Source: Candidatus Hydrogenedentota bacterium
GTDB taxonomy: Bacteria > Hydrogenedentota > Hydrogenedentia > Hydrogenedentales > SLHB01
Direction of reading: 5' to 3'
NCBI GenBank assembly: GCA_963668025.2
Contig: CAXXTH010000017.1
Location: forward strand, 1,408,001 to 1,472,000
Length of the DNA: 64,000 nucleotides
Shown: piece after piece, positions 1 to 64,000 of the stretch
Layout of the letters: the number at the start of each line of letters is the position of its first letter
How positions within the stretch are numbered: position 1 is the first letter of the stretch
Made by a program: the position numbers and the translations under genes
The notes under the pieces: generated by a model
Told to the model about the DNA's origin: nothing
The model's database searches: none
Seen by the model: only the letters and a program-made list of their open reading frames with translations

Positions 1-49
1 TATATACCGTCCGTGCTAGTATCTTTGTATCAAGGGAGAGGGGCTAGGC

Positions 50-2137
50 ATGCGTATCCGAAGACGTTGGGTGGCGATCGGGGCGCTGCTCCTTGTGGGC
101 TGTGCCGGGCAGACTGGGCTTGAACGGGAAGGCGCGGCATACGGGGTCACGCAAGGAGTGTTCCACGGGCGCTGGTGGAATTATTACGAGCGGGGCGTCT
201 CGTATGGCGAAGGGCAGTTCTTCGCCGAAGCGGAAGCGGACCTGCAAAAGGCCTTGCAAGGCCGTTCAGCGGATACGTGGGCGGCGCGCACCTACGGCAT
301 GCACTTCGTCCCTTATTTCCCCAATCGCGAACTAGGCGTCGTTTGTTATCATCAAGATCGGCTCGATGATGCGGAGCGTTATCTGCGCGCTTCGCTCGAA
401 CAGGCGGATAGCGAACGAGCGCGGCATTATCTGGACCTCATCACCAAGCGGCGCATCGAACAAGGAATCCTTTCGGATGGCGCTGCGCCTGCATTGACAA
501 GCTCGATTTTTGGCATGGGTTCAGATATGCACATCGTGGCGGACCGCATCGTGCCGGTTCGCGTCGAAGTAGAAGACGATCTGGGCGTCGCGGGGCTTTC
601 CGTCAATGGCGCGCCCATAGGCATTCGCGGAAACACGGACGCCTTCGAGTATAAGAGTTCGCTGGCGTTGCCGGAAGGAACCCATGCCATCGCGATATCA
701 GCCAGTGATTTGGCTGGAAAAGAGACAGAGGCGGAGATGAATATCGTCGTGGATCTAACCGGCCCAGCCATTGCCATTCTCGATCCCGCTCCTCCTCTCG
801 TCACTACCGCGTTTTCCCTGCGCCTTCGCGGCGCGGCGGCTGACGCAAACGGCGTAGCCGAAGTCCGCCTGGGTGATACCGTGCTGGCGCAATCGGCGGG
901 AGCGGCCCAGCTCGAATTTACGTCGGACCTTCCATTAGTGGCGGGGGAGAATCATTTCGTACTCGCTGCGCGCGATATGGCGGGCAACGAAACCTTTGCC
1001 CCAGTGGATGTGCTCTGTGGCGAGCCTCATGCGGCGGTATCGCGCCGGTGGCTCGAACAGGCGCGTGGCGAGGCCGGCGTGCAGGTGGCTTCGGCAGTGG
1101 ACGCCATACCTGGACTGCTCGCGGGCGCGGCGGAAGAACAACAAGGGCCGTTGAGCATTCACATGAAATTCCCGAACGCGCGCGTGGATACGGCTTCCTA
1201 TCGTAAGAACGAACTGCGCGTGGCGGGCTGGGTGGCGGCGGAGGTGGATCTTCGTTCATTTGCGATTCAAGGGGACAGCTTCCCCGTTGTTCCCGGCGCG
1301 AAACGCGTTGATTTCAGCCGCCGGATTCCTATCGAGGCCCATGAGACCAAAGAGCTCCATGTCGCGGCGGAAGATACGCAGGGCCGCAAGGAAGAATGGA
1401 GCGCCAAAATCACAGGCAAACCGGTCATGCTGGATGAATACCGCATGAAAGTAGCCGTGCAATACGTCCAGGGGGGCGATGAAGCGGTCGAGAGCTATCT
1501 GCAAAGCATGCTCGTGAGCAAGCTGGCGTCCGTGGAAGAAGGCCGTTTCGAGGTGCTCGAGCGGGCGCAGCTCGAAGCGGTGTTGCAGGAGCTTCAACTC
1601 TCCACGAGCGATTTGGCCGATCCGCGTTTTGCGTCGAAGCTGGGCAAAGTCAAGCCCGCCGATGTGTTCCTGTTCGCGGAAGCGTATCCGCGCGAGGCGG
1701 GCGGTATCGAACTGCTGGTGCGCGCCATTGGGGCGGATAACGGCCTCGTGCTGGATACCTACGATGTGTTCGTGGGTGATTGGAACGATGCGGATCAGCG
1801 GGAAGAGCGGGTGAACGAAATTGCCGGGTGGATGGCCCGGACGTTTCCTCGCGTGCCCGGCGCGGTGGACCGTGTGGCGGGCAATAATGCGTGGGTGAAT
1901 CTGGGTGTTGAAGAAGGGATTCGCAAGGGAATGAAAGTCGTGCTGGCGTATGAAGCCGCACCCGAGGAACGCGATCCGGCCACGGGTGAAGTGTTGGAAG
2001 ACGCCCTATATGACGCCATGGGCTGGGCCCCAATTGACGGCGTCGATGCGGAACGCAGCAAACTGGGGCCGTTAGCGCCTGCCCTGAACCATGAGGATGC
2101 GACCATTGCGGAAGGACAGCCGGTCTTTACCATGTAA
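50..2137 (+). CDS. Lipoprotein with N-terminal TPR region, Ig-like (Big/cadherin-like) repeats and a C-terminal CsgG/FlgT-like domain
   Basis: 695-aa ORF preceded by GGGAGAGG. Lipobox LLVGC, TPR-like helices (YYERGV..AEADLQKAL; ELGVVCYHQDRLDDAERYL), DxAGN Ig-repeat motifs, and a CsgG-like segment FEVLERAQLEAVLQELQLS. Confidence 0.7.
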   Translation: MRIRRRWVAIGALLLVGCAGQTGLEREGAAYGVTQGVFHGRWWNYYERGVSYGEGQFFAEAEADLQKALQGRSADTWAARTYGMHFVPYFPNRELGVVCYHQDRLDDAERYLRASLEQADSERARHYLDLITKRRIEQGILSDGAAPALTSSIFGMGSDMHIVADRIVPVRVEVEDDLGVAGLSVNGAPIGIRGNTDAFEYKSSLALPEGTHAIAISASDLAGKETEAEMNIVVDLTGPAIAILDPAPPLVTTAFSLRLRGAAADANGVAEVRLGDTVLAQSAGAAQLEFTSDLPLVAGENHFVLAARDMAGNETFAPVDVLCGEPHAAVSRRWLEQARGEAGVQVASAVDAIPGLLAGAAEEQQGPLSIHMKFPNARVDTASYRKNELRVAGWVAAEVDLRSFAIQGDSFPVVPGAKRVDFSRRIPIEAHETKELHVAAEDTQGRKEEWSAKITGKPVMLDEYRMKVAVQYVQGGDEAVESYLQSMLVSKLASVEEGRFEVLERAQLEAVLQELQLSTSDLADPRFASKLGKVKPADVFLFAEAYPREAGGIELLVRAIGADNGLVLDTYDVFVGDWNDADQREERVNEIAGWMARTFPRVPGAVDRVAGNNAWVNLGVEEGIRKGMKVVLAYEAAPEERDPATGEVLEDALYDAMGWAPIDGVDAERSKLGPLAPALNHEDATIAEGQPVFTM

Positions 2138-3509
2138 GCCCGCATGCGTGTTCGTGTGCGTGGCGGCGCTGCTGGCAGGCGCGGGGGCCATGGCCCAGCC
2201 GCGTATTAATTCGTCGCCGAATCCCGTCGGAAGCGGCGCGCGCGCTTTGGGCATGGGCGGCGCGTTCATCGCCATCGCCGACGACGCCACCGCCGCGTCC
2301 TGGAATCCCGGCGGCCTGACGCAGCTCGAACGGCCCGAGATTTCCGCTGTTTATGCCTGGAAATCATTTCGCGAAGATTACGACGCGGGAGCGAGGCTCG
2401 AGCTTGATCGCGCCGGGGAAGTGGACTTTAGCAGTCTCAACTACTTGAGCGTCGTCTATCCTTTCCAGCGGACCATCGCCGGGCGCAATGTAGTGATCAG
2501 CTTGAATTACCAGCGGAAATTCGATTTTGACCGCGCGATGGATTTGACCTACCACGACATGGACGCCGCCACACAGTTTTCCACCCAGGGCCGCCTGCAT
2601 TATGAGCAAAGCGGCTCGCTCGCGGCGTTGTCACCCGCTTTGGCGTTCGAGGTGACGGACCAGTTGTCGCTGGGCATGGCGGTGAATATTTGGGACGAGT
2701 CCCTCTTAGGCCAGAATGAATGGTCTGAATACACCCGCGCCGACACCTGGACGAAAGTGGGCGGCACCTTGCTGGCAAGCCGCTTCGAGCAGCTCAAGCG
2801 ATATGAAAATTTCGACGGCATGAACTACACCTTCGGTGTATTGTATAAACCCGCCGAGCGCTGGAGTATCGGCGCGGTGTATCACACGGCCTTCGCGGCG
2901 GATGTGGACTATACGGAAGTGCAGCGCCAGCCGCGTGTCCAGGTCAACAAGGAGAAGCGCCGTATCGAGATGCCCAGCGCCTGGGGCCTTGGCGTCGCAT
3001 ACCGGTTTCCGAATGACAAACTCACCCTTTCGCTCGATGTGACCCGCCGCCAGTGGGATCAATATGTCGAGGTGCAGCGCGGGCTTTTCGGCCAGGCCCA
3101 GCGCATTTCTCCGATCACGGGCCTCGAAAAATGGCGCAGTCCCCATGACTCTACCTATACCGTCCGCCTGGGGGCGGAATACGTCTTTTTCGACCCGAAA
3201 CAGCCGCTCAAGAACTATCTGCCGAGCCTGCGCGCGGGCGTGTTTTACGACCCCGCGCCCGCGGGGGGCGGCCATTTCCTCGCCAACATAAATGGGCAGG
3301 AGTTTTATAGCCGCATGACAGGCAAGCCGGATGATTTCTGGGGCATCTCGCTCGGCGCGGGCGTGCTTATCCGCAATCGGATCAACATCGATATCGCCTA
3401 CCAATATCGGTGGGGCGATGATGTCCGCAAAGACACCTTCCAGCAGTGGGACATGGACGGCGACGTGGACCAGCACGAGATATTTCTGTCCACCGTGATT
3501 TATTTCTAG
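2091..3509 (+). CDS. OmpP1/FadL-family outer-membrane beta-barrel protein (exact start uncertain)
   Basis: GSGARALGMGGAFIAIADDATAASWNPGGL hatch motif and C-terminal aromatic residues (VIYF). Overlaps the end of the upstream gene. Confidence 0.8.
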   Translation: MRMRPLRKDSRSLPCKPACVFVCVAALLAGAGAMAQPRINSSPNPVGSGARALGMGGAFIAIADDATAASWNPGGLTQLERPEISAVYAWKSFREDYDAGARLELDRAGEVDFSSLNYLSVVYPFQRTIAGRNVVISLNYQRKFDFDRAMDLTYHDMDAATQFSTQGRLHYEQSGSLAALSPALAFEVTDQLSLGMAVNIWDESLLGQNEWSEYTRADTWTKVGGTLLASRFEQLKRYENFDGMNYTFGVLYKPAERWSIGAVYHTAFAADVDYTEVQRQPRVQVNKEKRRIEMPSAWGLGVAYRFPNDKLTLSLDVTRRQWDQYVEVQRGLFGQAQRISPITGLEKWRSPHDSTYTVRLGAEYVFFDPKQPLKNYLPSLRAGVFYDPAPAGGGHFLANINGQEFYSRMTGKPDDFWGISLGAGVLIRNRINIDIAYQYRWGDDVRKDTFQQWDMDGDVDQHEIFLSTVIYF

Positions 3510-3754
3510 CATCGAGCGCTTCCATAGAGGATGCGCACTCATCTAACTCAATCCCTTGTGTCTGCATGGCGATGGATACCATATTTATAAGCATTCTTGA
3601 AGCTGACCACATGGTATGGTAGCATCCTTGGTCGGCCCCCGATGTATTGTATGCGCCGCTCCTGGGAGGCCGTGAAGGTGCGGGCGTGTTATCGGGCCTC
3701 GTAAGCGCCTCATGCGTCTTGAGTTGCCCGTATCAGCAGAGCCGAATTGTGCCT

Positions 3755-5584
3755 ATGCGCCGCCGTATAACCCGCTTGCTGGGGTTCGTTTCACTCGTAT
3801 TGAGTGCGCCCGCCGCGTGGGGGGTTGATATTGTCGAACCCTTCACGGACGGGAGTGTCGCCGTGTTGCGCAATGGGCGCTCCATCTTCATTGAATGCAC
3901 CCCTCCATCCGGCCCTTCGGCGGAATCCTTCTTGAAAAAACGCCTGGGAGAAGGCGCGGACTGGCGTGTGTATGCAGGCAAAGGCCGGGTTGTGCTGCCT
4001 TACGCCAATTTGAATCCTGAATCGCAGCGCGAAGCGTTGCTCACTATTTTTAAGTATGACTATGTAAATGAAAAGGGCTGGGTGCATCAGGTCCGTTTTG
4101 TCGGTGAAGGCACAGGCAAGGAGACGCTCTGGACGTTATGCGAGTGGCTGACAGGAAATGGATTCAACCACGAGAAAGTGCAGCAGGCGAATGGACTGCA
4201 TACGCCCAATTTGGTGCGCGGCCAGCAGGTGGTGTTTCCCGTCGAATTATTGCGCGATATCATGAAAAAGCGGACTCCGGACCGGCTGCCGAAACCGCCT
4301 CCGCTCCAGGAGTCCGCGCCGCAGGAATCCGCGCCACTTCAGGACTCGCCGCCTAAGGCCATGGCGGAAGAATCGCCCGAGCCTGTCGAAGATACCTTGG
4401 TCGAGCTTGGGGCGCTGGATGATGCGGAAACGAAGCTTCTCACGTATAAAAGTGATAAGGACGGCCCCTACGCGTTGTATCATTTACAGCCTGGCGATAA
4501 ATCCATTTATACGCCCGTAGTGGTGCGATTCACGGATTACCGGGAAAATGTCGATATCCTGGCGGCGTGCGAAGCCATCTTGAAGCGCAGCGGCATCAAT
4601 GATGTCACCAGCATGGAGACAGGCCAGCCCATCAAGATCCCTCAAGATATGCTGTCGGCGCGCTTCATGCCGGAGAACACGCCGGAGCGGCGTGAGTATG
4701 AAGAAACCATCACCGAAGCGGAGCAGGCGCGTAATGAGCAGGTTCGGGCTCGGGATCTCGAGGGTGTGGTGGTGATTCTCGATCCGGGGCATGGAGGAGA
4801 CGATCCGGGGGCCATGGTCGAGAGAGGCGCGTACCGCATATATGAAGATGAGATCAATTACGATATTTGCTGCCGGGCGAAGGCTATCCTGGAGCGGGAA
4901 ACACGAGCGAAAGTGTATATGACCGTCCGGGATCGTTCGCAGAGCTATACGCCCGCGGCCACAAGCAGATTCACCCACGACAAAGATGAAGAGCTTACCT
5001 CCACGCCAGCGTATCCAAATGAGAATCCCAAATATTCCGTTAATCTGCGCTGGTATATGGCCAATGCGATATATCGCAATGAACGCCAGCGCGGCGTGAG
5101 TGAGCGGCAGATCATTTTTACGAGTTTTCATTGCGACAAACTGTTCAATGAACAATTGCGTGGGGCGATGTTCTATATACCCGGCGCACAATACCGGAAA
5201 GACAGTTATACGGCCAGCCCCGAGAGTTTTTATAAACGGTATGAGGAAGTGCGGGAAGGCCGCAGCTTTGAATCCAATGCCTCGGAACGGCGGCGGGATG
5301 AAGCGTGGTCGCGCAATTTCGCGGAGACGCTGTATGGGGAATTTGGTAAGAAGCGGATTCGCCGCCACCAAGAGAGCGCGCCCATCCGCAATGTGATCCG
5401 CCAATCCGGCGAGCGGTATTATGTGCCGGCTGTGTTGCGGTATAACAAAGTGCCCACGAAGATTTTGGTGGAAGTGGCGAATATGACGAACAGCACGGAC
5501 TGTGAGCGTATGTCAGACGCCGAATGGCGCCAGACGGTGGCCGAGGCGTATGTCAATGCGCTAAAGGTTCATTTCGGTTCTTGA
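3755..5584 (+). CDS. N-acetylmuramoyl-L-alanine amidase (Amidase_3) with LysM-like N-terminal domains
   Basis: Signal peptide MRRRITRLL..AWG, motif VILDPGHGGDDPGA, zinc-ligand motifs SFHCD and ILVEVAN. Confidence 0.85.
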   Translation: MRRRITRLLGFVSLVLSAPAAWGVDIVEPFTDGSVAVLRNGRSIFIECTPPSGPSAESFLKKRLGEGADWRVYAGKGRVVLPYANLNPESQREALLTIFKYDYVNEKGWVHQVRFVGEGTGKETLWTLCEWLTGNGFNHEKVQQANGLHTPNLVRGQQVVFPVELLRDIMKKRTPDRLPKPPPLQESAPQESAPLQDSPPKAMAEESPEPVEDTLVELGALDDAETKLLTYKSDKDGPYALYHLQPGDKSIYTPVVVRFTDYRENVDILAACEAILKRSGINDVTSMETGQPIKIPQDMLSARFMPENTPERREYEETITEAEQARNEQVRARDLEGVVVILDPGHGGDDPGAMVERGAYRIYEDEINYDICCRAKAILERETRAKVYMTVRDRSQSYTPAATSRFTHDKDEELTSTPAYPNENPKYSVNLRWYMANAIYRNERQRGVSERQIIFTSFHCDKLFNEQLRGAMFYIPGAQYRKDSYTASPESFYKRYEEVREGRSFESNASERRRDEAWSRNFAETLYGEFGKKRIRRHQESAPIRNVIRQSGERYYVPAVLRYNKVPTKILVEVANMTNSTDCERMSDAEWRQTVAEAYVNALKVHFGS

Positions 5585-6891
5585 TGCCGTTCTTCTTTCC
5601 ATCGCTGGCCGAGGGTGATCCCGTGGGCCATGAGGGGGTCTTGCGCAAGGCCGTTCTGGGCCATTTTTTCCGTAATCCAGCCTTCAAGCCGCGCTTCCAA
5701 CGTGCGCACTTCTTCCGGCCTTGCATCTGCGATATTGTGTAATTCTTGCGGATCGGCCTCGAGGTCATACAGCTCCCGCATCGGCGTGCCGTAAAAATCG
5801 GTTTCACGGGCAAGGATAAATTTCCGGTCTTTGGTGCGCAATCCCCATTTCATTTGCCAGGTGCATTCCTGCGTGGTGAGGAATTCCCGCTGTGGCCCCT
5901 TCGATGGCTCGCCGGAGCGGAGGGCCTCCACCCAGTTCGCGCCTTCCATCTGGGGCGGGATCTCGAGGCCGCACAGGCCGAGAATGGTTGGGGCGATATC
6001 CACATGCGCGGCTAATGGGCTAATGCGGCCCGGTGCAATCGACGGGTGGCGCATGATCAATGGCACGTGGATGTTGCCCTCGTATAAGCCGTGATGATCA
6101 AAATAGACGCCGTGGCGGTACATTAACTCGCCATGATCGCTCAAGAACACCACTAAGGTGTCTTCCGCCGCGCCGGTGCGTTCGAGGGCTTCGAGCAACT
6201 GGCCAATCCCTTCATCGCAATACCGGATCGACGCGTCGTATAACGCCACGATGTATTCCGGGTCCGTGAATTTGCGGCCAATCAAATTGAACCAGGTTTC
6301 CCGCCAGAGGCGCCCGAGGGGATGCCGTTCGAGGGCGTCGAGGAGATGGTTATCCGGCTGGTCGGGTTCGCCCGAATAAAACAGGGATCGGTACGCCCGG
6401 GGAGGCAGATACGGCGTATGGGCGTCCCAGTAATGGATTAACAAATAAAACGGTTCGGCGGCATGCCGTTCCAGCCAAGGGATCGCCCGCTGGTTGATTC
6501 CCCGGTTGTCACAGTTGAATTGCAACGAGCGGCGGCTCGTGGGGTCAATATAGAATTCCAGCCCGCGTAAAAAACCGGGGTGCCAGGCGGCAAGGTTGTC
6601 CACCGCGCAAGTGGTGTAGCCGTTTTTCTGCATGATGGCGGGCAGCAAGGGCGCATGCGCCGATAAGGGAATATGTCCGCCGTGGGCGACCACGCCATGG
6701 GTGATCGAGTATTGCCCGGTCAGAATGGTCGAGAAAGCCGGATGCGTCGGGATAGCCGTGGCGATGGCGTGATCAAATACGGCGCTCTGTGCGGCGAAGG
6801 CGTCAATACGCGGCGAGGTGGCCCGGGAGTAGCCGTAACAGCCGAGGTGGTCGGCCCGGAGCGTATCCATGGCGATGATGAGCACATTCAT
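5569..6891 (-). CDS. Sulfatase-like / alkaline-phosphatase-superfamily hydrolase
   Basis: Motifs DTLRADHLGCYGY, HYWDAHTPY, SDHGE and ELYDLEADPQE. The nucleophile region is PTHPAF, with no CxPxR. Confidence 0.85.
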   Translation of the reverse strand: MNVLIIAMDTLRADHLGCYGYSRATSPRIDAFAAQSAVFDHAIATAIPTHPAFSTILTGQYSITHGVVAHGGHIPLSAHAPLLPAIMQKNGYTTCAVDNLAAWHPGFLRGLEFYIDPTSRRSLQFNCDNRGINQRAIPWLERHAAEPFYLLIHYWDAHTPYLPPRAYRSLFYSGEPDQPDNHLLDALERHPLGRLWRETWFNLIGRKFTDPEYIVALYDASIRYCDEGIGQLLEALERTGAAEDTLVVFLSDHGELMYRHGVYFDHHGLYEGNIHVPLIMRHPSIAPGRISPLAAHVDIAPTILGLCGLEIPPQMEGANWVEALRSGEPSKGPQREFLTTQECTWQMKWGLRTKDRKFILARETDFYGTPMRELYDLEADPQELHNIADARPEEVRTLEARLEGWITEKMAQNGLAQDPLMAHGITLGQRWKEERHQEPK

Positions 6892-7058
6892 GGAAAAAAC
6901 ATTCCTTCCAGAGAACGTATACACTCGCCTCCTGCGGGCGATTCATCCGCATGGTGTATCACGAAACTGGAAAAGAGTGCAAGGTTGGCGCGGTTAAAAT
7001 TTTCGTGGAGCTGCCTAGCGCGGCATGGGCGCCCATACATGCTCAAAAAATAATCCTC

Positions 7059-7081
7059 GTAGCATGGGCGGCCCGCCCATG
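7059..7081. repeat. GTAG-type REP palindrome (single copy, with a degenerate neighbour at about 7017-7043)
   Basis: GTAGCATGGGCGGCCCGCCCATG differs at one base from the copy at 56626-56648. Confidence 0.65.
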
Positions 7082-7099
7082 CAAGGCTCCTGTGTGATC

Positions 7100-7191
7100 A
7101 AAAAAAAGCGCGGGCTATCTCCCCTCCTCTTTCGCATCGGGACGCCTGATAGGACGTCTCCGATGGCGGTCGGAAAGGGTGGATAGCCCGC
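7100..7191 (-). terminator. Long hairpin followed by U8 on the minus strand (terminator or 3' end of a structured RNA)
   Basis: GCGGGCTATC (7110-7119) pairs with GATAGCCCGC (7182-7191), with inner stems. A8 at 7100-7107. Confidence 0.55.
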
Positions 7192-7263
7192 ATGTTCCAT
7201 AGCATCTACGGATTTTACGTTCAGTGTATGGGCAGCCGTTCCGGCCACGCTTTCGGCTGCTTG

Positions 7264-7494
7264 TCAGTTGTAATACATTTGGCGTTTATCTTCCATGGTT
7301 TGCGACAAGACTTCGAGTAGTTTCTGGCGCTCTTCTTCGGTCAAGCCCGTGGCCGGATCCTGAATGATCTTGGCCAGCGGAGGCGCCAGCTCGTCTTCAA
7401 GCACCCAATACGTAATGATATCTCCATAGGGCCAAAAGCGTATATTAATCCCTGACTTGAGCGTTGCCCACAACCCAATGTAACGACATAACAC
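7264..7494 (-). CDS. Small hypothetical protein or gene remnant
   Basis: 76-aa ORF with a plausible helical C-terminus and no recognisable family. Lies among repeats. Confidence 0.3.
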   Translation of the reverse strand: MLCRYIGLWATLKSGINIRFWPYGDIITYWVLEDELAPPLAKIIQDPATGLTEEERQKLLEVLSQTMEDKRQMYYN

Positions 7495-7513
7495 TGTTTA
7501 TTCTCGTTTACTT

Positions 7514-7621
7514 TTGCGTTCTTTGCGGCTTTGCGTGCGCATAAATCGATTTGGATCTCTGTTGATAGTACAGCGCGCCAGCTTTACTCATCCATTTCAC
7601 GCAAAGCCGCAAAGAATGCAA
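7514..7621. repeat. 24-bp inverted repeat pair built from roughly 9-bp units
   Basis: TTGCGTTCTTTGCGGCTTTGCGTG (7514-7537) versus CACGCAAAGCCGCAAAGAATGCAA (7598-7621), 23 of 24 complementary. Confidence 0.75.
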
Positions 7622-7994
7622 CCGTTTAAAGCGCGATACCTGTAATAAAAGAACTTCTTAACCCTTTAGCCATCTGGAGTTAAAATAGTGGGCTGATTTT
7701 TTAAACCGCGAATAGATGCGAATAAACTCGAATTCATGACAAACCTCCGTTAATAAGAGATTTTTTTGACAGGATTGAGCCGATGAATGATTTGGTGAAG
7801 TGGAAGCCTGGCTGTTTAGGGGCAGCAGGCGTATATATTCATATGCCTATCGTCATGGAGAATGCATAAGCCATCGCAAAGGATTGCGCATCTTGCACGC
7901 GGGGGTGGAAAAAAATGCCGCAACCGGCATACCCGTCAGAAAAATTTCTGTTGTAACTATTGATTGTATAAGAGATTGTGCAGTGCATTCTTGA

Positions 7995-8010
7995 TGGCAT
8001 GGCGCTTGCT
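7995..8010 (+). promoter_or_regulatory. Putative sigma54 (-24/-12) promoter
   Basis: TGGCAT-GGCGC-TTGCT matches TGGCAC-N5-TTGCW and lies 36 nt upstream of ATG 8047. Confidence 0.55.
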
Positions 8011-8046
8011 TGTTTCTGCCTGGCATCGGATTGGGAGTTGGAAAAC

Positions 8047-9210
8047 ATGGAACTGGCCTTGATCGCCCTCGAAAACGCATTGGCGGCAGCCCGGCCTGAA
8101 CCGCCGCGCAGTTCCGCCCGCTATATTGTCGAGCAGAGCAAGGCGGTTTCCGATGATGGTTTCCGTGCTGCTCTCGAAAGTGCGAACGCCCGCGCGGCGT
8201 CCACGGAAAGCGCCAGCCATTGCGTGGAGCAAGGCGACACGCTTTGGGAAATTTGCCGGGATGCGCTTCAGGATTCCGGTATTGCTCCCGTACATGCGGA
8301 AGTGCAGGCGGCAATTGACCGGGTAGCGGAGGCCAATCAATTGCGTGATCCAGACAAGCTTTCCGTCGGACAACAACTTGATCTGCGTGCGATAATGCCG
8401 GAGGAGCATGAACTTGAAACTCCGCCGGAATCAACCGCCGCAAGCACATTGAAATCCATGAATATCCCAAGGGATTTACGCTTGGCGGATGGGCGTAGCT
8501 TCCTGGAAGGGAGCGCCTTGACAACTTTGATACCCGTGCAAGCGGTCGAAAAGTACGCCACATCCGCTCAAGGCGGCCCTGCGCCCGTAGGCATTCTCGT
8601 CGCCAGCCGCACCGAGGAGCTGGGGCTGATACCGGATTCGGATGTAACAACCGCGAAGAGCGTGGATGCGGCGCAAACGTCCTCGCTGGAGAACCAGCCC
8701 ATCACCCGGGCCAGCCTAATGGCCATGATCGAGCGGCTTCTCGGCGGAAGTGAGGATTCAACGAAACAAGCATCCCAGGAAACCGGGCCGTGGAGTACCC
8801 TGCTACGGGATGATACGGCGAGATTATCGTCTTCTTTCGGGATGCGTGCGGATCCGTTCACGGGGCTGCCGGAGCATCATGATGGGATCGATATTGCAGC
8901 GCCCACGGGAACGGAGATTTATCCGTACAAAGCTGGGCAAGTGGTGGCGGCGGGCTGGCAGCCAGGATATGGCCGTTCCGTCATTTTGCGGCATCGGGAT
9001 GGGACGGAAACCGTGTATGGGCACGCATCCAAGCTCTTGGTGCGGCCAGGCGATTTGGTGACGGCGAACGACCCGATTGGCCAAGTAGGCTCGACCGGAC
9101 GGGCGACAGGCCCGCATCTGCATTTTGAAGTGCGTGTCGAAGGCCAGGCAGTGGATCCTACGCCGTTCCTGTCCAATGATACGCTGCAACTGGCGCAAGC
9201 GGAGGCGTGA
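8047..9210 (+). CDS. LysM-domain M23-family peptidoglycan endopeptidase
   Basis: LysM motif HCVEQGDTLWEI..ANQLRDPDKLSVGQQL, M23 motifs HDGIDIAA and TGPHLHFEV. SD GGGAG before ATG 8047. Confidence 0.88.
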   Translation: MELALIALENALAAARPEPPRSSARYIVEQSKAVSDDGFRAALESANARAASTESASHCVEQGDTLWEICRDALQDSGIAPVHAEVQAAIDRVAEANQLRDPDKLSVGQQLDLRAIMPEEHELETPPESTAASTLKSMNIPRDLRLADGRSFLEGSALTTLIPVQAVEKYATSAQGGPAPVGILVASRTEELGLIPDSDVTTAKSVDAAQTSSLENQPITRASLMAMIERLLGGSEDSTKQASQETGPWSTLLRDDTARLSSSFGMRADPFTGLPEHHDGIDIAAPTGTEIYPYKAGQVVAAGWQPGYGRSVILRHRDGTETVYGHASKLLVRPGDLVTANDPIGQVGSTGRATGPHLHFEVRVEGQAVDPTPFLSNDTLQLAQAEA

Positions 9211-9232
9211 TTCCATGTAGGATTGCCTGCGC

Positions 9233-10510
9233 TTATAAGTATCCTCCCGCTTTTAGTGCCCTCCGGTCTTCTTCCGAAAGCGCTGTTCCTTCGGTTTGGC
9301 TGCGGGGATGGCCTTCATTCCATTCAGTGATGAGTATGCGCAACCGCTCTAGTTGCTCCGGATATTCGGCGCTGCAATTTGCAAGTTCCTTTGGATCGGT
9401 ATCGAGGCGGAACAGCTCGGGATGGTTCTCATGTAAAATGAGTTTCCATGGGCCATCGAGAATGCCTTGACGCTGGGGAGGGCGGCCCTTGAGGATCAAT
9501 TTCGCGCCGGGCAAATGAGGCACCGCGCCGCCATACGTTTCGATGATGCGGATGCGGTTATCGGGCGGTGTCTCGTTCAGGAGATTCATGCCCTGCATAT
9601 CCGCGAGCGGTGGAAGCCCTGCCAGCGCCAGCAAAGTGGGGCCCACATCGAGGCCGCGCACGGGGGCTTGGATGCGTTCTGGCTGTATGCCCGGCCCGGT
9701 GAAGAAAAAGGGAATATGAATGCCGTCTTGATAGATCCGGCGGCCATGGCCGAGATAGCCATGCTCATATAAGCTCTCACCATGGTCTGCCGCAAACAGG
9801 ATATAGGTGTTTTCTAGGGGCAGCGCTTCCAGCAAGCGGCCAATCTCATAGTCGGTAAAGGCGATTTCGGAGTCATACCGCTTTCGAGTGCGGTCTTCTT
9901 TGTTCAATCGTTTGCCTTCGTTATCCCAAGGATTGAAGCGGGTATGAAAACGATACGGGGCGTGCGGATCGGAATAATGTATCCAGCAGAAAAACGGCTT
10001 GCTGGCATCGCGCTGGGATAACTGTTCCAAGGCGATTTCGGTGACTTCATCGGCGTACCGTTCGTTTTTGAAAAATCCCCACCGCTTGTTGGTGAAATGG
10101 TCTTCATACACCTCGTAGCCGCGCGCCAGCCCCGATAGTTTGGCGCGAAGGGTCCAATTGCTTTGCACGCAGAATGTCTGGTATCCCGCCAGTTGGAACT
10201 GTTCCGCCACGGTGGGAGTGTCGTTTCCCAAGGGAAGCCCATTGCGAAACGCGCCGAGCGTCCGTGGAATCTGGGAGGTTTGCATCGCGCAGAAGGCGGG
10301 ATTGGTGAGAGGAACCTCTGTTACACAATCCTCGAATAGGCGGCCTTGGGCGGCAAGGCGGTCCAGATGGGGCGATGTATTCCGGCCGTACCCATAACAG
10401 CCGAGGTGATCGGCGCGTAATGTGTCCACGGATAAAAAGACGACATTGGGCGCGGAGGCATTCGGCGCGCCTAACACCAGCATGCATACGGTAACAAGCA
10501 CAGCGGCCAT
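9233..10510 (-). CDS. Exported sulfatase-like hydrolase
   Basis: Signal peptide, then DTLRADHLGCYGY, HYSDPHAPY and ADHGESL. Nucleophile region PLTNPAF. Confidence 0.85.
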   Translation of the reverse strand: MAAVLVTVCMLVLGAPNASAPNVVFLSVDTLRADHLGCYGYGRNTSPHLDRLAAQGRLFEDCVTEVPLTNPAFCAMQTSQIPRTLGAFRNGLPLGNDTPTVAEQFQLAGYQTFCVQSNWTLRAKLSGLARGYEVYEDHFTNKRWGFFKNERYADEVTEIALEQLSQRDASKPFFCWIHYSDPHAPYRFHTRFNPWDNEGKRLNKEDRTRKRYDSEIAFTDYEIGRLLEALPLENTYILFAADHGESLYEHGYLGHGRRIYQDGIHIPFFFTGPGIQPERIQAPVRGLDVGPTLLALAGLPPLADMQGMNLLNETPPDNRIRIIETYGGAVPHLPGAKLILKGRPPQRQGILDGPWKLILHENHPELFRLDTDPKELANCSAEYPEQLERLRILITEWNEGHPRSQTEGTALSEEDRRALKAGGYL

Positions 10511-10520
10511 CCATGGCCTC

Positions 10521-11003
10521 TTATTTAGGTTCAGCAGGCGACGGTGGAACAGGTTCTGCGGGATATTTGATTTCCACTTGGCATGGGGTTTCCAGCGGCG
10601 CATCTCCTTGTTCCGTGGAGACAATCACGACGCTGCCTTGTTCATTATATGCGGAGATCAAAAACGTAAATTGGCCGGAAGGGGCGTTGAGGGGAACATC
10701 GAGCATGCTGGATGTCCAGATGCCATCGCCGCTTTTCGCATCGGGAGCCTCGCCATTGTCGTAGAGGTGGATAATCACCCGGTTTTCAGGTTCTTGAGCG
10801 GTTTGTTCGCCTTTGACTTCCGCCTGCACGTTCTTGATGATCCCGTATTTGTCAGAGACCTTGACGGAAATAACCGCGCTGTCGCCGGGAGCAAGGACGG
10901 CGGGTTGAACTCCGGCTTGATCAAGACGGGGCTGGCGTCCAAGCGTATTGCAGCCAGCTAACGCCAGTGTTGCGATGAGCGCCAGATACATCGAGGTTTT
11001 CAT
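10521..11003 (-). CDS. Lipoprotein with a choice-of-anchor-X-like (LYDNG..D..GDGIW) Ig-fold domain
   Basis: Lipobox LALAGC and motif LYDNGEAPDAKSGDGIWT. Confidence 0.7.
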   Translation of the reverse strand: MKTSMYLALIATLALAGCNTLGRQPRLDQAGVQPAVLAPGDSAVISVKVSDKYGIIKNVQAEVKGEQTAQEPENRVIIHLYDNGEAPDAKSGDGIWTSSMLDVPLNAPSGQFTFLISAYNEQGSVVIVSTEQGDAPLETPCQVEIKYPAEPVPPSPAEPK

Positions 11004-11237
11004 GCTGCATTCTCCAGGCGCCGTACGCGGCGCCGTATACCAGTCATTCCATTGACGCGGGCTTCACCCGCATGCCATGCTGTTTCGCGGATTCGCGGAT
11101 ATTGGCTTTCCACGGAAATCCATGGCAAGCAGACTACCCCAGCCCATGCGAAGCTGTCAAACGCGCATGCCCTGCTCTGTGTATAACGGAATGGATAACG
11201 CGCAGGGGGACAGCCCGGGGCGATTGGCAGAGGATAC

Positions 11238-12032
11238 ATGACGCAACGATTTCTGGCGCGGCTGCGCTACGAGGGAACTCATTTCTCGGGCTGGCAAGTG
11301 CAGCCGCATCTTCGCACGGTGCAAGGCGTAATCGAAGAAGCCCTGTCCCGGATGGCCGGGGAGCATATACGGGTGCAAGGCGCTTCACGTACGGATGCGG
11401 GCGTTCATGCCTTTGGGCAAACGTGCGTGTTTGATTGGAAAAAAGAGCAGGACGGCGGGCGGCTTCAGCATTCCCTCTCGGGCATGCTAGGCCCCGAGAT
11501 TCGCGTGGACGCCATCGAACCGGTTGTGGCGGATTTTGATCCAAGGCGCTGGGCCATAGGCAAACACTATGCCTATACGCTGCATCTAGGGCGGGAAGCG
11601 GATCCGTTTGCCGTCCGGTATGCCTGGCCCATTCGATGGAAGCTGGATATGGGGCGGCTCGCGGATTACGCCCAGCTTTTGGTGGGCGAGCATGATTTCG
11701 CGGGATTCGAGAGCTCCGGTTCTGCTAGCGGCTCCACTATTCGAACCATTCATGGCATAGCCGTGCGGCCCGGGGCGGTTATAGGGTCGTGTGACGCCGT
11801 GAATTGCTGGCGCATGGAATTTCACGGGAGCGGCTTCTTGTATCACATGGTGCGCAATATCGTGGGGACGCTCGTGGATGTGGCGCGCGGCCATAAGCAG
11901 GTGGACTGGATTGCCGAACGGCTACATGCCCCCGGGCCTTTCCGGGGCCGCACGGCCCCTGCTCAAGGCCTGGTCCTCATGCGCGTGTTTTATGAACACG
12001 CCGAATACGCCAAGGCGCACCAGAGGATATGA
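11238..12032 (+). CDS. truA: tRNA pseudouridine(38-40) synthase TruA
   Basis: Motifs YEGTHFSGWQVQ, SRTDAGVHA, GFLYHMVRNIVG and TAPAQGL. Confidence 0.95.
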   Translation: MTQRFLARLRYEGTHFSGWQVQPHLRTVQGVIEEALSRMAGEHIRVQGASRTDAGVHAFGQTCVFDWKKEQDGGRLQHSLSGMLGPEIRVDAIEPVVADFDPRRWAIGKHYAYTLHLGREADPFAVRYAWPIRWKLDMGRLADYAQLLVGEHDFAGFESSGSASGSTIRTIHGIAVRPGAVIGSCDAVNCWRMEFHGSGFLYHMVRNIVGTLVDVARGHKQVDWIAERLHAPGPFRGRTAPAQGLVLMRVFYEHAEYAKAHQRI

Positions 12033-12245
12033 AAAGGAAATGCGCCGTGGGGGCAACCACAGCGCACTCACAGAGGGTTTCGGCCTTGCGGATACCTTTC
12101 AGCTCGGGACTTGATATGGCGTCCGAAAGACCGTTTGTTTCGACATCCGTGTCACGTAATCCTCGACTTCCCTGTCTTGGATGAATCTTGATTGGACTTC
12201 CTTGTCCTTTTTTCCGGCCTTGGCCTCCTTGCCTCGGCCGTTATG
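12032..12245 (-). ncRNA. Candidate sigma28-dependent sRNA 1 with four CsrA/RsmA-type GGA hairpins
   Basis: Minus-strand hairpins GGCAAGGAGGCC, GGACAAGGAAGUCC, GACAGGGAAGUC and GACACGGAUGUC. Terminator stem 12041-12066 plus U-rich tail. Promoter at 12252-12278. Confidence 0.7.
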
Positions 12246-12251
12246 CAATAT

Positions 12252-12278
12252 ATATCGGCGCGTTTGGCGAGAACTTTA
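12252..12278 (-). promoter_or_regulatory. sigma28 (FliA/SigD)-type promoter
   Basis: TAAAGTTC-11 nt-GCCGATAT on the minus strand. Consensus is TAAAGTTT-N11-GCCGATAA. Confidence 0.8.
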
Positions 12279-12312
12279 GTTGGGGCGCATTCGGTTACAT
12301 CAATAGTGCGCT

Positions 12313-12437
12313 AAAAAAATAAGAGCGCCACACATGGGGACTGTGGCGCACTCAAGAAGGGTGGAACTTGGGACATCGAGACTGGTCCGGGGGACAACCT
12401 TTCCGGCCTCTTTGTTGTTTCCCATTCAACTTTGTTA
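12313..12437 (-). ncRNA. Candidate sigma28-dependent sRNA 2 (GUCCC-rich, weaker GGA sites)
   Basis: Same 3' block UGAGUGCGCCACA-loop-UGUGGCGC plus U-tract (stem 12325-12349). Three GUCCC motifs. Promoter at 12444-12470. Confidence 0.65.
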
Positions 12438-12443
12438 CTTCTT

Positions 12444-12470
12444 ATATCGGCCTTTTGCGGGAAAACTTTA
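12444..12470 (-). promoter_or_regulatory. sigma28 (FliA/SigD)-type promoter
   Basis: TAAAGTTT-11 nt-GCCGATAT on the minus strand. Confidence 0.82.
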
Positions 12471-12572
12471 GCCAAAATATAAAGGAAATTTATATAAACA
12501 AAATGGCATATTCTGGGACTATTTTGGCTTTATTAATGTTACAGAATGATGATACAACACATATTTAGCACT

Positions 12573-12744
12573 AATAAAGGAAAGCGCCACAATTGGGCAT
12601 TGTGGCGCACTCATGGAGGTATAGCTTAGGGACCTTGTATTCGCCTCGGCGTTGGGACGGCGCCTGGGCTGTGGGACGGTTCCGTTAGCGTAATTTCGAC
12701 TTCCGTGTCTCGGGGGGCTTCGACTTCCTTGTCTTAGCCTTGCA
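12573..12744 (-). ncRNA. Candidate sigma28-dependent sRNA 3 (GGA hairpins plus GUCCC motifs)
   Basis: Hairpins GACAAGGAAGUC (12722-12733) and GACACGGAAGUC (12698-12709), plus AACGGAAC and three GUCCC motifs. Terminator stem 12584-12608 plus U-rich tail. Confidence 0.7.
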
Positions 12745-12750
12745 CTGTAT

Positions 12751-12777
12751 ATATCGGCGGCAATGAACGAAACTTGA
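12751..12777 (-). promoter_or_regulatory. sigma28 (FliA/SigD)-type promoter
   Basis: TCAAGTTT-11 nt-GCCGATAT on the minus strand. Confidence 0.78.
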
Positions 12778-12839
12778 GCCCGAATGTAAATGGGCGTGAT
12801 GTGGATTGAATAATAAAACTTATGTGATATTTATGTGTT

Positions 12840-13865
12840 TTAATCAAACAGATGGCCTTGCGCATTTGGTGGAGGCGCCAGGCCGAAGTGGCGGTAGCCA
12901 AGGGGAGTGGCGACGCGCCCCTGCGGGGTGCGCTTGAGGAAGCCTAACTGTATTAGAAAAGGCTCATGGACCTCCTCGATGGTTTGGGCGTCTTCGCCGA
13001 TGCTGACAGCGAGGGAAGACAGGCCAACAGGCCCGCCGCTGAATTTATGGATGACGGTTTCGATGATATGGCGGTCCATGTCGTCGAGGCCCAGCGCGTC
13101 GATGCGCAGAAGGTTAAGCGCGGCATCGGCGATTTCCTGCGTGATGACGCCATCGCCCTTTACTTCGGCAAAGTCGCGCACGCGGCGGAGCAGGCGGTTG
13201 GCGACGCGGGCGGTTCCCCTGGAGCGTCCCGCCAATTCAAGCGCGCCGGTGTCTTCAATGGGCACATTGAGGATGCGGGCGGAGCGTTTGACGATCTGCT
13301 CAAGCTCGGCGGGAGAGTAGAATTCAAAGCGGCAGGTGTCGCCGAAGCGCGCCCGCAGCGGTGGCGTAAGGAGGCCCGAACGGGTGGTGGCCCCGATCAG
13401 GGTGAATCGCTTGAGGCCGATTTTCATCGAGCGCGCCGTGGGGCCCTTCCCGAGCATGATATCGACCTCAAAATCCTCCATGGCGGAATAGAGGGTTTCC
13501 TCGACCGCATGGTTAAGGCGGTGGATCTCGTCGATGAACAGGAAGTCGAACTCATCCAGGCTGGTCAGAATAGCGCTGAGGTCCGCCTGGCGCTCGATGA
13601 CGGGCCCGGAGGTGGATTTAATGTCCACTCCCATCTCATTGGCGAGAATGCGGGCGAGGGTGGTCTTGCCGAGTCCTGGCGGGCCAGAAAGCAGCAGATG
13701 GTCAAGAGGCTCGCGCCGGTTCTTAGCGGCTTCGATGGCGATGTGGAGTTTTTCCTTGATGGGCTCCTGCCCAGGGAAATCCTCGAGGCGCTGCGGGCGT
13801 ATGCGGTCGTCAAACTGCGAGTCCTCGCTAATGGGCGCGCCGCTGAGCAAGTCATTGTTAGCCAT
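12840..13865 (-). CDS. ruvB: Holliday junction branch migration helicase RuvB
   Basis: Motifs [11 protein letters not shown], Walker [27 protein letters not shown] and RTPQGR. Start at MANNDLL. Confidence 0.97.
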
Positions 13866-14017
13866 GGGGTGTTGTGTTTCCTTATGCCAGGTAAAACCAA
13901 TTAGGCGCGAAGGCGCACTTCGCATCTGCATTATGGAAGACAGCGCGCCCGGACGCAAGCAGTTGGCCAGCGGGGGAAATAGAATGGAAATGCCGCTCTT
14001 CATCTCGCGGAAGAATC

Positions 14018-14081
14018 CGCCACAAAAAGCGCAGGCCACAAAGATGCATTCTTTCTTGTGCTTCTTGTGCTTCTTGTGGCT
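14018..14081. repeat. Short imperfect palindromic element with 9-bp tandem units (TTCTTGTGC)x3
   Basis: GCCACAAAAAGCGCA..CACAAAG facing TTCTTGTGCTTCTTGTGCTTCTTGTGGC. Confidence 0.6.
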
Positions 14082-14186
14082 AGAGCGGTGTAAGGTTGGA
14101 TACAATGAGATAGAGTGCATGGCTATGATTCAAATTGAACCGCTCAAGTATCGTGAACGAAGATGATGCCGGAATTGGTTACGTAG

Positions 14187-14590
14187 GTGTCCCGAAGGGA
14201 CATCCCATCACAGCCCAGGGCCGACCGCCGCCCGAAGGGCAAGGGAGCCCCTGGGTGCAAATGCCCCCTCCCCGAAATGCCCTGTATGGGCATCCCAAAA
14301 GTGAGCCATTTCACGCTATTGATACCTGAAAGTATTCGGCGGCGGAGCTTCTTTAACGCAGAGAACGCAAAGGACGCGGAGTTTCGCGGAGCAGACATCT
14401 CCTCCTCGAAACTCCGCGTCCTCAGCGCCTATCTCTGCGATGATCTACAACACATTGATGGCGTGAAAAGAATGACTCTTGTGATGTCCCTTCAGGACAA
14501 TTCATTGGGGGCGCTTATTCCCAGGGGCTCCCTTGCCCTTCGGGCGGCGGTCGGCCCTGGGCTGGGGGTTGGGTTGTCCCTTCGGGACAC
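14187..14590. repeat. Roughly 400-bp nested inverted-repeat element (REPIN/MITE-like)
   Basis: Perfect 45-bp inverted repeat 14211-14255 / 14520-14564. Outer arms GTGTCCCGAAGGGACA / TGTCCCTTCGGGACAC. Inner inverted pair 14309-14323 / 14454-14468 and a central palindrome at about 14357-14440. Confidence 0.8.
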
Positions 14591-14661
14591 TATTTTTTAA
14601 TTCTGTACTGATCTCTTATATCAGCAGGTTTCATAATGTGATTCTTTCAATGCAAAGATAA

Positions 14662-14692
14662 AAGCGGCGCGCCCGTTACGAGTGCGCCGCTT
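14662..14692 (-). terminator. Rho-independent terminator of the E1 gene
   Basis: AAGCGGCGCG / TGCGCCGCTT stem followed by U residues on the minus strand. Confidence 0.65.
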
Positions 14693-14714
14693 CGTGTGTA
14701 CTCTCAATGGAGAC

Positions 14715-17255
14715 TTATTGTACGCCGTATTTCGTTAAGGCGAGCATTTCCTCGGGCGTACGGTCCGTCGTGGGCGTGTAGCCCGGCAGCGCCTTGATCT
14801 GCGTGTGGTACGCATCCAGGAACCATTCCGTTTGCGGATAGTAGAATTCTTCGAGTTCCGCTGGCGGCACGATCCAATTGCGTGCGCCTACGATGCAAGG
14901 CGGCGCATCCAGATAATCGAAGGCCATTTGCGAGATCCGTGAAGCCACCGTATGCAGGTAGCTCGCGACTTCACAAGCGTCGCTGGCCAGGATGAGCTTG
15001 CCCGTTTTCTTCACGGAATTTACCAGCTTCTCATAATCGAGCGGAGCCAGGCATTGGCCGTCAATCAGCTCGACCGAGATGCCGAATTCCTTCTCGAAGC
15101 GCTGGGCGGCTTCCCATGCGCGGTACAGCGTAGCGCCGAAGGTCACGATGGTGAGATCGCTGCCTTCTTTGATGATGGCCGGTTCGCCGATGGGCAAGGT
15201 GTAATATTCCGCCGGAACGCCGCCGGGATGGAGGATTTCGGTCTGGTCGTACAGCCGCTGGCTCTCGAAGAAGACCACCGGGTCGCTGCCGCGCAATGCC
15301 GTCGCCATGAGGCCCTTGGCGCTGTACGGCGTGGCCGGGAACACGACCTTGAGGCCCGGAACGTGGGCGCAAAGGGTCGTCCAGTCCTGCGAGTGCTGTG
15401 CGCCGTATTTGCTGCCGACGGATACGCGCAGCACCACCGGCATGCGGCAGTAGCCGCCCGACATGGCCTGCCACTTGGGCAATTGGTTGAACACTTCGTC
15501 GCCCGCGCGGCCCATGAAGTCGCAATACATCAGTTCGACGATGGGGCGCCCGCCCTCGAGGGCGAAACCGACGGACGAACCGACGATGGCCCCTTCGGAT
15601 ATGGGCGAATTAAACAAGCGGTGGTAAGGCAATGCTTCCGTCAGGCCGCGATAGACCGCGAACGCGCCGCCCCAATCGCGGTTTTCTTCACCATACGCCG
15701 CGATGCGCGAGTCATTGTAGAAGTGGTGGGCAATAGACTCGAAGATGGCGTCGCGGAAACTGACCGCTTTGCTTTCCTTGAGGGTTTTGCCTGCGCTGTC
15801 GAGGCCGCTGCGGGATTTTTTGGCGATTTGGACGACCCGGGGATTCTCCTCGAGGGGCATGCGCACGTCTTCTTTACGGGCCAGGCCGGGAAGCTCCTGG
15901 AGAGGCTCATTCGAGAACATGAACGTATCCAAAGTGATATGCGAACCAAGCTTCATGCGCGGCGAGGTGGTTTCATCCACGGCCAGCTTGCAGGCCTTCT
16001 TGACCTTTTCGGTGGCATAATCGCGCACGGCGGCCAATTCGTCCTCGGAACAGACGCCCGCATCCACCAATTTGCCCGCGAATTCCGTGAGCGGATCCAC
16101 CGCGCGCCATGCCTCGATCTCTTCGCGTTCGCGATAAGACGACTGGTCGCTGGGGGAATGGCCCGTCTGGCGGTAGCAGATGGTCTCGAGAAGAACCGGG
16201 CCACGGCGGTCGGCCAGGATGGCTTTCTTGCGCAGGTAGGCGTCCGCGAGGGCCAGCGGATTATTGCCGTCGACGCATTCGGCATGCATGTTTTCGGGAT
16301 TGATGGCGGCTCCACTGCGGGCCAGGCGCTCGAAGCCCATGGTCTCGCCGATAGGCTGGCCGCCCATGCCGTAGAAGTTGTTCATGAAGTTAAAGATAAT
16401 CGGCAGGCCGCCTTTGAAGGGCTCTTCCCATAAATTGCGGTATTGGGCCATGCCGGCGAACTGCATGCCTTCCCACACCGGGCCGCAGCCAATCGAGGCG
16501 TCGCCGATGTTGGCCACGACGATGCCGGGCTTTTGGAGGATTTTCTTGGCCAAAGCCGCGCCCGCGGCGATGTCGGAACTGCCGCCCACGATAGCATTGT
16601 TCGGGAAGACGCCAAAAGGCGTGAAGAACGCATGCATCGAGCCGCCCATGCCTTTGTTGAAGCCGGTCTCACGGCCGAAGACTTCCGCGAGCAAGCCATA
16701 AAGCAGGAAATCGATGCCCAGCTCCATTTCATCGGCATTTTCCGTGGCGGCCAATTTTTTCTTGCCATTCAAGGAAGCGGCCAAGGCATGCGGTGCGCCG
16801 CCTTGTTCGACAATTTTCAGAATGATGCCGTCGAAGTACGACTCCATGATGGGCATAAGGCCCGAGCCTTTGAGGCGCTGGATGGCGCTAAGTCCTTTGG
16901 CGATGATTTCACCGTGGCTGCGGTGGCTGCCAAAAATATGGTCTTCTACATCGAGATAGAAGCTTTCGCCTACAGCCGCGCCTTCCTGGCCGATGGAAAG
17001 GTGGGCGGGGCCTGCATGCTTGTAGGCAATGCCTTGATATTCGCCGAGGGTCTTAATTTGGTTCAACATGGTCTCGAATTCGCGAATAAGGACCATGTCG
17101 CGGTAAATGCGCAGGCAGGATTCAGGAGTGACATCAGGATTTTTCTTTAGCTCTTCCTTCAACGTCTTTTGGTATGCGTTGATGGAGATGCTGCCTAGCT
17201 CCAGTACTTCCATTTGGCGCACTTGCTCAGGGACTACCATCAGTTTCTTCGTCAT
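14715..17255 (-). CDS. Fused E1 alpha/beta thiamine-diphosphate-dependent 2-oxoacid/acetoin dehydrogenase component
   Basis: Alpha motifs HLSIGQEG, SHRSHG, GMGGSMH, GDA..NNFYGMG and YRQTGHS. Beta motifs FNSPISEGAIVG, GAQHSQ and DPVVFFE. Confidence 0.9.
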   Translation of the reverse strand: MTKKLMVVPEQVRQMEVLELGSISINAYQKTLKEELKKNPDVTPESCLRIYRDMVLIREFETMLNQIKTLGEYQGIAYKHAGPAHLSIGQEGAAVGESFYLDVEDHIFGSHRSHGEIIAKGLSAIQRLKGSGLMPIMESYFDGIILKIVEQGGAPHALAASLNGKKKLAATENADEMELGIDFLLYGLLAEVFGRETGFNKGMGGSMHAFFTPFGVFPNNAIVGGSSDIAAGAALAKKILQKPGIVVANIGDASIGCGPVWEGMQFAGMAQYRNLWEEPFKGGLPIIFNFMNNFYGMGGQPIGETMGFERLARSGAAINPENMHAECVDGNNPLALADAYLRKKAILADRRGPVLLETICYRQTGHSPSDQSSYREREEIEAWRAVDPLTEFAGKLVDAGVCSEDELAAVRDYATEKVKKACKLAVDETTSPRMKLGSHITLDTFMFSNEPLQELPGLARKEDVRMPLEENPRVVQIAKKSRSGLDSAGKTLKESKAVSFRDAIFESIAHHFYNDSRIAAYGEENRDWGGAFAVYRGLTEALPYHRLFNSPISEGAIVGSSVGFALEGGRPIVELMYCDFMGRAGDEVFNQLPKWQAMSGGYCRMPVVLRVSVGSKYGAQHSQDWTTLCAHVPGLKVVFPATPYSAKGLMATALRGSDPVVFFESQRLYDQTEILHPGGVPAEYYTLPIGEPAIIKEGSDLTIVTFGATLYRAWEAAQRFEKEFGISVELIDGQCLAPLDYEKLVNSVKKTGKLILASDACEVASYLHTVASRISQMAFDYLDAPPCIVGARNWIVPPAELEEFYYPQTEWFLDAYHTQIKALPGYTPTTDRTPEEMLALTKYGVQ

Positions 17256-17472
17256 AATTCGGAACCTTTCAGTATGCTGCGGACGTATTTTTCCGTGCGC
17301 GGGTGTTGGGTGCGGAATCAGGCGCACTCGCCTACATAGTAAAAAAACCGTTAAAGTATACCAAAAGCATATCCTAAATGCGAATAGCTGTTTTTTTGAA
17401 GGAAGGAATATTCTATTCTAACATAGTGGAATCTAAATGCGGTAACACGAACACCATGGGGGAGCATATGTT

Positions 17473-18756
17473 ATGGAGCTTATAGGCGGACAATCAATTC
17501 TACGGGGCGATGTGGCCATTCCCGGTTCCAAATCCCACACCATACGCGCGGTGGCCATCGCCGCGCTGGCGGAGGGTGAAAGCCGCATTCAGCGCCCATT
17601 GCAGTCCGATGACGCCCAAGCCGCCGTGCGCGCCTACAGCGCGCTGGGGGCTGAGATGCACATACAAGAGAATGAATGGCGCGTGCAAGGAACAGGCGGC
17701 AGGCTCCAAGCCCCGGATAATGTCATTGATGTGGGAAATTCCGGCACCACCATGCGCATGGCCATGGGCTCGAGTGCGCTGCTTGAGCAGGGCATGGCGG
17801 TGCTTACCGGCGACGAGCAGGTGCGGCGGCGTCCGTGCGGCCCGCTTGCGGCGTCACTCAACGACTTAGGCGCGCGTGTGCGCACCACACGCGGCGGCGG
17901 AGTGCCTCCCTTTGTCATTGAAGGGCGCTTGCGGGGCGGCGAAACCGTTATCGAGGCAGTGACGAGCCAATATCTATCGAGTTTGTTGTTGAATGCCCCG
18001 CTTGCGGACCACGACAGCACCATTCATGTGAGCCTGCTGAATGAACGGCCCTATGTGGAGATGACCCTGGACTGGCTCCACCGCCAAGGCGTGCATATCG
18101 AGCGTGACGGCTGGACCAAATTCCATGTGCGGGGCGGGCAATCCTACGAGCCGGTGCGCCGGGCCATTCCCGCGGATTTCTCGTCGGCCACGTTTTTCCT
18201 CGCGGCGGGGGCGCTGCCGGGAAATGAGGTGTCGGTTCATGGGCTGGACATGGACGATGTGCAGGGCGACAAAGCCGTCGTGGAGTATCTGTGCGCCATG
18301 GGCGCGTCCATTGAAATCACGCCAAGCCCCGTGGGCGGGCATGTATTGCGTGTCCAAGGCGGCTGCCTGGAAGGCTGTGAGCTGGATCTCAATGCGACGC
18401 CGGATGCGCTGCCGATGATGGCGGTGCTGGCGTGTTTCGCACGGGGGGAAACACGGCTGCTCAACGTGCCGCAAGCGCGGCTCAAGGAGACGGACCGCAT
18501 CGCCGTGATGCGCCAAGAACTCGAACGCATGGGCGCGCGTGTCCAAGAATTGCCCGACGGGTTGGTGATCGAGGAAAGCGCCCTTCACGCCGCCAGGGTC
18601 GAGGGCCATGGGGATCACCGTGTCGTCATGGCGCTGGCTGTTGGGGCCATGGCCATACCGGGCGAGACCATTATCCACGGCGCGGAAGCGGTGTCGGTTA
18701 CGTATCCGGAATTTGTGAAGACGCTGGCGTCATTGGGCGCTCACGTTCAAATGTAA
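17473..18756 (+). CDS. aroA: 3-phosphoshikimate 1-carboxyvinyltransferase
   Basis: Motifs PGSKS, DVGNSGTTMR, SQYLSSLL, RLKETDRI and DHRVVMA. Confidence 0.95.
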   Translation: MELIGGQSILRGDVAIPGSKSHTIRAVAIAALAEGESRIQRPLQSDDAQAAVRAYSALGAEMHIQENEWRVQGTGGRLQAPDNVIDVGNSGTTMRMAMGSSALLEQGMAVLTGDEQVRRRPCGPLAASLNDLGARVRTTRGGGVPPFVIEGRLRGGETVIEAVTSQYLSSLLLNAPLADHDSTIHVSLLNERPYVEMTLDWLHRQGVHIERDGWTKFHVRGGQSYEPVRRAIPADFSSATFFLAAGALPGNEVSVHGLDMDDVQGDKAVVEYLCAMGASIEITPSPVGGHVLRVQGGCLEGCELDLNATPDALPMMAVLACFARGETRLLNVPQARLKETDRIAVMRQELERMGARVQELPDGLVIEESALHAARVEGHGDHRVVMALAVGAMAIPGETIIHGAEAVSVTYPEFVKTLASLGAHVQM

Positions 18757-18799
18757 ACGCAATTCTAGTGTGTTAATTCGACCTGATGGCAACTTGCCC

Positions 18800-19145
18800 T
18801 GATCTGAGAAACGCGTTTACGTTCACGCACCGCCTCTTTGACCTGCGTATAGCCCCCCGTGTATCCCTCCTCACGAAGGCGCTCGAAAATGCGTTTAGCT
18901 GTGTGGCGTTGCTTCTTCGGCCGTTCTTTATCCGACTGTAGAATGGCCAATATAAACTCCAGATACGGGCCTATCTTGGGTTGCGGACGCTCCGGACACT
19001 GGAACTCCGGCGGGGTAGAATGCTCAAGAATCTTCTTAACCGTCTCGAAATGCAGCTCCGTTTCCCGCTGAATCTGCCGGATACTCACACCTTCGCGAAG
19101 CACCCGCTGACGAATCTCACACCACTTTTCCATATCCCGATACAC
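18800..19145 (-). pseudogene. istA: Truncated IS21-family transposase IstA (N-terminal HTH part only)
   Basis: Motifs GVSIRQIQRETELHFETVKK and KKQRHTAKRIFERLREEGYTGGYTQV. Ends before the DDE domain. Confidence 0.85.
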
Positions 19146-19209
19146 TCCTTAGTCCCTCCCAGAAAAACCAAGGCCCAATGCCTCGGACTCCAAGGAGTCT
19201 ACCAAGGGT

Positions 19210-19263
19210 GCTTCATTTCTCCACCGCCCCATCCCCCACTACACTTCTCGACCGGCGTTTACA
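19210..19263 (-). mobile_element. IS21-family left end
   Basis: TGTAAACGCC terminus followed by the repeated sub-terminal motifs GGTCGAGAAGTG / GGTGGAGAAATG upstream of istA. Confidence 0.65.
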
Positions 19264-19414
19264 GCGCTTCCTTGACTCAAGACAATGTGCCACTTTCTGT
19301 GTCATTTTTTGGTAGACATGGACCTCTTTGTTGATGCGGAAGCGTCAATTCATATGGGAGTTTCCGAACGGTTCGCGCATCAGCGGCGTCAGTCCGCTGT
19401 ATGCGCTGGCTAGG

Positions 19415-20593
19415 TCAATCCTTTTGGTACTCAAGCACTTGTTTTCCCACGCCGACCAGCAGAAGTTCACTGTCGGTACGCTGAGGGTGAGGGATTACCG
19501 CGAGCGTTTTTACCCGTCCAGTGAATACTTCCTCGTGCACTATCTTTCCATCTTCGGTAAAAATATACAGATAGCCATTTTCGTAAGCGTAAGCAACTTG
19601 GTTCGCGGCGGCGTAATAGAGGATCCCGCCAAACCTCACCGGTTGAACGGCCACGGTGTAGCCCTTTCCTCGCGGCAGCCGCAGCCTGGAAACTTCGTTC
19701 CCAAGCGTGTCGAACAGACGGAGAGAGCGACCTTTGGTGCCGACAATAAGGGCACCATCGGGGTGCTGTCTCCACAGCAATTGGTCAAGATGCCCGGCAC
19801 GAAATCGGAATCGGCGAATCAGTGTGCCTTCACTGTCACGAATGACGATATGCTGACCATCAATGTGCACAACCTCGGGTTTGCCATCGGCATCCAGGTC
19901 TAAAACCTCTACGCAAAACACATTGCCGGCTTCGTGCCACCACTTGATGGAGCGGTCCTTATTTAGTGCGTAAACTCCCCCGTCGCCATTCATTCCTACC
20001 ACGAAATCTAGGATTCCGTCGCCGTCCAAATCCCCCGCCGCCATTTGGTCGGCGGCGTTCTGGCCTTCGTCTGGAAAGCTCCAAAACGATCGTCCCTCGG
20101 AGGAAATGAGTTGTACGGCAGACCAGCCTCCACCGCGGTCCATGAACTCGAACACATCATCGCCATCGAGATCGACAGGAACTGTCGTTGCGAGTCTGGT
20201 GCCGATGAATGGCACAACGGTTTTCTGTGTGTAATTGTGGGTGAGGAATGCGGCTCCCTGGCTTCCTCCGACCGCAAGGATTGGAACTCCCTGCAGGAAT
20301 ATCCTGGTGATAGCATTGACATTTCCCAACGATGGATTAGAGTACACTACCCGGCGTTTAATGCCTGGCTCCGTATAGCTGATGCCCGGCTCCTTCGCGA
20401 CCTGGCTAATGCAACCGGTCATAAAACAAAGAAGCAAGGCCGTTAGTGAAGCCGCTTTCCTGCGGGACCTCTTCATGGCACTCGACTTACTCATCATGAT
20501 GGCTGGCCAATTGCAATACAGCCTCGTCCTCATTGACAAGAACCGAAGCGTACCCGCTATATCGATAATCATTATATTTGACCCCTCCCTCAT
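19415..20593 (-). CDS. Cargo lipoprotein with FG-GAP/VCBS-type repeats (likely start near 20476)
   Basis: Lipobox FMTGC and Ca-binding repeats DLDGDD, DLDGDG and DLDADGKPE. Confidence 0.7.
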   Translation of the reverse strand: MREGSNIMIIDIAGTLRFLSMRTRLYCNWPAIMMSKSSAMKRSRRKAASLTALLLCFMTGCISQVAKEPGISYTEPGIKRRVVYSNPSLGNVNAITRIFLQGVPILAVGGSQGAAFLTHNYTQKTVVPFIGTRLATTVPVDLDGDDVFEFMDRGGGWSAVQLISSEGRSFWSFPDEGQNAADQMAAGDLDGDGILDFVVGMNGDGGVYALNKDRSIKWWHEAGNVFCVEVLDLDADGKPEVVHIDGQHIVIRDSEGTLIRRFRFRAGHLDQLLWRQHPDGALIVGTKGRSLRLFDTLGNEVSRLRLPRGKGYTVAVQPVRFGGILYYAAANQVAYAYENGYLYIFTEDGKIVHEEVFTGRVKTLAVIPHPQRTDSELLLVGVGKQVLEYQKD

Positions 20594-20734
20594 GGACTTG
20601 CTCTCGGCAACTTCGCCCCAGACCTATGAGCCTCCCCCCATCTTTCGACAGGATCGGGTGATGATTAAGGTGTGCTATTTCAGATGAATTAGGTTTGTTA
20701 AGCAGTGGTAGTTTACGGAGCGTTTGCGCGTCGT

Positions 20735-21320
20735 TCAACTAAGTGACGGGACTGTGTTATGGTGGTTGCGGCCTGAGGCGGAGGATAGGGCGACGCCGGG
20801 GCCGATATCTTGCTGCTGGCCGCGCGTGGGAAGCACGAATCCACGTTCCTTGAGCATCTTGATGTCGCGGCGGATCGTGCGCGGGTCGCACATCAGGATT
20901 TCCGACAAGTCCTCCTGCGTCAACAGCCCGCCCTGCTCCCGGGCTTCGTCCACCATCCGGACAATCCGGCGTTGGCGCACCTCGGCGCTCATGCCGCCTG
21001 CATCCCCGAAGCCCATGAGCCCCTGTTTATCCTCGGCGTGCAACAGCGTCAGGGTTACGGAGACCTTCTGGCATTCCGAAAGCGGCTTGCCCGGCCCCTC
21101 GTCGCTCCGCACGCAATTATACCGCATCTGGCCGTCGCGCGCCGGGGCCAGTTCCGGGTCCGAGAAATACACCTCCTCGATGCTGCTGACCAGCGCTTCC
21201 GCTTCCCATTTCGATAATCCCGCGCCCACCATCGCCTCGGTGAGCATGCGGGCGCTTTGCCGTTTCATCGCCATCCGTTGGGATTGCGCTTCCCGGCTGC
21301 TCGTGCTACGCTTATCCATG
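20735..21320 (-). pseudogene. C-terminally truncated DUF1670-like protein (transposase-associated)
   Basis: EAREQGGLLTQEDLSEIL..RTIRRDI..L...G..LPTRG...DIGPG motif, then an abrupt non-homologous tail. Confidence 0.7.
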
Positions 21321-21488
21321 GCATTGCCTCCTGTGGGTTGAGCACTACGGAACACAATGCCACGGCGGGTCTCCTAGATGGAAACCCGCCTCTTCTCTCC
21401 TTCAACGGACATTTGCCCGAAACGTAGGATAAGTTGCTTTAATGATGATTCACTACACTAGCGCATCAACGAGGCTGGCCGTTAGTGG

Positions 21489-22649
21489 TCAGCCTCCGCC
21501 GATGGACTTCTTGAGGCGTTCGATGAAGCGTTTGTGCAGAGGATAGGTCTGCTCGGAGCTGAGTTCTTGGAACTTCTCGATGAGTTCCCGCTGTTCTTTG
21601 CCCAGCTTCGAGGGCGTTTCGACGCTAACCCGCACAATTTGGTCGCCTTTGTGGTATCCGTGGATATCCGGCATGCCCATGCCTCGAAGGCGGAAGGGCG
21701 TGCCGGGCTGTGTGCCAGGCGGAATTCTAAGTTCGGCTTCGCCGGACAGCGTGGGGACGCGGATTTTATCGCCCAAAATGGCTTGCGGGAAACTGATCGG
21801 TATTTCGCAGATCACATCATTGCCATCGCGCGTGAATATTTCATCCTCTTCCACTTCCACGAGGACATAGAGGTCGCCGCGCGGCCCATTGCCTTCTCCG
21901 GCCTCGCCTTCGCCCTGATAACGGACGCGCTGGCCAGAGCTGATGCCGGCGGGCAGATCGACTTTTATTTTCCGGTCTAGTGCAATGCGCCCCGCGCCCG
22001 AACAGGCTTTACAGGGATCGAGAATGATGCGGCCTTGGCCCTTGCAGCGCGGGCAGGTCTGGGTAATGCTGAAAAAACCTTGCGCGCGCCGGACCTGGCC
22101 CGTGCCCTGGCAATCCGCACATGTCGCGGGCTGGCTGCCTTTCGCGGCCCCCGTGCCGTTACAATCGCCGCATTGCTCGTAGCGTTTGAATTGGATGGTG
22201 CGCTTCGCGCCCGTGGCGGCTTCGCGCAAGCTGATGGACAAGCGGTATTCCAGGTCGCTTCCCGGACGGGAGCCGCGCCTGCGCCCGGTGCGCTGGCCGC
22301 CGCTTGCCCCGCTACGCCCGAACAACACATCGAAGAAATCGTCAAAGGGCGCATCGAAGCCCCCTTGGCCGCCCGCGCTGAATCCGCCGAATCCGCCGCC
22401 GAATCCGCCGCCGCCCATGCCGCCCATGCCTTCTGTACCGCCATAGGCATCGTATTGCTGGCGTTTCTGGGGATTTTTCAGCGTGTCATAAGCCGCATTG
22501 ATCTCCTTAAGCTTCTCCTCCGCCGCCTTATCGCCACCGGTTTTATCGGGGTGGTATTTATGGGCGAGCTTGAGGTAAGCCTTCCGAACATCATCTTGCG
22601 AGGCGCTTTTATCTACGCCGAGAATGTCATAATAATCACGTTTGGCCAT
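21489..22649 (-). CDS. dnaJ: Chaperone DnaJ
   Basis: J domain with HPD, G/F-rich linker and four CxxCxGxG repeats. Confidence 0.97.
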
Positions 22650-22663
22650 ATTGCTCGATGGTA

Positions 22664-22699
22664 TGCAAGGCGCGCGTCCTCGAGGACGCGCGCCTTGCA
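22664..22699. repeat. Perfect 36-bp palindrome between dnaK and dnaJ
   Basis: TGCAAGGCGCGCGTCCTC|GAGGACGCGCGCCTTGCA. Confidence 0.85.
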
Positions 22700-22746
22700 G
22701 CCTTTCCTATTCAGCGAATGCTTCACGCCGCAAGGCGTTTGCCTCG

Positions 22747-24681
22747 CTATTTCTTTTCCTTGTCATCGTCGTCCACGACAGTGAAATCAGCATCCACCGT
22801 ATCGCCGCTCTTCATGCCGGGCTCTTCCGCTGGGCCGCCCGCCGCCGCGCCGCCGCTTGCCGGGTTTTGGCCTTGCGCTTCGCTTGCCGCGCGATACAGG
22901 GCCTCGGCGAGTTTGTGGGCAGATTGCGTCAAATGCTCCGTGGCACGTTCGATGGCGGCTGTATCGCTGCCTTCGAGCGCCTTGCGAAGCTCCGCCATGG
23001 CCGATTCAATGGCCGACTTATCTTCCGAGCTGATTTTATCGCCATTTTCTTTAAGGGTTTTCTCGGTGCCATACAGCAGCGAATCCGCATTATTGCGCAC
23101 CTCGATGGATTTTTTCTTATCCGCATCATCTTTGGCGTGGGATTCGCCTTCGTTCACCATGCGTTTGATCTCGTCTTCGTTCAAACCGCTGGAGGATTCG
23201 ATGCGGATTTTCTGTTCTTTGCCCGTGGCGAGGTCTTTCGCCGCCACATGCAGGATGCCGTCCGCGTCGATGTCGAAAGCGACTTCGATTTGCGGGATGC
23301 CGCGCGGCGCGGGTGGAATGCCCAACAGGTCGAAGCGCCCCAGCGTGCGGTTATCAGCGGCCAGTTCGCGTTCGCCCTGCAACACATGGATGGTCACGGC
23401 GGTCTGGCTGTCGGCGGCGGTCGAGAAGATCTGCCGCTTCGTCACGGGGATGGTGGTGTTGCGCTCGATTAGCTTCGTGCAAATGCCGCCTAATGTCTCG
23501 ATGCCCAGCGACAGCGGCGTCACGTCGAGCAGCAATACTTCCTTCACTTCGCCCGCGAGGACGCCCGCCTGGATGGCGGCTCCTATGGCCACCACTTCAT
23601 CCGGATTCACACCACGATGGGGCTCTTTTCCGAAAATGCTTTTTACAATAGCGCCCACGGCGGGCATGCGGGTCATGCCGCCCACGAGGATGACTTCATC
23701 GATATCCGATGCGCGCAGGCCCGCGTCTTCAATGGCGCGGAAGCAGGGATTCTTCGTGCGCTGCAGCAGTTCATCGCACAATTGTTCGAGTTTCGCGCGC
23801 GTCATTGTGTAGTTGAGGTGTTTTGGCCCCGCCGCGTCCGCCGTGATGAACGGCAGGTTTACATCGGTCTGCATGGTGGACGACAATTCGCACTTGGCTT
23901 TTTCACCGGCCTCTTTGAGGCGCTGGAGGGCCATCGGGTCTTTGCGCAGATCGATGCCTTGGTCCTTCAGGAATTCATCGGCCAGCCAATCGATGATGCG
24001 TTGATCGAAGTCATCGCCGCCCAAATGGGTGTCGCCGTTGGTGCTCATGACTTCGAAGCTGCCATCGCCGATAGCGAGAACGGAGACATCGAATGTGCCG
24101 CCGCCCAAGTCGTAGACGGCCACTTTTTCATTCTTTTTCTTGTCAAGGCCATAGGCCAATGCGGCCGCAGTGGGCTCGTTGATGATGCGGAGCACTTCAA
24201 GGCCCGCGATGCGGCCCGCGTCTTTAGTGGCCTGGCGCTGGGAGTCGTTAAAGTATGCCGGCACCGTGATAACCGCCTGGGTGACCGTTTCTCCCAGGTA
24301 GGTCTCCGCCGTTTCCTTCATTTTCCGCAGGATCATGGCCGAGATCTCGGGGGGCCTATGGGTTTTCCCTTGCACTTCGACTTGGCAGTCGCCCGATGAG
24401 GCGGAACTCACCGTGTAGGGAACCAGTTTTTCCTCGGTGGATACTTCACCGTGGCGGCGTCCCATGAATCGCTTGATGGAAAACACCGTGTTTTTGGGGT
24501 TGGTGATGGCCTGGCGTTTGGCCACCGCGCCTACCAGGCGCTCCCCATCTTTTGTAAACGCCACGACCGATGGCGTTGTGCGGTTGCCTTCCGCGTTCGC
24601 GATCACCGTGGGCTCGCCGCCCTCCATGACCGCCACGCAGGAGTTAGTCGTTCCCAGGTCGATGCCAATCACTTTACCCAT
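22747..24681 (-). CDS. dnaK: Chaperone DnaK (Hsp70)
   Basis: Motifs [17 protein letters not shown] and [15 protein letters not shown]. Confidence 0.98.
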
Positions 24682-24748
24682 TGTCGTTTATCCTCCATGC
24701 ATATCATTTGCACTGATTTGAACGCTATCGCGTGCCGTAGGCGCTTTG

Positions 24749-25447
24749 TTAAGCGGGCGGCTCCGCGGAATCCGCTGGTGTGCTCTCCCCTTCGGGCTGA
24801 TCCGCAAAAGGGGCAAAATCGATGATGTTATCTTCTTTAGGTTCTGGCGCTTTAGCATCTGGGCCGCCTGTGCTCACGATGACTTTCGCGGGACGGAGCA
24901 CTTGCCCGCCCAAGGTGAATCCCTTTTGGAATTCTTCGACCACCGTATGCGCCGGTTTATCTGGCTCTTCGCGCTGCATCAGGGCTTCATGCACATGGGG
25001 ATCAAACGGCAGCCCCAGCGCGGGGATGATCTCGAGTCCATAACGCCCAAGGGTGTCATAGAATTGTTTCAATACCATGCCGACGCCTTCGGCCAGGCCG
25101 CCCGAGGAATCACCCGCGTGCTGCATGGCCAATTCCAGGTGGTCGGCCACGGGCAGCAATTCGCTGATAAGGCCCTCGGCAGCCATGCGCCGGATCCGTT
25201 CGACATCGCGCGCCGTACGCTTGCGGTAGTTGTCGAATTCCGCGCGCATGCGCAAGAGCTGATCTTTAAGCTGATCCCGTTCGGCAGTCAACGCCTCGAT
25301 GGTTTCACGGGCTGAAGCCGCTTGGGCATCAGATTCCGCCGGGGCGGGCTCTGCCTGCTTTTCGGTTTGGTCGGCGGCTTCCGCCGCCGCTTCCGCTTCC
25401 AGCCGTTTCTCTAGTTCGCTTTTTTCGATAGGAATTTTCTTGCTCAT
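24749..25447 (-). CDS. grpE: Nucleotide exchange factor GrpE
   Basis: Motifs RMRAEFDNYRKR, FDPHVHEA and VLRPAKV. Confidence 0.95.
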   Translation of the reverse strand: MSKKIPIEKSELEKRLEAEAAAEAADQTEKQAEPAPAESDAQAASARETIEALTAERDQLKDQLLRMRAEFDNYRKRTARDVERIRRMAAEGLISELLPVADHLELAMQHAGDSSGGLAEGVGMVLKQFYDTLGRYGLEIIPALGLPFDPHVHEALMQREEPDKPAHTVVEEFQKGFTLGGQVLRPAKVIVSTGGPDAKAPEPKEDNIIDFAPFADQPEGESTPADSAEPPA

Positions 25448-25492
25448 ATGCCGCAACTATTTCACTTTCTTCCCACCGCCAGTGTATGCGCC

Positions 25493-26542
25493 TTAGCGCG
25501 CTAACGCCGTTAGGAACCGGCTTAGCATGCTCGCGGTATATTCGACCAGCGCCGACAGGCGCGAATAGGGCATCCGGCGCGGACCTAATACGCCCAGCAT
25601 GCCCACCGGTTTCTCGTTTACATAATAGGGCGAAGCGACTACGCTGATCTCGCCCAAGCCTGAATCGGGCGAATCCGCCCCAATCACGACAAGCTGCCGG
25701 GGCGTGTCTCCGGAGAGGCCCTCCCGCAGCAACTGTATCAACCGTTGTTGCTCATCGAGCAGATGGAAGACTTCCCGCGCCTTCCCGACATCCTGGAATT
25801 CTGGCTGCTCGAATAGCTGTGTCGCGCCATTGAGGAATAACTGCCCCGTCCGTTGTAGCGGGAAGGGCTCCAAAACCTCAAGCGCCGTTCGCATGATATG
25901 TTTTTGCTGGTCAATGCGTCCGGAGAAACGCTGCTGCGCCTCCGCCCGAATGCTATCCACCGGCACATTGCATAATTGTTCATTAAGGAGCCGCCGCAGT
26001 TCCGGCAATCTGGCTTCCTCAATAGGCTCCGAAAGCGTCGTCACGAGTGTCTTCACCCGCCCGTAGCTATCCGCGACGAGCACGGCGATGCGTTCCGTGG
26101 ACAGGCGCATCAGCTCGATGTTGCGCACCAGCGCCCCGTTTTCCCGGGGCGCTTCCACTAGCCCTGCATGATGCGACACCAGTGCAAGCAACTGGCTTGT
26201 TTGGCGCATCACTTCGTCGGTATCGTTAAGGCGGTGCGAAAGCTCCGTCTCGATGCGCACCCGCTCCGAAGCGCTCAATTCCTGCACCCGCATCAAATAC
26301 GTGACGTAATACCGGTATCCTTTGTTCGTAGGGACGCGCCCGGAGCTCGTATGAAGCTGTTCAATAAAGCCCAGCTCTTCGAGATCCGCCATGACATTAC
26401 GCACGGACGCCGGACTCAAATCAAGGCCAAAACGTTTTACAATGGAACGGGAACCCACAGGTTCAGCCGTGGTGATGTAGGTATGCACCACCGCCTGAAG
26501 GATCAGTTGCTCCCGCTCATTCAACTCCCGTTCTGTTCGCAT
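25493..26542 (-). CDS. hrcA: Heat-inducible transcription repressor HrcA
   Basis: Motifs EPVGSRSI, SPASVRNVMADLE, HTSSGRVPT and GPRRMPY. Confidence 0.96.
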   Translation of the reverse strand: MRTERELNEREQLILQAVVHTYITTAEPVGSRSIVKRFGLDLSPASVRNVMADLEELGFIEQLHTSSGRVPTNKGYRYYVTYLMRVQELSASERVRIETELSHRLNDTDEVMRQTSQLLALVSHHAGLVEAPRENGALVRNIELMRLSTERIAVLVADSYGRVKTLVTTLSEPIEEARLPELRRLLNEQLCNVPVDSIRAEAQQRFSGRIDQQKHIMRTALEVLEPFPLQRTGQLFLNGATQLFEQPEFQDVGKAREVFHLLDEQQRLIQLLREGLSGDTPRQLVVIGADSPDSGLGEISVVASPYYVNEKPVGMLGVLGPRRMPYSRLSALVEYTASMLSRFLTALAR

Positions 26543-26555
26543 GATTATAAATCCC

Positions 26556-26582
26556 TTAGCACTCGATAATAAAGAGTGCTAA
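26556..26582. promoter_or_regulatory. CIRCE operator
   Basis: Perfect TTAGCACTC-N9-GAGTGCTAA directly upstream of hrcA. Confidence 0.97.
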
Positions 26583-26593
26583 CAAGCCACCGG

Positions 26594-26622
26594 AGTGTAC
26601 CATACCCCATTTCACCTGTCAA
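26594..26622 (-). promoter_or_regulatory. sigma70-type promoter of the hrcA operon
   Basis: TTGACA-17 nt-TACACT with an extended TGn. Confidence 0.8.
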
Positions 26623-26721
26623 GGCCCCCGCGCATAGGCCCATATGGATTCTATTTCATTTAACTCGATTTATTTCAATTACTTAGAATATATAGCCCGC
26701 AGCGTATTCCGCATGGATTTC

Positions 26722-26750
26722 TTGACACGCATCGCCAGAGTTGATAGCAT
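26722..26750 (+). promoter_or_regulatory. sigma70-type promoter, probably yielding a leaderless mRNA
   Basis: TTGACA-17 nt-TAGCAT with TGn. ATG 26757 lies 7 nt after the -10 box and has no SD. Confidence 0.65.
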
Positions 26751-26756
26751 GGCTTC

Positions 26757-27890
26757 ATGCGAATCGGTTTCGATATTAGTCCTATCACGGCATCGCGCAC
26801 CGGCGTGGGCAATTACTGTTATTACACGCTGAAGCATCTGCTGGAGCTGGCCCCAGAGGACGCCTTTTATGGATTCTCGTCGGGTTTGCGCCGAATTGTG
26901 CTGGATGAAATGGAGCACCGGCTTGCAAGCCATCACCATGTACAATTGCCTACCCGCGTGATGTATGCCATATGGTCGCTGCTATCGGCCCCCAAAGTGG
27001 ATCGCCTATTAGGGGGAGTCGATGTATATCACGCCACGAATTATTTCCTTCCGCCTGCGCAGGCGGCCCGTACGGTCGTATCGATTTACGACCTGGCTTT
27101 TCTCGTGAATCCGGCTTGGTGCAGCCCGAAAATTGTGGGGCCTTATTCGGCGGGCATGCGGCGCTTTGCCGCCAAGGCCGATGGAATCGTGGTGTGCTCG
27201 GAAGCGACGAAGCGGGATGTCGTGCATCTATTGGGGGTGGAGCCGGAAAAGATCGCCGTCATGTATGGCGGTGTGGATGAACGGTTTGCACCTGTTCCCC
27301 GGGAGCAAGCGGTTCCCCTTCTGGAACAGCGCTATGGCGTGCGGCCTCCTTTTCTTTTATTCGTCAGCACGCTTGAACCGCGAAAAAACGTGACGGGCCT
27401 CCTTCATGGTTTTTCCCGCATCGTGAAAGATATCCCGCATCAGCTTGTGCTTCTGGGCTCGGTGGGCTGGCGCGCGGAGCCTATTTTCCAGGCGATAGAT
27501 GAACTCGGTTTGGCAAACCGTGTGGTCCGCCCCGGTTTCGTGCCGCATGAAGAATTGCCGCTGTTTTATGGCGCGGCGGACGCTTTCGTGTTTCCGAGCC
27601 ACTATGAAGGATTCGGCCTGCCTGTTCTCGAAGCGATGACCTGCGCCTGCCCGGTGATCACCTCCACCACTTCCTCCCTGCCCGAAGTGATCGGCTCCGC
27701 GGGGCTTATGGTGGAGCCTTCCGACCCCGATGCGCTTGCGGAGGCTATCCTCGAAATCACGGGAGATAAGGCATTGCGGCAGGAACTGGGACGGCGCGGC
27801 GTAGAGCAAGCCAAACGGTTTTCTTGGAGCCGGTGTGCGCAAGTCGTGCTCGATATGTACCGCAGGCTGGCGGCATGCTCGTCCTCGTAG
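26757..27890 (+). CDS. Glycosyltransferase family 4 (MtfB/WbpY-like)
   Basis: Motifs TGVGNY, TLEPRKN and YEGFGLPVLEAM. Confidence 0.92.
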   Translation: MRIGFDISPITASRTGVGNYCYYTLKHLLELAPEDAFYGFSSGLRRIVLDEMEHRLASHHHVQLPTRVMYAIWSLLSAPKVDRLLGGVDVYHATNYFLPPAQAARTVVSIYDLAFLVNPAWCSPKIVGPYSAGMRRFAAKADGIVVCSEATKRDVVHLLGVEPEKIAVMYGGVDERFAPVPREQAVPLLEQRYGVRPPFLLFVSTLEPRKNVTGLLHGFSRIVKDIPHQLVLLGSVGWRAEPIFQAIDELGLANRVVRPGFVPHEELPLFYGAADAFVFPSHYEGFGLPVLEAMTCACPVITSTTSSLPEVIGSAGLMVEPSDPDALAEAILEITGDKALRQELGRRGVEQAKRFSWSRCAQVVLDMYRRLAACSSS

Positions 27891-28999
27891 ATGGGCTTCA
27901 AGCGGGCAACCGCAGCGGAACGGGAACCTATACGGCCGCCTTGGCCCGATGGCTACCGGAAGTGGCGCACGAGCTGGAAATTCGGATTTTATGGCCTGCT
28001 CAAGCGGCTGCGCCGCCTGGCTGCGAGGAAGCCGTTTTTCTGCGCTGCGCCTTGCCTCGATTTGCGGGACGCGTGATGGCGAGCCAGTTTGGCGTGCAAC
28101 GGATGGCGAAGAAGCTGGGGGCCAGCTTAATTCACTATCCAGCTACAATCGGGGGGCTGCTGCCTCGACAGACTCCATCCATCATAACCGTGCATGATCT
28201 CAGTTTTTACCATCATCCGGAGTGGTTCCGCTTCGAACGCGCCTGGTATTATCGGGTTGCAACGGCTTCCAGCACGCGCCATGCGGCGCGCTTGATTGCC
28301 GATTCGGAAGCCACCGCCCAGGATATCGAACGTTTTCTGGGAATTTCCAGAGAGCGGATAGATGTCATTCATTTGGCCCCACATGAAGAAATGGGCCGTC
28401 CGATGTCCACGGCGGCGGTGGAATCCGCACGAATAAAGTATCGATTACCCCAGCGTTTCTTCCTCTATCTTGGAACGCTCGAACCACGCAAGAATCTGAT
28501 TCGCCTGATTCACGCATACGCGGAGACAGCCGCAAAACATCCATTCGATTTGGTGCTTGCGGGCCGGGATGGGTGGAAACAAAAAGGCATTTATGCCGCC
28601 GCACGTGCTGTTCCATGCGCGCCCCGCATCCATTTCCCCGGTTATATAGAAAAAGAGGATGTTCCGGCATTATATGCGGCGTCGGGCGCTTTCGTGTATC
28701 CGAGCCTGTTCGAGGGATTTGGATTGCCAGTAGCGGATGCGCTGGCGGCTGGGCTGCCCGTGATCACCGCCCGTTCTTCTTCGTTGCCCGAGGTTGCCGG
28801 TAACGCCGCCTTATATGTGGAGCCGGAAGATCCCCATGGCCTTGCGGATGCGCTAGAACAGCTCGCGAATGATGAGGAACTGCGTACGGAGTTAGCCGCC
28901 CGGGGCCGGGCCTGGTCCGCCCAATTCTCGTGGCGGCATACTGCCGAGAAAACCATTCAAGCCTATCGCCAAACCATTGCCGCTCACACGATAGGATGA
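27875..28999 (+). CDS. Glycosyltransferase family 4 (MtfB/WbpY-like)
   Basis: Motifs SGTGTY, GTLEPRKN and FEGFGLPVADAL. Overlaps the upstream GT4. Confidence 0.9.
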   Translation: MLVLVDGLQAGNRSGTGTYTAALARWLPEVAHELEIRILWPAQAAAPPGCEEAVFLRCALPRFAGRVMASQFGVQRMAKKLGASLIHYPATIGGLLPRQTPSIITVHDLSFYHHPEWFRFERAWYYRVATASSTRHAARLIADSEATAQDIERFLGISRERIDVIHLAPHEEMGRPMSTAAVESARIKYRLPQRFFLYLGTLEPRKNLIRLIHAYAETAAKHPFDLVLAGRDGWKQKGIYAAARAVPCAPRIHFPGYIEKEDVPALYAASGAFVYPSLFEGFGLPVADALAAGLPVITARSSSLPEVAGNAALYVEPEDPHGLADALEQLANDEELRTELAARGRAWSAQFSWRHTAEKTIQAYRQTIAAHTIG

Positions 29000-29095
29000 A
29001 TACTTCACAGGAAAGGCGCTACCTTCTGCATAAAAGACAAACGCCCAATGGCTTAAGCCAATGGGCGCCCGCTTAATACTTGTATAACGCTTGTG

Positions 29096-29497
29096 TTAGA
29101 AATTAGTCAGTACATCAACGATTTGGCATGAGCCGGACGTTGTGGATGTGGAAAGCACCCAACGCAGGTTCTGCAACAGATCCACGTTGAATTCATAAAC
29201 TTCCACACCCGTGTACCCTGCACCACATGGGGGCGTGGTGAAGACGGCGCGCAGGTCATACGTGCCTTTCGGGATGCCGGTGACGGTGTAGCAGTTTCCT
29301 GCCACAAGATCGGCGCTTAGCTGGTTGCGGCCCCATCCGGTTTCGCTATCCTGCGAGATATACACCGCCGAAAGCGATGATCCCGTAAGATTGTCCACTC
29401 GGAAAGACACTGTGCCTAGCGCTGGGCAGCCAACCATTGCGCCCACTGCCAAGCCTACCAGCACGAGTAGGGGTACTGTTTTCTTGTATCCTGCCAT
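29096..29497 (-). CDS. Small lipoprotein with an Ig/carboxypeptidase-regulatory-like fold
   Basis: Lipobox MVGCP, segment VDNLTGSSLSAVYIS...WGRNQL...GTYDLRA, SD GGAGG. Confidence 0.7.
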   Translation of the reverse strand: MAGYKKTVPLLVLVGLAVGAMVGCPALGTVSFRVDNLTGSSLSAVYISQDSETGWGRNQLSADLVAGNCYTVTGIPKGTYDLRAVFTTPPCGAGYTGVEVYEFNVDLLQNLRWVLSTSTTSGSCQIVDVLTNF

Positions 29498-29980
29498 GAC
29501 GTTTCCCTTCCTCCGTTAAACCTTGTAGTACTAACTCAGGTCCATTCTGCCATTATTCCCTTAGAATTGCAAGCCTGCCTTTTTAAAGACACCTTGGCCC
29601 GCGCATTCTGGGCTGTTCTTGAACGAACTATAACACATGAACAAGGAAAAGATCCACCCTTTTTTTATAAGAATTGCATGTTATTTTCTAGGAATAATGG
29701 AGTTTTTAAGCCGCATACCTAGCATATCACATATTCCCCCGGCTTCTCCATGCTAGCTTGCCCCTCTTTGATACGACACAATTCATTTTGAGAGCTCTTC
29801 TCATCATGAATTGCGGCATATGTGGAGTGCAAAAAAACCGGAAACATCCCGGACATGCCGTATGCAATCCGGCCCTATCCGCCTATATCGCACTGGCGGG
29901 GATTTTCCGCTATAATAAACGCTTCCATGCCTTGGGCCAATGCAAACTTCGAGGCGGCGCTTTCGATTGGGGCATTTCGA

Positions 29981-31141
29981 GTGACACGTATAACGAGATA
30001 TATATTGCGCGAGATATCCGTGCCCTGCGCCTTGGCGATGGTGGTGCTCGGATTCATGGGCATAGCGAACGAACTGCGCGAGCGCGCGGGCGATTTCGAT
30101 ATGGGCCATATTAATATCCTGGATTTCGCCCGCTTATCCGTCTGGTTTTTTCCAACGTTATTGCAATACTTGGTGCCCGCGATGTATATGCTCGGCGTCA
30201 TGCTGGCGTTTGGCCGCCTGGCGCAAAATAGTGAAATCACCGCCATGAAAGCCGCGGGCATTCCCCTCAAACGCCTAGTGATCCCCGTGATTTTGGGAGG
30301 CGCTCTCTTGAGCGCCATTTCCTTTGTGGCACAAGACCGCATCCAGCCCATGGCGTTGCGGAATATCAACTCCCTTATATATTCAGAATTGCCAAAGCGG
30401 GTGACGATGGATGTAATGACTCCCGGCGTCATGTATGCCTTCGGCAATTGGCGGGTGTATATCGGCGGGCGCGACCGCGCTTCAAATTCATTAAAGGATG
30501 TGGATATTTTACAGACGCAAGACAACGGCGAAGTGTGGCTGTACCACGCGAATTCGGCCCAATTCATTCGGGAAGGCGGGCGCGGGCGGCTCCATATCCC
30601 GAGCGGCTATCTCATCATGCCGGGACAGCACGGCCGTGGCTCCATCACCGATTGGAATTTGTATCCGCCCGAGCCCAAGGAACAAACGCTTCCCAGCACT
30701 CGCCGTCTTCTCACTTTCCAGCAACTCCTGCGCGAGGATCAACAAACGCAAGCCCGTATTCTGAAAGATGGAGGCCTGGATTCCATGCGCGGCCTATATA
30801 CGCCCATCTCGAAACTGGAGATCCCCGAAAACGTTTCGATCAATGATGTGGGAACGCTCTATAAAATCCGCAACGAATTGCGCGACCGCCTTGCGTTTCC
30901 CCTCGCCTGTGTCGCCGTGAGCCTCGTGGCGGCTCCGCTGGCCGTGCGGGGCGGGCGGGGCGGGCGCTCGTTCAGTTTCGCCATCGGCTTCGGCGTATGC
31001 GTGCTGTACTATTTCTTGCACCGGCTCTCGCAGCCCTGGGGGCTATGCTCGCTTGAAGAAGCAATGCTCCGTGGCGCTCTTCCTTGCCTGATTCTCGGGA
31101 TCTTTGGCCTTTGGGCGGTATGGCGGGTGGACAACGTATGA
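29981..31141 (+). CDS. lptF: LPS export permease LptF (YjgP/Q family)
   Basis: Motifs RYILREI and FGRLAQNSEITAMKAAGIPL, six-TM pattern, GTG start. Confidence 0.85.
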   Translation: MTRITRYILREISVPCALAMVVLGFMGIANELRERAGDFDMGHINILDFARLSVWFFPTLLQYLVPAMYMLGVMLAFGRLAQNSEITAMKAAGIPLKRLVIPVILGGALLSAISFVAQDRIQPMALRNINSLIYSELPKRVTMDVMTPGVMYAFGNWRVYIGGRDRASNSLKDVDILQTQDNGEVWLYHANSAQFIREGGRGRLHIPSGYLIMPGQHGRGSITDWNLYPPEPKEQTLPSTRRLLTFQQLLREDQQTQARILKDGGLDSMRGLYTPISKLEIPENVSINDVGTLYKIRNELRDRLAFPLACVAVSLVAAPLAVRGGRGGRSFSFAIGFGVCVLYYFLHRLSQPWGLCSLEEAMLRGALPCLILGIFGLWAVWRVDNV

Positions 31142-32238
31142 TCATGACGACCATGGACCGGTATTTGTCTGTGCGCCTGCTGGCCACCCTGGCAAAGTCG
31201 CTGCTGGCGCTGGCGGTCTTTTATATACTGATTGACCTCCTCGCCCACCGGAGCGCCGCCATCGAGCGGAACGACGTTCCCTGGGCGGTGGTTATGCGGT
31301 ATTACCTTGCATCGACGCCACGGATTATCACCGACTACGCCGCACCGTTCGCCATGCTCGTGTCGGCGCTGCTCGTGCTGGGCGATACGGCGCAGAATAA
31401 TGAGAGCACCGCTGCTCTCGCTTGCGGCGTCAGCTTGCGCCGTTTCGTACGCATGCCTATTTGTTTAGCCTTGCTATTCGCCGTGGGGCTGTTCGCCACG
31501 CAAGAAACCATAGGCGTCGCCGCCGCCCGTACGGCCGTGAATATCGAACAGGACTATTTCGCCAGCGGCGGCGATCTCGAGCGCAAGCCCGTGAGCTGGG
31601 CCAGCCTCTCCGGCAAATGGACCTGCCATATCTTGAAGTTCAACCAGGCCGCCCTATCCGGCGAAGGCGTTCTGCTCTATTCCATCCAGCCGGAAATACA
31701 CATCCAAGTCGAGGCGGAACGCATCTTCTGGGACGCGCAACGCGGCGAATGGCTGCTCGAACGGGGGCACTGGCGCGAATTCGACCCTAAAACGGGCGAT
31801 TCGCTGCTTCCCTACGCCCAAACGCGCATTACCCAGCGCCCCGCTCCATTCACGGAAACGCCTGAAGAACTGTTCGCCTTGGAACAGCCACCCGAGACGC
31901 TTGCCGCAGGCGAACTAAAAACCAGCATCGCCCGCGCCGCAGCGCGCAACATGCCCATCGGCAAATATCTGATGCGATATTACACAAAATACAGCCAGCC
32001 CGCCTTGAGCTTCGTCATGATCTGGCTGGCCATTCCCTTTGCGATGCGCCTGCGTCGGGGCGGGCTTGCCATCAGCTTCGGCGCGAGCATCGCCGTGGCC
32101 GTAGCATATGTCGTCGCCTATTTTACGAGCGTGGGCCTTGGCCAAATGGGGCGGCTAGACCCCTTCATGGCGGCCTGGCTGCCCAATATTTTATTCTTCA
32201 GCGGCGGCGTTTATCTGTTGTGGCGCACGCCTACGTGA
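31138..32238 (+). CDS. lptG: LPS export permease LptG (YjgP/Q family)
   Basis: Motifs MDRYL, NNESTAALACGVSL and AAWLPNILF. ATGA overlap with lptF. Confidence 0.85.
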   Translation: MIMTTMDRYLSVRLLATLAKSLLALAVFYILIDLLAHRSAAIERNDVPWAVVMRYYLASTPRIITDYAAPFAMLVSALLVLGDTAQNNESTAALACGVSLRRFVRMPICLALLFAVGLFATQETIGVAAARTAVNIEQDYFASGGDLERKPVSWASLSGKWTCHILKFNQAALSGEGVLLYSIQPEIHIQVEAERIFWDAQRGEWLLERGHWREFDPKTGDSLLPYAQTRITQRPAPFTETPEELFALEQPPETLAAGELKTSIARAAARNMPIGKYLMRYYTKYSQPALSFVMIWLAIPFAMRLRRGGLAISFGASIAVAVAYVVAYFTSVGLGQMGRLDPFMAAWLPNILFFSGGVYLLWRTPT

Positions 32239-32250
32239 CAAGGATGCAAG

Positions 32251-32982
32251 ATGCGGATACACGTGATTGAAGGCGCGCCCGGCTGCGCCTATGCCGTTAA
32301 ACACGGCTGCACGGCGGTTATCGTGGACGCCATGCGCGCAAGCGCCACCGCCGCGTTTCTGCTCGAATGCGGCGCGGCGGATTTGCTCATCGTACGGGAA
32401 GTCGAAGAAGCTCTCGCAGCGAAAACCGAACAGCCCGATGCCCTCGTGTATGGCGAGCGGGGCGGGCTTCCCCCCGAAGGATTCGATTTCGGAAACAGCC
32501 CGCGCGAGGCGGAAGCGGCCCGGGACCGGCGGGTCATCTTCAGCACCACCACGGGCGCGGGACGTCTTGTGGCGGCCTGGGGTGCGAAGGCGGCTTTCAT
32601 GGGCTCGACGGTCAACGCTTCATCCGTTGCGGCGGTTATCGCGCGATATGAAGCGGACGCCGTGCTTATTCCCGCGGGCCTCGCTACGGACGACACCTTT
32701 TTCGCCCAGGAAGACTGGGCCGCCGCCACGGCCATCGCAATGAAACTCGCCGCGCAAGGCGCCGTCCTGGGAGAAGGCGCGGAGGACTTCGCCTATTGGC
32801 GCGAACGCATCATCGAGGAAGGGCTGCCCCGCCTGTTCGATACAGCCCCCCATGCGGATAAACTGCGTAAGGTGGGCCTCACGGAAGACATCGCTTTCAG
32901 CGCCCAGATGGATATTTGCCGCGCCGTGCCCATTGCCGTCGAGAGAACGAAATATGGGGTGCGCTGCGCGCGGGCCTCATGA
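32251..32982 (+). CDS. comB: 2-phosphosulfolactate phosphatase family protein
   Basis: Motifs VDAMRASAT, GERGG..PEGFDFGNSP and ED. Confidence 0.85.
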   Translation: MRIHVIEGAPGCAYAVKHGCTAVIVDAMRASATAAFLLECGAADLLIVREVEEALAAKTEQPDALVYGERGGLPPEGFDFGNSPREAEAARDRRVIFSTTTGAGRLVAAWGAKAAFMGSTVNASSVAAVIARYEADAVLIPAGLATDDTFFAQEDWAAATAIAMKLAAQGAVLGEGAEDFAYWRERIIEEGLPRLFDTAPHADKLRKVGLTEDIAFSAQMDICRAVPIAVERTKYGVRCARAS

Positions 32983-33085
32983 ACATATCCGGCGGCTGTG
33001 GCGGGTATTTCATTCCCTCGCCGGCGGATGGGCATGCCCTTGGCTTTGCCGCCATTCCTCTGGGTATCGCCCAATGCGTTTCGTC

Positions 33086-35785
33086 TTATAACCGTTCAAA
33101 ATGCAGCACGCGCGAAGCCCAGAGATCCAGTTTTTTAAGTAATTGCTTGTAATCGATAGGCTTGCTTAAATAATCATTCATGCCCATGGCAAGGCACTGT
33201 TCATGATCGCCCTGCATGGCATATGCGGTTAAAGCGACAATGGGTATATGTGACCGTTCGTCTGGCAAGTTTCGGATTGCCCGGGTCGCCTCGAAACCGT
33301 CCATTACCGGCATCTGGCAGTCCATCAGCACGAGGTCATATTTGCCCGTACGCACTTCCTCCACCGCTTTCGCTCCGTCCGAGGCCCATCTCACGGAACA
33401 CCCGGCTTTCCGCAACATGGCAAGCGCGACTTCACTGTTTATTTGATTGTCTTCCACGAGAAGCACTCGAAGGCCGTACCGATGATCATCCGGCAGGTTA
33501 TATATAGACGCCAAATCTTCTTCTGAACTCGATGACAATGCGTCTTCTGTTTTTTCGCTGAACGCAGCGGAAATGGCGCGCAGGAGATCAGATTGCTTAA
33601 CAGGCTTCGTCAAAAAACCGAAGAATCCTTCCTCTGTTTCGGGAGAAGCGTTGGTTTTGTATTCCATTGAAGTAAGCAAGATTAACACCGCTTCGCCCAG
33701 GCTGGCATCCTCTTTTATGGCCAGTCCCAGTTCTACCCCATTCGTCTCGGGCATGTCTGCATCAATTAACACCAGGTCATATGGCGCTCCCGCTGCAGCG
33801 TTTTCGCGCATCACTTGCAGCGCTTCTCCGGCATCCCGCGCGGTTCTCGTGGAACACAACAGCGGTTTGAGCAGATCCTGAATGCTCTCCCGGCTGGCCT
33901 CGTTGTCATCCACGATAAGCACTTTTTTATCCGGCAAACAACGCTGGGCGGGCAGCTCCTGCCCGGCTCCGGCGGGCTGCTTTTCAAACGGCAGCACCAA
34001 CCAGAATGTAGAGCCGATTCCTTCGATGCTTTCCACCCCAATTTCACCGCCCATGAGCTCCACCAACTGCTTGGAGATGGCTAACCCTAATCCCGTTCCG
34101 CCATACCGGCGTGTCATGGAGCCGTCAGCCTGAATAAATGATTGAAAAAGACGGCCTATAGCCGATTCCGGTATCCCGATCCCGGTATCCATCACCACAA
34201 TGCGCAGCCTTGCCCAGTGTTCACTTTCCGCTTCCAATAGGATCCTCAGCACGATCTCGCCTGTTTCCGTGAATTTGACCGCATTGGTGCATATATTGGT
34301 TAATACTTGGCGCAGCCGCCCCGGATCACCTACCAGCATGCGGGGCACGTTGGACGGCATGTGGACGATGAACTCCAGATTTTTCTGGTGGGCTCTTAAG
34401 GCGACAAGATCGGACAACTGCTCCACGACGGCTTGCAGATTGAATGTAATCAGTTCTAATTCCAGCTTTCCTGCTTCTATCTTCGAGAAATCTAGAATAT
34501 CATTGATGACTTGTATCAAAGACTCCGTGGATATCTGCATGGCTTCGCAATACCGGCGCTGTTGTGTATCCAAACGCGTTTCCAAGAGCATCTGAACCAT
34601 GCCGAATACGCCATTCATCGGGGTGCGGATCTCGTGGCTCATATTGGCGAGAAACTCACTCTTCGCCTTACTGGCAAGCTCCGCCGCCTCTTTCGCCTGG
34701 GCCAATAGTGCATTGCGCGACTCGATATCATGGCGGGCTTCGGCCAACTGCCCAAGCATATGGTTGAACTCTTGCCCCAGCGCCGACATCTCATCGTTGC
34801 CCGGGACATCGATGCGTTGATCCAGCACATCGTCCGCATGCATGCGTTCGATAAAGTCGCGCAGTTTGCTCACGGGAGCCAGGACGAAACGCCGCATAAA
34901 GAGCAGATTGATGAATAAGGTGGCTATAAACGCCACAAACATACTCAATAACAATACAATGACAGTATGGACCCCTTGATGATAAAAGGAACGGGTCAGA
35001 ATGACTCGGGCCAAGAGCATGTCGCGTCCGTCAAAATCTGGGAGAGTAAAATATCCCGTAAGGGTATTATAATCATGCGAGAGCAATCCATATTGGCGTG
35101 AACGATCAGGCAAGTCTAGATAGGCCTGCGCATCGGCGGGGATATTAGGACGGTCCAGCCGGATAAACTCGACATCTATCTTTTGTTCGGACTCGATCTC
35201 TTTATCAAAAGAATCATTTACGTAGCGCCCCACTACTACTAAGCCCGGGCTGTTGCCGCTTCCATCACTAAGGGTGACTGCTTGGGCAGCAATCATCAAT
35301 GGGCATGAATCCAAAGGGATGAGGCCGCTGGATGGGCCTCCGGAAATGATGGCTTCAATCTTGTTTTTGTGTTCTCTGATGTATTGCACGAATTCGTCTG
35401 GGAGAGGAACCACCTCTTTCTCGTCTGTGTCATATGCGATGGAGCCTATGATTTCTCCTTGCAGGTTCACCAAGGCAAAGATATTCAGGCTAAAAAAAGA
35501 GACTACCTCCGTGGTCAGATTCTCGCTGTTGTATTCTTCGACATGTTTACCGAAAAAATAGTCATACGTATCCGTCCATTGGGCATAATCACCCACCATA
35601 GCAAACAAGCGTTCCGTGTATTCTTTTACGTCATGTTCTGCACGCAGGACATCTTTTTCCACATAGGCATATTCCAGTTGTTCGATTTTGGACAGAAGAA
35701 TCGTGTTCACCAGTACGCAGACTACGGCGCCCAATACTAAAAACAAAAATAACTGGACTGCCAGCATTTTTCCACGAAGGGACAC
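33086..35785 (-). CDS. Hybrid sensor histidine kinase (CHASE4-HAMP-HisKA-HATPase-REC-REC)
   Basis: CHASE4 motif [31 protein letters not shown], and two receiver domains. Confidence 0.93.
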
Positions 35786-36426
35786 GGCAACACTCTCCCT
35801 CTCTCATGTCAATGGGTGCAAAATTACTATAGCCTCTCCCCTTCCCACAATAGGCTGCACTGCCTTTGAACGTGAAAGATTGTTCTCTCTAAAATTTTTC
35901 TCCGCTTTGGAACATCCCGGTCCACATGGCGCATTCTTTAGTGAATGATTAAGCCCAATCAAATGAGTACGATTTGATTGCGTCTGCTTTACCTGGATGT
36001 GCAAAGGTCTTTGCGCGCCCGAAACCCAAAGCCCTTATTAATCTACATTTTATTTTAGCACATATCTGACGAAAACGAGTTTCACATTCTCTCTACTTTC
36101 TATAATTTTAGGTATTTTTCATTATCCTGTCAAATAACATTATTCGCCCTTAGCCTGCTCATATAGCGTGGAATACGAACAAACCAGTGAAGCGCGGTTG
36201 TGAAAATCCTGCGATGTGTTTTTTCATCCGGGAATGCATGGGCGGGATTCCCATGTTGGAGGCGGCTTGAAAGAAAAGTACAAATCCGGCCGATGTTTTT
36301 TCCCTGGCGGTTTTGGAACTTCAACTTTCTTGCCGTGTTCTATAGGGCAATGATAGTATGCTCGATACGTTCTGCGTTTAGGTGTTCCGTGCCGCAAGGG
36401 CGCTTGCGTACGATATGGAGAGGCTC

Positions 36427-37665
36427 ATGGACAAGCCGGTAATCGCGTATCTTGCTAGTGAGTATCCTGCATTGTCCCATACCTTCATTTTTCGTGAAGT
36501 GCAAGCATTGCGGGAACGGGGCTTCTCCATCGCCACTGCATCGATTAATCCACCGAAGGCTCTCGAACGCATGACAATCGCCGAACAGGATGAAGCCGCT
36601 TCCACGTTGGTGATCAAGAAGGCTTCCATGGGGCTGTTGCTGCGTTCTTTTACTTCGCTGGCGTTTCATAGGCCGGGAGGATTCGGGCGGATTTGCCGGA
36701 GAACCTTTTCGGCCCCCTTGCGCGAACGCGCCGGGTGGAGGATGGCCTTTTTTTATGGCGTGGAAGCGGTTGTGCTCGCGGCATGGATGCGGGAGCGGGG
36801 CATTGGCCATGTCCATGTCCATTTCGCCAATCCCGCGGCGACGGTAGCTTGGGTGGCCGCCGCCGATCCGGCGGTATCATACAGCCTGAGTGTTCATGGC
36901 CCGAATGTGTTTGATGATGTCCGTCTTTCGCTGTTGCCCGAGAAGTTGCAGGGGGCGCGCTTTGTGCGGTGCATCAGTCATTTTTGCCGCAGCCAGGTGT
37001 TGCGCTGGCTGCCGCCCGGGCAATGGGGCAAAACATCGATTGTCCGGTGTGGCGTTGATATGGAACGCTTCCAATTCCGCCCCATTCCAGAAAACGCGGT
37101 TCCTGAGATTCTGTGTGTCGGGCGGCTTGTCCCCGAGAAAGGCCAGCACGTGCTGGTATCCGCCTGCGCCCAGCTCAAAGCCGCACGGAAGCCATTTCAT
37201 CTCACCTTTGTGGGGGATGGGCCAGATCGAGCGAGCCTCGAACGCCAAGTGTCTGAATTAGGGCTTGGCGGCGAAATCACCTTTGCTGGCGCCGTGGGCC
37301 AGGATGCCGTGCATCCATTTTACAATCGAGCCGATATTTTCGCACTCGCCAGCTTCGCGGAAGGGCTGCCCGTCGTACTCATGGAAGCCATGGCGAAGGG
37401 CATTCCCTGCGTTTCGACGCGCATCGCGGCCATCCCTGAACTGATCGAGCACGAACGCACGGGTTTAGCAGTGGCTCCAGGAGATGAAACCGGCCTTGCG
37501 AATGCGTTGCAACGGCTGCTAGAAGAACCCGGTTTACGCCGCCAATTGGGTGCGGCAGGCCGCATGGCCGTGGCCGGGCAACACGACATTGCCCAATGCG
37601 GAAATGGGATGGAAGCCCTATTCATACGCTTTTGGGGAACTAAACCGGAGCATGTGGGTTGTTGA
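36427..37665 (+). CDS. Glycosyltransferase family 4 (WcaL-like)
   Basis: Motifs YPALSHTFIFRE, HVHFA, GRLVPEKG and EGLPVVLMEAM. SD GGAGAGG. Confidence 0.9.
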   Translation: MDKPVIAYLASEYPALSHTFIFREVQALRERGFSIATASINPPKALERMTIAEQDEAASTLVIKKASMGLLLRSFTSLAFHRPGGFGRICRRTFSAPLRERAGWRMAFFYGVEAVVLAAWMRERGIGHVHVHFANPAATVAWVAAADPAVSYSLSVHGPNVFDDVRLSLLPEKLQGARFVRCISHFCRSQVLRWLPPGQWGKTSIVRCGVDMERFQFRPIPENAVPEILCVGRLVPEKGQHVLVSACAQLKAARKPFHLTFVGDGPDRASLERQVSELGLGGEITFAGAVGQDAVHPFYNRADIFALASFAEGLPVVLMEAMAKGIPCVSTRIAAIPELIEHERTGLAVAPGDETGLANALQRLLEEPGLRRQLGAAGRMAVAGQHDIAQCGNGMEALFIRFWGTKPEHVGC

Positions 37666-37846
37666 TACCGATAGCGGCAAGGCTCCATAACTTTGTTTAG
37701 GGCTAAGCAATGGGGATGAAACGGGCTTGATGATCGCTAAAATCTGCCTGGCGCTGGCGCGCAAGCGCCGAGCATGGAGCCATCCCGGCAAATGATTTCA
37801 GAAAAAGTATTGATTTTGCGCCATTTAACCGCCACAATATAGGCAT

Positions 37847-38614
37847 GTGAACAATAAAGGCAACAGAGGGGTTGGTATTTTGGATTGGCTCCGGGAAGAA
37901 AGCCCTCAAGAGGCGCAAGAACGGCTGCACTTAGTGGCTCGATATGCCCAAGTGGGCCAGTGCGTCAGCAGCGTAGCGCATGATGTGAACAATTATCTGG
38001 GCGCTATTATGGCTTATGCCGAACTCATTGGCCTCGAGGAGAGCCTGGGCGCCGACACGCGGCGCATGCTGGATGAGATCATCGGCGCGGTGCGGAAAGC
38101 CAGCGGGCTTATGGGCAATTTGACGGATGTTGCCCGAAAAGACCGCAAAGATATCCGTATCGTGAATCCGGAGCAATTAATTGATCGCGCTCTGGATATC
38201 CGCCGGTATGACATCAAAGTCGGCGGCGTCTCCCTGGAGACCGATTACGAGCAGGGGCTCGGGGCTATCGCCATCGATCTCCCGCGAACGCAGCAAGCCA
38301 TCATGAGCCTTCTTTCCAACGCCATTGAAGCCATGGAAAATGAAAAGACACGAAAGATATGGGTGTCCGCCCGAACCTTTGACAATATGGTGGAGCTCAG
38401 CTTCCGGGATTCCGGGCAGCCTATATCCGAGTCGTTGCAAGACTCCATGTTTGAACCTTTCTTTACGACAAAGGGAGGGTTGCATCTAGGATTGGGTCTT
38501 CCGGCCGCCCGAGCCGTTGCCCAGCAACAACAAGGCACGCTTACGTATGAGCCTGAACGGGGATTCGTGTTTCGCCTTCCCGCAAAAAGCAAGCCCGGCA
38601 GTTTTACTCAATAA
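37847..38614 (+). CDS. Sensor-less histidine kinase (HisKA plus HATPase)
   Basis: H-box VAHDVNNYL, N-box NAIEA, and FEPFFTTK..GLGL. No input domain. Confidence 0.85.
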   Translation: MNNKGNRGVGILDWLREESPQEAQERLHLVARYAQVGQCVSSVAHDVNNYLGAIMAYAELIGLEESLGADTRRMLDEIIGAVRKASGLMGNLTDVARKDRKDIRIVNPEQLIDRALDIRRYDIKVGGVSLETDYEQGLGAIAIDLPRTQQAIMSLLSNAIEAMENEKTRKIWVSARTFDNMVELSFRDSGQPISESLQDSMFEPFFTTKGGLHLGLGLPAARAVAQQQQGTLTYEPERGFVFRLPAKSKPGSFTQ

Positions 38615-38925
38615 GTTCCCGGCCGCACATGGCGCTTGGGTAAAGCTTCACCATTAATCATCTTAGGGTGGAAGGGGATGCTTTTCCGCCTCCTCGAAAT
38701 GCGCTTCAGCGATTCCATCGCAATCCGGTAATCAACTGACAACTCTGCCGTATGCGCATTAATATCATTAACTGCGTGTTAATAATGCTTTTTGTGCGCG
38801 GTTTGTGCTCAATTTTCTCTGAAAAGTTGAGCGCCGAAACCTTCACTGCGGATGTAAAATGGCTCGAAGAGTTGAAGGCTGATACGTAAGTTATTTGAAT
38901 GGCTGGACTTACCTGGCAACGAGAA

Positions 38926-38973
38926 ATCGCATATTTTGTATTGACAGCCTTTAGATACCACTATATACTGTAG
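38926..38973 (+). promoter_or_regulatory. sigma70 promoter overlapped by tandem NrdR-box-like sites
   Basis: TTGACA (38941-46)-17 nt-TATACT (38964-69). ATCGCATATTTTGTAT and CCACTATATACTGTAG, 32 bp apart, resemble acaCwAtATaTwGtgt. Upstream of nrdD. Confidence 0.75.
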
Positions 38974-39536
38974 TTTGTCGGAGGTGGGGATGGCAAACAC
39001 TTCTAGCCGGGTGGATACATACAGGCTCGGAAGCGTGAGTTGGCCGTCATCAAGCCGTGAAAGTGTTTATGCGGAACGCTTTACGCGGCTTCGGAACCGA
39101 TCTTGGGGGGAACGGAGTGGGCAAACAGCGGTTTGCCCCATCGTTCCTAGCGGTTTTGACCGGCGATGAGCAGGTGAATGGCGTAGTTGGCGTGGGGCCA
39201 GAAACCGGAAAAAGGTGCGAATAGGGCTGCGATACCGTTGAGGTAGCGTTATGCCTAAGATGCGCCAGCGTGGGTGGGTTCCATCCCATGGGGATGAACG
39301 GAATCTGGCCGTGTTGCGGAAGGCTGCACTAGGCGTTTCTTCGAAGCAACTCTTCAAGCAAATCCACTTTTGTCCATTTTCACCGTTTTTGTGTGAGAAA
39401 AAATTGTATTCGGGATGGCTTCGCGCGCCCTCTATTGCCAGAGTGATGCGAAGATGGATTTTTAACGCGTAGGGGGGGAGGGGCGGCTATCCAGCGGCTA
39501 GGGCGGGGCCGGTGGGTGCTGCGCGGAAGGAGAATT

Positions 39537-41658
39537 ATGTTTGACGTTATTCGCAAACGGGATGGAAGCGTCGAGAAGTTTCACCCAGAAAAGATCACTT
39601 GGGCCATATTCAAAGCGGCGGCCGCCTGCGGCGGCAATGATTTCGGCCGGGCGGAAGCGCTGAGCACGGAAGTTATTGATATCGCCTTGGGGAAACTGGG
39701 CGATCGCATCCCTGAAGTGGAAGAGATTCAGGATATTGTCGAGAAAGTCCTTATTGAAAACGGCCACGCAAAGACCGCCAAAGCCTACATCCTGTATCGG
39801 GAGAAACGGGCGGGGGCCCGCAATCTGAACGCCCTTATCGGCGCCACGATCAGCATGTTTTCCGATTATCTCGGCGACAAGGATTGGCGGATTAAGGAGA
39901 ATGCGAACACCCAAAAGAGCATTAATGGCCTTAACAATTATGTGCGTGAGTTTTTCACCAAGAATTACTGGCTTCATGAAATCTACCCAGCGGAAGTCCG
40001 GGAGGCCCATGAATCGGGTGATCTGCATATCCACGACCTGGGCTTTTTAGGTGCGTATTGCGCGGGGTGGGATCTGCGCCAGCTTCTTATGGAAGGCTTC
40101 GGAGGCGTTCCGGGCAAAGTCGAGAGCCGCCCGCCGAAACATCTGCGTTCATTTCTGGGCCAGATCACCAACTCGACGTTCACGACCCAAGGCGAGCTGG
40201 CGGGCGCCCAGGCATGGTCGAGCTTTGACACCTATTGCGCGCCGTTCGTACGCTACGATGGCCTGAGTTTCGCGCAAGTGAAGCAATCGCTCCAAGAGTT
40301 CATCTTCAACATCAACGTGCCCACGCGCGTGGGCTTCCAGTGCCCCTTCTCGAATCTGACCTTCGACCTTACGGTGCCATCCACGCTAAAAGACCAGGCC
40401 GTGATCATTGGCGGCAAGCTCATAGATGCGAAATACGGCGACTTCCAGGCAGAGATGAACCTCTTCAATAAAGCCTTTTGCGAGGTCATGATCGAAGGGG
40501 ACGCCAAGGGGCGGGTATTCACATTCCCAATTCCCACCATCAATATCACCAAGGATTTCGATTGGGATTCGCCCGCGGTGGATGCTTTCATGGAGGCCAC
40601 CTGCAAATACGGCATTCCCTATTTCGCCAATTATGTCAACAGCGACCTTTCGCCGGAAGACGCGGTTTCCATGTGCTGCCGGTTGCGCATCGACACTACC
40701 GAGCTGCGCAAACGCGGCGGCGGCTTATTCGGCAGCAACCCCCTCACGGGCAGCGTAGGCGTCGTGACCATTAATCTACCCCGTATCGGCTATCTCTCGA
40801 AATCGAAAGAGGAATTCAAGGCCCGCCTGTGGCGGCTGGTTCAGATCGGCAAGACCTCCCTCGAGATCAAACGCAAGATCGTCGAGCATCAAACGGAGTT
40901 TGGCCTTTATCCTTATTCCTCCCACTATTTGCGCAAAGTGAAAGAGCGCACGGACGAATACTGGCACAACCATTTCAGCACCATCGGCGTTGTCGGCATG
41001 AATGAAGCGCTGGTGAACTTCATGGGCACGGATATCACTAAGCCGGAAGGCCAAGCGTTTGCCCTCGATATCATGAACTACATGCGCGGGCTTCTGGTGG
41101 ATATACAAAGCGAGACGGGCCATGTCTATAATTTGGAAGCCACTCCCGCCGAAGGCACCGCCTACCGCCTGGCCCGCTTGGACAAGTCCAAGTATCCCGA
41201 TCTGCACGCCGCGGGCAACGGCACGCCGTATTACACCAATTCGACGCAACTCCCCGTGGGATACACGCCGGATCTGTTCGAGACGGTGGAGCTCCAAGAC
41301 GCCCTGCAGACATGCTATACCGGCGGCACGGTGCTGCATGCCTATCTGGGAGAAAGCATTGACGACATCACGGTGTGCAAGCGGGTGATCCAGCGGATAT
41401 TCGCAAAATATAAATTGCCTTATCTCAGCATTACGCCTACCTTCAGCATTTGCCAGGAACACGGGTATTTGCGGGGCGAGCAATTCCATTGCCCCCAATG
41501 CGGCGCGGAAGCGGAAGTCTGGTCGCGCGTGACGGGATATTTGCGCCCTGTCGCCAATTACAACGATGGCAAAAAAAGCCGAGTATTTCGATCGGCTGAA
41601 ATTCGATATCCCCGTTATGCCCCCCGAACCGGAGCTGGCGGGAACTGGATTGAACTAA
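39537..41658 (+). CDS. nrdD: Anaerobic (class III) ribonucleoside-triphosphate reductase with ATP cone. The natural C-terminus needs one A fewer in the A7 run at 41571-41577; as sequenced it reads through into nrdG.
   Basis: ATP cone VIRKRDG, motifs HIHDL, SMCCRL, EATPAEG, Zn motif C..HGY..CPQC and glycyl-radical motif SRVTGYLRPV. Confidence 0.93.
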
Positions 41659-42395
41659 TGCAAATCGCGGGACTCGAGAAGTGTTCTTTTGTGGACTGGC
41701 CGGGCATGATGGCCGCAACGGTCTTCACGCCCGGATGCAATTTCGATTGCTTTTACTGCCACAACCACCGGCTGCTATGCGGCGGTCCAAGGGCCTTCCT
41801 CCCCCTGTCTGGGCTGCTGGCATGGCTTGATTCACGCCGTGGCCTCCTCGATGGCGTCGTGATCACCGGTGGCGAGCCCACCCTCCAGCAAGGCCTGGAG
41901 CGGTTTATCGAGCAGGTGCGCGAACGTGGATTTCCGGTGAAACTCGACACCAACGGATCCCGGCCGGAACGTCTCGCCCACCTGCTCGATGAGAATATGC
42001 TCGATTATGTGGCCATGGATGTGAAAGCGCCCCGGGAAAAATATAGCGATGTATGCGGCCTCCGCGTGAACGCCCGGGCTATTGACGCCAGCATTCAATG
42101 TATTATGGAGAAAGCGCCTGCATACGAGTTCCGCACTACGGTCCTGCCTCAATTTTCCGTGGAAGATATCGAGTCCATTTCGCGCCGCATCGCGGGTGCG
42201 AAACATTATTACCTGCAAGCATTCCGCTCGATTGCCCAGCGGGCTGGACGGATGCCTGATCTGCGGCTCGAGCATCCGCCTCACGGAATTCGCATGCTGG
42301 AAGACATGGCCCAGCGCGCCGCCCGCCACGTCCGCCATTGCGCTCTGCGCGGCCTGCCGCAAAATGCGCTCCGCCTGGCAAACAGCACCTCTTGA
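41658..42395 (+). CDS. nrdG: Anaerobic RNR activating enzyme (radical SAM)
   Basis: MQIAGLEKCSFVDWPG start, CNFDCFYC motif, ITGGEPT and KLDTNGS. Confidence 0.93.
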   Translation: MQIAGLEKCSFVDWPGMMAATVFTPGCNFDCFYCHNHRLLCGGPRAFLPLSGLLAWLDSRRGLLDGVVITGGEPTLQQGLERFIEQVRERGFPVKLDTNGSRPERLAHLLDENMLDYVAMDVKAPREKYSDVCGLRVNARAIDASIQCIMEKAPAYEFRTTVLPQFSVEDIESISRRIAGAKHYYLQAFRSIAQRAGRMPDLRLEHPPHGIRMLEDMAQRAARHVRHCALRGLPQNALRLANSTS

Positions 42396-42523
42396 GTGTG
42401 GCGGTTCATATTCCCGCCGCATGGGCGCGGGGTGCGAACCTCTGCTGGCTTCTGTTTTTCATCATGAAAAACGAGGGGCGCGCTCGAAAGCGCGCCCCTG
42501 AATGTTTATCTGGTTGGGCTAAT

Positions 42524-43738
42524 CTATAACTCGGCCTCGATGCCGACAGAGTGTCCATCCGCATCTGTTTTCACCACCAAGATATCTTCGTGATCGGGAT
42601 GGCCTTCAATCTCGAAAGACTGGCTTCCGCCCGCCAGGACATAACCGCCGCTATTCGCCTCGATGACATCCCATGCCACGTCGAAATCCGTGCCGCCGAA
42701 AACTCGTTCCCAGGCCAATTCACCGAGGTTATCGATTTTCATAAGATACATGTCTTCATCGCTGAGCGACTCCGCCCGTCCACCGGCTACGATATAACCG
42801 CCATCATCGAGAGGACGGATCACATGCGCCGCATCGCGCCCGTCACTGCCATATGTCTTCTTCCAGGTGACAGCGCCCGCCGCATCCAGCTTCCACACAA
42901 AGACTTTCGAGTCTTGAGCGGTCAGATCATATTGGCCCGCCAGCACATATCCGCCGTCCGGCGCTACGCGCACATCGTCCAATTCCACCGCGACGTTATC
43001 ATCATACGTTTGCCGCCAAGCTTCCTGTCCGTTGGCGTCCGTTTTCAACAGCACGATGGAGCCATCGAAAGTCCAAGTCTCGGCATTAAACGAAATGGTC
43101 CACCAGCCCAGCAGATACCCGCCATCCGCTGTTTGAATCGCGCGCGCGATATGGCTGCCCTCATCACCGGTGGCCCGCCATTGCTCCACGCCCATCCGGT
43201 TGGTTTTGATCATGGCTGCGTTCGATGAACCGACGAGATCCAGCTCCACACCTACGATAAAGCCGCCATCCTTGGTTTGCTCGACAGTTTGTGCGAGATC
43301 ATGTGTGCCGCCATCGTACGTTTTACGCCAGAGTTCCTGGCCTTTCGGGTCGGTTTTCAGTAGAAACGCATCGCTGGTTTCATCAAAATCTCCACCAAAC
43401 CGGCCAGCTAGAATGTAACCGCCGTCATTGGTTTGGTCTACGGCGTAAGCGGCGTCATTTCGTTCATCCCCGTATTCCGCCATCCATGCTACGTTGCCGT
43501 TGGCGTCAAGTTTCACCAAGGTGGCATTGTCATCTTCTTCCGCCGTGGTTTCAGTGTAACCAGCGATTGCATATCCGCCGTCACATGTTTTCGTGATGGC
43601 TTGGGCGCAATCATCGGCCTCCGTGCCAAAGCCTATGTTTACAAACCATGTATCCAATATTACTGGAGGGCATCCTAGTAAAATAACTACTACAGCCGCC
43701 GCCATTCCCATGGTGATTAAGGTGCGTTTTCGATGCAT
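42524..43738 (-). CDS. Lipoprotein with repeated beta-propeller blades
   Basis: Lipobox LLGCP and about 7 repeats of QTxDGGYxxAG...LxKxDxxGxxxW. Confidence 0.8.
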   Translation of the reverse strand: MHRKRTLITMGMAAAVVVILLGCPPVILDTWFVNIGFGTEADDCAQAITKTCDGGYAIAGYTETTAEEDDNATLVKLDANGNVAWMAEYGDERNDAAYAVDQTNDGGYILAGRFGGDFDETSDAFLLKTDPKGQELWRKTYDGGTHDLAQTVEQTKDGGFIVGVELDLVGSSNAAMIKTNRMGVEQWRATGDEGSHIARAIQTADGGYLLGWWTISFNAETWTFDGSIVLLKTDANGQEAWRQTYDDNVAVELDDVRVAPDGGYVLAGQYDLTAQDSKVFVWKLDAAGAVTWKKTYGSDGRDAAHVIRPLDDGGYIVAGGRAESLSDEDMYLMKIDNLGELAWERVFGGTDFDVAWDVIEANSGGYVLAGGSQSFEIEGHPDHEDILVVKTDADGHSVGIEAEL

Positions 43739-43786
43739 TGCTCATTCTCTCCTTTACTTATCGACTTCATCCAAAAACTTGCGGTT

Positions 43787-44233
43787 CTACCAGCGTGAAG
43801 GGAAATAGCCATTGATGCAGATCACGTAATTCACCGCCAGGAATGGAGGGATAGTGCTTCCGGTGACTTCCTGCGCCGGGGCGGCCACAACGGCGGTTTG
43901 CGGCTCTTCGGAACCGCCATGCACGCTTACGGGCGTGAGGTTCAGCGAAAATGTCTCGCTGCCGCCCGTATCCCCCATGTATCGGTCGGTTAATCCGGGG
44001 TTTGCTGCTTTGCCTTGCGATAGGCCAAGCGAAGCGCCCAAGGGAACACGCGAACGCAGATCCGGCAATGCGAATGTACTCACGCCGTTTCCTCCATACG
44101 TGGTTCCAATGATGGCAAACAATGCTTGATTTTGCGAAATGGGCAGCAGTTGGCCATTGCAAAGCGCATATCCATTCGGTGCATAACTGCCAGCAAAAAG
44201 GGCGATTTCGCCAAGATAAGATTCTGGGCCCAT
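43787..44233 (-). CDS. Phage-tail-collar-domain / microcystin-dependent-protein (Mdp) family protein
   Basis: YLGEIALFAG..APNGYALCNGQLLPI..NQALFAIIGTTYGGNG..TFALPDLR, ending PPFLAVNYVICINGYFP. Confidence 0.88.
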   Translation of the reverse strand: MGPESYLGEIALFAGSYAPNGYALCNGQLLPISQNQALFAIIGTTYGGNGVSTFALPDLRSRVPLGASLGLSQGKAANPGLTDRYMGDTGGSETFSLNLTPVSVHGGSEEPQTAVVAAPAQEVTGSTIPPFLAVNYVICINGYFPSRW

Positions 44234-44289
44234 GATTCTATTTCCTTTCTCTTGTTCTATCGGAAGATAATTCTCGATATGCCATTCCG

Positions 44290-44733
44290 CTATAGTTGCC
44301 GGAGAAGCCGGTTTATCACGATCTGGAAACATCTGATTTCTGGATTGGGCGAAACAACGGAGGTCATGAACAGCTCGAATTCGCCTATCGTGTCATGGGA
44401 GAAGGAATACGTGCTCTGCTCAAGCTCATCTTCCTTGCCACCCTCGAAATATAACGAGAAGCATTCCAGGAGCGGTTTTCCGTCTTTCCCCATGCGAATT
44501 TTCTCTGGCGCTTCCAGGACGGCGGCCAGCTTCAGTTTTCTAGACGCCATACCGGGCTTGCTTACCGTAAACATACTTCCAATGTGGGGCTCGAACATTG
44601 CCTGGGTTAAGTCCTCCACCGCCCATTTCCTCCTTTCCGATACTAAGGCTCCTAACGCGGGCGCGCTCTGCAACATGGCTGTCGCTGCCGTGGCTCCGCA
44701 TATGGTGAGAAATCTCCTTCTACTGAGATTCAA
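44290..44733 (-). CDS. Tat-exported DUF6916-like protein
   Basis: TTG start after AGGAGG, twin-arginine SRRRFL, and motif FSLYF..G...LEQSTYSFSHDTIGEFELFM. Confidence 0.65.
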   Translation of the reverse strand: MNLSRRRFLTICGATAATAMLQSAPALGALVSERRKWAVEDLTQAMFEPHIGSMFTVSKPGMASRKLKLAAVLEAPEKIRMGKDGKPLLECFSLYFEGGKEDELEQSTYSFSHDTIGEFELFMTSVVSPNPEIRCFQIVINRLLRQL

Positions 44734-45130
44734 TGCCGTACCCTCCTTTCGGTTGTGTGCCATGATGGGTGAATGGAACGTCATAATATCACAAATCGTT
44801 GCCATTGGAAAGATGGTTTTGTGTGCCAGGAAATCCGTTGATACAGTGTTTCCCATGCGCAAATGGAAATAAAATACGCGGCAAATTTGTTTATTTTTGT
44901 AACTGTCTAGCCGGTTCTGCAATTTGCACAAAGAAACCCGAACACCGCGATTCCCGCAAACGCATAAATCCAGATAATCCAGCAAAAAAGCGTATATCAG
45001 ACCCTTAATTCCCGCATTCATGGGAATGAAGTTCACACTTTCGAGCATGATGTCTTCAAATTTTGACACCTGCTAGACAGTTACTTATTTTTAATTAATC
45101 ATTTGAAATTAGTGTGTTTACAAAAATAAA

Positions 45131-45156
45131 AAAAGCGGCAGTACACCGCCGCTTTT
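45131..45156. terminator. Rho-independent terminator
   Basis: AAAAGCGGC / GCCGCTTTT stem with a long A-tract, downstream of the gene ending at 45186. Confidence 0.7.
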
Positions 45157-45185
45157 CATGTGGAAATCAAGAAGGACATGATGGA

Positions 45186-47078
45186 TTATTCCGTTTTTAC
45201 CGCCTCCCAATAATCGGCTTGCATACCCTGGACATCGACGCTGGTCCACACATGGATAGAGAAACCGTCTTGTTCAAAGTTTTCTTCGACCGCTAGATTT
45301 GGGCGCAGGAAGGCCTCGATAACGGCGACATCCCACAAAATGCGCGTTGCATCGTTCGGACAGTGTTCATCCCATCGCTTGACCAAGTAATCAGGCACTC
45401 CTCCCTTGCCTTTAAAATGAGCTTCCACATCAGCCTTGGCCCATTTGAAATCGCGAAGGGAACTTGTTGGCATGATATGTAGTTCCGCGCCGCTTTTAAG
45501 GAGGCTGGCGCTCGCATTCAGATCGCCATGGGCGTTGAATTCATTTGGCTGGATTTGTCCATCTATATAGTTGAAGCCTATTACTCGGACCATTATTTTG
45601 TCCTTAATGCTGGGCTCAAGCAGCATCGCGGATGCGATATTGGTGTATGCTCCAAGCACGAATACATGGAGTTTCTGGCCATCCGGAGTCTCTTTTGCCT
45701 TGGCGATAATATCCCGGGCGGCGGGCGAATCCACCGGCGTGGATGGATCAGGCATGGGCGTAAGAGCCCCCTGCGGATGAGCGATCTGGTCTGTCAATCC
45801 CATCAGCGCGAGTATGTCTTCATTCATTTTCTGGCTTTTGCGCATGCCTTCGGCGAAATCGGGTATGCCCCCCCAGCTCATCGAAGACAGCCCCACCACA
45901 CTAAACTCCGGGGCGGACAATGCGCGGAATATAGCGTAGGGATCGTCAAGCTCATTAGCGGTATCCGTGTCGATATACACCAGGGATTTGACTGGCTCAC
46001 TCAGCGCTTGGCGGATGATGGGAAACAGGCAATGGGCTTGCCGGTTCATTCCGAGATCATTGGGGTGGCAGCCATCGACCGTGCCTTCGCCGTCATAACC
46101 GATGAGATCCGTTCCTGGAACCAGGAAAAGGCCCTTGATTCCTTCGTTTTGCAGGTTTTTTACGGCTGCCTCCTGATTGCGGGTGTATTCCGTGGGATGC
46201 GCCTCGGGGCGTATGAGGGATTGGCCGACAAAGATCATGGGCGTATCCGGATGCGCCTTGCGAATGGCATGCACAAGCTGGGTAATGCGCTCTAGATACA
46301 CATCGGGGCCAGCTTGCGTATTCCATGTGCAATCGATCACATACGCCGCCGGATCCAGTTCAGCCAGCGGTTCGCCCACGGGCGGCTCCATCGTGGCCGA
46401 GCCGGAAAATCCTAGGTTAATTACGGGCCGGTCTAGCAATCGCCCGAGTATCGCCGTCCAAGCCATACCTGGCCGGGACGCACATCCGCCTTGGACAATT
46501 GATGTGCCATAGACAACCACCGGTTTACTTTTGCCTTCGGGACGCGGCGCGGGTTTATCCAGATGGGCGTCCTGTGGCGCGCCGATCTCGATGGATTTCA
46601 CGCCGTTATAGAGGGGGAAATACAGCAGGCACTCACGCTGAGGCTTCGCGCCGTCCGGAAAGATGAATGTAACAAGATTAGCATCCACCTGGTGCGGGGC
46701 TCCATTGCCAATGAAACGCCAGGCGCCATCGGCTGCACGGGTGTATAAATCTACACCGCTGACACCAGTGGAGGGCATGTGGGGCATATCGAGCGCTTCC
46801 CGCGTGAGCGACCAGCGGACGCTGATGGAGGCGGCGTCCGTGGTGAAACGGGCGCAGATGCCCGCGCTGTCCTTGCTCAAATCCCACACGTGCGGGTTTA
46901 CTTTATCCTTGGCGCTATCCGGAAGGCGGTCGTAAGGGCCTGCGGTATTGGCCCATCCTCTGCCCTCTATCTCGAACGAACCGGCATCACGCCATTGCAA
47001 CTCCTGCCCCATGGCGAGGCCAGGAAACAAAACAAACAGAACCAACAAGGCTAGTGCAGAGGAATATAAGGCCGTCAT
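45186..47078 (-). CDS. Secreted fusion of an SGNH/GDSL hydrolase (with GxDLY N-domain) and a nucleoside-hydrolase-family domain
   Basis: Signal peptide. SGVDLY, YGTSI, NLGFSG and DGCHP (SGNH), then DTDTANELDD, EFNA..D and LWDVA (IU-NH family). Confidence 0.82.
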   Translation of the reverse strand: MTALYSSALALLVLFVLFPGLAMGQELQWRDAGSFEIEGRGWANTAGPYDRLPDSAKDKVNPHVWDLSKDSAGICARFTTDAASISVRWSLTREALDMPHMPSTGVSGVDLYTRAADGAWRFIGNGAPHQVDANLVTFIFPDGAKPQRECLLYFPLYNGVKSIEIGAPQDAHLDKPAPRPEGKSKPVVVYGTSIVQGGCASRPGMAWTAILGRLLDRPVINLGFSGSATMEPPVGEPLAELDPAAYVIDCTWNTQAGPDVYLERITQLVHAIRKAHPDTPMIFVGQSLIRPEAHPTEYTRNQEAAVKNLQNEGIKGLFLVPGTDLIGYDGEGTVDGCHPNDLGMNRQAHCLFPIIRQALSEPVKSLVYIDTDTANELDDPYAIFRALSAPEFSVVGLSSMSWGGIPDFAEGMRKSQKMNEDILALMGLTDQIAHPQGALTPMPDPSTPVDSPAARDIIAKAKETPDGQKLHVFVLGAYTNIASAMLLEPSIKDKIMVRVIGFNYIDGQIQPNEFNAHGDLNASASLLKSGAELHIMPTSSLRDFKWAKADVEAHFKGKGGVPDYLVKRWDEHCPNDATRILWDVAVIEAFLRPNLAVEENFEQDGFSIHVWTSVDVQGMQADYWEAVKTE

Positions 47079-47177
47079 TTGTTTATCCTTTCGTGTGCGC
47101 CGCTCCGGGAGCGGCGCTAGATCATAAATGCTGTGTTGACTGTAGGGAGGTGGGATGGCGGAAGTCAAATATGCCCG

Positions 47178-49475
47178 CTAGAAGGCCGGCCCCATGGGCG
47201 TATTCTTAAAGGTGGGGGTTGGCGGGTCGGCGGATTTGCGGATCTCCGCGAGCAAGGCCTGGCAGCGTTCGTCCAAATCGGCGCAATGTTCGAGGATTTG
47301 AGCCGCGCGCCCTTGCCGCAATTCCAGCCGCAAGTGGGTGAATTCACGGGCCAGCGGGATGACTTTGAGGCCCAATTCCCGCGCGATTTCTGTTTTGCCC
47401 CGCCCCATTACCCGGCACAGTACGCCATCGCACGCACAGACAGCGGCGGTGGCGGAGATGATGTGCTTTCGAGCGCCGGCAATCGCTGGGGCGCCATAAA
47501 TCAGATCAACCAGCATATCGCGGGCGCGGTCCATTAATTCGAGTTTTGCAATGTCATCGCCCGATAGATCTTGCATGATCCGCTCGACGGCTCCGGTATG
47601 AAGCCCATACGCGCGGGCCAGCTCCATGTTGAACACAAGCTGGTGGCGGTCATCTTCCGCCAAGTGCCAGGCGATGGCGTCACGCCAATACGCACATACA
47701 TGAGGCGTTCCCGCCAAGACCATGCGCGCCTGCCCGGGGAACATTTCGACATGGCGCGACAAGGCCATGGGCGCCCAGGTGCGCGTACGCACGAAATCGG
47801 TCAGGTCATACATCTCGTAATTTTTCATCAATGCAGGCGGAATATCGACGTCCGCCGACACCATGCCCCGGATATCATTGCTGATGACGATGTGGAGGTT
47901 AAAATCCTCTCCGCGCAGACGGTATGAACTGGTGGCCTCCATGCCGTCGGGCATCTGGGGGCTTTCGGAAGAAAGGCGGCTTTTTACAAACCAATGCTTG
48001 GGAAGCGCCGCGGGGCGGGTATGGAGCAGCATAGGCGCCACCGCGACGAAACGCTCCATGGCGTTATCCAATTCCGCCCATAGGTCGGAAAACGCCAAAA
48101 ATGGCCCCGTGAGTGAACGCTCATATGTGCCGCCCATCCAGACGGGTTCATTATGGTAATAGCGGCTGAACCATCCCCGTGCGCCGTTTGCAAAGCCTAG
48201 ATTCACCATGAGGCGCACTTCAGGGCAACTGCTCCATTCTGGCGAGCCAGTGGCATACACATGCGTAGGCGCTTCGACCCAGAGCTGCTGCCCGCCTAAT
48301 AGGTGCACATGCTCGCGCACAATGCGGCCCAAATCCCAGGGCACATGGGAGGATGGATTCGCCAGCCCGGAAACGGAAAAGTGGGGCGCATATAAGGGCA
48401 AGCCTGTGGAAAACTGTGCCAGAATGCACAAGGGGTGTTTTTCATCGGCCTTTTCTAAGATTTGCCGTGCTTGGAGTAATTCCGAAAACTGCTCTTCCGT
48501 GGGCATATTCGAAAACGACCAGCCGAGCACGACATCCGAATCGGCATATGGCTTCACATTCCGGTCGATGAACTCTTGCCAGTCATCCGCATCGCCCTTT
48601 TGAGGGCCCGCGAGATGGAGGACGAGTTTCATCCCATATGTCTTGGCGCAGTGGAGGAGCTCCGCTTTTTCTCCTGCGCTTAACTGGTTCACATTTTCAA
48701 TCGCGACACAATTGTGATGATGCTTGACAATGTCTTCGAGGGTAAGCCCCCAATACTCGGGGAGGGATAACCCCAGCAGTTCCGTGAGGCGGCGCGCGGA
48801 AGCGGCGTCCATGCATACCCCGAGGGGAAGGAATTTATCGAGAATATCGAAATGCTTCGGTTTTGGATGGGCATCGAGCTGGAGGTCCGCTTTGCGCAGC
48901 GCCTCCTCTTCCGCTGGCGTCATCGCGCGAAAACGGATGGATGCAATATCCATGGATTGCGTCGTGCGGGAGGTGGAGCGCAGCCGCACGGTGACGGTAT
49001 CCAGTGTCCCGGGAAATCCGAAATGGGGGATACGGAGCGCCACGGTGCGCCATGCCTGGCTGGGCGGCAGCGCGATAGCCTGGAGCCCAGCCGCGTAGCC
49101 CCACACCACTTCGGGGAAAGCGGTGTCACTGGCGCAACGATAAGTGATTTCGAAAATGGGAAACTTCCGCAAATCAATGGGGAAACGATCGTCTTTCGCG
49201 CCTAGCGACGTGAGAGGCGCCCAAAAGCCTGGGTGATCCGCAGGCAGGATATCTATCCGGCGCACGTCTTCAAACCGGCCCATTAAGCGGACACAGTCCT
49301 CCCGGCGTATACGGCTTGCAGGAATGCTGCTCCACGCTTTATCTGGACATAAATCCTTCGCCGCCCACTGGGCAAGCTCCGCCGGGCCGAAAACAATGGC
49401 TTCTACGCTACCGCGGGCATTGTCTTCCGTGGCATATAGGATTTCTTTTAAATATCCAGCGTATTCGTACAGCAT
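47178..49475 (-). CDS. Hypothetical 765-aa protein, possibly with a glycoside-hydrolase-like TIM barrel core
   Basis: Long ORF with SD AGGAG and no signal peptide. The weak GH-like pattern is inference. Confidence 0.6.
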   Translation of the reverse strand: MLYEYAGYLKEILYATEDNARGSVEAIVFGPAELAQWAAKDLCPDKAWSSIPASRIRREDCVRLMGRFEDVRRIDILPADHPGFWAPLTSLGAKDDRFPIDLRKFPIFEITYRCASDTAFPEVVWGYAAGLQAIALPPSQAWRTVALRIPHFGFPGTLDTVTVRLRSTSRTTQSMDIASIRFRAMTPAEEEALRKADLQLDAHPKPKHFDILDKFLPLGVCMDAASARRLTELLGLSLPEYWGLTLEDIVKHHHNCVAIENVNQLSAGEKAELLHCAKTYGMKLVLHLAGPQKGDADDWQEFIDRNVKPYADSDVVLGWSFSNMPTEEQFSELLQARQILEKADEKHPLCILAQFSTGLPLYAPHFSVSGLANPSSHVPWDLGRIVREHVHLLGGQQLWVEAPTHVYATGSPEWSSCPEVRLMVNLGFANGARGWFSRYYHNEPVWMGGTYERSLTGPFLAFSDLWAELDNAMERFVAVAPMLLHTRPAALPKHWFVKSRLSSESPQMPDGMEATSSYRLRGEDFNLHIVISNDIRGMVSADVDIPPALMKNYEMYDLTDFVRTRTWAPMALSRHVEMFPGQARMVLAGTPHVCAYWRDAIAWHLAEDDRHQLVFNMELARAYGLHTGAVERIMQDLSGDDIAKLELMDRARDMLVDLIYGAPAIAGARKHIISATAAVCACDGVLCRVMGRGKTEIARELGLKVIPLAREFTHLRLELRQGRAAQILEHCADLDERCQALLAEIRKSADPPTPTFKNTPMGPAF

Positions 49476-49884
49476 GCTCTCCTGCTAGAGGCGGCAGCCC
49501 GGCCATAAGCTACTAGGCGGGCTGCGCCCCGCCTTTTTGCGTCCGGCGCATCATCCATTCATCAATGAACACCCCCGCTAGAATCGCGCCGCCAATGACC
49601 ACATATTCCAATTCGCTTGCGATTCCGAGGATATTCACCAAATTGCGCAATACGACGATGAGTGACGCCCCGATCACGACTCCCACGATATTGCCTGAAC
49701 CTCCGCGCAAGCTGCACCCGCCAAGCACGGCCCCCGCGATGGCGTATAGCTCATAAAACCCGCCGAAGTCGCTCGGCCCCATGCTATTCACTTTAAATGC
49801 AATGAGCAGGCCGCCGATGGCGGAGAGCAGCGCACACAATACATAGGCGAGGATTTTAAGCCCATTCGTGGAGATGCCGCTAAA

Positions 49885-51723
49885 GGGCCTGTCGATTAAG
49901 CAGCCGCCTCGATAGGGTATATCTCCACCGCATCGACAGGAATGCGCCGGGGATGCCGATTCGACGTTATTCGTGGGAAAAAAGCATAGGCTACGGCTCT
50001 AGCTGCGGCATGAAGCCCCGCCAGGACCGTGTTTACGCCAGGATGGCCGCCTTGGGGGAAGCCGGTGGCCATGTTTGCCTTGCGGGCCAGAAGTTTTTTG
50101 AGGGTATACGCGGTGCAAATCCAGGACCAGTCGCACCGGACTTTCTCCAGGCCGCGCCGGGCGAAGCGGCGGATGCCCATGCACGACTTGATGACGCCGA
50201 ACAATCCTTCGATCCCCGGGGCGCGTTTCTTGTAGATGGCCCGGCCTTCTTCGGTCTTCATGCGCTCGTCCGCGGCCTCGCGCAGCGGTTCGTGTTCGTC
50301 GCGGGTGATGGTCCGGTGCGTGGCCTTTCCTTTGATGCATTGCCCCGCCAGCGGGCAGCCGGGGCAGGCTTCGCATTGGTAGGTGGCGTATGAAACGCCG
50401 TCTTTGTCCGTGCCGTGTTTCGAGGCCGCCATCTCGTGGCCCATGGGGCAATGGTAGGAGTCGGCTTGTTCGTCGTACACAAATGCGGTGCGGGCGAACT
50501 GGCCGCCTTGTTTGGGCAGGCGTTCCACCGCTTCTTGGGCCACGGGAAGCGCGGGCTCGGGGCGTTGAGCCGGATTGTCCGCCCCAGAGGCCGAGCGGGT
50601 GGGCATGTAGGCCTCTATCCCTTGGGCCTCAAGGGCTTCGAGCACTTGGCCCGCGGCAAAATTGCCGTCGGCGGCGATTGCGCAAGGCTTCTCGCCCGTA
50701 AGGGCTTCAACGGCCTCCACCGCCGGGCAAACGGCGCTGGCCTCGTCGGAACCCGCCAGCACATCATCATAGAGGATAGCGCCTGTTTGCGCGTCAATCG
50801 CGGCCACGGGGGTGTAATTCGGCGCGTAGCCCCCTTCTTTGTTGGGGGTGATTTGGGAGTCCGGATCGCTCACGGGCACTCGGACGGGTTTGGCGTTCTT
50901 GCCATTGTGCTCTTGGGACTTCGCGTCTCGCCTGCGGGCGGCGTCGAGGGCTTTTTGAAGCTGTTTGCGTTTCGTTTCGAGCCGCGCGATTTCCTGGCTG
51001 GCCTTTTCCAACTGTTCCGCAACGTCTCCATCCGGCTCCATGCCCGCCAGAAACTCGGTTTCAGGAAGGGCTTGGGCATCATTGCGCCGCATTTCCTCCA
51101 TCCGGCGGTCCAGTTCCCTTATAATCTTCTCGATGGTCCCGGCCGTGCGCGCCCCGTGGCGGTCGCTGTCGGCCCGCAAACGGGTGCCGTCGATGAGCAA
51201 TTCCAATAGCGGCTTCTCGCGCTCACCTAGCAGGAGCTGGGCGATTTGCCGCTTCAACTCGTCGATGGCTTTGGCGTGGCGCACCCGGAATTTGGCGAAC
51301 GTGGAGTGATCGGGCGTGAACCCTTCAAGGAACCATATGAAATCCAGGTGCTTGCACGCCGCCATTTCCAGCTCGCGCGACGAACGCACGCGGTGCATCA
51401 GCCCGTACAGGATAGCTCCCGCCAGGTAATGTGGATGGATCGGCGGCTGGCCAACGCCCACATAGGCAGCCTCCCAAGCGCTCCAATCCAGTTCATCCAA
51501 AATCCGTGCGAATATCCGGATGGGCGCATCCGCCGGGAGCATCTCGTCCAGATACTGGGGATACAGCACCATTTGATGCCGCTGCGCCTTCGGAGTGGCG
51601 AATAGAATGTCTCGTGCGTTCATGTGGGTTTCCCTGGTGACACCAATAATAAATTCTATTCTACTAGAAATCGAGTTATATGTCTATATAAATTCTACCC
51701 CGGCGCACTACATCGACAGGCCC
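49885..51723 (-). mobile_element. IS1182-family insertion sequence, 1839 bp
   Basis: 12-bp terminal inverted repeat GGGCCTGTCGAT and 4-bp target duplication TAAA (49881-84 and 51724-27). Confidence 0.92.
49896..51623 (-). CDS. IS1182-family DDE transposase
   Basis: Motifs RSSRELE..PDHSTFAKFR, IDGT, YxCPxG..CxxCP...C and YKKR..IEGLFGVIK. Confidence 0.92.
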   Translation of the reverse strand: MNARDILFATPKAQRHQMVLYPQYLDEMLPADAPIRIFARILDELDWSAWEAAYVGVGQPPIHPHYLAGAILYGLMHRVRSSRELEMAACKHLDFIWFLEGFTPDHSTFAKFRVRHAKAIDELKRQIAQLLLGEREKPLLELLIDGTRLRADSDRHGARTAGTIEKIIRELDRRMEEMRRNDAQALPETEFLAGMEPDGDVAEQLEKASQEIARLETKRKQLQKALDAARRRDAKSQEHNGKNAKPVRVPVSDPDSQITPNKEGGYAPNYTPVAAIDAQTGAILYDDVLAGSDEASAVCPAVEAVEALTGEKPCAIAADGNFAAGQVLEALEAQGIEAYMPTRSASGADNPAQRPEPALPVAQEAVERLPKQGGQFARTAFVYDEQADSYHCPMGHEMAASKHGTDKDGVSYATYQCEACPGCPLAGQCIKGKATHRTITRDEHEPLREAADERMKTEEGRAIYKKRAPGIEGLFGVIKSCMGIRRFARRGLEKVRCDWSWICTAYTLKKLLARKANMATGFPQGGHPGVNTVLAGLHAAARAVAYAFFPRITSNRHPRRIPVDAVEIYPIEAAA

Positions 51724-52359
51724 TAAAGCGGGCCGCTTCCTCATTGGCCCCCAAAGCGAACAAATGGCGGCCTTGCGCCGTGAAATGCAAATACATGCCC
51801 ACGATGAACGCAAGAATGAGGAAGATGAGAAAAGGCGTTGGTAAAAAGGCGTTTTCATTCGGGATGAAGCCATTTCCCAGCCATGTCAAATCGGGATATG
51901 CCGAGCCAAATCCTTGCGTCCAATCTTTGGCGGTATAACGGGCGATGCCACGGTAAAAGAAAAGGCCGCACAACGTCACCACGAACGGCTGCATGCGCGC
52001 CTTTGTAATCAGGACGCCGTGCCACGTTCCAATGAGCGCACCTAAGGCTAGCATGCCGGGGATCACCAGGAAGGGCGAATAGCCATTCCCTTTATCCAGC
52101 AGCAATGCCGCCGAAATGCCCACAAGCCCCACGATGCTTCCCACGGATAGATCAATGCCTCCCGTGATAATAACGAATGCTTGCCCCAGGCTCAAAATGC
52201 CAAATAGGCCTACCCACGTTAATACATTGCGCATATTAGCGGCGCAAATAAAATCCACGCGGCCTTTTTGAGTGTATTCCCATAGGCATACCACGGCAAC
52301 AAGAATTGCCAGCAGGCCTATCAGGCTCAGTGCTTTCCGCATAACTACACGTTCTCCCT

Positions 52360-53367
52360 TTAACCCCGGCCGGTCAATTCTTTTAAGTTCTTCCAGAAGG
52401 CCTCGACATTGTCTTTCGTGATATTGACCGTGTTGATGTATAGCTGCTTGCTGGGCGGAATGCTTGAGTTATTGCCCTTCGCAAGCTCGACAAGCACTTT
52501 CACTGATGTGTAGCCGAACTCGAAAGGCTGCTGGACCACCGTGCCCGTAATATAGCCGTCTTGCACGCCTTGCAGGGTCTCTTCGTCTTCATCGAAACAG
52601 ATGATCTTGACTTGGCCCAATTTACCGGAACCTTGCACGGCGTTGAGGATGGCAGGGCCATTATAAGAATACAGCCCTACCAGGCAGCTTATATCCGGAT
52701 ACGCAACCAGTGTGTCCTGGACATTGGAGATGGCTTTCGCCGTATCCACCTCGTCTGTCCGTACGCCGAGGATTTCGATATTCGCGCCTGCTATCGCGTC
52801 TTCAATTCCTTTTTTGCGATCCTGCGCGTTTTGGGCGTCCATGGTGCCCACAAAAAGCATGATTTTACCGCCTGAAGGCAGCGTGGTTTTGATGAGTTCG
52901 CCCGCGGCTTTGCCCGCGTCATAATTGTTCGTTCCGATATAACATAAGCGGTTGCTTTCAGGAGCGTCTGAATCTTGCGTGATGAGATTGGCCTTCGACG
53001 CCACTTTATTAAGGAACGCAAGCTGGTTTGTCGGGTCTTTCGGGCTGATGGCTATGCCCGATACGCCCGTTACAAGCAAGTCATCGATGATGGATTGCTG
53101 TTCAGCCGCCGTGCTTTTCGACGGCATGCGGAAGATGACCTCGCAGCCATATTCGAGAGCGGCCTTTTTTGTTCCAGCTTCGGCGATTTTCCAGAAATTC
53201 GAGTTCCCATTCGGCACAAACGCGATGCGGATAGGCTGGCCTGGCGATGGAGCGGTTGCGGCTTTTCCTGTCTCTGGCGCATTCGCGGAAGGTTCACGCG
53301 CCGGTTTCCCACATCCGCTGCAGCATACAAATCCTGCCAGCAACATAAAGCAGAGCACGAATCTCAT
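52360..53367 (-). CDS. Sugar ABC transporter substrate-binding lipoprotein (RbsB-like)
   Basis: Lipobox, motifs YIGTNNYDAG, FDEDEETL and VVQQPFEFGY. SD GGAGG. Confidence 0.9.
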   Translation of the reverse strand: MRFVLCFMLLAGFVCCSGCGKPAREPSANAPETGKAATAPSPGQPIRIAFVPNGNSNFWKIAEAGTKKAALEYGCEVIFRMPSKSTAAEQQSIIDDLLVTGVSGIAISPKDPTNQLAFLNKVASKANLITQDSDAPESNRLCYIGTNNYDAGKAAGELIKTTLPSGGKIMLFVGTMDAQNAQDRKKGIEDAIAGANIEILGVRTDEVDTAKAISNVQDTLVAYPDISCLVGLYSYNGPAILNAVQGSGKLGQVKIICFDEDEETLQGVQDGYITGTVVQQPFEFGYTSVKVLVELAKGNNSSIPPSKQLYINTVNITKDNVEAFWKNLKELTGRG

Positions 53368-53957
53368 TAGCGTTTCCTCCAAAATAATATTGCTAATTTA
53401 CTCCTAATAGGCACACTTTTCATATGGAAGATACTTATTGAATTGCTCCCCGAACCCCACTATTCGCCAGATGAGCCTGCGGATCGAGTCTTGCCTCTTA
53501 GCGGCTGCCTTCTATAGGCCCGTGCAGCTCGATTCGGTTTCATTATATTATCGCACAATAGGAAATACAATCACCTGCCGGAATTCAATATGACAAAAAA
53601 TGCGATATGCGCCTACTAGGTTGATTTTTAGAACCATAAAGGAACACAACCAAACTTAGAGCGGCATAGCCGCATTTAAAAAAAGTGTTGGGCCATGAAA
53701 TTCTGGGCCATGAAACATTTCGCAGAAGCCGTAATATACCAGTGCGAATATATTATCCCAATACCGTTTTTATTTCCCGTTGCATGGCATCTCGCTTCAT
53801 GCCACTGTTCCGGCTTCTTGTCCAGCGGCAGGCATCATCGGATTGCGAATCTGGATGGGCTGGTTTGGCTCCCCCGCATGGCAACAAAACGTCCTGATCA
53901 ATAGAGGCTACTAATGAAGCGGGCCAGTTTGCTTGAAAAAGAAACGGGGGTATACGG

Positions 53958-55463
53958 ATGAAATCTTTCTTAGTGTTGGCGTGTTGCAGTGTGTTACTGC
54001 TGGCCATGGGAGCCGCGCCGCGATATTTGGAGGAATTGCGGATAGGCGGCGGGTATGGCGATGCGGCGGACGGCGGGGCGGATTGGGATAAGGCCGGGGC
54101 CTTGCGCGCGAATGGGCGCATAGAGGCCGATGCGGGACTGGCGGCGGGCAAGGAAGGTGCTGCACAAGGGCTCGTTACCGCAAATCGGGGAAGCGCATCC
54201 CAGCCGGGCGCGATTCGGGCTGTTCCGGGCGATGGCGGTGCGGGCGGTTATTTGTTCACGGGCGATGCAGATGAGCCGCGATGGGCACCGGCTTTGCCCG
54301 TTTCGCCAGCGGATGGCAGCCCATTGGTGCGTATGTCGGATGTAGGCGTATCAGCGGGAACCGTGGCCGCGGGCAATCACTACCATGTGGGAGTCTACCA
54401 GCCTGCCGACGCCACTCTAGGTGCGCTGGCGGAAGGCGGCGCAGCGGGCAAAATTCCCTATTGGAGCGCCACGGATGTGCTGTCCGAGAAATCCGTTTCC
54501 ACGCAAGGCCTTGCACAGCTTGCCCGCGCGGCGAATGATGCGGGTGGCTCGGGCGAAGGGCTGCTTGCGTTATGGCGCATGCGAAGTGTTTCCATATTGG
54601 CGGATTGGTCTGGCAATGGCAGAAAGGCGGTCTTGAGTGGAACGGGAACGCTGCAAGGAGTGGGCAAATTTGGCGCATGTGCGGAATTCGATGGGAATGG
54701 ATTCTATTCGGCGGGCAATGCGCTAACCACCGCCATGGGCGGGGCTTCCCAAAGCTCCACGCTTGCCGTGTGGATCAAAACAACATATGAAGGCAAGAAT
54801 ATCGCTGGCTTTTTCAACGCGAACAACCGGTTTGGATTTTCCAATACCAATGGGCGCGCCCGCATGTATATCGGTGACGGCGTGAACACCGCCACCATAA
54901 ACAACGCGTCCGGCCAAACAGTAAGCGATGGCAAATGGCATTTGATTGCAGGTGTTATTGATCGGGCTGCTGGAACCGCTTTTCTGTATGTGGATGGCGT
55001 GCAGGAAGTATCTTATTCCATTGCCGGATGGGGTGCGTTGTCTTCCAGCGCCACCGATTTCTGCATCGCTTCTTTGTCCTCTTCCGGCTCCATCGTGCGC
55101 TGGATGGGAGCAATTGATGAATGCATGGTGTGGGGCCGTGCGTTGCCCGCTAAAGAAATCGAGGCGCTCTATTTGGCTCCGCGTGAATTCGCGCCGGATA
55201 CTGGTTATGCCGCGTCGAATTTGGCCGCCGAAGGCAATCTGGAAGCCCATGGCGGCGGCGTGTACGCCGGAATGGATGGCGCGGTGCGCGGAGTTTTATC
55301 GGCATGGGACGGCAGTGGCGGCGCGGCGCCGGGATGCCTCGCCCTTGCAAGCCCCAATGGCGCGCTCTGGTATGTGTTCGTGGAAGACGATGGCACCTTG
55401 AAAGTCCATAACGCCCTTCCCACGGCGAATGCGGATGGAATCGTGGCGGGCCTACAAGAATAA
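53958..55463 (+). CDS. Secreted LamG/concanavalin-like domain protein with a tail-fibre-like segment
   Basis: Signal peptide, LamG motif DGKWHLIAGV..LYVDG..GAIDECMVW.RAL, and segment YQPADATLGALA..KIPYW. Confidence 0.72.
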   Translation: MKSFLVLACCSVLLLAMGAAPRYLEELRIGGGYGDAADGGADWDKAGALRANGRIEADAGLAAGKEGAAQGLVTANRGSASQPGAIRAVPGDGGAGGYLFTGDADEPRWAPALPVSPADGSPLVRMSDVGVSAGTVAAGNHYHVGVYQPADATLGALAEGGAAGKIPYWSATDVLSEKSVSTQGLAQLARAANDAGGSGEGLLALWRMRSVSILADWSGNGRKAVLSGTGTLQGVGKFGACAEFDGNGFYSAGNALTTAMGGASQSSTLAVWIKTTYEGKNIAGFFNANNRFGFSNTNGRARMYIGDGVNTATINNASGQTVSDGKWHLIAGVIDRAAGTAFLYVDGVQEVSYSIAGWGALSSSATDFCIASLSSSGSIVRWMGAIDECMVWGRALPAKEIEALYLAPREFAPDTGYAASNLAAEGNLEAHGGGVYAGMDGAVRGVLSAWDGSGGAAPGCLALASPNGALWYVFVEDDGTLKVHNALPTANADGIVAGLQE

Positions 55464-55473
55464 TCTTTTTTAC

Positions 55474-56574
55474 TTAATGGGGATGCTGCTGGAGATGGCG
55501 CTTGTAGACCGCCAAATGCTGCTCGACGGCATGGTCCAGGGCATGGTGGGTATTGACATATTCATAGCCCTTCATGCCCTGCCTGCGCCAATTCTCCTTT
55601 TCGAGGAGCCAAGCCAGCCCTTTTGCAAAATCCCCATCCGAGGCATGATACCCCATTTGCGAGGCGAAGCCGTCGGGATCGGTATAGCTGAGAATGGCGC
55701 ATTGATGTGCGGCCGCTTCCAGATAGGCCACCGGCAGGCATTCGCGGGCGGCGGGATTGCACATCACCCAGGCAGGGCCCAGGTAATCCGATAAAGAGCC
55801 GCCTGCAAACTGATCGACAAATCCAGGCATCTCCAGATTCGGAATGCCGCCGAAACGTGTGCGCAGATTGCGGTCATACGCCTCCTCATGCGCCTTGCCC
55901 ACGGCCACGAAACGGACTCCTGGAAATTGGGGGGCCAGTTCGAGGAACCGCTCGACCCGTTTCCGGCGATCCCATCGGGCGAGGAATACCACCAGCGGCG
56001 CAGGCGATTTCTCGAATGGGCGCTCGGGGATTTTTACCGGATTGGGCAGAAACTCCGGCTCGTAGTCCAGGCCATACATGTGGCGCACTTTGTCGCATAT
56101 AAAATGGGCTTGCACGTAACAGCGCGTACTCGAACGGACGGCCCGGCGCACGAGGGGATTGTTCTCATACGCCATCCAGACTGGAAATGTGAGGCGGCGT
56201 CTCATGCTCAAATAGCGGAATTCCGTCCACCAGTCCCATGCATCGCGCGGGTCTTGAGCCGTCACCAAATGAATGCGGCCTGGCATGGCCCGCTGGGCGT
56301 AATAGGTGCCCATGGTTGGTTCTTCGGAATGATAGATGTCGCAATCCGCCGCCCGGAAACACGCTATCGCGCTGCTCCACCGGCGGGGCGAATGGGACAG
56401 CACTTCCATGCCGTCCACGATTTCATGTTCCGGCTGGCCGGGCCGCCGGGGCGTAACGGCATACACCTGGACGCCCCGCTGTACAAGCGCCTTGCCCAAA
56501 GTCCGCGTGAGGCTGCCAAATCCGCCGTATTTGCCATGAATAAAAAGCTGGCTGGCGACAAAACATACTTTCAT
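55474..56574 (-). CDS. Glycosyltransferase family 4
   Basis: Motifs GKYGGFG, ARWDRRK and ECLPVAYLEAA. Confidence 0.85.
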   Translation of the reverse strand: MKVCFVASQLFIHGKYGGFGSLTRTLGKALVQRGVQVYAVTPRRPGQPEHEIVDGMEVLSHSPRRWSSAIACFRAADCDIYHSEEPTMGTYYAQRAMPGRIHLVTAQDPRDAWDWWTEFRYLSMRRRLTFPVWMAYENNPLVRRAVRSSTRCYVQAHFICDKVRHMYGLDYEPEFLPNPVKIPERPFEKSPAPLVVFLARWDRRKRVERFLELAPQFPGVRFVAVGKAHEEAYDRNLRTRFGGIPNLEMPGFVDQFAGGSLSDYLGPAWVMCNPAARECLPVAYLEAAAHQCAILSYTDPDGFASQMGYHASDGDFAKGLAWLLEKENWRRQGMKGYEYVNTHHALDHAVEQHLAVYKRHLQQHPH

Positions 56575-56625
56575 GTGCGTGCGATACCGTTTCACCATCA
56601 TTCGAGCGGTTCAATATTGAATGTC

Positions 56626-56673
56626 GTAGCATGGGCGTCCCGCCCATGTGCATGGCCGGGACGGCCATGCCAC
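56626..56673. repeat. REP doublet (REPIN-like), GTAG/GTGG family
   Basis: GTAGCATGGGCGTCCCGCCCATG followed by the inverted copy GTGGCATGGCCGTCCCGGCCATG. Confidence 0.75.
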
Positions 56674-56725
56674 GAGCGGAACGCCCAAGATGCGGGTGAT
56701 TATACAGAAAATATGGGTAGCGGCA

Positions 56726-57751
56726 TTATTTTTTTAAGGGATGCAAGAGCTTTTGTATTTCCGGCTCATTCATGTTTTCCCGCGTGACTACCGTGACGCC
56801 GGTATCGATTCGTTTTTCCACGGGCTTGCCCTGAATCGAATCGATGGCCGCCTTGACTCCTTGGAAGCCCATCTGGAAGGGATTCTGTACTATCAGCGCG
56901 TCAATCGAACCTGACTGCAAGGCCTCGACTTCCCGGTCCGCCGAGTCAAACGCCACTACTTTGATTTGTCCCGCTTTGCCTGCGGCCTCGATAGCCTGTA
57001 CGGCCCCCATGGCCCCGCTTTCATTCGCGGCGAAAATGCCTTTCAAATCAGGATGCGCCGTCATCATATCTTCGGCGGCGGCCATGCCCTTCGCCACATC
57101 GCTCTGGCTGTAGAGCGTGGCTACGAGCTGGACATTCGGATAAGCGGATAAGCCATCTTTGAAGCCCTGTTCACGCATTTCGGAGGTGGCGGCGCCTTGA
57201 ACGAAGGGGATAAGCCCCACGGGGCCTGCTTCTCCGACGAGTTTGGCCAGCACTTCCGCTGCTTTGCGCGCTCCCGCCACATTGTCCGTGGCGACATACG
57301 AGATGGGAAGATCAGACTTTACACCCGAATCGATGGTCACGACGGGGATTCCCGCCGCATGTGCTTTCGCCACTACATCGACAAGAGCCACTTCATTGCA
57401 GGCGGCCATGACAAGGGCGTCTACTTTCTGGTTAAGCATGTCTTCAATGATGCTGATCTGTTCCGCCACATCGGTCTCGGCATTAGGGCCGTTCCAAAGG
57501 ATGGAAGCGCCATGTTCTTGCGCAGCCGCTTCCGCGCCTGCCTTAACGGTAAGCCAAAACTCGTGGACAAAACCCTTGGGAACCACGGCGATGCGCAAGC
57601 CTTGCGCTTTCTGCGGCGCGGCCGCTTGATCCGTCCGATCCGTCTGATCCGTCCGATCCACTTGATTGGCCGTTTCAGGCGCCTTTGCAGGCCCACAGCC
57701 CACAACCGCCAACCCCATAATTATCGCACTCGCCCAGAAAAGCCGTTTCAT
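56726..57751 (-). CDS. Sugar ABC transporter substrate-binding lipoprotein (RbsB/AlsB-like)
   Basis: Lipobox VVGC, motifs VPKG..HEFW, YVATDN and VQNPFQMG. Confidence 0.9.
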   Translation of the reverse strand: MKRLFWASAIIMGLAVVGCGPAKAPETANQVDRTDQTDRTDQAAAPQKAQGLRIAVVPKGFVHEFWLTVKAGAEAAAQEHGASILWNGPNAETDVAEQISIIEDMLNQKVDALVMAACNEVALVDVVAKAHAAGIPVVTIDSGVKSDLPISYVATDNVAGARKAAEVLAKLVGEAGPVGLIPFVQGAATSEMREQGFKDGLSAYPNVQLVATLYSQSDVAKGMAAAEDMMTAHPDLKGIFAANESGAMGAVQAIEAAGKAGQIKVVAFDSADREVEALQSGSIDALIVQNPFQMGFQGVKAAIDSIQGKPVEKRIDTGVTVVTRENMNEPEIQKLLHPLKK

Positions 57752-58053
57752 GCTGCACCTCCTGTTCTTTCTCCAACACCCTTGATTATACCGAGTATAC
57801 TTGATGGCGTGTGCATCATAACACGCCCCAGGCCTGCTTAGCCAATGCGTCTACTGTTTGCGTGGCGGGAAAGTGCAATGCTATACTTCCCTGGTTTTCC
57901 ACTCGGCGCCCTGCCGCCTTGCGTTACGAACCGTGCGGTGCGCTTCGATAGGAATAATAGCAACAACGGTCCTCGCCCCGGAGGATCGTGGTGCCAGCTC
58001 GGGGAAACCGTTTCACGGCGTCGCACGCCGCAACGACCTAGGAGATTAAAATT

Positions 58054-59112
58054 ATGCCACTTGTACCTATGCGACAGATTCTCGATGAGGCCGCAAAAGG
58101 CGGTTACGGCGTTGGCGCGTTCAACGTCAACAACATGGAGCAAATCCAGGCTATCATGCAGGCCGCCAACGACACCAACAGCCCGGTCATCATCCAGGCC
58201 AGCCGCGGCGCCCTCAAGTACAGCAAAATGATTTACCTCAAAAAACTCATGGAAGCCGCTGCTGAAGAGTTTCCGAACATTCCCGTCGCCATGCACCTCG
58301 ACCACGGCAATAGCCTCGCGACGTGCAAGGAAGCCATCGAACTCGGCTTTACGTCTGTCATGATGGACGGTTCGCTCTCCGAAGACGGCAAGACGCCGAA
58401 TACCTACGAGCAGAATGTGGCCATCACGCGCCAAGTCGTCGAGCTGGCCCATCCGCTGGGCGTGACGGTCGAGGGCGAACTCGGCTGTTTGGGCGGCATC
58501 GAAGACGGCCACGGCGCGGGCCTCAGCGTGGATGAAGTGAATGACCACCTGACTGACCCGGCGCAAGCCGAAGACTTTGTCGCGAAGACGGGCCTTGATG
58601 CGCTGGCCGTCGCCATCGGCACCAGCCACGGCGCGTACAAATCTGGCCGTAAAGACCCGAAAACGGGCGAAATGCTGCCTCCGGCGCTGGCCATGGAGCG
58701 CATCCATGAAATCCACAAGCGCATGCCGAATTGCCACATGGTCATGCATGGTTCGAGTTCGGTGCCGAAAGAGCTCGTGGACATCATCAACCAGTACGGC
58801 GGCAAGATGCCCGACACCTTCGGTATTCCCATCGAGCAGATCCAAGACGGCATCAAGCATGGCGTCCGCAAAGTCAATGTGGACACCGATAGCCGCCTTG
58901 CCATGACGGGCGCTATCCGCAAGGTGTTCGTGGAAACCCCCAACAAATTCGACCCCCGCGATTATCTCAAGCCGGCCCGTGAAGCGGCCTATGAAGTGTA
59001 TGTCGCCCGCATGAAGGCTTTTGGCCAAGCAGGCCACGCGGGCGAGTACGCGCCCATGAGCCTCGCCGACATGAAAAAGGTCTACGGCTGCTGCTGCGGC
59101 TGCAACAAATAA
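58054..59112 (+). CDS. fba: Class II fructose-bisphosphate aldolase
   Basis: Motifs [30 protein letters not shown] and KVNVDTD. Confidence 0.96.
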
Positions 59113-59150
59113 ATAACGGGAGCAATCCCTAAAACCATTTGTCGACAATA

Positions 59151-59188
59151 AAAGGCGGAAAGAAATCCTCGGATTTCTTTCCGCCTTT
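59151..59188 (+). terminator. Terminator hairpin after fba
   Basis: 18-bp perfect inverted repeat AAAGGCGGAAAGAAATCC / GGATTTCTTTCCGCCTTT. Confidence 0.8.
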
Positions 59189-59344
59189 GCTTTCATATAA
59201 CTCCCCAAAAATTCAGATGGGCCTGTTTTGGTGCATATCGGTGAATCATACAAACTATCCTGTTTTTGCTCCTAGCGGTGTGTTCGCTTGTTTTATATGC
59301 TGGTGGGTGGTTTTATGTTCAATTTACCCATTGAGGAGGTGCGT

Positions 59345-61804
59345 ATGAACACAAAAAACGCTACAAAGGAAAAAAACGAAGAGAATAGATGCAAACCAAA
59401 AAGATTCGGTTTCAGGTTTACACGTAACTCATATCCCACTATACTATTTGCTGTCGCCGCCGTCTTTCTTTCCTGGCAAGCAGCCGGATTTGATTACTCC
59501 GAACCGATGCCCTGTGTGAAGGGTTTGCCGCTTGATGCCCCGGAAATGCCGTTTGTACTCCGGTTCACGGAGGAAGAGCTGCTCGCCCAGCCCATTTGGA
59601 GCAAAGAAATTGACGGGATAATCATCCCCAAGAATACGCCTTCGCCGATTCGTTTGGGCGCGGATGCGTTGAGAGCCACTATCGTGAAGTATCAGTTGGG
59701 CGAGGCCCCGTTCATCGAGATGGACGCCAATCAAGCCGAATTGCCTATAGAATTGGAGGGGAATCGCTTCATCGTTCTTGGAACACCGCAGGACTTCAAA
59801 TTGGCGGAAATGCTCGCGAAGGAAGCGAACCTGGATGTCACGGATGAAGCGCTCAATGGGGATGGTTTCCATATCAAGCCGGTGAAACAAGGGAAGCAGG
59901 ATGTTCTTTTGATTACGTCGCCCATGAGCAGGGGCGTCATGTATGGCGCATATGAATTGGATGAACGGACCACGAAGCGGGGCGTTCCGCGTATTGATGA
60001 CGTGTTCGTTCCGAGCATGCGTTACCGGGGATGGTCCATCTTTAACGGAATACCAGCGTTATACGAGTCCAATGGACGCTGGCGTGACAATATATCGAGC
60101 GAATACAGCGCTTGGTGGCCGCATGTGCTGCCGTACAAAGAGTATCCGGAGCTTGGGGGTGAAGCGAATCACACATATATTAGTGAGCAAGCAAGCCGTT
60201 TGCATGATGTTTTCGTGAACGCGGCCAAGCGTGGGAGCATGCCTGCGTTCACACTGAATCCTCTGTCTCTCCAATGGACGCCGTGCGGGCTCGAAGCGGC
60301 ACGCAAAGTGCTCTCCGAGGAATACCCAGGCATTCTGGCGCAGCCCGCCGACAAGTATCCGTACAGCCTGTGTCCTTCCCATCCCGAAACGCGCCGTTTC
60401 GTGGCCAGCATGGCTCGGGAATTTGTCGAGACTTTTCCGGAGACGGAACTGTTGATCCTCCAGATGTCCGACGAAGGCGGTGAAGTGCTGTGCGATTGCG
60501 AGCAATGCAAAAAAACGCCGTATTACGAAAGGCTCATCGATTACATCAACCTCACGATCTCCACGGCCCGTGCGGTGAATCCCAAAATGAAGTTCATTCT
60601 TTTCGGCAGTGGCATATGCAACAAAATAAGCATGTACGATCCTCAATTGGGAAGCGACCCGAATATCGGACTGAAAACACTGTACAACCGGGTGGGGGGC
60701 GATATCGAATTCATCATGCTCATGGCTACTTCTCCGCCGGGATTTGATGTGCAGACCTGGTTTTCACCGGATTCCACGATGCTGGGCCAAGGCGTGCCGC
60801 TGTATTACTTGCTGAATTGGTACGAAGCCGGGTGGCCGGGCATCGCCATTCCGATTTCACCGGTCATGAGCCATTTGAGCTGGCCCTTGCCGTTGTACCT
60901 CGAACGCTACAAAAAATTCACGGCTCCTGGAAGCGGCACGATAGGCGCCGACAGTCCGGTCGCGGGGATGAATGTGGCGTTTTGGGATCGGAATTTGGAT
61001 CCGCAGAAGTATATGAAGAATTGGTGCCAGGCCAAATTCGGAAAAGAAGCTGGCGATTATGCATACAAAGCCCTGGTGGACACGGACAAGATCACCAGTG
61101 CGTTCTACCTAGACACCAAGCCTAATGTCAACGAGAGTTTCGATATGTATCGCTGGGGGGCGTGCGGCCAGCCTTGGGCGGTGAATATGGATTCGCTGGC
61201 GAATGCCGGTTTTGAGAAAGACCTCAGCGGGCAAACGACCTTCGAGAGCATCGCCACCCTAGGCTTCATGTTCCCGCAAGCGCCCCGCCCCGACGCTTTC
61301 AAGACGCTGGCGCGGGATACGATGGCTCCTTGGGTCAAGCGGTTTGAGCTATCCGAGGAGACCGCCATCGGCGATCGGGCGGCGGCCCTGATGGCCAAAG
61401 CGCTGAAACACAATCCAGACAATAAGGATCTGCAGCGCCTGGACCGCCTGGCGCGGGGAACGAAGGCGCTGGTCCATCTTTTCCGGGAATACCATTTGGC
61501 GATGGTCTACGCCAGCGCGGCGCGAAACGATAATGACTCCATGGAGAAGTCCCGGTTGGTGGAGCAGGCGCGGACGCTTTTGAAACAGGCCGCTGAAAAT
61601 GTCGAAGCCTACCGGGCAAGCATGCTGCCCATTACAAAAGATGAGACAGTACACATGCGAATGAAGCGGGACACGGAGATACTTTATGTCACCGCTGCCG
61701 CATGCATAGTCCGGGAAGCTGCTTATTTGTTCGACCAAGAGTTTGGCGGCGAAAGCGTGCTGGCGCACTTTGATCAAGCGATGGGATTGACAGAGCGCCC
61801 GTAA
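59345..61804 (+). CDS. Exported glycoside-hydrolase-like protein (GH20/GH67-type N-domain plus TIM barrel)
   Basis: SD GAGGAGG, signal/TM segment, motifs DGFHI..RGVMYGAYEL..P..RYRG, LCPSHP and DEGGEVLCDCEQC. Confidence 0.65.
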   Translation: MNTKNATKEKNEENRCKPKRFGFRFTRNSYPTILFAVAAVFLSWQAAGFDYSEPMPCVKGLPLDAPEMPFVLRFTEEELLAQPIWSKEIDGIIIPKNTPSPIRLGADALRATIVKYQLGEAPFIEMDANQAELPIELEGNRFIVLGTPQDFKLAEMLAKEANLDVTDEALNGDGFHIKPVKQGKQDVLLITSPMSRGVMYGAYELDERTTKRGVPRIDDVFVPSMRYRGWSIFNGIPALYESNGRWRDNISSEYSAWWPHVLPYKEYPELGGEANHTYISEQASRLHDVFVNAAKRGSMPAFTLNPLSLQWTPCGLEAARKVLSEEYPGILAQPADKYPYSLCPSHPETRRFVASMAREFVETFPETELLILQMSDEGGEVLCDCEQCKKTPYYERLIDYINLTISTARAVNPKMKFILFGSGICNKISMYDPQLGSDPNIGLKTLYNRVGGDIEFIMLMATSPPGFDVQTWFSPDSTMLGQGVPLYYLLNWYEAGWPGIAIPISPVMSHLSWPLPLYLERYKKFTAPGSGTIGADSPVAGMNVAFWDRNLDPQKYMKNWCQAKFGKEAGDYAYKALVDTDKITSAFYLDTKPNVNESFDMYRWGACGQPWAVNMDSLANAGFEKDLSGQTTFESIATLGFMFPQAPRPDAFKTLARDTMAPWVKRFELSEETAIGDRAAALMAKALKHNPDNKDLQRLDRLARGTKALVHLFREYHLAMVYASAARNDNDSMEKSRLVEQARTLLKQAAENVEAYRASMLPITKDETVHMRMKRDTEILYVTAAACIVREAAYLFDQEFGGESVLAHFDQAMGLTERP

Positions 61805-61928
61805 TGGTTATACCGTAAATCTTTGGGATGGAGTAACTTGCCAGGGTGGCGGCTTGCCGCCGCTCTGGTAAGCGCTGTTGGGGCGTCATTGATATTGCAT
61901 TCAGGCGATGAAAGAAGAGGGGCAAAAC

Positions 61929-62999
61929 ATGCATCAGATAACAGGGGCTAAACCGGATTTCGAGAACCTCAAGCATGTGTTGATGGGCGGGCGTGGCTGG
62001 CGCGTGCCCAATGTGGAATTGGTGATTGATGGCGCGATTAAAGCACAAATCATGGGCAAGCCGGTGGTGAGCGTTGCCGATGATCTCGAATTCCGCCGTT
62101 ATGCCGGTTACGACTATGCTTGGGTGAGTATCGGCATGGTCGATCCGGCGGGCACCGTGAATAAGGAGCTTGTGGATGCGGCTGTGGATCGGCATTATGC
62201 GGGTGAAGACGGGCGCGTATGGGCCGCTGAACATGAAGGGCGCATCTATTCCGAAGCGGACCTCGAACAATTTCCCTGGCCCAATCCGGCCACGCTCGAT
62301 TACAGTCCTTTCCTAGACACGCCTTTACCTGAAGGCATGAAATTCATTGCTATCTTGGGGAAAATCTTCACGGCCACCTGGGAACTCCTGGGCTATGAAC
62401 AATTCTGTTTGGATATGTGCATGCGCCCTGATTTCCTTAAAACGTTGGTGAAGCGAGTGGGGGATACGCAGTTGGCCGTTTTCGAACGCGTGGCGCATAT
62501 GGATTCCGTCGGCGCGGTATGGGTTCCTGATGATATCGCCTATCACACGGGGCTCATGGCTCCGCCAGACTGGCTCCGCGAACACGTGTTCTCTTACTAC
62601 CGCCAGATGGCCGAAGTCTGCCGCGCCCTGGATAAGCCGTTCATTTACCATTCCGACGGCGATCTGTGGTCTTTTCTCGACACGATACTAGACACTGGTT
62701 TCAACGCTTTGCACCCTATTGAACCGGAGAGCATGGACATCTATGCTGTCCGCGAATATGTGGGCAAGCGGATCTGCTTGATGGGCAATATTCGCGTGCA
62801 TACACTGGCGTCGGGCACGCCGGACGAGATACAGGCGCTCGTGCGGGACCGTATCGAGCATATAGGGTATGATGGAGCCTATTGTGTGGGCTCCAGCAAT
62901 TCGGTTCCGGATTACGTGCCCGTGGAGAATTATATGGCCATGCTGAAGGCCAGCGCGGAGTATGGAGCCGTGCCTGGCGCGGCGGGGAGCTGGGTGTGA
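61929..62999 (+). CDS. Uroporphyrinogen decarboxylase (URO-D/MtaA-like) family protein
   Basis: Motifs DDIAY..GLM, YHSDG, LHPIEP, LMGNI and GSSNSV..VPVENY. Confidence 0.85.
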   Translation: MHQITGAKPDFENLKHVLMGGRGWRVPNVELVIDGAIKAQIMGKPVVSVADDLEFRRYAGYDYAWVSIGMVDPAGTVNKELVDAAVDRHYAGEDGRVWAAEHEGRIYSEADLEQFPWPNPATLDYSPFLDTPLPEGMKFIAILGKIFTATWELLGYEQFCLDMCMRPDFLKTLVKRVGDTQLAVFERVAHMDSVGAVWVPDDIAYHTGLMAPPDWLREHVFSYYRQMAEVCRALDKPFIYHSDGDLWSFLDTILDTGFNALHPIEPESMDIYAVREYVGKRICLMGNIRVHTLASGTPDEIQALVRDRIEHIGYDGAYCVGSSNSVPDYVPVENYMAMLKASAEYGAVPGAAGSWV

Positions 63000-64000
63000 C
63001 GCATCCGATTGCATATATCGCGTATGGCGAGGGGCGTGTGCCTCTGGAGCTGGATCCCGCTTTAGCGGATTGGCGGGTGGTAAGCCCTCGGATGGAAGCG
63101 CCGCACGAGGAGCCCCATGCGGCATTTATCGCGGCCTGCCGCCACCCGGTGGGTTCACCGCCTCTACGGGATGTTATCCGCCCGCACGACCGAGTGGTGA
63201 TCTCGACTGCCGATGGCACTCGCCCCGTGCCGAATCGGCTGCTGATACCATGGCTTTTGGAGGAATTACCGGTTCCCACCGAACAAGTGACGGTGGTCTT
63301 GGGAACGGGCACGCACCGCCCCAATACGCCGGAGGAAATCGACGCCATTTTCGGGCCGGATGTGGCGAAAACGGTGCGCATCGTGAATCACGACGCCTAC
63401 GATCCCGCGCGCAACATCACGGTGGGGCGTACGGCCGATGGCGTCGAGGTGCGCCTTGGGCGCGATTACGTCGAGGCGGATAAGCGCATCGCACTAGGCT
63501 TCATCGAGCCCCATTTTTTCGCCGGTTTTTCGGGCGGGCCGAAGGCAGTAGCGCCGGGCGTGGCGTCGCTCGAAACCATTCTGCATTTGCATCGGTATGA
63601 GTTGATAGCCCATCCCGATAGCGTTTGGGGCGTGCTTGAAGAGAATCCACTCCACCGAACCATCCGGGAAATCGTGGCGCTTTGCCCGCCTGAGTTTTTG
63701 GTGAATGTGACGTTGAACTCTGATAAGGCCGTTACACGCGTATTCGCGGGCCATTATCTCGAAGCCCATCGCCTGGGATGCGCCTATGTGCGCGAGCAGG
63801 CCATGGCCCCTGTCGAGCGGTCTTTCCCCATCGTCGTCACCTCCAATAGTGGGCATCCACTCGATCAAAACTTGTATCAATCCGTGAAAGGCCTATCGGC
63901 GGCGGCGCGCATCGCACAAGAGGGAGGCTCGATTGTCATGGCCAGCGCCTGCCGGGATGGCATTCCCGCGCATGGCCGTTTCAGACAGATCCTGGCCGCG
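62996..64000 (+). CDS. LarA-family nickel-pincer racemase/epimerase (runs off the window end; absent from the ORF track)
   Basis: GTGA overlap start. Translation contains DGTRPVP, GTGTHR, NHD, EPHFFAGFSGGPK and PLDQNLYQSVKG. Confidence 0.88.
   Translation, partial: MTHPIAYIAYGEGRVPLELDPALADWRVVSPRMEAPHEEPHAAFIAACRHPVGSPPLRDVIRPHDRVVISTADGTRPVPNRLLIPWLLEELPVPTEQVTVVLGTGTHRPNTPEEIDAIFGPDVAKTVRIVNHDAYDPARNITVGRTADGVEVRLGRDYVEADKRIALGFIEPHFFAGFSGGPKAVAPGVASLETILHLHRYELIAHPDSVWGVLEENPLHRTIREIVALCPPEFLVNVTLNSDKAVTRVFAGHYLEAHRLGCAYVREQAMAPVERSFPIVVTSNSGHPLDQNLYQSVKGLSAAARIAQEGGSIVMASACRDGIPAHGRFRQILAA

Follow-up and report, generated by a model that had tools for sequence, protein, structure and literature searches.

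The window analysed here, a 64,000-nucleotide stretch of a Candidatus Hydrogenedentota genome, carries an array of three promoter-to-terminator units, each about 120-210 nt long, on the minus strand at 12030-12777, between truA (11238-12032, plus strand) and the end of ruvB (12840, minus strand). The original prediction had placed three minus-strand units in the truA-ruvB gap, and all its statements about the sequence hold, including a homologous block at the end of every unit (UGAGUGCGC, stem-loop, GCGC and U-rich tail). The promoters and terminators are as follows.

12751..12777, minus strand: unit 3 promoter, TCAAGTTT-N11-GCCGATAT, strict motif, predicted start about 12744
12444..12470, minus strand: unit 2 promoter, TAAAGTTT-N11-GCCGATAT, strict motif, predicted start about 12437
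12252..12278, minus strand: unit 1 promoter, TAAAGTTC-N11-GCCGATAT, strict motif, predicted start about 12245
12575..12608, minus strand: unit 3 intrinsic terminator and U-rich tail, from the sequence and the terminator scan
12312..12349, minus strand: unit 2 terminator and U tail, from the sequence
12030..12069, minus strand: unit 1 terminator with U-rich tail, adjoining the stop of truA (12032, plus strand)

The three starts were placed by the usual sigma28 spacing. The simple terminator scan, with a loop limit of 8, detected the terminators of unit 1 (12069-12038) and unit 3 (12608-12584) and missed that of unit 2 because its loop is about 9 nt. Metatranscriptome contigs from two RNA libraries of one study cover unit 2 only (12361-12514 and 12312-12424) and weakly suggest its transcription; one of them reaches upstream of the unit 2 promoter, and the other has five mismatches and a foreign flank and thus derives from a relative. 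Being contigs and not reads, they carry no start, end or strand, and are uninformative for the uncovered units 1 and 3.

The strict promoter motif, T[AC]AAGTT[TC]-N11-GCCGATA[TA], was searched on both strands of 6,145,620 bases and has four matches genome-wide, three of them at this array and the fourth driving a flagellin gene. A looser form is found upstream of flagellin and of putative flgK-, fliD- and flgM-like genes, named from their N-terminal sequence, in agreement with the sigma28-type promoters with an 11-nt spacer described originally. The genome has fliA, its late flagellar genes carry this motif, and the units have promoters of the TAAAGTTT-N11-GCCGATAA type, which together places the units in the predicted FliA regulon. 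No sigma70-like promoter was detected in 11900-12900 (0 found, 1.1 expected), and the sigma28-type promoters differ from the sigma70 type of BarA-UvrY/GacS-GacA-controlled RNAs. We infer that the units are transcribed by FliA (sigma28).

Hydrogenedentota is an uncultured phylum. A family model and a model of the 5' module were searched over 135 of its genomes. The family model scores 125 bits at unit 3, 78 bits at unit 1 and 33.2 bits at unit 2 (12318-12444), the last through its 3' module only, and has no further match in the window or the genome. Among the related genomes, a search suggested with the original prediction, it matches 100 of 135, with 1-5 copies each, and the 5' module model matches 98 of 135; the proposed paralogous family is therefore conserved, and the non-proteobacterial lineage guessed from the letters is borne out by the same RNA in Hydrogenedentota records. 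The sigma28 motif lies directly upstream of 97 of 99 distinct family units, compared with 60 of 5000 random control windows, and the two units lacking it are second modules of duplicated 5' ends. In five further genomes, all 15 model matches, found with no promoter information, carry the motif. The Rfam check that had been called for (Rfam 15, with CsrB, CsrC, RsmX/Y/Z, TwoAYGGAY and others, against 11000-14000 under permissive filters) gave no match at E up to 1.

The genome encodes both fliA and csrA, as the original prediction needed, the latter in a fliW-csrA pair in which fliW overlaps csrA. CsrA has 71 aa and belongs to the type that partners with FliW; among solved structures its best relatives are 1t3o of B. 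subtilis and 5dmb, the CsrA-FliW complex of Geobacillus. With fliW present, the RNAs would act beside FliW and not instead of it. Hfq (PF17209) has no match in this genome, which is 93.75% complete. Over the phylum, the RNA and CsrA occur together in 94 genomes, the RNA alone in 6 (all MAGs), CsrA alone in 10 and neither in 25. In a mostly non-flagellate family, 2 of 23 genomes have the RNA, exactly the two with fliA, and ten genomes of the phylum have csrA and fliA and no RNA match. The RNA family tracks csrA and fliA, and its co-occurrence with csrA is not separable from that with flagella.

The 5' parts of units 1 and 3 contain the following features.

12690..12743, minus strand: unit 3 5' module, predicted flagellin-leader decoy (5' module model 60 bits; pair counts; frame and spacing)
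12739-12716, minus strand: unit 3 hairpin P1, GGCU-AA-GAC-AAGGAA-GUC-GA-AGCC
12709-12698, minus strand: unit 3 hairpin P2, GAC-ACGGAA-GUC
12187..12243, minus strand: unit 1 first predicted decoy module (5' module model 44.8 bits)
12239-12216, minus strand: unit 1 hairpin GGCC-GA-GGC-AAGGAG-GCC-AA-GGCC
12207-12194, minus strand: unit 1 hairpin GGAC-AAGGAA-GUCC
12134..12186, minus strand: unit 1 second predicted decoy module (5' module model 48 bits; family model alignment)
12181-12160, minus strand: unit 1 hairpin UCC-AA-GAC-AGGGAA-GUC-GA-GGA
12153-12142, minus strand: unit 1 hairpin GAC-ACGGAU-GUC

The six GGA hairpins originally listed are all found, four in unit 1 and two in unit 3, and unit 2 has no A-N-GGA-N hairpin, as had been implied. 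The listing can be refined: unit 1 consists of two full copies of a two-hairpin module, of which unit 3 has one and unit 2 none. The hairpins of units 1 and 3, with 3-bp stems, A-N-GGA-N hexaloops and ACA and GU flanks, match the claimed CsrA type, for which the partial text of PMC7652899 gives a SELEX-type site RUACARGGAUGU in a hexaloop on a stem of up to 4 bp, with a 3-bp ACA-N-GGA-N-GU architecture; unit 2, having no GGA hairpin, falls outside it. A-N-GGA-N hairpins with a 3-bp stem number 172 genome-wide, and same-strand pairs of them within 70 nt number six, all in units 1 and 3.

Across all 27 aligned units, which come from many genera, neither GGA triplet varies, and the ACA/GU flanks and the GGA spacing are likewise kept. 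In the 5' hairpins 93.7% of cells are paired, compared with 12-45% when the partners are slid. The stems are almost invariant, covariation is correspondingly thin, with a single change on both sides in each inner stem, and the scan pattern that gathered many of the family sequences itself demanded GAC/GTC stems.

The 5' module model matches in register the leader of a flagellin gene with a sigma28 promoter in all six genomes tested (26.3-11.2 bits); in the genome of the array, the leader of the sigma28-driven flagellin lies at G000:C17:669651-669756. The distance from GGA to GGA is 21-26 nt in the 27 units and 23-25 nt in six flagellin leaders. Units 1 and 3 share with the flagellin leader, at their 5' end, the same framed GGA hairpin, with GCC-RA...GA-GGC around the GGA hexaloop of the first CsrA site, followed by a second CANGGAGG site, and the hexaloops resemble those with CANGGANG in the flaA leader of C. 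jejuni. Downstream of their sigma28 promoter, these two units thus carry paired GGA sites some 24 nt apart, as a flagellin leader does, but the second site is followed by no start codon or ORF, and the units end in terminators. Judged from the sequence, their 5' part imitates the leader of the sigma28-driven flagellin as a decoy, most likely binding one CsrA dimer per module.

The same likeness would be expected of relics or cis elements, that is, flagellin promoters and leaders that were duplicated and persist as remnants, leaders of downstream genes, or small protein genes, since the 5' module has a layout homologous to that of flagellin leaders and short ORFs mechanically overlap the region. 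Each unit, however, is closed by a separate terminator, the convergent truA stop lies in the path of unit 1, which therefore serves no downstream gene, and the family persists in 100 of 135 genomes in one to five copies. No Shine-Dalgarno sequence or conserved start follows the hairpins, and the conserved C-rich block is anti-Shine-Dalgarno. We rejected the small-ORF and leader-relic readings on these terminators, this conservation and the missing Shine-Dalgarno sequence and start, and regard such an origin as very improbable.

The original prediction interpreted the units as CsrA sponges. In a pure sponge reading, the RNAs would do no more than sequester CsrA when sigma28 is active, and the conserved 3' block would serve only termination or stability. 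The invariance of the GGA hexaloop hairpins across the family, their mimicry of the CsrA sites of the flagellin leader, their number (four located in unit 1, two in unit 3) and the co-occurrence of the RNA with csrA are all consistent with it, and the C. jejuni flaA leader titrates CsrA (PMC4894983, in partial text). The CsrA-type hairpins of units 1 and 3 stand, but the GGA hairpin is missing from unit 2 and from 23 of 103 family matches, which nevertheless keep the promoter and the 3' module. In 76 of the 103 matches there are just two hairpins, enough for one CsrA dimer, suggesting copies of the flagellin leader rather than multi-site RNAs. Pure sponges would also leave a conserved antisense element in the 3' module unexplained; its sequence is conserved beyond the needs of a terminator, and flagellin sites rank first for units 1 and 2. 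We consider a purely sponging role unlikely.

The features of this 3' module are as follows.

12645..12667, minus strand: unit 3 P3 hairpin with GUCCCA loop (hairpin count, fold)
About 12676-12673 and 12631-12628, minus strand: further UCCC motifs of unit 3
12384..12408, minus strand: unit 2 P3 hairpin with GUCCCCC loop
12373-12368, minus strand: second GUCCCA of unit 2, single-stranded
12605..12620, minus strand: unit 3 putative anti-ribosome-binding-site element ACCUCCAUGAGUGCGC
12347..12364, minus strand: unit 2 putative anti-ribosome-binding-site element CCACCCUUCUUGAGUGCG
12064..12077, minus strand: unit 1 putative anti-ribosome-binding-site element CCCUCUGUGAGUGC

The 3' module is common to all three units, hairpin-less unit 2 included, and consists of a hairpin presenting UCCC (P3) and a CCUCC-N-UGAGUGC element beside the terminator. 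The homologous terminator block proposed originally does end the units, but it is part of this conserved element antisense to flagellin ribosome-binding sites. P3 presents UCCC in 72 of 99 units, on 43 different stems, compared with 4.85 of 99 after shuffling; RNAalifold on MAFFT alignments did not recover P3, which rests on this direct hairpin count.

The unit 2 element can form 15 and 14 contiguous pairs with the ribosome-binding sites of the flagellin genes G000:C17:642204 and 643278, and the unit 1 element 14 (two of them G-U) with that of flagellin G000:C17:644342. Among 6191 candidate initiation regions, flagellin ranks 1 for unit 1 and 1 and 2 for unit 2. Set against 1143 GGAGG control sites, the unit 2 flagellin duplex is better than all, 27 sites exceed unit 1 in duplex energy and 10 exceed the best flagellin duplex of unit 3, whose perfect flagellin partner is absent from its own genome; the element includes an anti-Shine-Dalgarno core, so complementarity to strong ribosome-binding sites is partly generic. 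Over 18 units in six genomes, the strongest duplex with a flagellin of the same genome outranks every one of the 1143 controls in 5 units, is exceeded by at most 3 in 9 and by at most 27 in 14, which places 14 of 18 in the top 2.4%; in the other 4, pairing is no better than background. By contiguous pairing, only 5 of 15 units of relatives stand out. The hairpin-less units pair strongest, four of five having long perfect flagellin matches.

The element has a median predicted unpaired probability of only 0.45. In the minimum-free-energy fold it pairs with the unit's own second hairpin in unit 1 and not in unit 3, and inspection by eye shows no co-variation between the variable loop base of that hairpin and its counterpart in the element. 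A long-window RNAduplex search (35-nt seeds against all candidate sites) was noisy and put flagellin first for unit 2 only. The exact complement of the family consensus (GGAGGTAAGAC and similar) has no match in this genome. As a separate line of evidence, CTCA-N-GGAGG was discarded: with 91 genome matches, many in repeats or coding DNA, it is not rare and is uninformative alone.

Own promoter, own terminator and an element with extended complementarity to initiation regions are the marks of a base-pairing sRNA. The 3' module most likely pairs with the mRNAs of particular flagellin paralogues and occludes their ribosome-binding site. This function alone, in plain base-pairing sRNAs whose 5' hairpins are inherited, stabilise the 5' end or have no CsrA role, would fit the 3' module as the sole part common to all units and the strong pairing of the hairpin-less ones, four of five with long perfect matches; E. 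coli and C. jejuni both have sigma28-dependent sRNAs that act by base pairing (PMC10578931, PMC11187230, both in partial text). It sits poorly with the GGA loops, ACA/GU flanks and spacing kept in 27 of 27 units of many genera and with a 5' module found in 98 of 135 genomes. It is difficult to account for such conservation unless a sequence-specific ligand recognises the motif, and CsrA is known to read precisely this one (PMC7652899, partial text), so we think an exclusively pairing role quite improbable.

We suggest that the array encodes FliA-driven bipartite sRNAs that combine CsrA binding with pairing to flagellin mRNAs, a reading to which we assign a probability of about 0.58 from the sequence evidence. 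When sigma28 is active, the units would be transcribed with the late flagellar genes. Module 1, a GGA hexaloop hairpin followed 21-26 nt downstream by a second CANGGANG site, as in the flagellin leader, would then compete with flagellin mRNAs for CsrA. Module 2, with its UCCC loop, single-stranded UCCC and CCUCC-N-UGAGUGC, would act as antisense to the flagellin CACUCA-N-GGAGG, which comprises the predicted second CsrA site and the Shine-Dalgarno sequence of flagellin. Late flagellar transcription would thereby be linked to post-transcriptional control of the 4-7 flagellin paralogues, with CsrA titration and direct antisense pairing both operating next to FliW. CsrA titration would activate flagellin and occlusion of the ribosome-binding site would repress it, two effects in opposite directions.

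In a more speculative version, which we regard as rather doubtful, the sRNA is a targeted CsrA exchanger, in a phylum apparently without Hfq. Its 3' module would settle on the CsrA sites of the flagellin mRNA, the UCCC loop kissing the first-site loop and CCUCC-N-UGAGUG pairing with the second site and the Shine-Dalgarno sequence, after which the CsrA dimer would pass to, or be delivered by, the 5' decoy of the same sRNA molecule. CsrA and the sRNA would form a ternary switch or matchmaker choosing which flagellin paralogue is translated, and the hairpin-less units would be antagonistic plain repressors. If true, one RNA would be both mimic and antisense of a single operator.

The proposed bipartite sRNAs resemble CsrB/CsrC and RsmX/Y/Z of Gammaproteobacteria in being non-coding and terminator-ended, with GGA in short hairpin loops and often several paralogues. 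fliW is anti-correlated with BarA-UvrY, the system required for transcribing the Csr sRNAs (review PMC7652899, partial text). The array RNAs, by contrast, coexist with fliW, have no Rfam match, a sigma28-type promoter and usually two sites, and carry the extra antisense module. McaS is Hfq-dependent, whereas the genome of the array, at 93.75% completeness, has no Hfq match. To our knowledge, McaS is neither sigma28-driven nor a mimic of a CsrA target. The likeness lies in the combination within one RNA of base pairing and GGA-mediated CsrA antagonism, which is described for McaS and GadY of E. coli (PMC7652899, partial text).

The C. jejuni flaA and B. subtilis hag leaders are likewise sigma28-driven and contain a pair of GGA sites, of which the downstream one lies at the Shine-Dalgarno sequence; in the partial texts, such a leader is both target and titrator of FliW-partnered CsrA (flaA, PMC4894983; hag, PMC7652899). 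The array units differ in being separate non-coding transcripts with no start codon or ORF, in which the second site is closed in a hairpin and the leader copy is joined to an element complementary to the real leader. UhpU, MotR, FliX and FlgO of E. coli and CJnc170/FlmR of C. jejuni are also sRNAs transcribed with late flagellar genes, and tune flagellin level, filament length and motility (PMC10578931, PMC11187230, partial texts). The E. coli ones are UTR-derived, whereas the array units have their own promoters, and the Rfam search shows no sequence relation to this group; the available parts of the two papers describe neither CsrA sites nor flagellin ribosome-binding-site antisense in these RNAs. 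In B. subtilis, CsrA promotes the pairing of SR1 with ahrC mRNA (PMC6546359, partial text), a precedent for a FliW-type CsrA helping sRNA-mRNA pairing. SR1 is unrelated to flagella, and a CsrA helper role for the array units would be by analogy only.

The textbook view divides CsrA control between BarA-UvrY-driven sRNA sponges in Gammaproteobacteria and the FliW protein elsewhere. The array would provide the first candidate CsrA-binding sRNA in a FliW lineage outside Proteobacteria, with the reservation that supplements of the cited papers might list others, and one wired to the flagellar sigma factor, in which a free-standing copy of the flagellin operator is fused to its own antisense. It would offer a concrete design for the timing and choice of flagellin translation in cells with many paralogues, and, as decoy plus anti-ribosome-binding-site element, a compact natural part for CsrA-based circuits. 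Taken together, these features of the sequence point to a layer of flagellin control by RNA that has not been described before, in a phylum without cultured members.

We detected a three-unit array at 12030-12777 on the minus strand, between the truA and ruvB stop codons, in which the sequence of each unit reads as promoter, body and terminator. The three sigma28-type promoters with an 11-nt spacer, the six GGA hairpins and the shared UGAGUGCGC...GCGC block with a U tail, which the original prediction had described, are all present. Simple scans of the array region found two terminators and no sigma70-like promoter.

11238-12032, plus strand, truA, flank of the array
12069-12038, minus strand, terminator (simple scan)
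12278-12252, minus strand, unit 1 promoter, TAAAGTTC-N11-GCCGATAT
12470-12444, minus strand, unit 2 promoter, TAAAGTTT-N11-GCCGATAT
12608-12584, minus strand, terminator (simple scan)
12777-12751, minus strand, unit 3 promoter, TCAAGTTT-N11-GCCGATAT
12840, minus strand, ruvB stop, flank of the array

Three of the four strict promoter matches in the 6.15-Mb genome lie inside the array. The 3-bp-stem A-N-GGA-N hairpins number 172 genome-wide, and the only six pairs of same-strand neighbours within 70 nt are all in units 1 and 3; the clustering of promoters and hairpins is therefore far beyond chance. Between the ruvB stop and the unit 3 promoter (12778-12840, same strand) there are about 60 AT-rich bases and no terminator-like hairpin, and transcription from ruvB could possibly read through into the array. 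The mechanically called ruvB ORF (426 aa) starts about 98 codons ahead of its family match.

The genome carries fliA (251 bits, exceeding the curated cut-off), csrA and fliW, the three genes for which a check had been proposed, and fliW overlaps the csrA start. The 71-aa CsrA most resembles those of B. subtilis and Geobacillus, the latter known from a structure with FliW; since FliW is present, any RNA antagonist would work beside it. Behind the fourth strict sigma28 match, a leader of some 650 nt precedes a flagellin gene (G000:C17:644342-645017, outside the window), and a looser motif was found upstream of another flagellin gene and ahead of flgK-, fliD-, flgN- and flgM-like genes (putative names, from N-terminal sequence). 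The long leader has 18 GGA in 476 nt, and two further tandem flagellin genes downstream each have a GGA hairpin and a CUCA-N-GGAGG site. The ribosome-binding site of a putative flgM-like gene behind a sigma28-type promoter (G000:C19:36367-36445, outside the window; N-terminal sequence) lies within a GCC-AAGGAU-GGC hairpin, and this gene may be a further CsrA target. At G000:C2:6556-7032 (outside the window) lies a CRISPR-like array, repeat length 36 nt, in which one repeat-spacer joint fits the loose sigma28 pattern.

The units belong to a paralogous family, as proposed, and a covariance-model search of related genomes bore this out. Of 40 relatives examined by BLAST, 18 contain parts of the locus. 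A promoter-free pattern of two spaced GAC-A-V-GGA-N-GTC hairpins was run against prokaryotes, each species represented by a single genome, and gave at least 118 loci. Among the matches listed, 47 are preceded at 14-20 nt by a sigma28 promoter, and most of the remaining 71 are unrelated arrays or coding repeats rich in Asp/Thr. The 47 comprise 31 titled Hydrogenedentota or equivalent, 3 unlabelled, 1 titled Firmicutes bacterium UBA3943 (L099) and 12 third-party bins titled uncultured Nitrospirales/Nitrospiraceae (L039, L043, L052, L057, L060 and seven more). The latter titles are doubtful and look wrong, since at least the L039 RNA is nearly identical to RNAs of Hydrogenedentota-titled records. 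Relatives of the same family have units identical to ones in Hydrogenedentota-titled records, which points to that phylum for the window.

Alignment A1 of 27 hairpin-bearing units gave a consensus of hairpin P1 (outer and inner stem), hairpin P2 and a terminator, and from it model R1 of the whole RNA. R1 scored 125 bits on unit 3, 78 on unit 1 and 33 on unit 2 (3' half only), with no match beyond these units in the window or whole genome. Over 68 loci it gave 103 matches, often two or three in tandem; 23 of them lack a hairpin, 1 has a single hairpin, 76 have two and 3 have three. Of 99 distinct units, 97 directly follow a sigma28 motif, versus 60 of 5000 random windows, the two exceptions being second modules of duplicated 5' ends (one in unit 1); the motif also precedes 15/15 model matches in five further genomes. 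Within the phylum, R1 was positive in 100 of 135 genomes (1-5 copies each), with csrA in 104 and fliA in 103. RNA and csrA occur together in 94 genomes, RNA alone in 6 (all MAGs), csrA alone in 10 and neither in 25. Of the 23 genomes of family f11, most members of which have lost flagella, 2 have the RNA, and they are precisely those that retain fliA; a 100%-complete genome (G007) is without RNA, csrA and fliA. Because kin are non-independent and csrA travels with flagella, this ties the RNA to the flagellar/CsrA system as a whole rather than to CsrA as such. Two metatranscriptome runs, both from one study, have RNA contigs on unit 2 alone, one extending past the promoter and the other deriving from a relative, which is at most a weak hint of transcription. 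Reading the units as relics, leaders or peptide genes is very improbable.

The 5' module copies the flagellin operator. Flagellin leaders of six genomes share one layout, a GGA-loop hairpin followed after about 8-12 nt by (CA)CUCA-N-GGAGG over the Shine-Dalgarno sequence, the same two-site layout as described for B. subtilis hag in a review (PMC7652899) and for C. jejuni flaA (PMC4894983). In each genome a single flagellin gene is under a sigma28 promoter of its own, and the first hairpin of its leader has the GCC-RA...GA-GGC frame, exactly that of P1 in the small RNAs. Model R2, built from alignment A3 of the 5' module alone, matches these sigma28-driven leaders in 6/6 genomes; the matches are in register and stop at the start codon (26.3, 25.4, 21.0, 14.8, 13.5 and 11.2 bits; 92-kb search). 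The GGA-to-GGA distance is 21-26 nt in 27 RNA modules versus 23-25 nt in the six leaders. In the module alignment 93.7% of paired cells pair, versus 12-45% with partners slid; compensatory changes are few because the stems barely vary. R2 was positive in 98 of 135 phylum genomes, and over the own genome it found nothing outside units 1 and 3.

12134-12186 and 12187-12243, minus strand, R2 match, duplicated module of unit 1
12690-12743, minus strand, R2 match, unit 3

A weak R1 match (24 bits) on a flagellin 5' leader (G014:C8:351789-351902, L171/L175) was the first hint of kinship between the RNA 5' end and these leaders. The hairpins fit the SELEX description of the CsrA site (ACA and GGA invariant, GU after, hexaloop, at most 4 base pairs; available part of PMC7652899), so binding of CsrA, probably one dimer per module, is the best reading of the 5' module. 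A plain antisense RNA with a non-CsrA 5' end is improbable.

The 3' module is common to all units, with or without GGA hairpins. Its hairpin P3 presents UCCC in the loop in 72 of 99 units versus 4.85 of 99 in shuffled controls; its stem occurs in 43 different pairings, and a second UCCC is single-stranded. Adjoining the terminator is (GUCUUA)CCUCC-N-UGAGUGC, which is reverse-complementary to CACUCA-N-GGAGG(UAAGAC), the conserved initiation region of flagellin genes. The UGAGUGCGC block, originally described as a homologous block, is the 3' half of this element. Contiguous pairing was ranked among 6191 candidate initiation regions of the own genome, with sites from a crude ORF rule, an element that includes an anti-Shine-Dalgarno core and a short flagellin-site motif that is common by itself. 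Unit 1 pairs best with the flagellin at C17:644342 (14 pairs, rank 1). For unit 2 the flagellins at C17:642204 (15 pairs, rank 1) and 643278 (14 pairs, rank 2) come first, and unit 3 had no flagellin among its best partners at these 6191 sites. Duplex energies of 18 units from six genomes were compared with 1143 control sites also bearing GGAGG. The best same-genome flagellin duplex, taken from 2-6 flagellins per unit, beats every control in 5 units, is beaten by at most 3 controls in 9 and by at most 27 in 14, and is indistinguishable from this background in 4. Hairpin-less units pair best (4/5 with long perfect matches, up to 19 pairs); in hairpin-bearing units the match is often interrupted. 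Hfq had no match in the own genome. A pure CsrA sponge is unlikely.

GGA-hairpin arrays were also observed in other lineages. Six Acidobacteriota/Thermoanaerobaculia loci (L078, L050, L061, L130, L149, L119) have non-coding-looking tandem GGUCGAC-A-N-GGA-N-GUCGACC hairpins followed by GCUACA. Each locus holds many copies, and a genome has several such loci; they may be a multi-site RNA of CsrA type or else a repeat element. Tandem GGA-loop arrays without a sigma28 promoter occur in L116 and L128 (Cloacimonas), L150 (Planctomycetota) and L109, for example GGGUUGACAGGGAUGUCAACC repeated every ~33 nt. In the record titled Firmicutes bacterium UBA3943, L099:282-460 (minus strand) has a sigma28-type promoter, then three hairpins with GGA hexaloops, and further on a CCACCUCCUCU stretch before a terminator (R1 21.9 bits, R2 27.4 bits). 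Either the bin is mislabelled and this is a divergent family member, or another lineage has the same design. In a Sumerlaeia record the pattern match (L103:1105-1300) is the csrA gene itself, where one GGA hairpin lies at the ribosome-binding site and codons 4-8 (LTRKS) form another, which suggests autoregulation.

Rfam 15 gave no match to the array, in line with the expected absent or weak hit. In full-text articles open without subscription, supplements aside, we found no sigma28-driven CsrA-binding small RNA and nothing on CsrA in Hydrogenedentota; only the C. jejuni flaA study joined FliA dependence, CsrA, sponge and sRNA. The Csr/Rsm sponges share the motif and differ in promoter, lineage and size. 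The flaA and hag leaders are the original that the 5' module copies. McaS combines base pairing and CsrA binding in one RNA, as proposed here (available part of PMC7652899), and the sigma28-dependent small RNAs of E. coli (PMC10578931) and C. jejuni (PMC11187230) share the regulon, with CsrA sites undescribed in the accessible parts of those papers.

Taken together, we favor, with a probability of roughly 0.58, bipartite FliA-driven small RNAs that would act as CsrA decoy and flagellin antisense. The decoy module would bind CsrA in competition with the flagellin leaders, and the 3' module would pair with flagellin initiation regions and most likely keep ribosomes off the paralogues that it matches. 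Unit 2 would be antisense-only, unit 3 would carry one decoy and unit 1 two. The two activities would push flagellin translation opposite ways, and candidates for the net logic are paralogue choice, a threshold or CsrA-assisted pairing. The units form a new RNA family, in which known principles are joined in new wiring.

Follow-up and report, generated by a model that had tools for sequence, protein, structure and literature searches.

Why should the pentamer GGGAC accumulate in one short intergenic region, and what would RNAs that carry its complement do in the cell? The region lies between truA and ruvB, at 12067..12677 of the window, i.e., the whole stretch of 64,000 nucleotides that was analysed, from a Candidatus Hydrogenedentota genome. 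A sequence-only reading had listed GGGAC on the plus strand at 12106, 12337, 12370, 12391, 12629, 12654, and 12673, giving GUCCC in minus-strand RNAs. All seven copies (7/7) are present, together with an eighth at 12515, in the spacer running from the terminator of unit 3 to the promoter of unit 2. Both strands of the 64-kb window hold 63 copies in total, fewer than the 115 expected from shuffles, and the genome-wide rate is 0.47 per kb per strand. This locus is the densest GGGAC cluster of the 6.1-Mb genome, with 8 copies in 568 nt versus 0.28 expected per 600 nt (Poisson probability of at least 8, 7e-10 per counting window, for ~20,500 such windows); the next tier, found at nine places in the genome, reaches 5 per 600 nt.

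We found that the locus is made of three separate minus-strand units, each of which has a sigma-28-like promoter and an intrinsic terminator; the RNA ends given here are inferred. In the direction of transcription, unit 3 has its promoter (CTCAAGTT-N12-GCCGATAT) at 12751..12778, recognized from the direct-repeat family D2 and a regex match. Its RNA (12575..12744) contains two GGA hairpins (12696-12713 and 12720-12737), two upstream GUCCC motifs, a predicted core antisense to a translation-initiation region (anti-TIR core), and a predicted terminator hairpin (12584..12608). One upstream GUCCC lies in ACCGUCCCACA (12673..12677; unpaired probability 0.97-1.0) and the other in the loop of a predicted hairpin, GGCG-CCGUCCCAA-CGCC (12654..12658), while the core GGUCCCUAAGCUAUACCUCCAUGAGUGCGCC (12604..12635), located by family-core alignment and an nhmmer core match, includes a third (12629-12633). 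Unit 2 (RNA 12315..12437), behind the promoter CTAAAGTT-N12-GCCGATAT at 12444..12471 (repeat and regex match), has no GGA hairpin and three GUCCC motifs: one in a hairpin (12391), one adjoining the core (12370), and one in the terminator loop (12337). Its core GUCCCAAGUUCCACCCUUCUUGAGUGCGCC spans 12345..12374 and its predicted terminator hairpin, with loop AGUCCCCAU, spans 12322..12352. Unit 1 (RNA 12035..12245) has the same two promoter elements, CTAAAGTT and GCCGATAT separated by N12, at 12252..12279 (again repeat and regex match), and carries four GGA hairpins (12140-12157, 12163-12180, 12193-12210, and 12222-12233), a single GUCCC (12106-12110), the core GCCGAAACCCUCUGUGAGUGCGCU (12061..12084), and a predicted terminator hairpin (12038..12069), this terminator overlapping the truA stop.

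The C-rich tracts that had been described just before UGAGUGCGC on the minus strand, i.e., CCCUCUG in unit 1, CCCUUCU in unit 2, and ACCUCCA in unit 3, are exactly as reported. The proposed ratios of GGA hairpins to GUCCC are correct for unit 1 (4:1) and for unit 2, which is mostly GUCCC (0 canonical GGA hairpins, 3 GUCCC), and close for unit 3, where about 3:3 becomes two clear GGA hairpins and three GUCCC on counting. Metatranscriptome contigs cover unit 2 at 12312-12424 and 12361-12514, a weak hint of transcription; these contigs are assembled, come from two runs of one study, and cover unit 2 only, their gaps are uninformative, and one of them also spans the unit 2 promoter and spacer, so that read-through or DNA is possible. 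Overlapping short ORFs of 41, 54, and 66 aa over unit 2 were rejected as not credible, because the middles of the units vary in length and sequence among homologues.

How widespread is this arrangement? A covariance model of the 3' module (R1) matches, in the window's genome, the three units only (12575-12656 in unit 3, E 2.9e-13; unit 2, E 3.7e-13; unit 1, E 3.8e-8). It has matches in 39 of the 41 genomes of the order, including all 33 of high quality (33/33), and in 101 of the 135 genomes of the phylum Hydrogenedentota. No Rfam family matched at gathering score in the whole window, and at E ≤ 10 the segment 11950-12900 gave chance-level matches only. The module had been read as a second one, appended to the GGA hairpins; it is real and conserved, but not second, since 18 of 69 units, unit 2 of the window among them, have it without any GGA hairpin. 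It is the shared core of an RNA family. Its distribution follows that of flagellin: among the 135 genomes, 96 have both the sRNA and flagellin, 28 neither, 5 the sRNA only, and 6 flagellin only, and in family f11 either feature is found in only 2 of 23 genomes, both of which carry the two together.

The sequence-only reading had named conservation of GUCCC in homologues and its exposure as the points to check, and both turned out in its favor. What is kept is RUCCC, counted over 69 units of 32 genomes: of 140 NUCCC sites, 117 have A or G ahead of UCCC, and the window's genome has the GUCCC form at 7/7. The mean unpaired probability of UCCC is 0.78, versus 0.40 for all bases. In the MFE folds, 78 of the 117 RUCCC sites are fully unpaired and 39 have at least one paired base; 69 sit in hairpin loops, closed by 53 distinct stems, and two or more C-rich motifs in unpaired regions are a feature of the family by folding. 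In the window itself, the placement of GUCCC in loops stands for GGCG-CCGUCCCAA-CGCC, for the other upstream GUCCC of unit 3, and for the unit 2 terminator loop (0.93-1.0 unpaired). The first site of unit 2 and the unit 1 site are intermediate (partly unpaired), and the claim fails at 12629 and 12370, both adjoining the CCUCC tract, where GUCCC is predicted to be paired (2 of the 7 sites).

A loop motif conserved on stems that vary this much (69 loop sites, 53 different stems) could also be the site of a second RNA-binding protein, an alternative already raised in the earlier reading. Neither Hfq nor ProQ had a match in the genome (93.75% complete), which would allow for some other factor. We found no support for this explanation: no candidate protein emerged, and the base before UCCC and its flanks co-vary with the flagellin leader, which is unexpected for a fixed protein site. 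We therefore hold a protein site to be very improbable.

What would the motifs and the tract pair with? The family core consensus, GUCCCA(U/A)AGUCUUACCCUCCUUGAGUG(G)CGCC, occupies the single-stranded stretch directly before the terminator and the 5' arm of the terminator. It is the reverse complement of flagellin TIRs such as CCACUCAAGGAGGGUAAGACUAUGGGAC, where AUG-GGA-C encodes Met-Gly-Leu, and is colinearly antisense to CACUCA, the Shine-Dalgarno GGAGG(G), the spacer UAAGAC, and AUG-GGA-C. In addition, the RUCCC loops complement GGGAY hairpin loops that flagellin leaders carry upstream of the Shine-Dalgarno. Complementarity to flagellin in the window's own genome is imperfect: against the fla4 TIR, the unit 2 core is complementary at 22 of 26 positions with one gap (GCACUCAAGGAGGG through AUGGG), the unit 1 core at 15 of 17, and the unit 3 core at 12 of 13. 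The leader hairpin loops of fla2 and fla4 read GGGACU, to which AGUCCC in the unit 2 terminator loop is complementary, and GUCCCA of the unit 3 loop (12654..12658) is complementary to UGGGAC in the fla4 leader loop.

When the whole 6.1-Mb genome was scanned with the nhmmer core profile, matches 1-3 were the three units, and the fla4 and fla2 TIRs appeared at ranks 5 and 13, on the antisense strand and in register; with E-values of 6.1 (fla4) and 11 (fla2), neither TIR match is significant alone. None of the other matches inspected lies on a ribosome-binding site, and the other top matches were dropped as targets for lying away from such sites. Of 41 profile rows on 116 kb of flagellin loci from six genomes, 34 lie antisense over flagellin TIRs, and between them they reach 17 of the 33 Flagellin_N genes. 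Using blastn-short, Watson-Crick only, flagellin is absent from the top matches in the window's genome. In a duplex scan limited to 30,557 pseudo-TIRs, fla4 and fla2 rank 72 and 115 for unit 2, good but not top, and the best flagellin ranks 209 for unit 3; the RNAduplex energies mainly reflect long, GC-rich duplexes with interruptions and are used as ranks only.

The duplex scans also give many non-flagellin sites, with energies equal or better. This is what a generic anti-Shine-Dalgarno regulator would produce. Like RsaE/RoxS or the cuckoo RNAs, it would use its UCCC loops and CCUCC tract as short C-rich seeds to repress a broad set of mRNAs whose ribosome-binding sites are G-rich, and flagellin would be just one of them. 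CCUCC matches the anti-Shine-Dalgarno sequence and would pair wherever a Shine-Dalgarno is strong, which leaves room for further targets; UCCC pairs with GGGA, and the motifs are multiple and accessible. However, conservation extends beyond the seeds, as GUCUUA, UGAGUG, and GUCCCAU match flagellin-specific flanks, the spacer between Shine-Dalgarno and AUG, and codons 1-3. Flagellin TIRs are also the only TIR-positioned sites among the top 13 genome-wide profile matches, the units match no Rfam family, and they co-evolve with their cognate flagellin leaders. A generic seed of the kind the sequence-only reading had proposed is thus unlikely; the data point instead to ~30 nt of colinear antisense to the flagellin TIR, plus loops matching the leader hairpin loops.

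The co-evolution is seen at several levels. The local antisense score between sRNA cores and flagellin TIRs is 24.7 for same-genome pairs versus 20.6 for other-genome pairs, a value reached in 0 of 10,000 label permutations, and the sense-orientation control is flat (11.85 versus 12.02). Base pairing that extends into the flanks of UCCC:GGGA amounts to 2.40 for cognate and 1.78 for non-cognate pairs (0/10,000 permutations), again with flat controls (swapped-flank p = 0.13, wrong-register p = 0.71). The choice of G or A before UCCC correlates per genome with C or U after GGGA, modestly and with kinship ignored (Spearman 0.39, p = 0.037, n = 29). Complementarity that is higher within than between genomes needs continuing selection or exchange. 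This argues against an evolutionary relic, in which the module would stem from an inverted duplication of the flagellin 5' region and its complementarity would reflect descent, with no present pairing function. Although the module runs colinearly over its full length, up to and including the terminator hairpin, with the reverse complement of a flagellin leader, 101/135 genomes of the phylum retain it with a promoter and a terminator of its own, and its loss coincides with that of flagellin; such a relic seems to us the least probable of the explanations considered.

Which flagellins would be the targets? The promoter motif TAAAG-N-GCCGATA is carried by 3/3 units, and FliA is encoded in the genome (251 bits). 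The unit-type sigma-28 motif has 33 sites genome-wide, versus ~4.6 expected, and also precedes the flagellin gene fla1 and two more ORFs whose N-termini, judged by eye, we take to resemble FlgK and FliD. By this motif, units 1-3 qualify as predicted members of the sigma-28 (FliA) regulon. The window's genome has six Flagellin_N genes and one copy of CsrA (91 bits), adjoining FliW. Flagellin leaders fall into three classes, with fla1 of type A and both fla2 and fla4 of type B. In class B2 (n = 51), the mean antisense score is 27.2, ACUCA is present in 30/51, the AUGGGAC start in 36/51, and a sigma-28 promoter within 320 nt in 4/51; class B1 (n = 27) gives 24.2, 24/27, 19/27, and 3/27, respectively, and class A (n = 33) gives 15.4, 2/33, 9/33, and 27/33. 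The scores of B1 and B2 together differ from those of A (Mann-Whitney p = 3.5e-12). This suggests that the sigma-28 flagellin is not the predicted target, which would instead be those flagellins that lack a sigma-28 promoter, "lack" meaning only that none lies within 320 nt, since a sigma-28-like promoter is found ~675 nt upstream of the fla3-fla2-fla4 cluster. A consensus regex detected no sigma-54 promoter before type-B flagellins, a search that sites off consensus could escape.

The 5' half of the units resembles the sigma-28 flagellin leader. Another possibility is that the RUCCC loops find their partners inside the sRNA system, in GGA loops of their own RNA or of a sibling, and mask CsrA sites, as self-inhibition or as an anti-sponge, unit 2 antagonising units 1 and 3. 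The GGA:UCCC ratio does vary between units and, since the sRNA hairpins resemble flagellin-leader hairpins, CAUCC can pair in many genomes with GGAUG of hairpin 2. Against this, the GGA loops of the window (GGAAG, GGAGG, GGAUG) offer GUCCC 3 bp, compared with 5-6 bp for GGGACU of fla2 and fla4; the core flanks match TIRs, not hairpins; and type A-like leaders, those copied by the 5' half, score lowest for antisense. We judge sRNA-internal pairing quite unlikely. Pairing in cis between the CCUCC tract and the GGA hairpins was likewise set aside, because the tract stays CCUCC whether the hairpins are GGAAG, GGAGG, or GGAUG.

Taken together, we consider it probable, on the basis of sequence comparison, that the GUCCC motifs and the CCUCC tract are parts of a single conserved 3' module, which is trans-encoded, acts as antisense at multiple sites against flagellin mRNAs, and is in many cases joined to a 5' half serving as CsrA decoy. 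As the module mirrors the ribosome-binding region of the flagellin genes of the same bacterium, the RNAs most likely control which flagellins are made. The dual-function RNA of the sequence-only reading thus gains support for its 3' mRNA-pairing half from conservation, exposure, and flagellin complementarity. We infer that the sRNAs would pair with the leaders in cells, with repression as the effect, this direction of regulation being assumed. Loop-loop contacts between RUCCC and the GGGAY leader loops would nucleate pairing; the core would then mask the ribosome-binding site and start codon of the flagellin mRNA; and, once sigma-28 is active, those flagellin paralogues that have no sigma-28 promoter close by would be translated less. 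Both mRNA sites to be covered carry GGA, of the kind that CsrA would bind. The 5' GGA-hairpin half, where present, would be a copy of the sigma-28 flagellin leader and probably titrates CsrA. More speculatively, a single sRNA could join a copy of the CsrA-binding leader of the sigma-28 flagellin (5') to an antisense of the leader and start of the other flagellins (3'), so that sigma-28 firing frees the late flagellin from CsrA and silences the others. The result would be a switch of flagellin type that is encoded in RNA and tied to the FliW-CsrA partner switch. With Hfq and ProQ not found, a CsrA dimer may also act as matchmaker, bridging the sRNA GGA hairpin and the leader GGA site during antisense pairing; we regard this extended scheme as possible but doubtful.

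Descriptions of CsrA in bacteria that have FliW generally place it under the control of FliW and flagellin mRNA rather than of small RNAs, and the flagellin-targeting sRNAs known so far come from Vibrio, where they are UTR-derived and ProQ-bound. The units described here belong to an uncatalogued RNA family that spans the Hydrogenedentota, a largely uncultured phylum, and whose sequence names its own target. Their regulator design would also be a different one, with stand-alone sigma-28 genes in which a mimic of the leader is fused to an anti-leader. The family offers a directly testable case of sRNA-flagellin co-evolution and an approach to the question of what determines filament composition where a bacterium has several flagellins but neither Hfq nor ProQ.

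Several known systems share part of these features. Like CsrB/CsrC/RsmX-Z, the 5' halves of units 1 (four) and 3 (two) repeat GGA in hairpin loops, and CsrA is in the genome; unit 2, having no GGA motifs, lacks this multi-GGA sponge feature. Unlike them, the units match no Rfam clan, have a sigma-28-type rather than a GacA/UvrY-type promoter, count only 2-4 GGA hairpins, coexist with a FliW that adjoins CsrA, and carry a predicted base-pairing 3' module that is absent from classical sponges. E. coli McaS is a dual-function RNA that base-pairs with csgD, flhD, and pgaA in an Hfq-dependent way and binds CsrA. It resembles the units in uniting GGA sites for CsrA with antisense control of motility or biofilm mRNAs, but it depends on Hfq, has other targets and an unrelated sequence, and is not driven by sigma-28. 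The UCCC motifs of S. aureus RsaE/RNAIII and the alphaproteobacterial cuckoo (CcsR) RNAs are short C-rich seeds with many targets. They are alike in exposing UCCC/CCUCC, complementary to G-rich ribosome-binding sites, in loops or single strands; the units differ from RsaE/RoxS and the cuckoo RNAs in that their complementarity is ~30 nt and flagellin-TIR-specific, with no Rfam match. The sigma-28-dependent E. coli sRNAs MotR, FliX, FlgO, and UhpU (PMC10578931) and CJnc170/CJnc230 of C. jejuni (PMC11187230), as presented in the available parts of these papers, are sRNAs under flagellar sigma factors that tune the flagellar hierarchy. They derive from UTRs or arise by processing, their targets are different ones (fliC CDS, flgM, ribosomal genes), and none is reported in those parts as a leader mimic joined to an anti-leader. 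On its predicted features, the closest analogue of the family is Vibrio cholerae FlaX, which, in the available part of its description, is released from the flaA 3' UTR by RNase E cleavage, depends on RpoN/FlrC (class III), and is stabilised by ProQ (PMC11879080). The units are instead stand-alone genes with sigma-28-like promoters rather than products of a flagellin 3' UTR, and their genome gave no match to ProQ or Hfq; most of the sRNAs carry CsrA-type GGA hairpins, and none has a sequence relationship to FlaX. The likeness would lie in the design: FlaX is a flagellar-regulon sRNA that pairs with several positions within the 5' UTR of the paralogous flagellin mRNA flaB, blocks 30S binding, and thereby tunes flagellar filament composition (PMC11879080), and the sRNAs described here would likewise belong to the flagellar regulon, with predicted complementarity at several flagellin 5' sites, including the ribosome-binding site.

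The region 12033–12840 separates a plus-strand ORF ending at 12032 from a minus-strand ORF starting near 12840, which by eye we take to be truA and ruvB, and holds three tandem units on the minus strand (unit 1, 12035–12245; unit 2, 12315–12437; unit 3, 12575–12744). Every unit carries the repeat CT(A/C)AAGTT-N12-GCCGATAT, which we take to be the FliA/sigma-28 consensus, and its 3′ end consists of a GC-rich hairpin followed by a U-tract. Rfam gave no match at gathering scores over the whole window and, at E ≤ 10, nothing above chance in 11950–12900. The sequence-only reading had placed GGGAC (i.e., GUCCC in the RNAs) at seven positions, all of which are correct, and the three pre-terminator tracts have the sequences it reported. 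An eighth GGGAC lies at 12515–12519, in the AT-rich spacer (12472–12583) that runs from the unit 3 terminator to the unit 2 promoter. GGGAC is depleted window-wide (63 found vs. 115 expected from shuffles), and no other cluster in the 6.1-Mb genome, on either strand, is as dense as these eight copies in 568 nt, the next tier being 5 per 600 nt, at nine places; the Poisson probability of at least eight is 7e-10 per window.

With the locus as blastn query, 14 of 40 related genomes proved to contain relatives, recognized mainly via the 5′ GGA hairpins. The loci found in this way read as one common plan: a sigma-28-like promoter; a nested GGA hairpin, GCC(R)AGACA(M)GGA(N)GUC(R)AGGC, with a second hairpin, GACACGGAUGUC; often AGUUGAA; at least one hairpin with an xxRUCCCx loop; and (G)UCCCA(A/U)(A)G(G)UCUUACCCUCCUUGAGUG(G)CGCC, a single-stranded stretch that continues into the terminator. 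In many units (e.g., L011, L013, L015, L043, and L074), a conserved (C)AGUUGAA follows the GGA hairpins and precedes the first RUCCC hairpin. From 81 automatically extracted units, we aligned the last 85 nt of 63 (alignment A1), leaving out 18 with a premature or wrong terminator call, and built the covariance model R1 from this alignment. R1 recognizes only the three units in the window's genome (E ≤ 1e-7), and matches 39 of the 41 genomes of the order, including all 33 high-quality ones, and 101 of the 135 genomes of the phylum (E ≤ 1e-4), with typically 2–6 copies per genome, often in tandem. One false match, L147, was left out of the unit set. The number of GGA hairpins varies across the 69 units of this set (32 genomes): two in 44, four in three, one in four, and none in 18. 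Thus, what had been described as a second module is the constant part of the family, and members may lack the GGA half, as does unit 2 of the window, which has the core only.

The same 22-nt GGA hairpin occurs at 61 public-record loci, of which 30 are titled Candidatus Hydrogenedentota or Hydrogenedentes. Fourteen further loci, from metagenome-assembled genomes (MAGs), are titled Nitrospirales or Nitrospiraceae (L031, L036, L037, L042, L046, L047, L049, L056, L067–L069, L076, L082, and L083). Among the matches listed, these share the promoter, the hairpins, and the 3′ module of the family, and by eye L047 reads as L021, from a genome of the window's family; their titles probably name the wrong taxon. 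A MAG titled Rhodospirillaceae bacterium has the hairpin at seven places (L030, L032, L051, L053, L055, L064, and L078), most of them with a near-identical stretch of about 60 nt upstream. The six copies examined have neither the sigma-28 promoter nor the 3′ module, and these loci look like a different repeated element with a CsrA-type hairpin.

Since promoters of this type suggested a place in the flagellar regulon, we turned to the flagellin genes. The genome has six Flagellin_N genes, and fla1 is preceded by a sigma-28-like promoter as in the sRNAs, with a leader containing a nested hairpin, GCCGAUGCAAGGAUGCAAAGGC, and a Shine–Dalgarno (SD) hairpin; the 5′ half of the sRNAs closely copies this leader. 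The leaders of fla2 and fla4 have the sequences GGCGGG-AAGGGACUC-CCCGCC...GCGCUCAAGGAGGGAAAGAACAUGGG and CGGGG-AUGGGACU-CCCCG...GCACUCAAGGAGGGUUUGAACAUGGG, respectively, and their hairpin loops, (U/A)GGGACU, are complementary to the sRNA motif (A)GUCCC(A). The family consensus CCCUCCUUGAGUGC is exactly complementary to GCACUCAAGGAGGG, and the match is longer in other genomes (e.g., in G010, flagellin CCACUCAAGGAGGGUAAGACUAUGGGACUUCG vs. sRNAs GUCCCAUAGUCUUACCCUCCUUGAGUGG). By this match, the GUCCC adjoining the CCUCC tract is antisense to the flagellin start AUG-GGA-CUU (Met-Gly-Leu), while UCUUAC in the core is antisense to the SD–AUG spacer and UGAGUG to CACUCA, which is conserved upstream of the SD. 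Where the reverse complement of the leader hairpin would fall, the sRNAs have their terminator hairpin, and 17 of 69 terminator loops contain UCCC.

The gene fla3 has a sigma-28-like promoter, CTAAAGTTTGGCTCAAGCCTGCCGATAA, about 675 nt upstream (L093:1923-2598, minus strand; G000:C17:644342-645017), with no ORF in the 260 nt that follow it. This noncoding stretch contains five GGGAC, which makes it one of the nine places with 5 per 600 nt, as well as several GGA-loop-like motifs and the sRNA motif CAGUUGAA; judged from its sequence, it may represent either an additional RNA gene or a long leader that binds CsrA and sRNAs.

Exposure of GUCCC in loops had also been claimed, and this held in part for the three units: in predicted folds four sites are clearly or largely unpaired (two upstream in unit 3 and, in unit 2, the one in the terminator loop and partly the one in the first hairpin) and one in unit 1 is half-paired, but the MFE prediction pairs the two that adjoin the CCUCC tract. 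Family-wide, the claim stands: UCCC has a mean unpaired probability of 0.78 at the 117 RUCCC sites, vs. 0.40 for all bases, and the MFE folds place 69 of these sites in hairpin loops and 9 otherwise unpaired, with at least one paired base in 39. As 53 different stems carry the 69 loop sites, the stems vary around a conserved loop motif. The predicted fold of unit 2 also pairs its 5′ end, GUUGAAUGGGAAAC (12418–12432), with its own GUCCCAAGUUC (12366–12376); this 5′ segment, which resembles the start site of a flagellin (AUGGGA), might occlude the seed.

The antisense match was weighed against the whole genome. An nhmmer profile of the 39-position core retrieved units 2, 3, and 1 as its first three hits, and the antisense strands of the fla4 and fla2 translation-initiation regions (TIRs) at ranks 5 and 13, in register, with E values of 6.1 and 11, neither of which is significant singly. 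That two of the ten best non-self hits in 12 Mb searched should fall on two of six flagellin TIRs by chance is very unlikely, and none of the other hits inspected lay at ribosome-binding sites. Flagellin loci of six genomes, 116 kb in all, gave 41 hit rows, of which 34 lie antisense on flagellin TIRs and together account for 17 of the 33 Flagellin_N genes; the remaining seven comprise three weak ones in the fliW-csrA locus, two at one place in the long fla3 leader, and two others. Aligned locally to the reverse complement of the fla4 TIR, unit 2 matches at 22/26 positions (one gap), unit 1 at 15/17, and unit 3 at 12/13. By duplex energy, a noisy and GC-biased ranking, the unit 2 core places fla4 72nd, fla2 115th, and fla1 415th among 30,557 pseudo-TIRs, and the unit 3 core places fla2 209th; Watson–Crick-only blastn in the window's genome did not bring a flagellin to the top.

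We also compared the 69 units with 134 flagellin leaders from the window's genome and its relatives, testing the 115 leaders with the strongest Flagellin_N matches (the 19 weakest were left out). The base 5′ of UCCC in the sRNAs (A 66, G 51, C 11, U 12) and the base 3′ of GGGA in the leaders (U 59, C 40, A 27, G 9) show complementary preferences. Genome by genome, the share of G at this sRNA position correlates with that of C at the leader position (Spearman 0.39, p = 0.037, 29 genomes, uncorrected for phylogeny); in the window's genome, GUCCC is found at 7/7 sRNA sites and the leaders have GGGAC four times and GGGAU once. Contiguous Watson–Crick pairing extends past UCCC:GGGA by 2.40 nt for same-genome pairs vs. 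1.78 nt for different-genome pairs, a value reached in 0 of 10,000 label permutations. Base composition does not explain this excess, since the swapped-flank (1.71 vs. 1.59, p = 0.13) and wrong-register (1.40 vs. 1.47, p = 0.71) controls are flat. Likewise, the antisense score of core against TIR is 24.7 for cognate and 20.6 for non-cognate pairs (0 of 10,000 permutations as high), with 11.85 vs. 12.02 in the sense-orientation control.

The leaders fall into three classes. Class A (n = 33) has a nested AUGCA.GGA..GCA hairpin, B1 (n = 27) a GCGCA.GGA.GCGC hairpin, and B2 (n = 51) a GGGAY-loop hairpin. A sigma-28-like promoter lies within 320 nt in 27, 3, and 4 of them, respectively, a count to be read knowing that in the window's genome the fla3-fla2-fla4 cluster has such a promoter about 675 nt upstream, followed by a noncoding leader. 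ACUCA precedes the SD in 2, 24, and 30, the gene starts with AUGGGAC in 9, 19, and 36, and the mean antisense score against same-genome sRNAs is 15.4, 24.2, and 27.2. The higher score of class B (p = 3.5e-12, Mann–Whitney) indicates that the module is aimed at flagellins without an sRNA-type promoter nearby. Furthermore, sRNA and flagellin occur together: among 135 genomes of the phylum, 96 have both, 28 neither, five the sRNA only (all fragmented or incomplete assemblies), and six flagellin only, including two of other orders (f14 and f15) without an R1 match. The 28 include 21/23 of family f11, whose two flagellin-bearing genomes are the only two with the sRNA, 4/4 of genus g46, and the 100%-complete G007. 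Although related genomes are not independent, this distribution implies several separate joint losses. On these sequence comparisons, we conclude that the units belong to a new RNA family that extends across the phylum and has a flagellin-antisense module as its conserved core; the proposal of a 3′ mRNA-pairing half is thereby supported and sharpened.

The genome encodes a FliA (251 bits vs. a cut-off of 189.6) and one CsrA, immediately adjoining FliW. CsrA is the only global RNA-binding protein identified there: neither Hfq nor ProQ had a match in this 93.75% complete assembly, which nonetheless has at least three putative sRNA genes of the base-pairing type. The sigma-28-like motif occurs 33 times genome-wide vs. 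about 4.6 expected, and also precedes ORFs that, by eye, we take to have FlgK- and FliD-like N-termini. In metatranscriptomes, two runs of one study have assembled contigs on the locus, one 99% identical (12361–12514) and one from a close relative (12312–12424, with adapter sequence from 12424), and the flanking genes are almost uncovered. Assembled contigs carry no strand, end, or level information, and the first extends over the unit 2 promoter into the spacer, which could reflect read-through from unit 3 or library DNA; because of this span, the cover of unit 2 is at most a weak hint of expression.

We propose that, when FliA is active, the sRNAs would be transcribed and their RUCCC loops would touch the GGGAY loops in the leaders of type B flagellins, after which the core would pair from about −25 to +7 and block initiation. 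The 5′ hairpins, in units having them, would bind CsrA like the type A leader. A GGA-bearing hairpin loop together with the SD is the kind of site that CsrA binds in B. subtilis hag; as the mRNA sites covered are of this type, sRNA and CsrA would share them. We assume repression rather than activation because sRNAs that cover TIRs usually repress.

McaS combines CsrA binding and base-pairing in one RNA and is Hfq-dependent. The likeness to RsaE and cuckoo RNAs suggested earlier holds for the exposed C-rich motifs and does not fit beyond that level. A literature search found no paper naming Hydrogenedentes together with sRNA, and searches on CsrA, sigma-28, small RNA, and FliW, and on flagellin mRNA, small RNA, base-pairing, and sigma28, found no such RNA described among the matches listed. 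The sigma-28- or RpoN-dependent sRNAs of E. coli (PMC10578931) and C. jejuni (PMC11187230) are reported to have other targets. The closest working analogue is V. cholerae FlaX, which, unlike the units described here, derives from the flaA 3′ UTR by RNase E cleavage, is under RpoN control, and uses ProQ as its chaperone.
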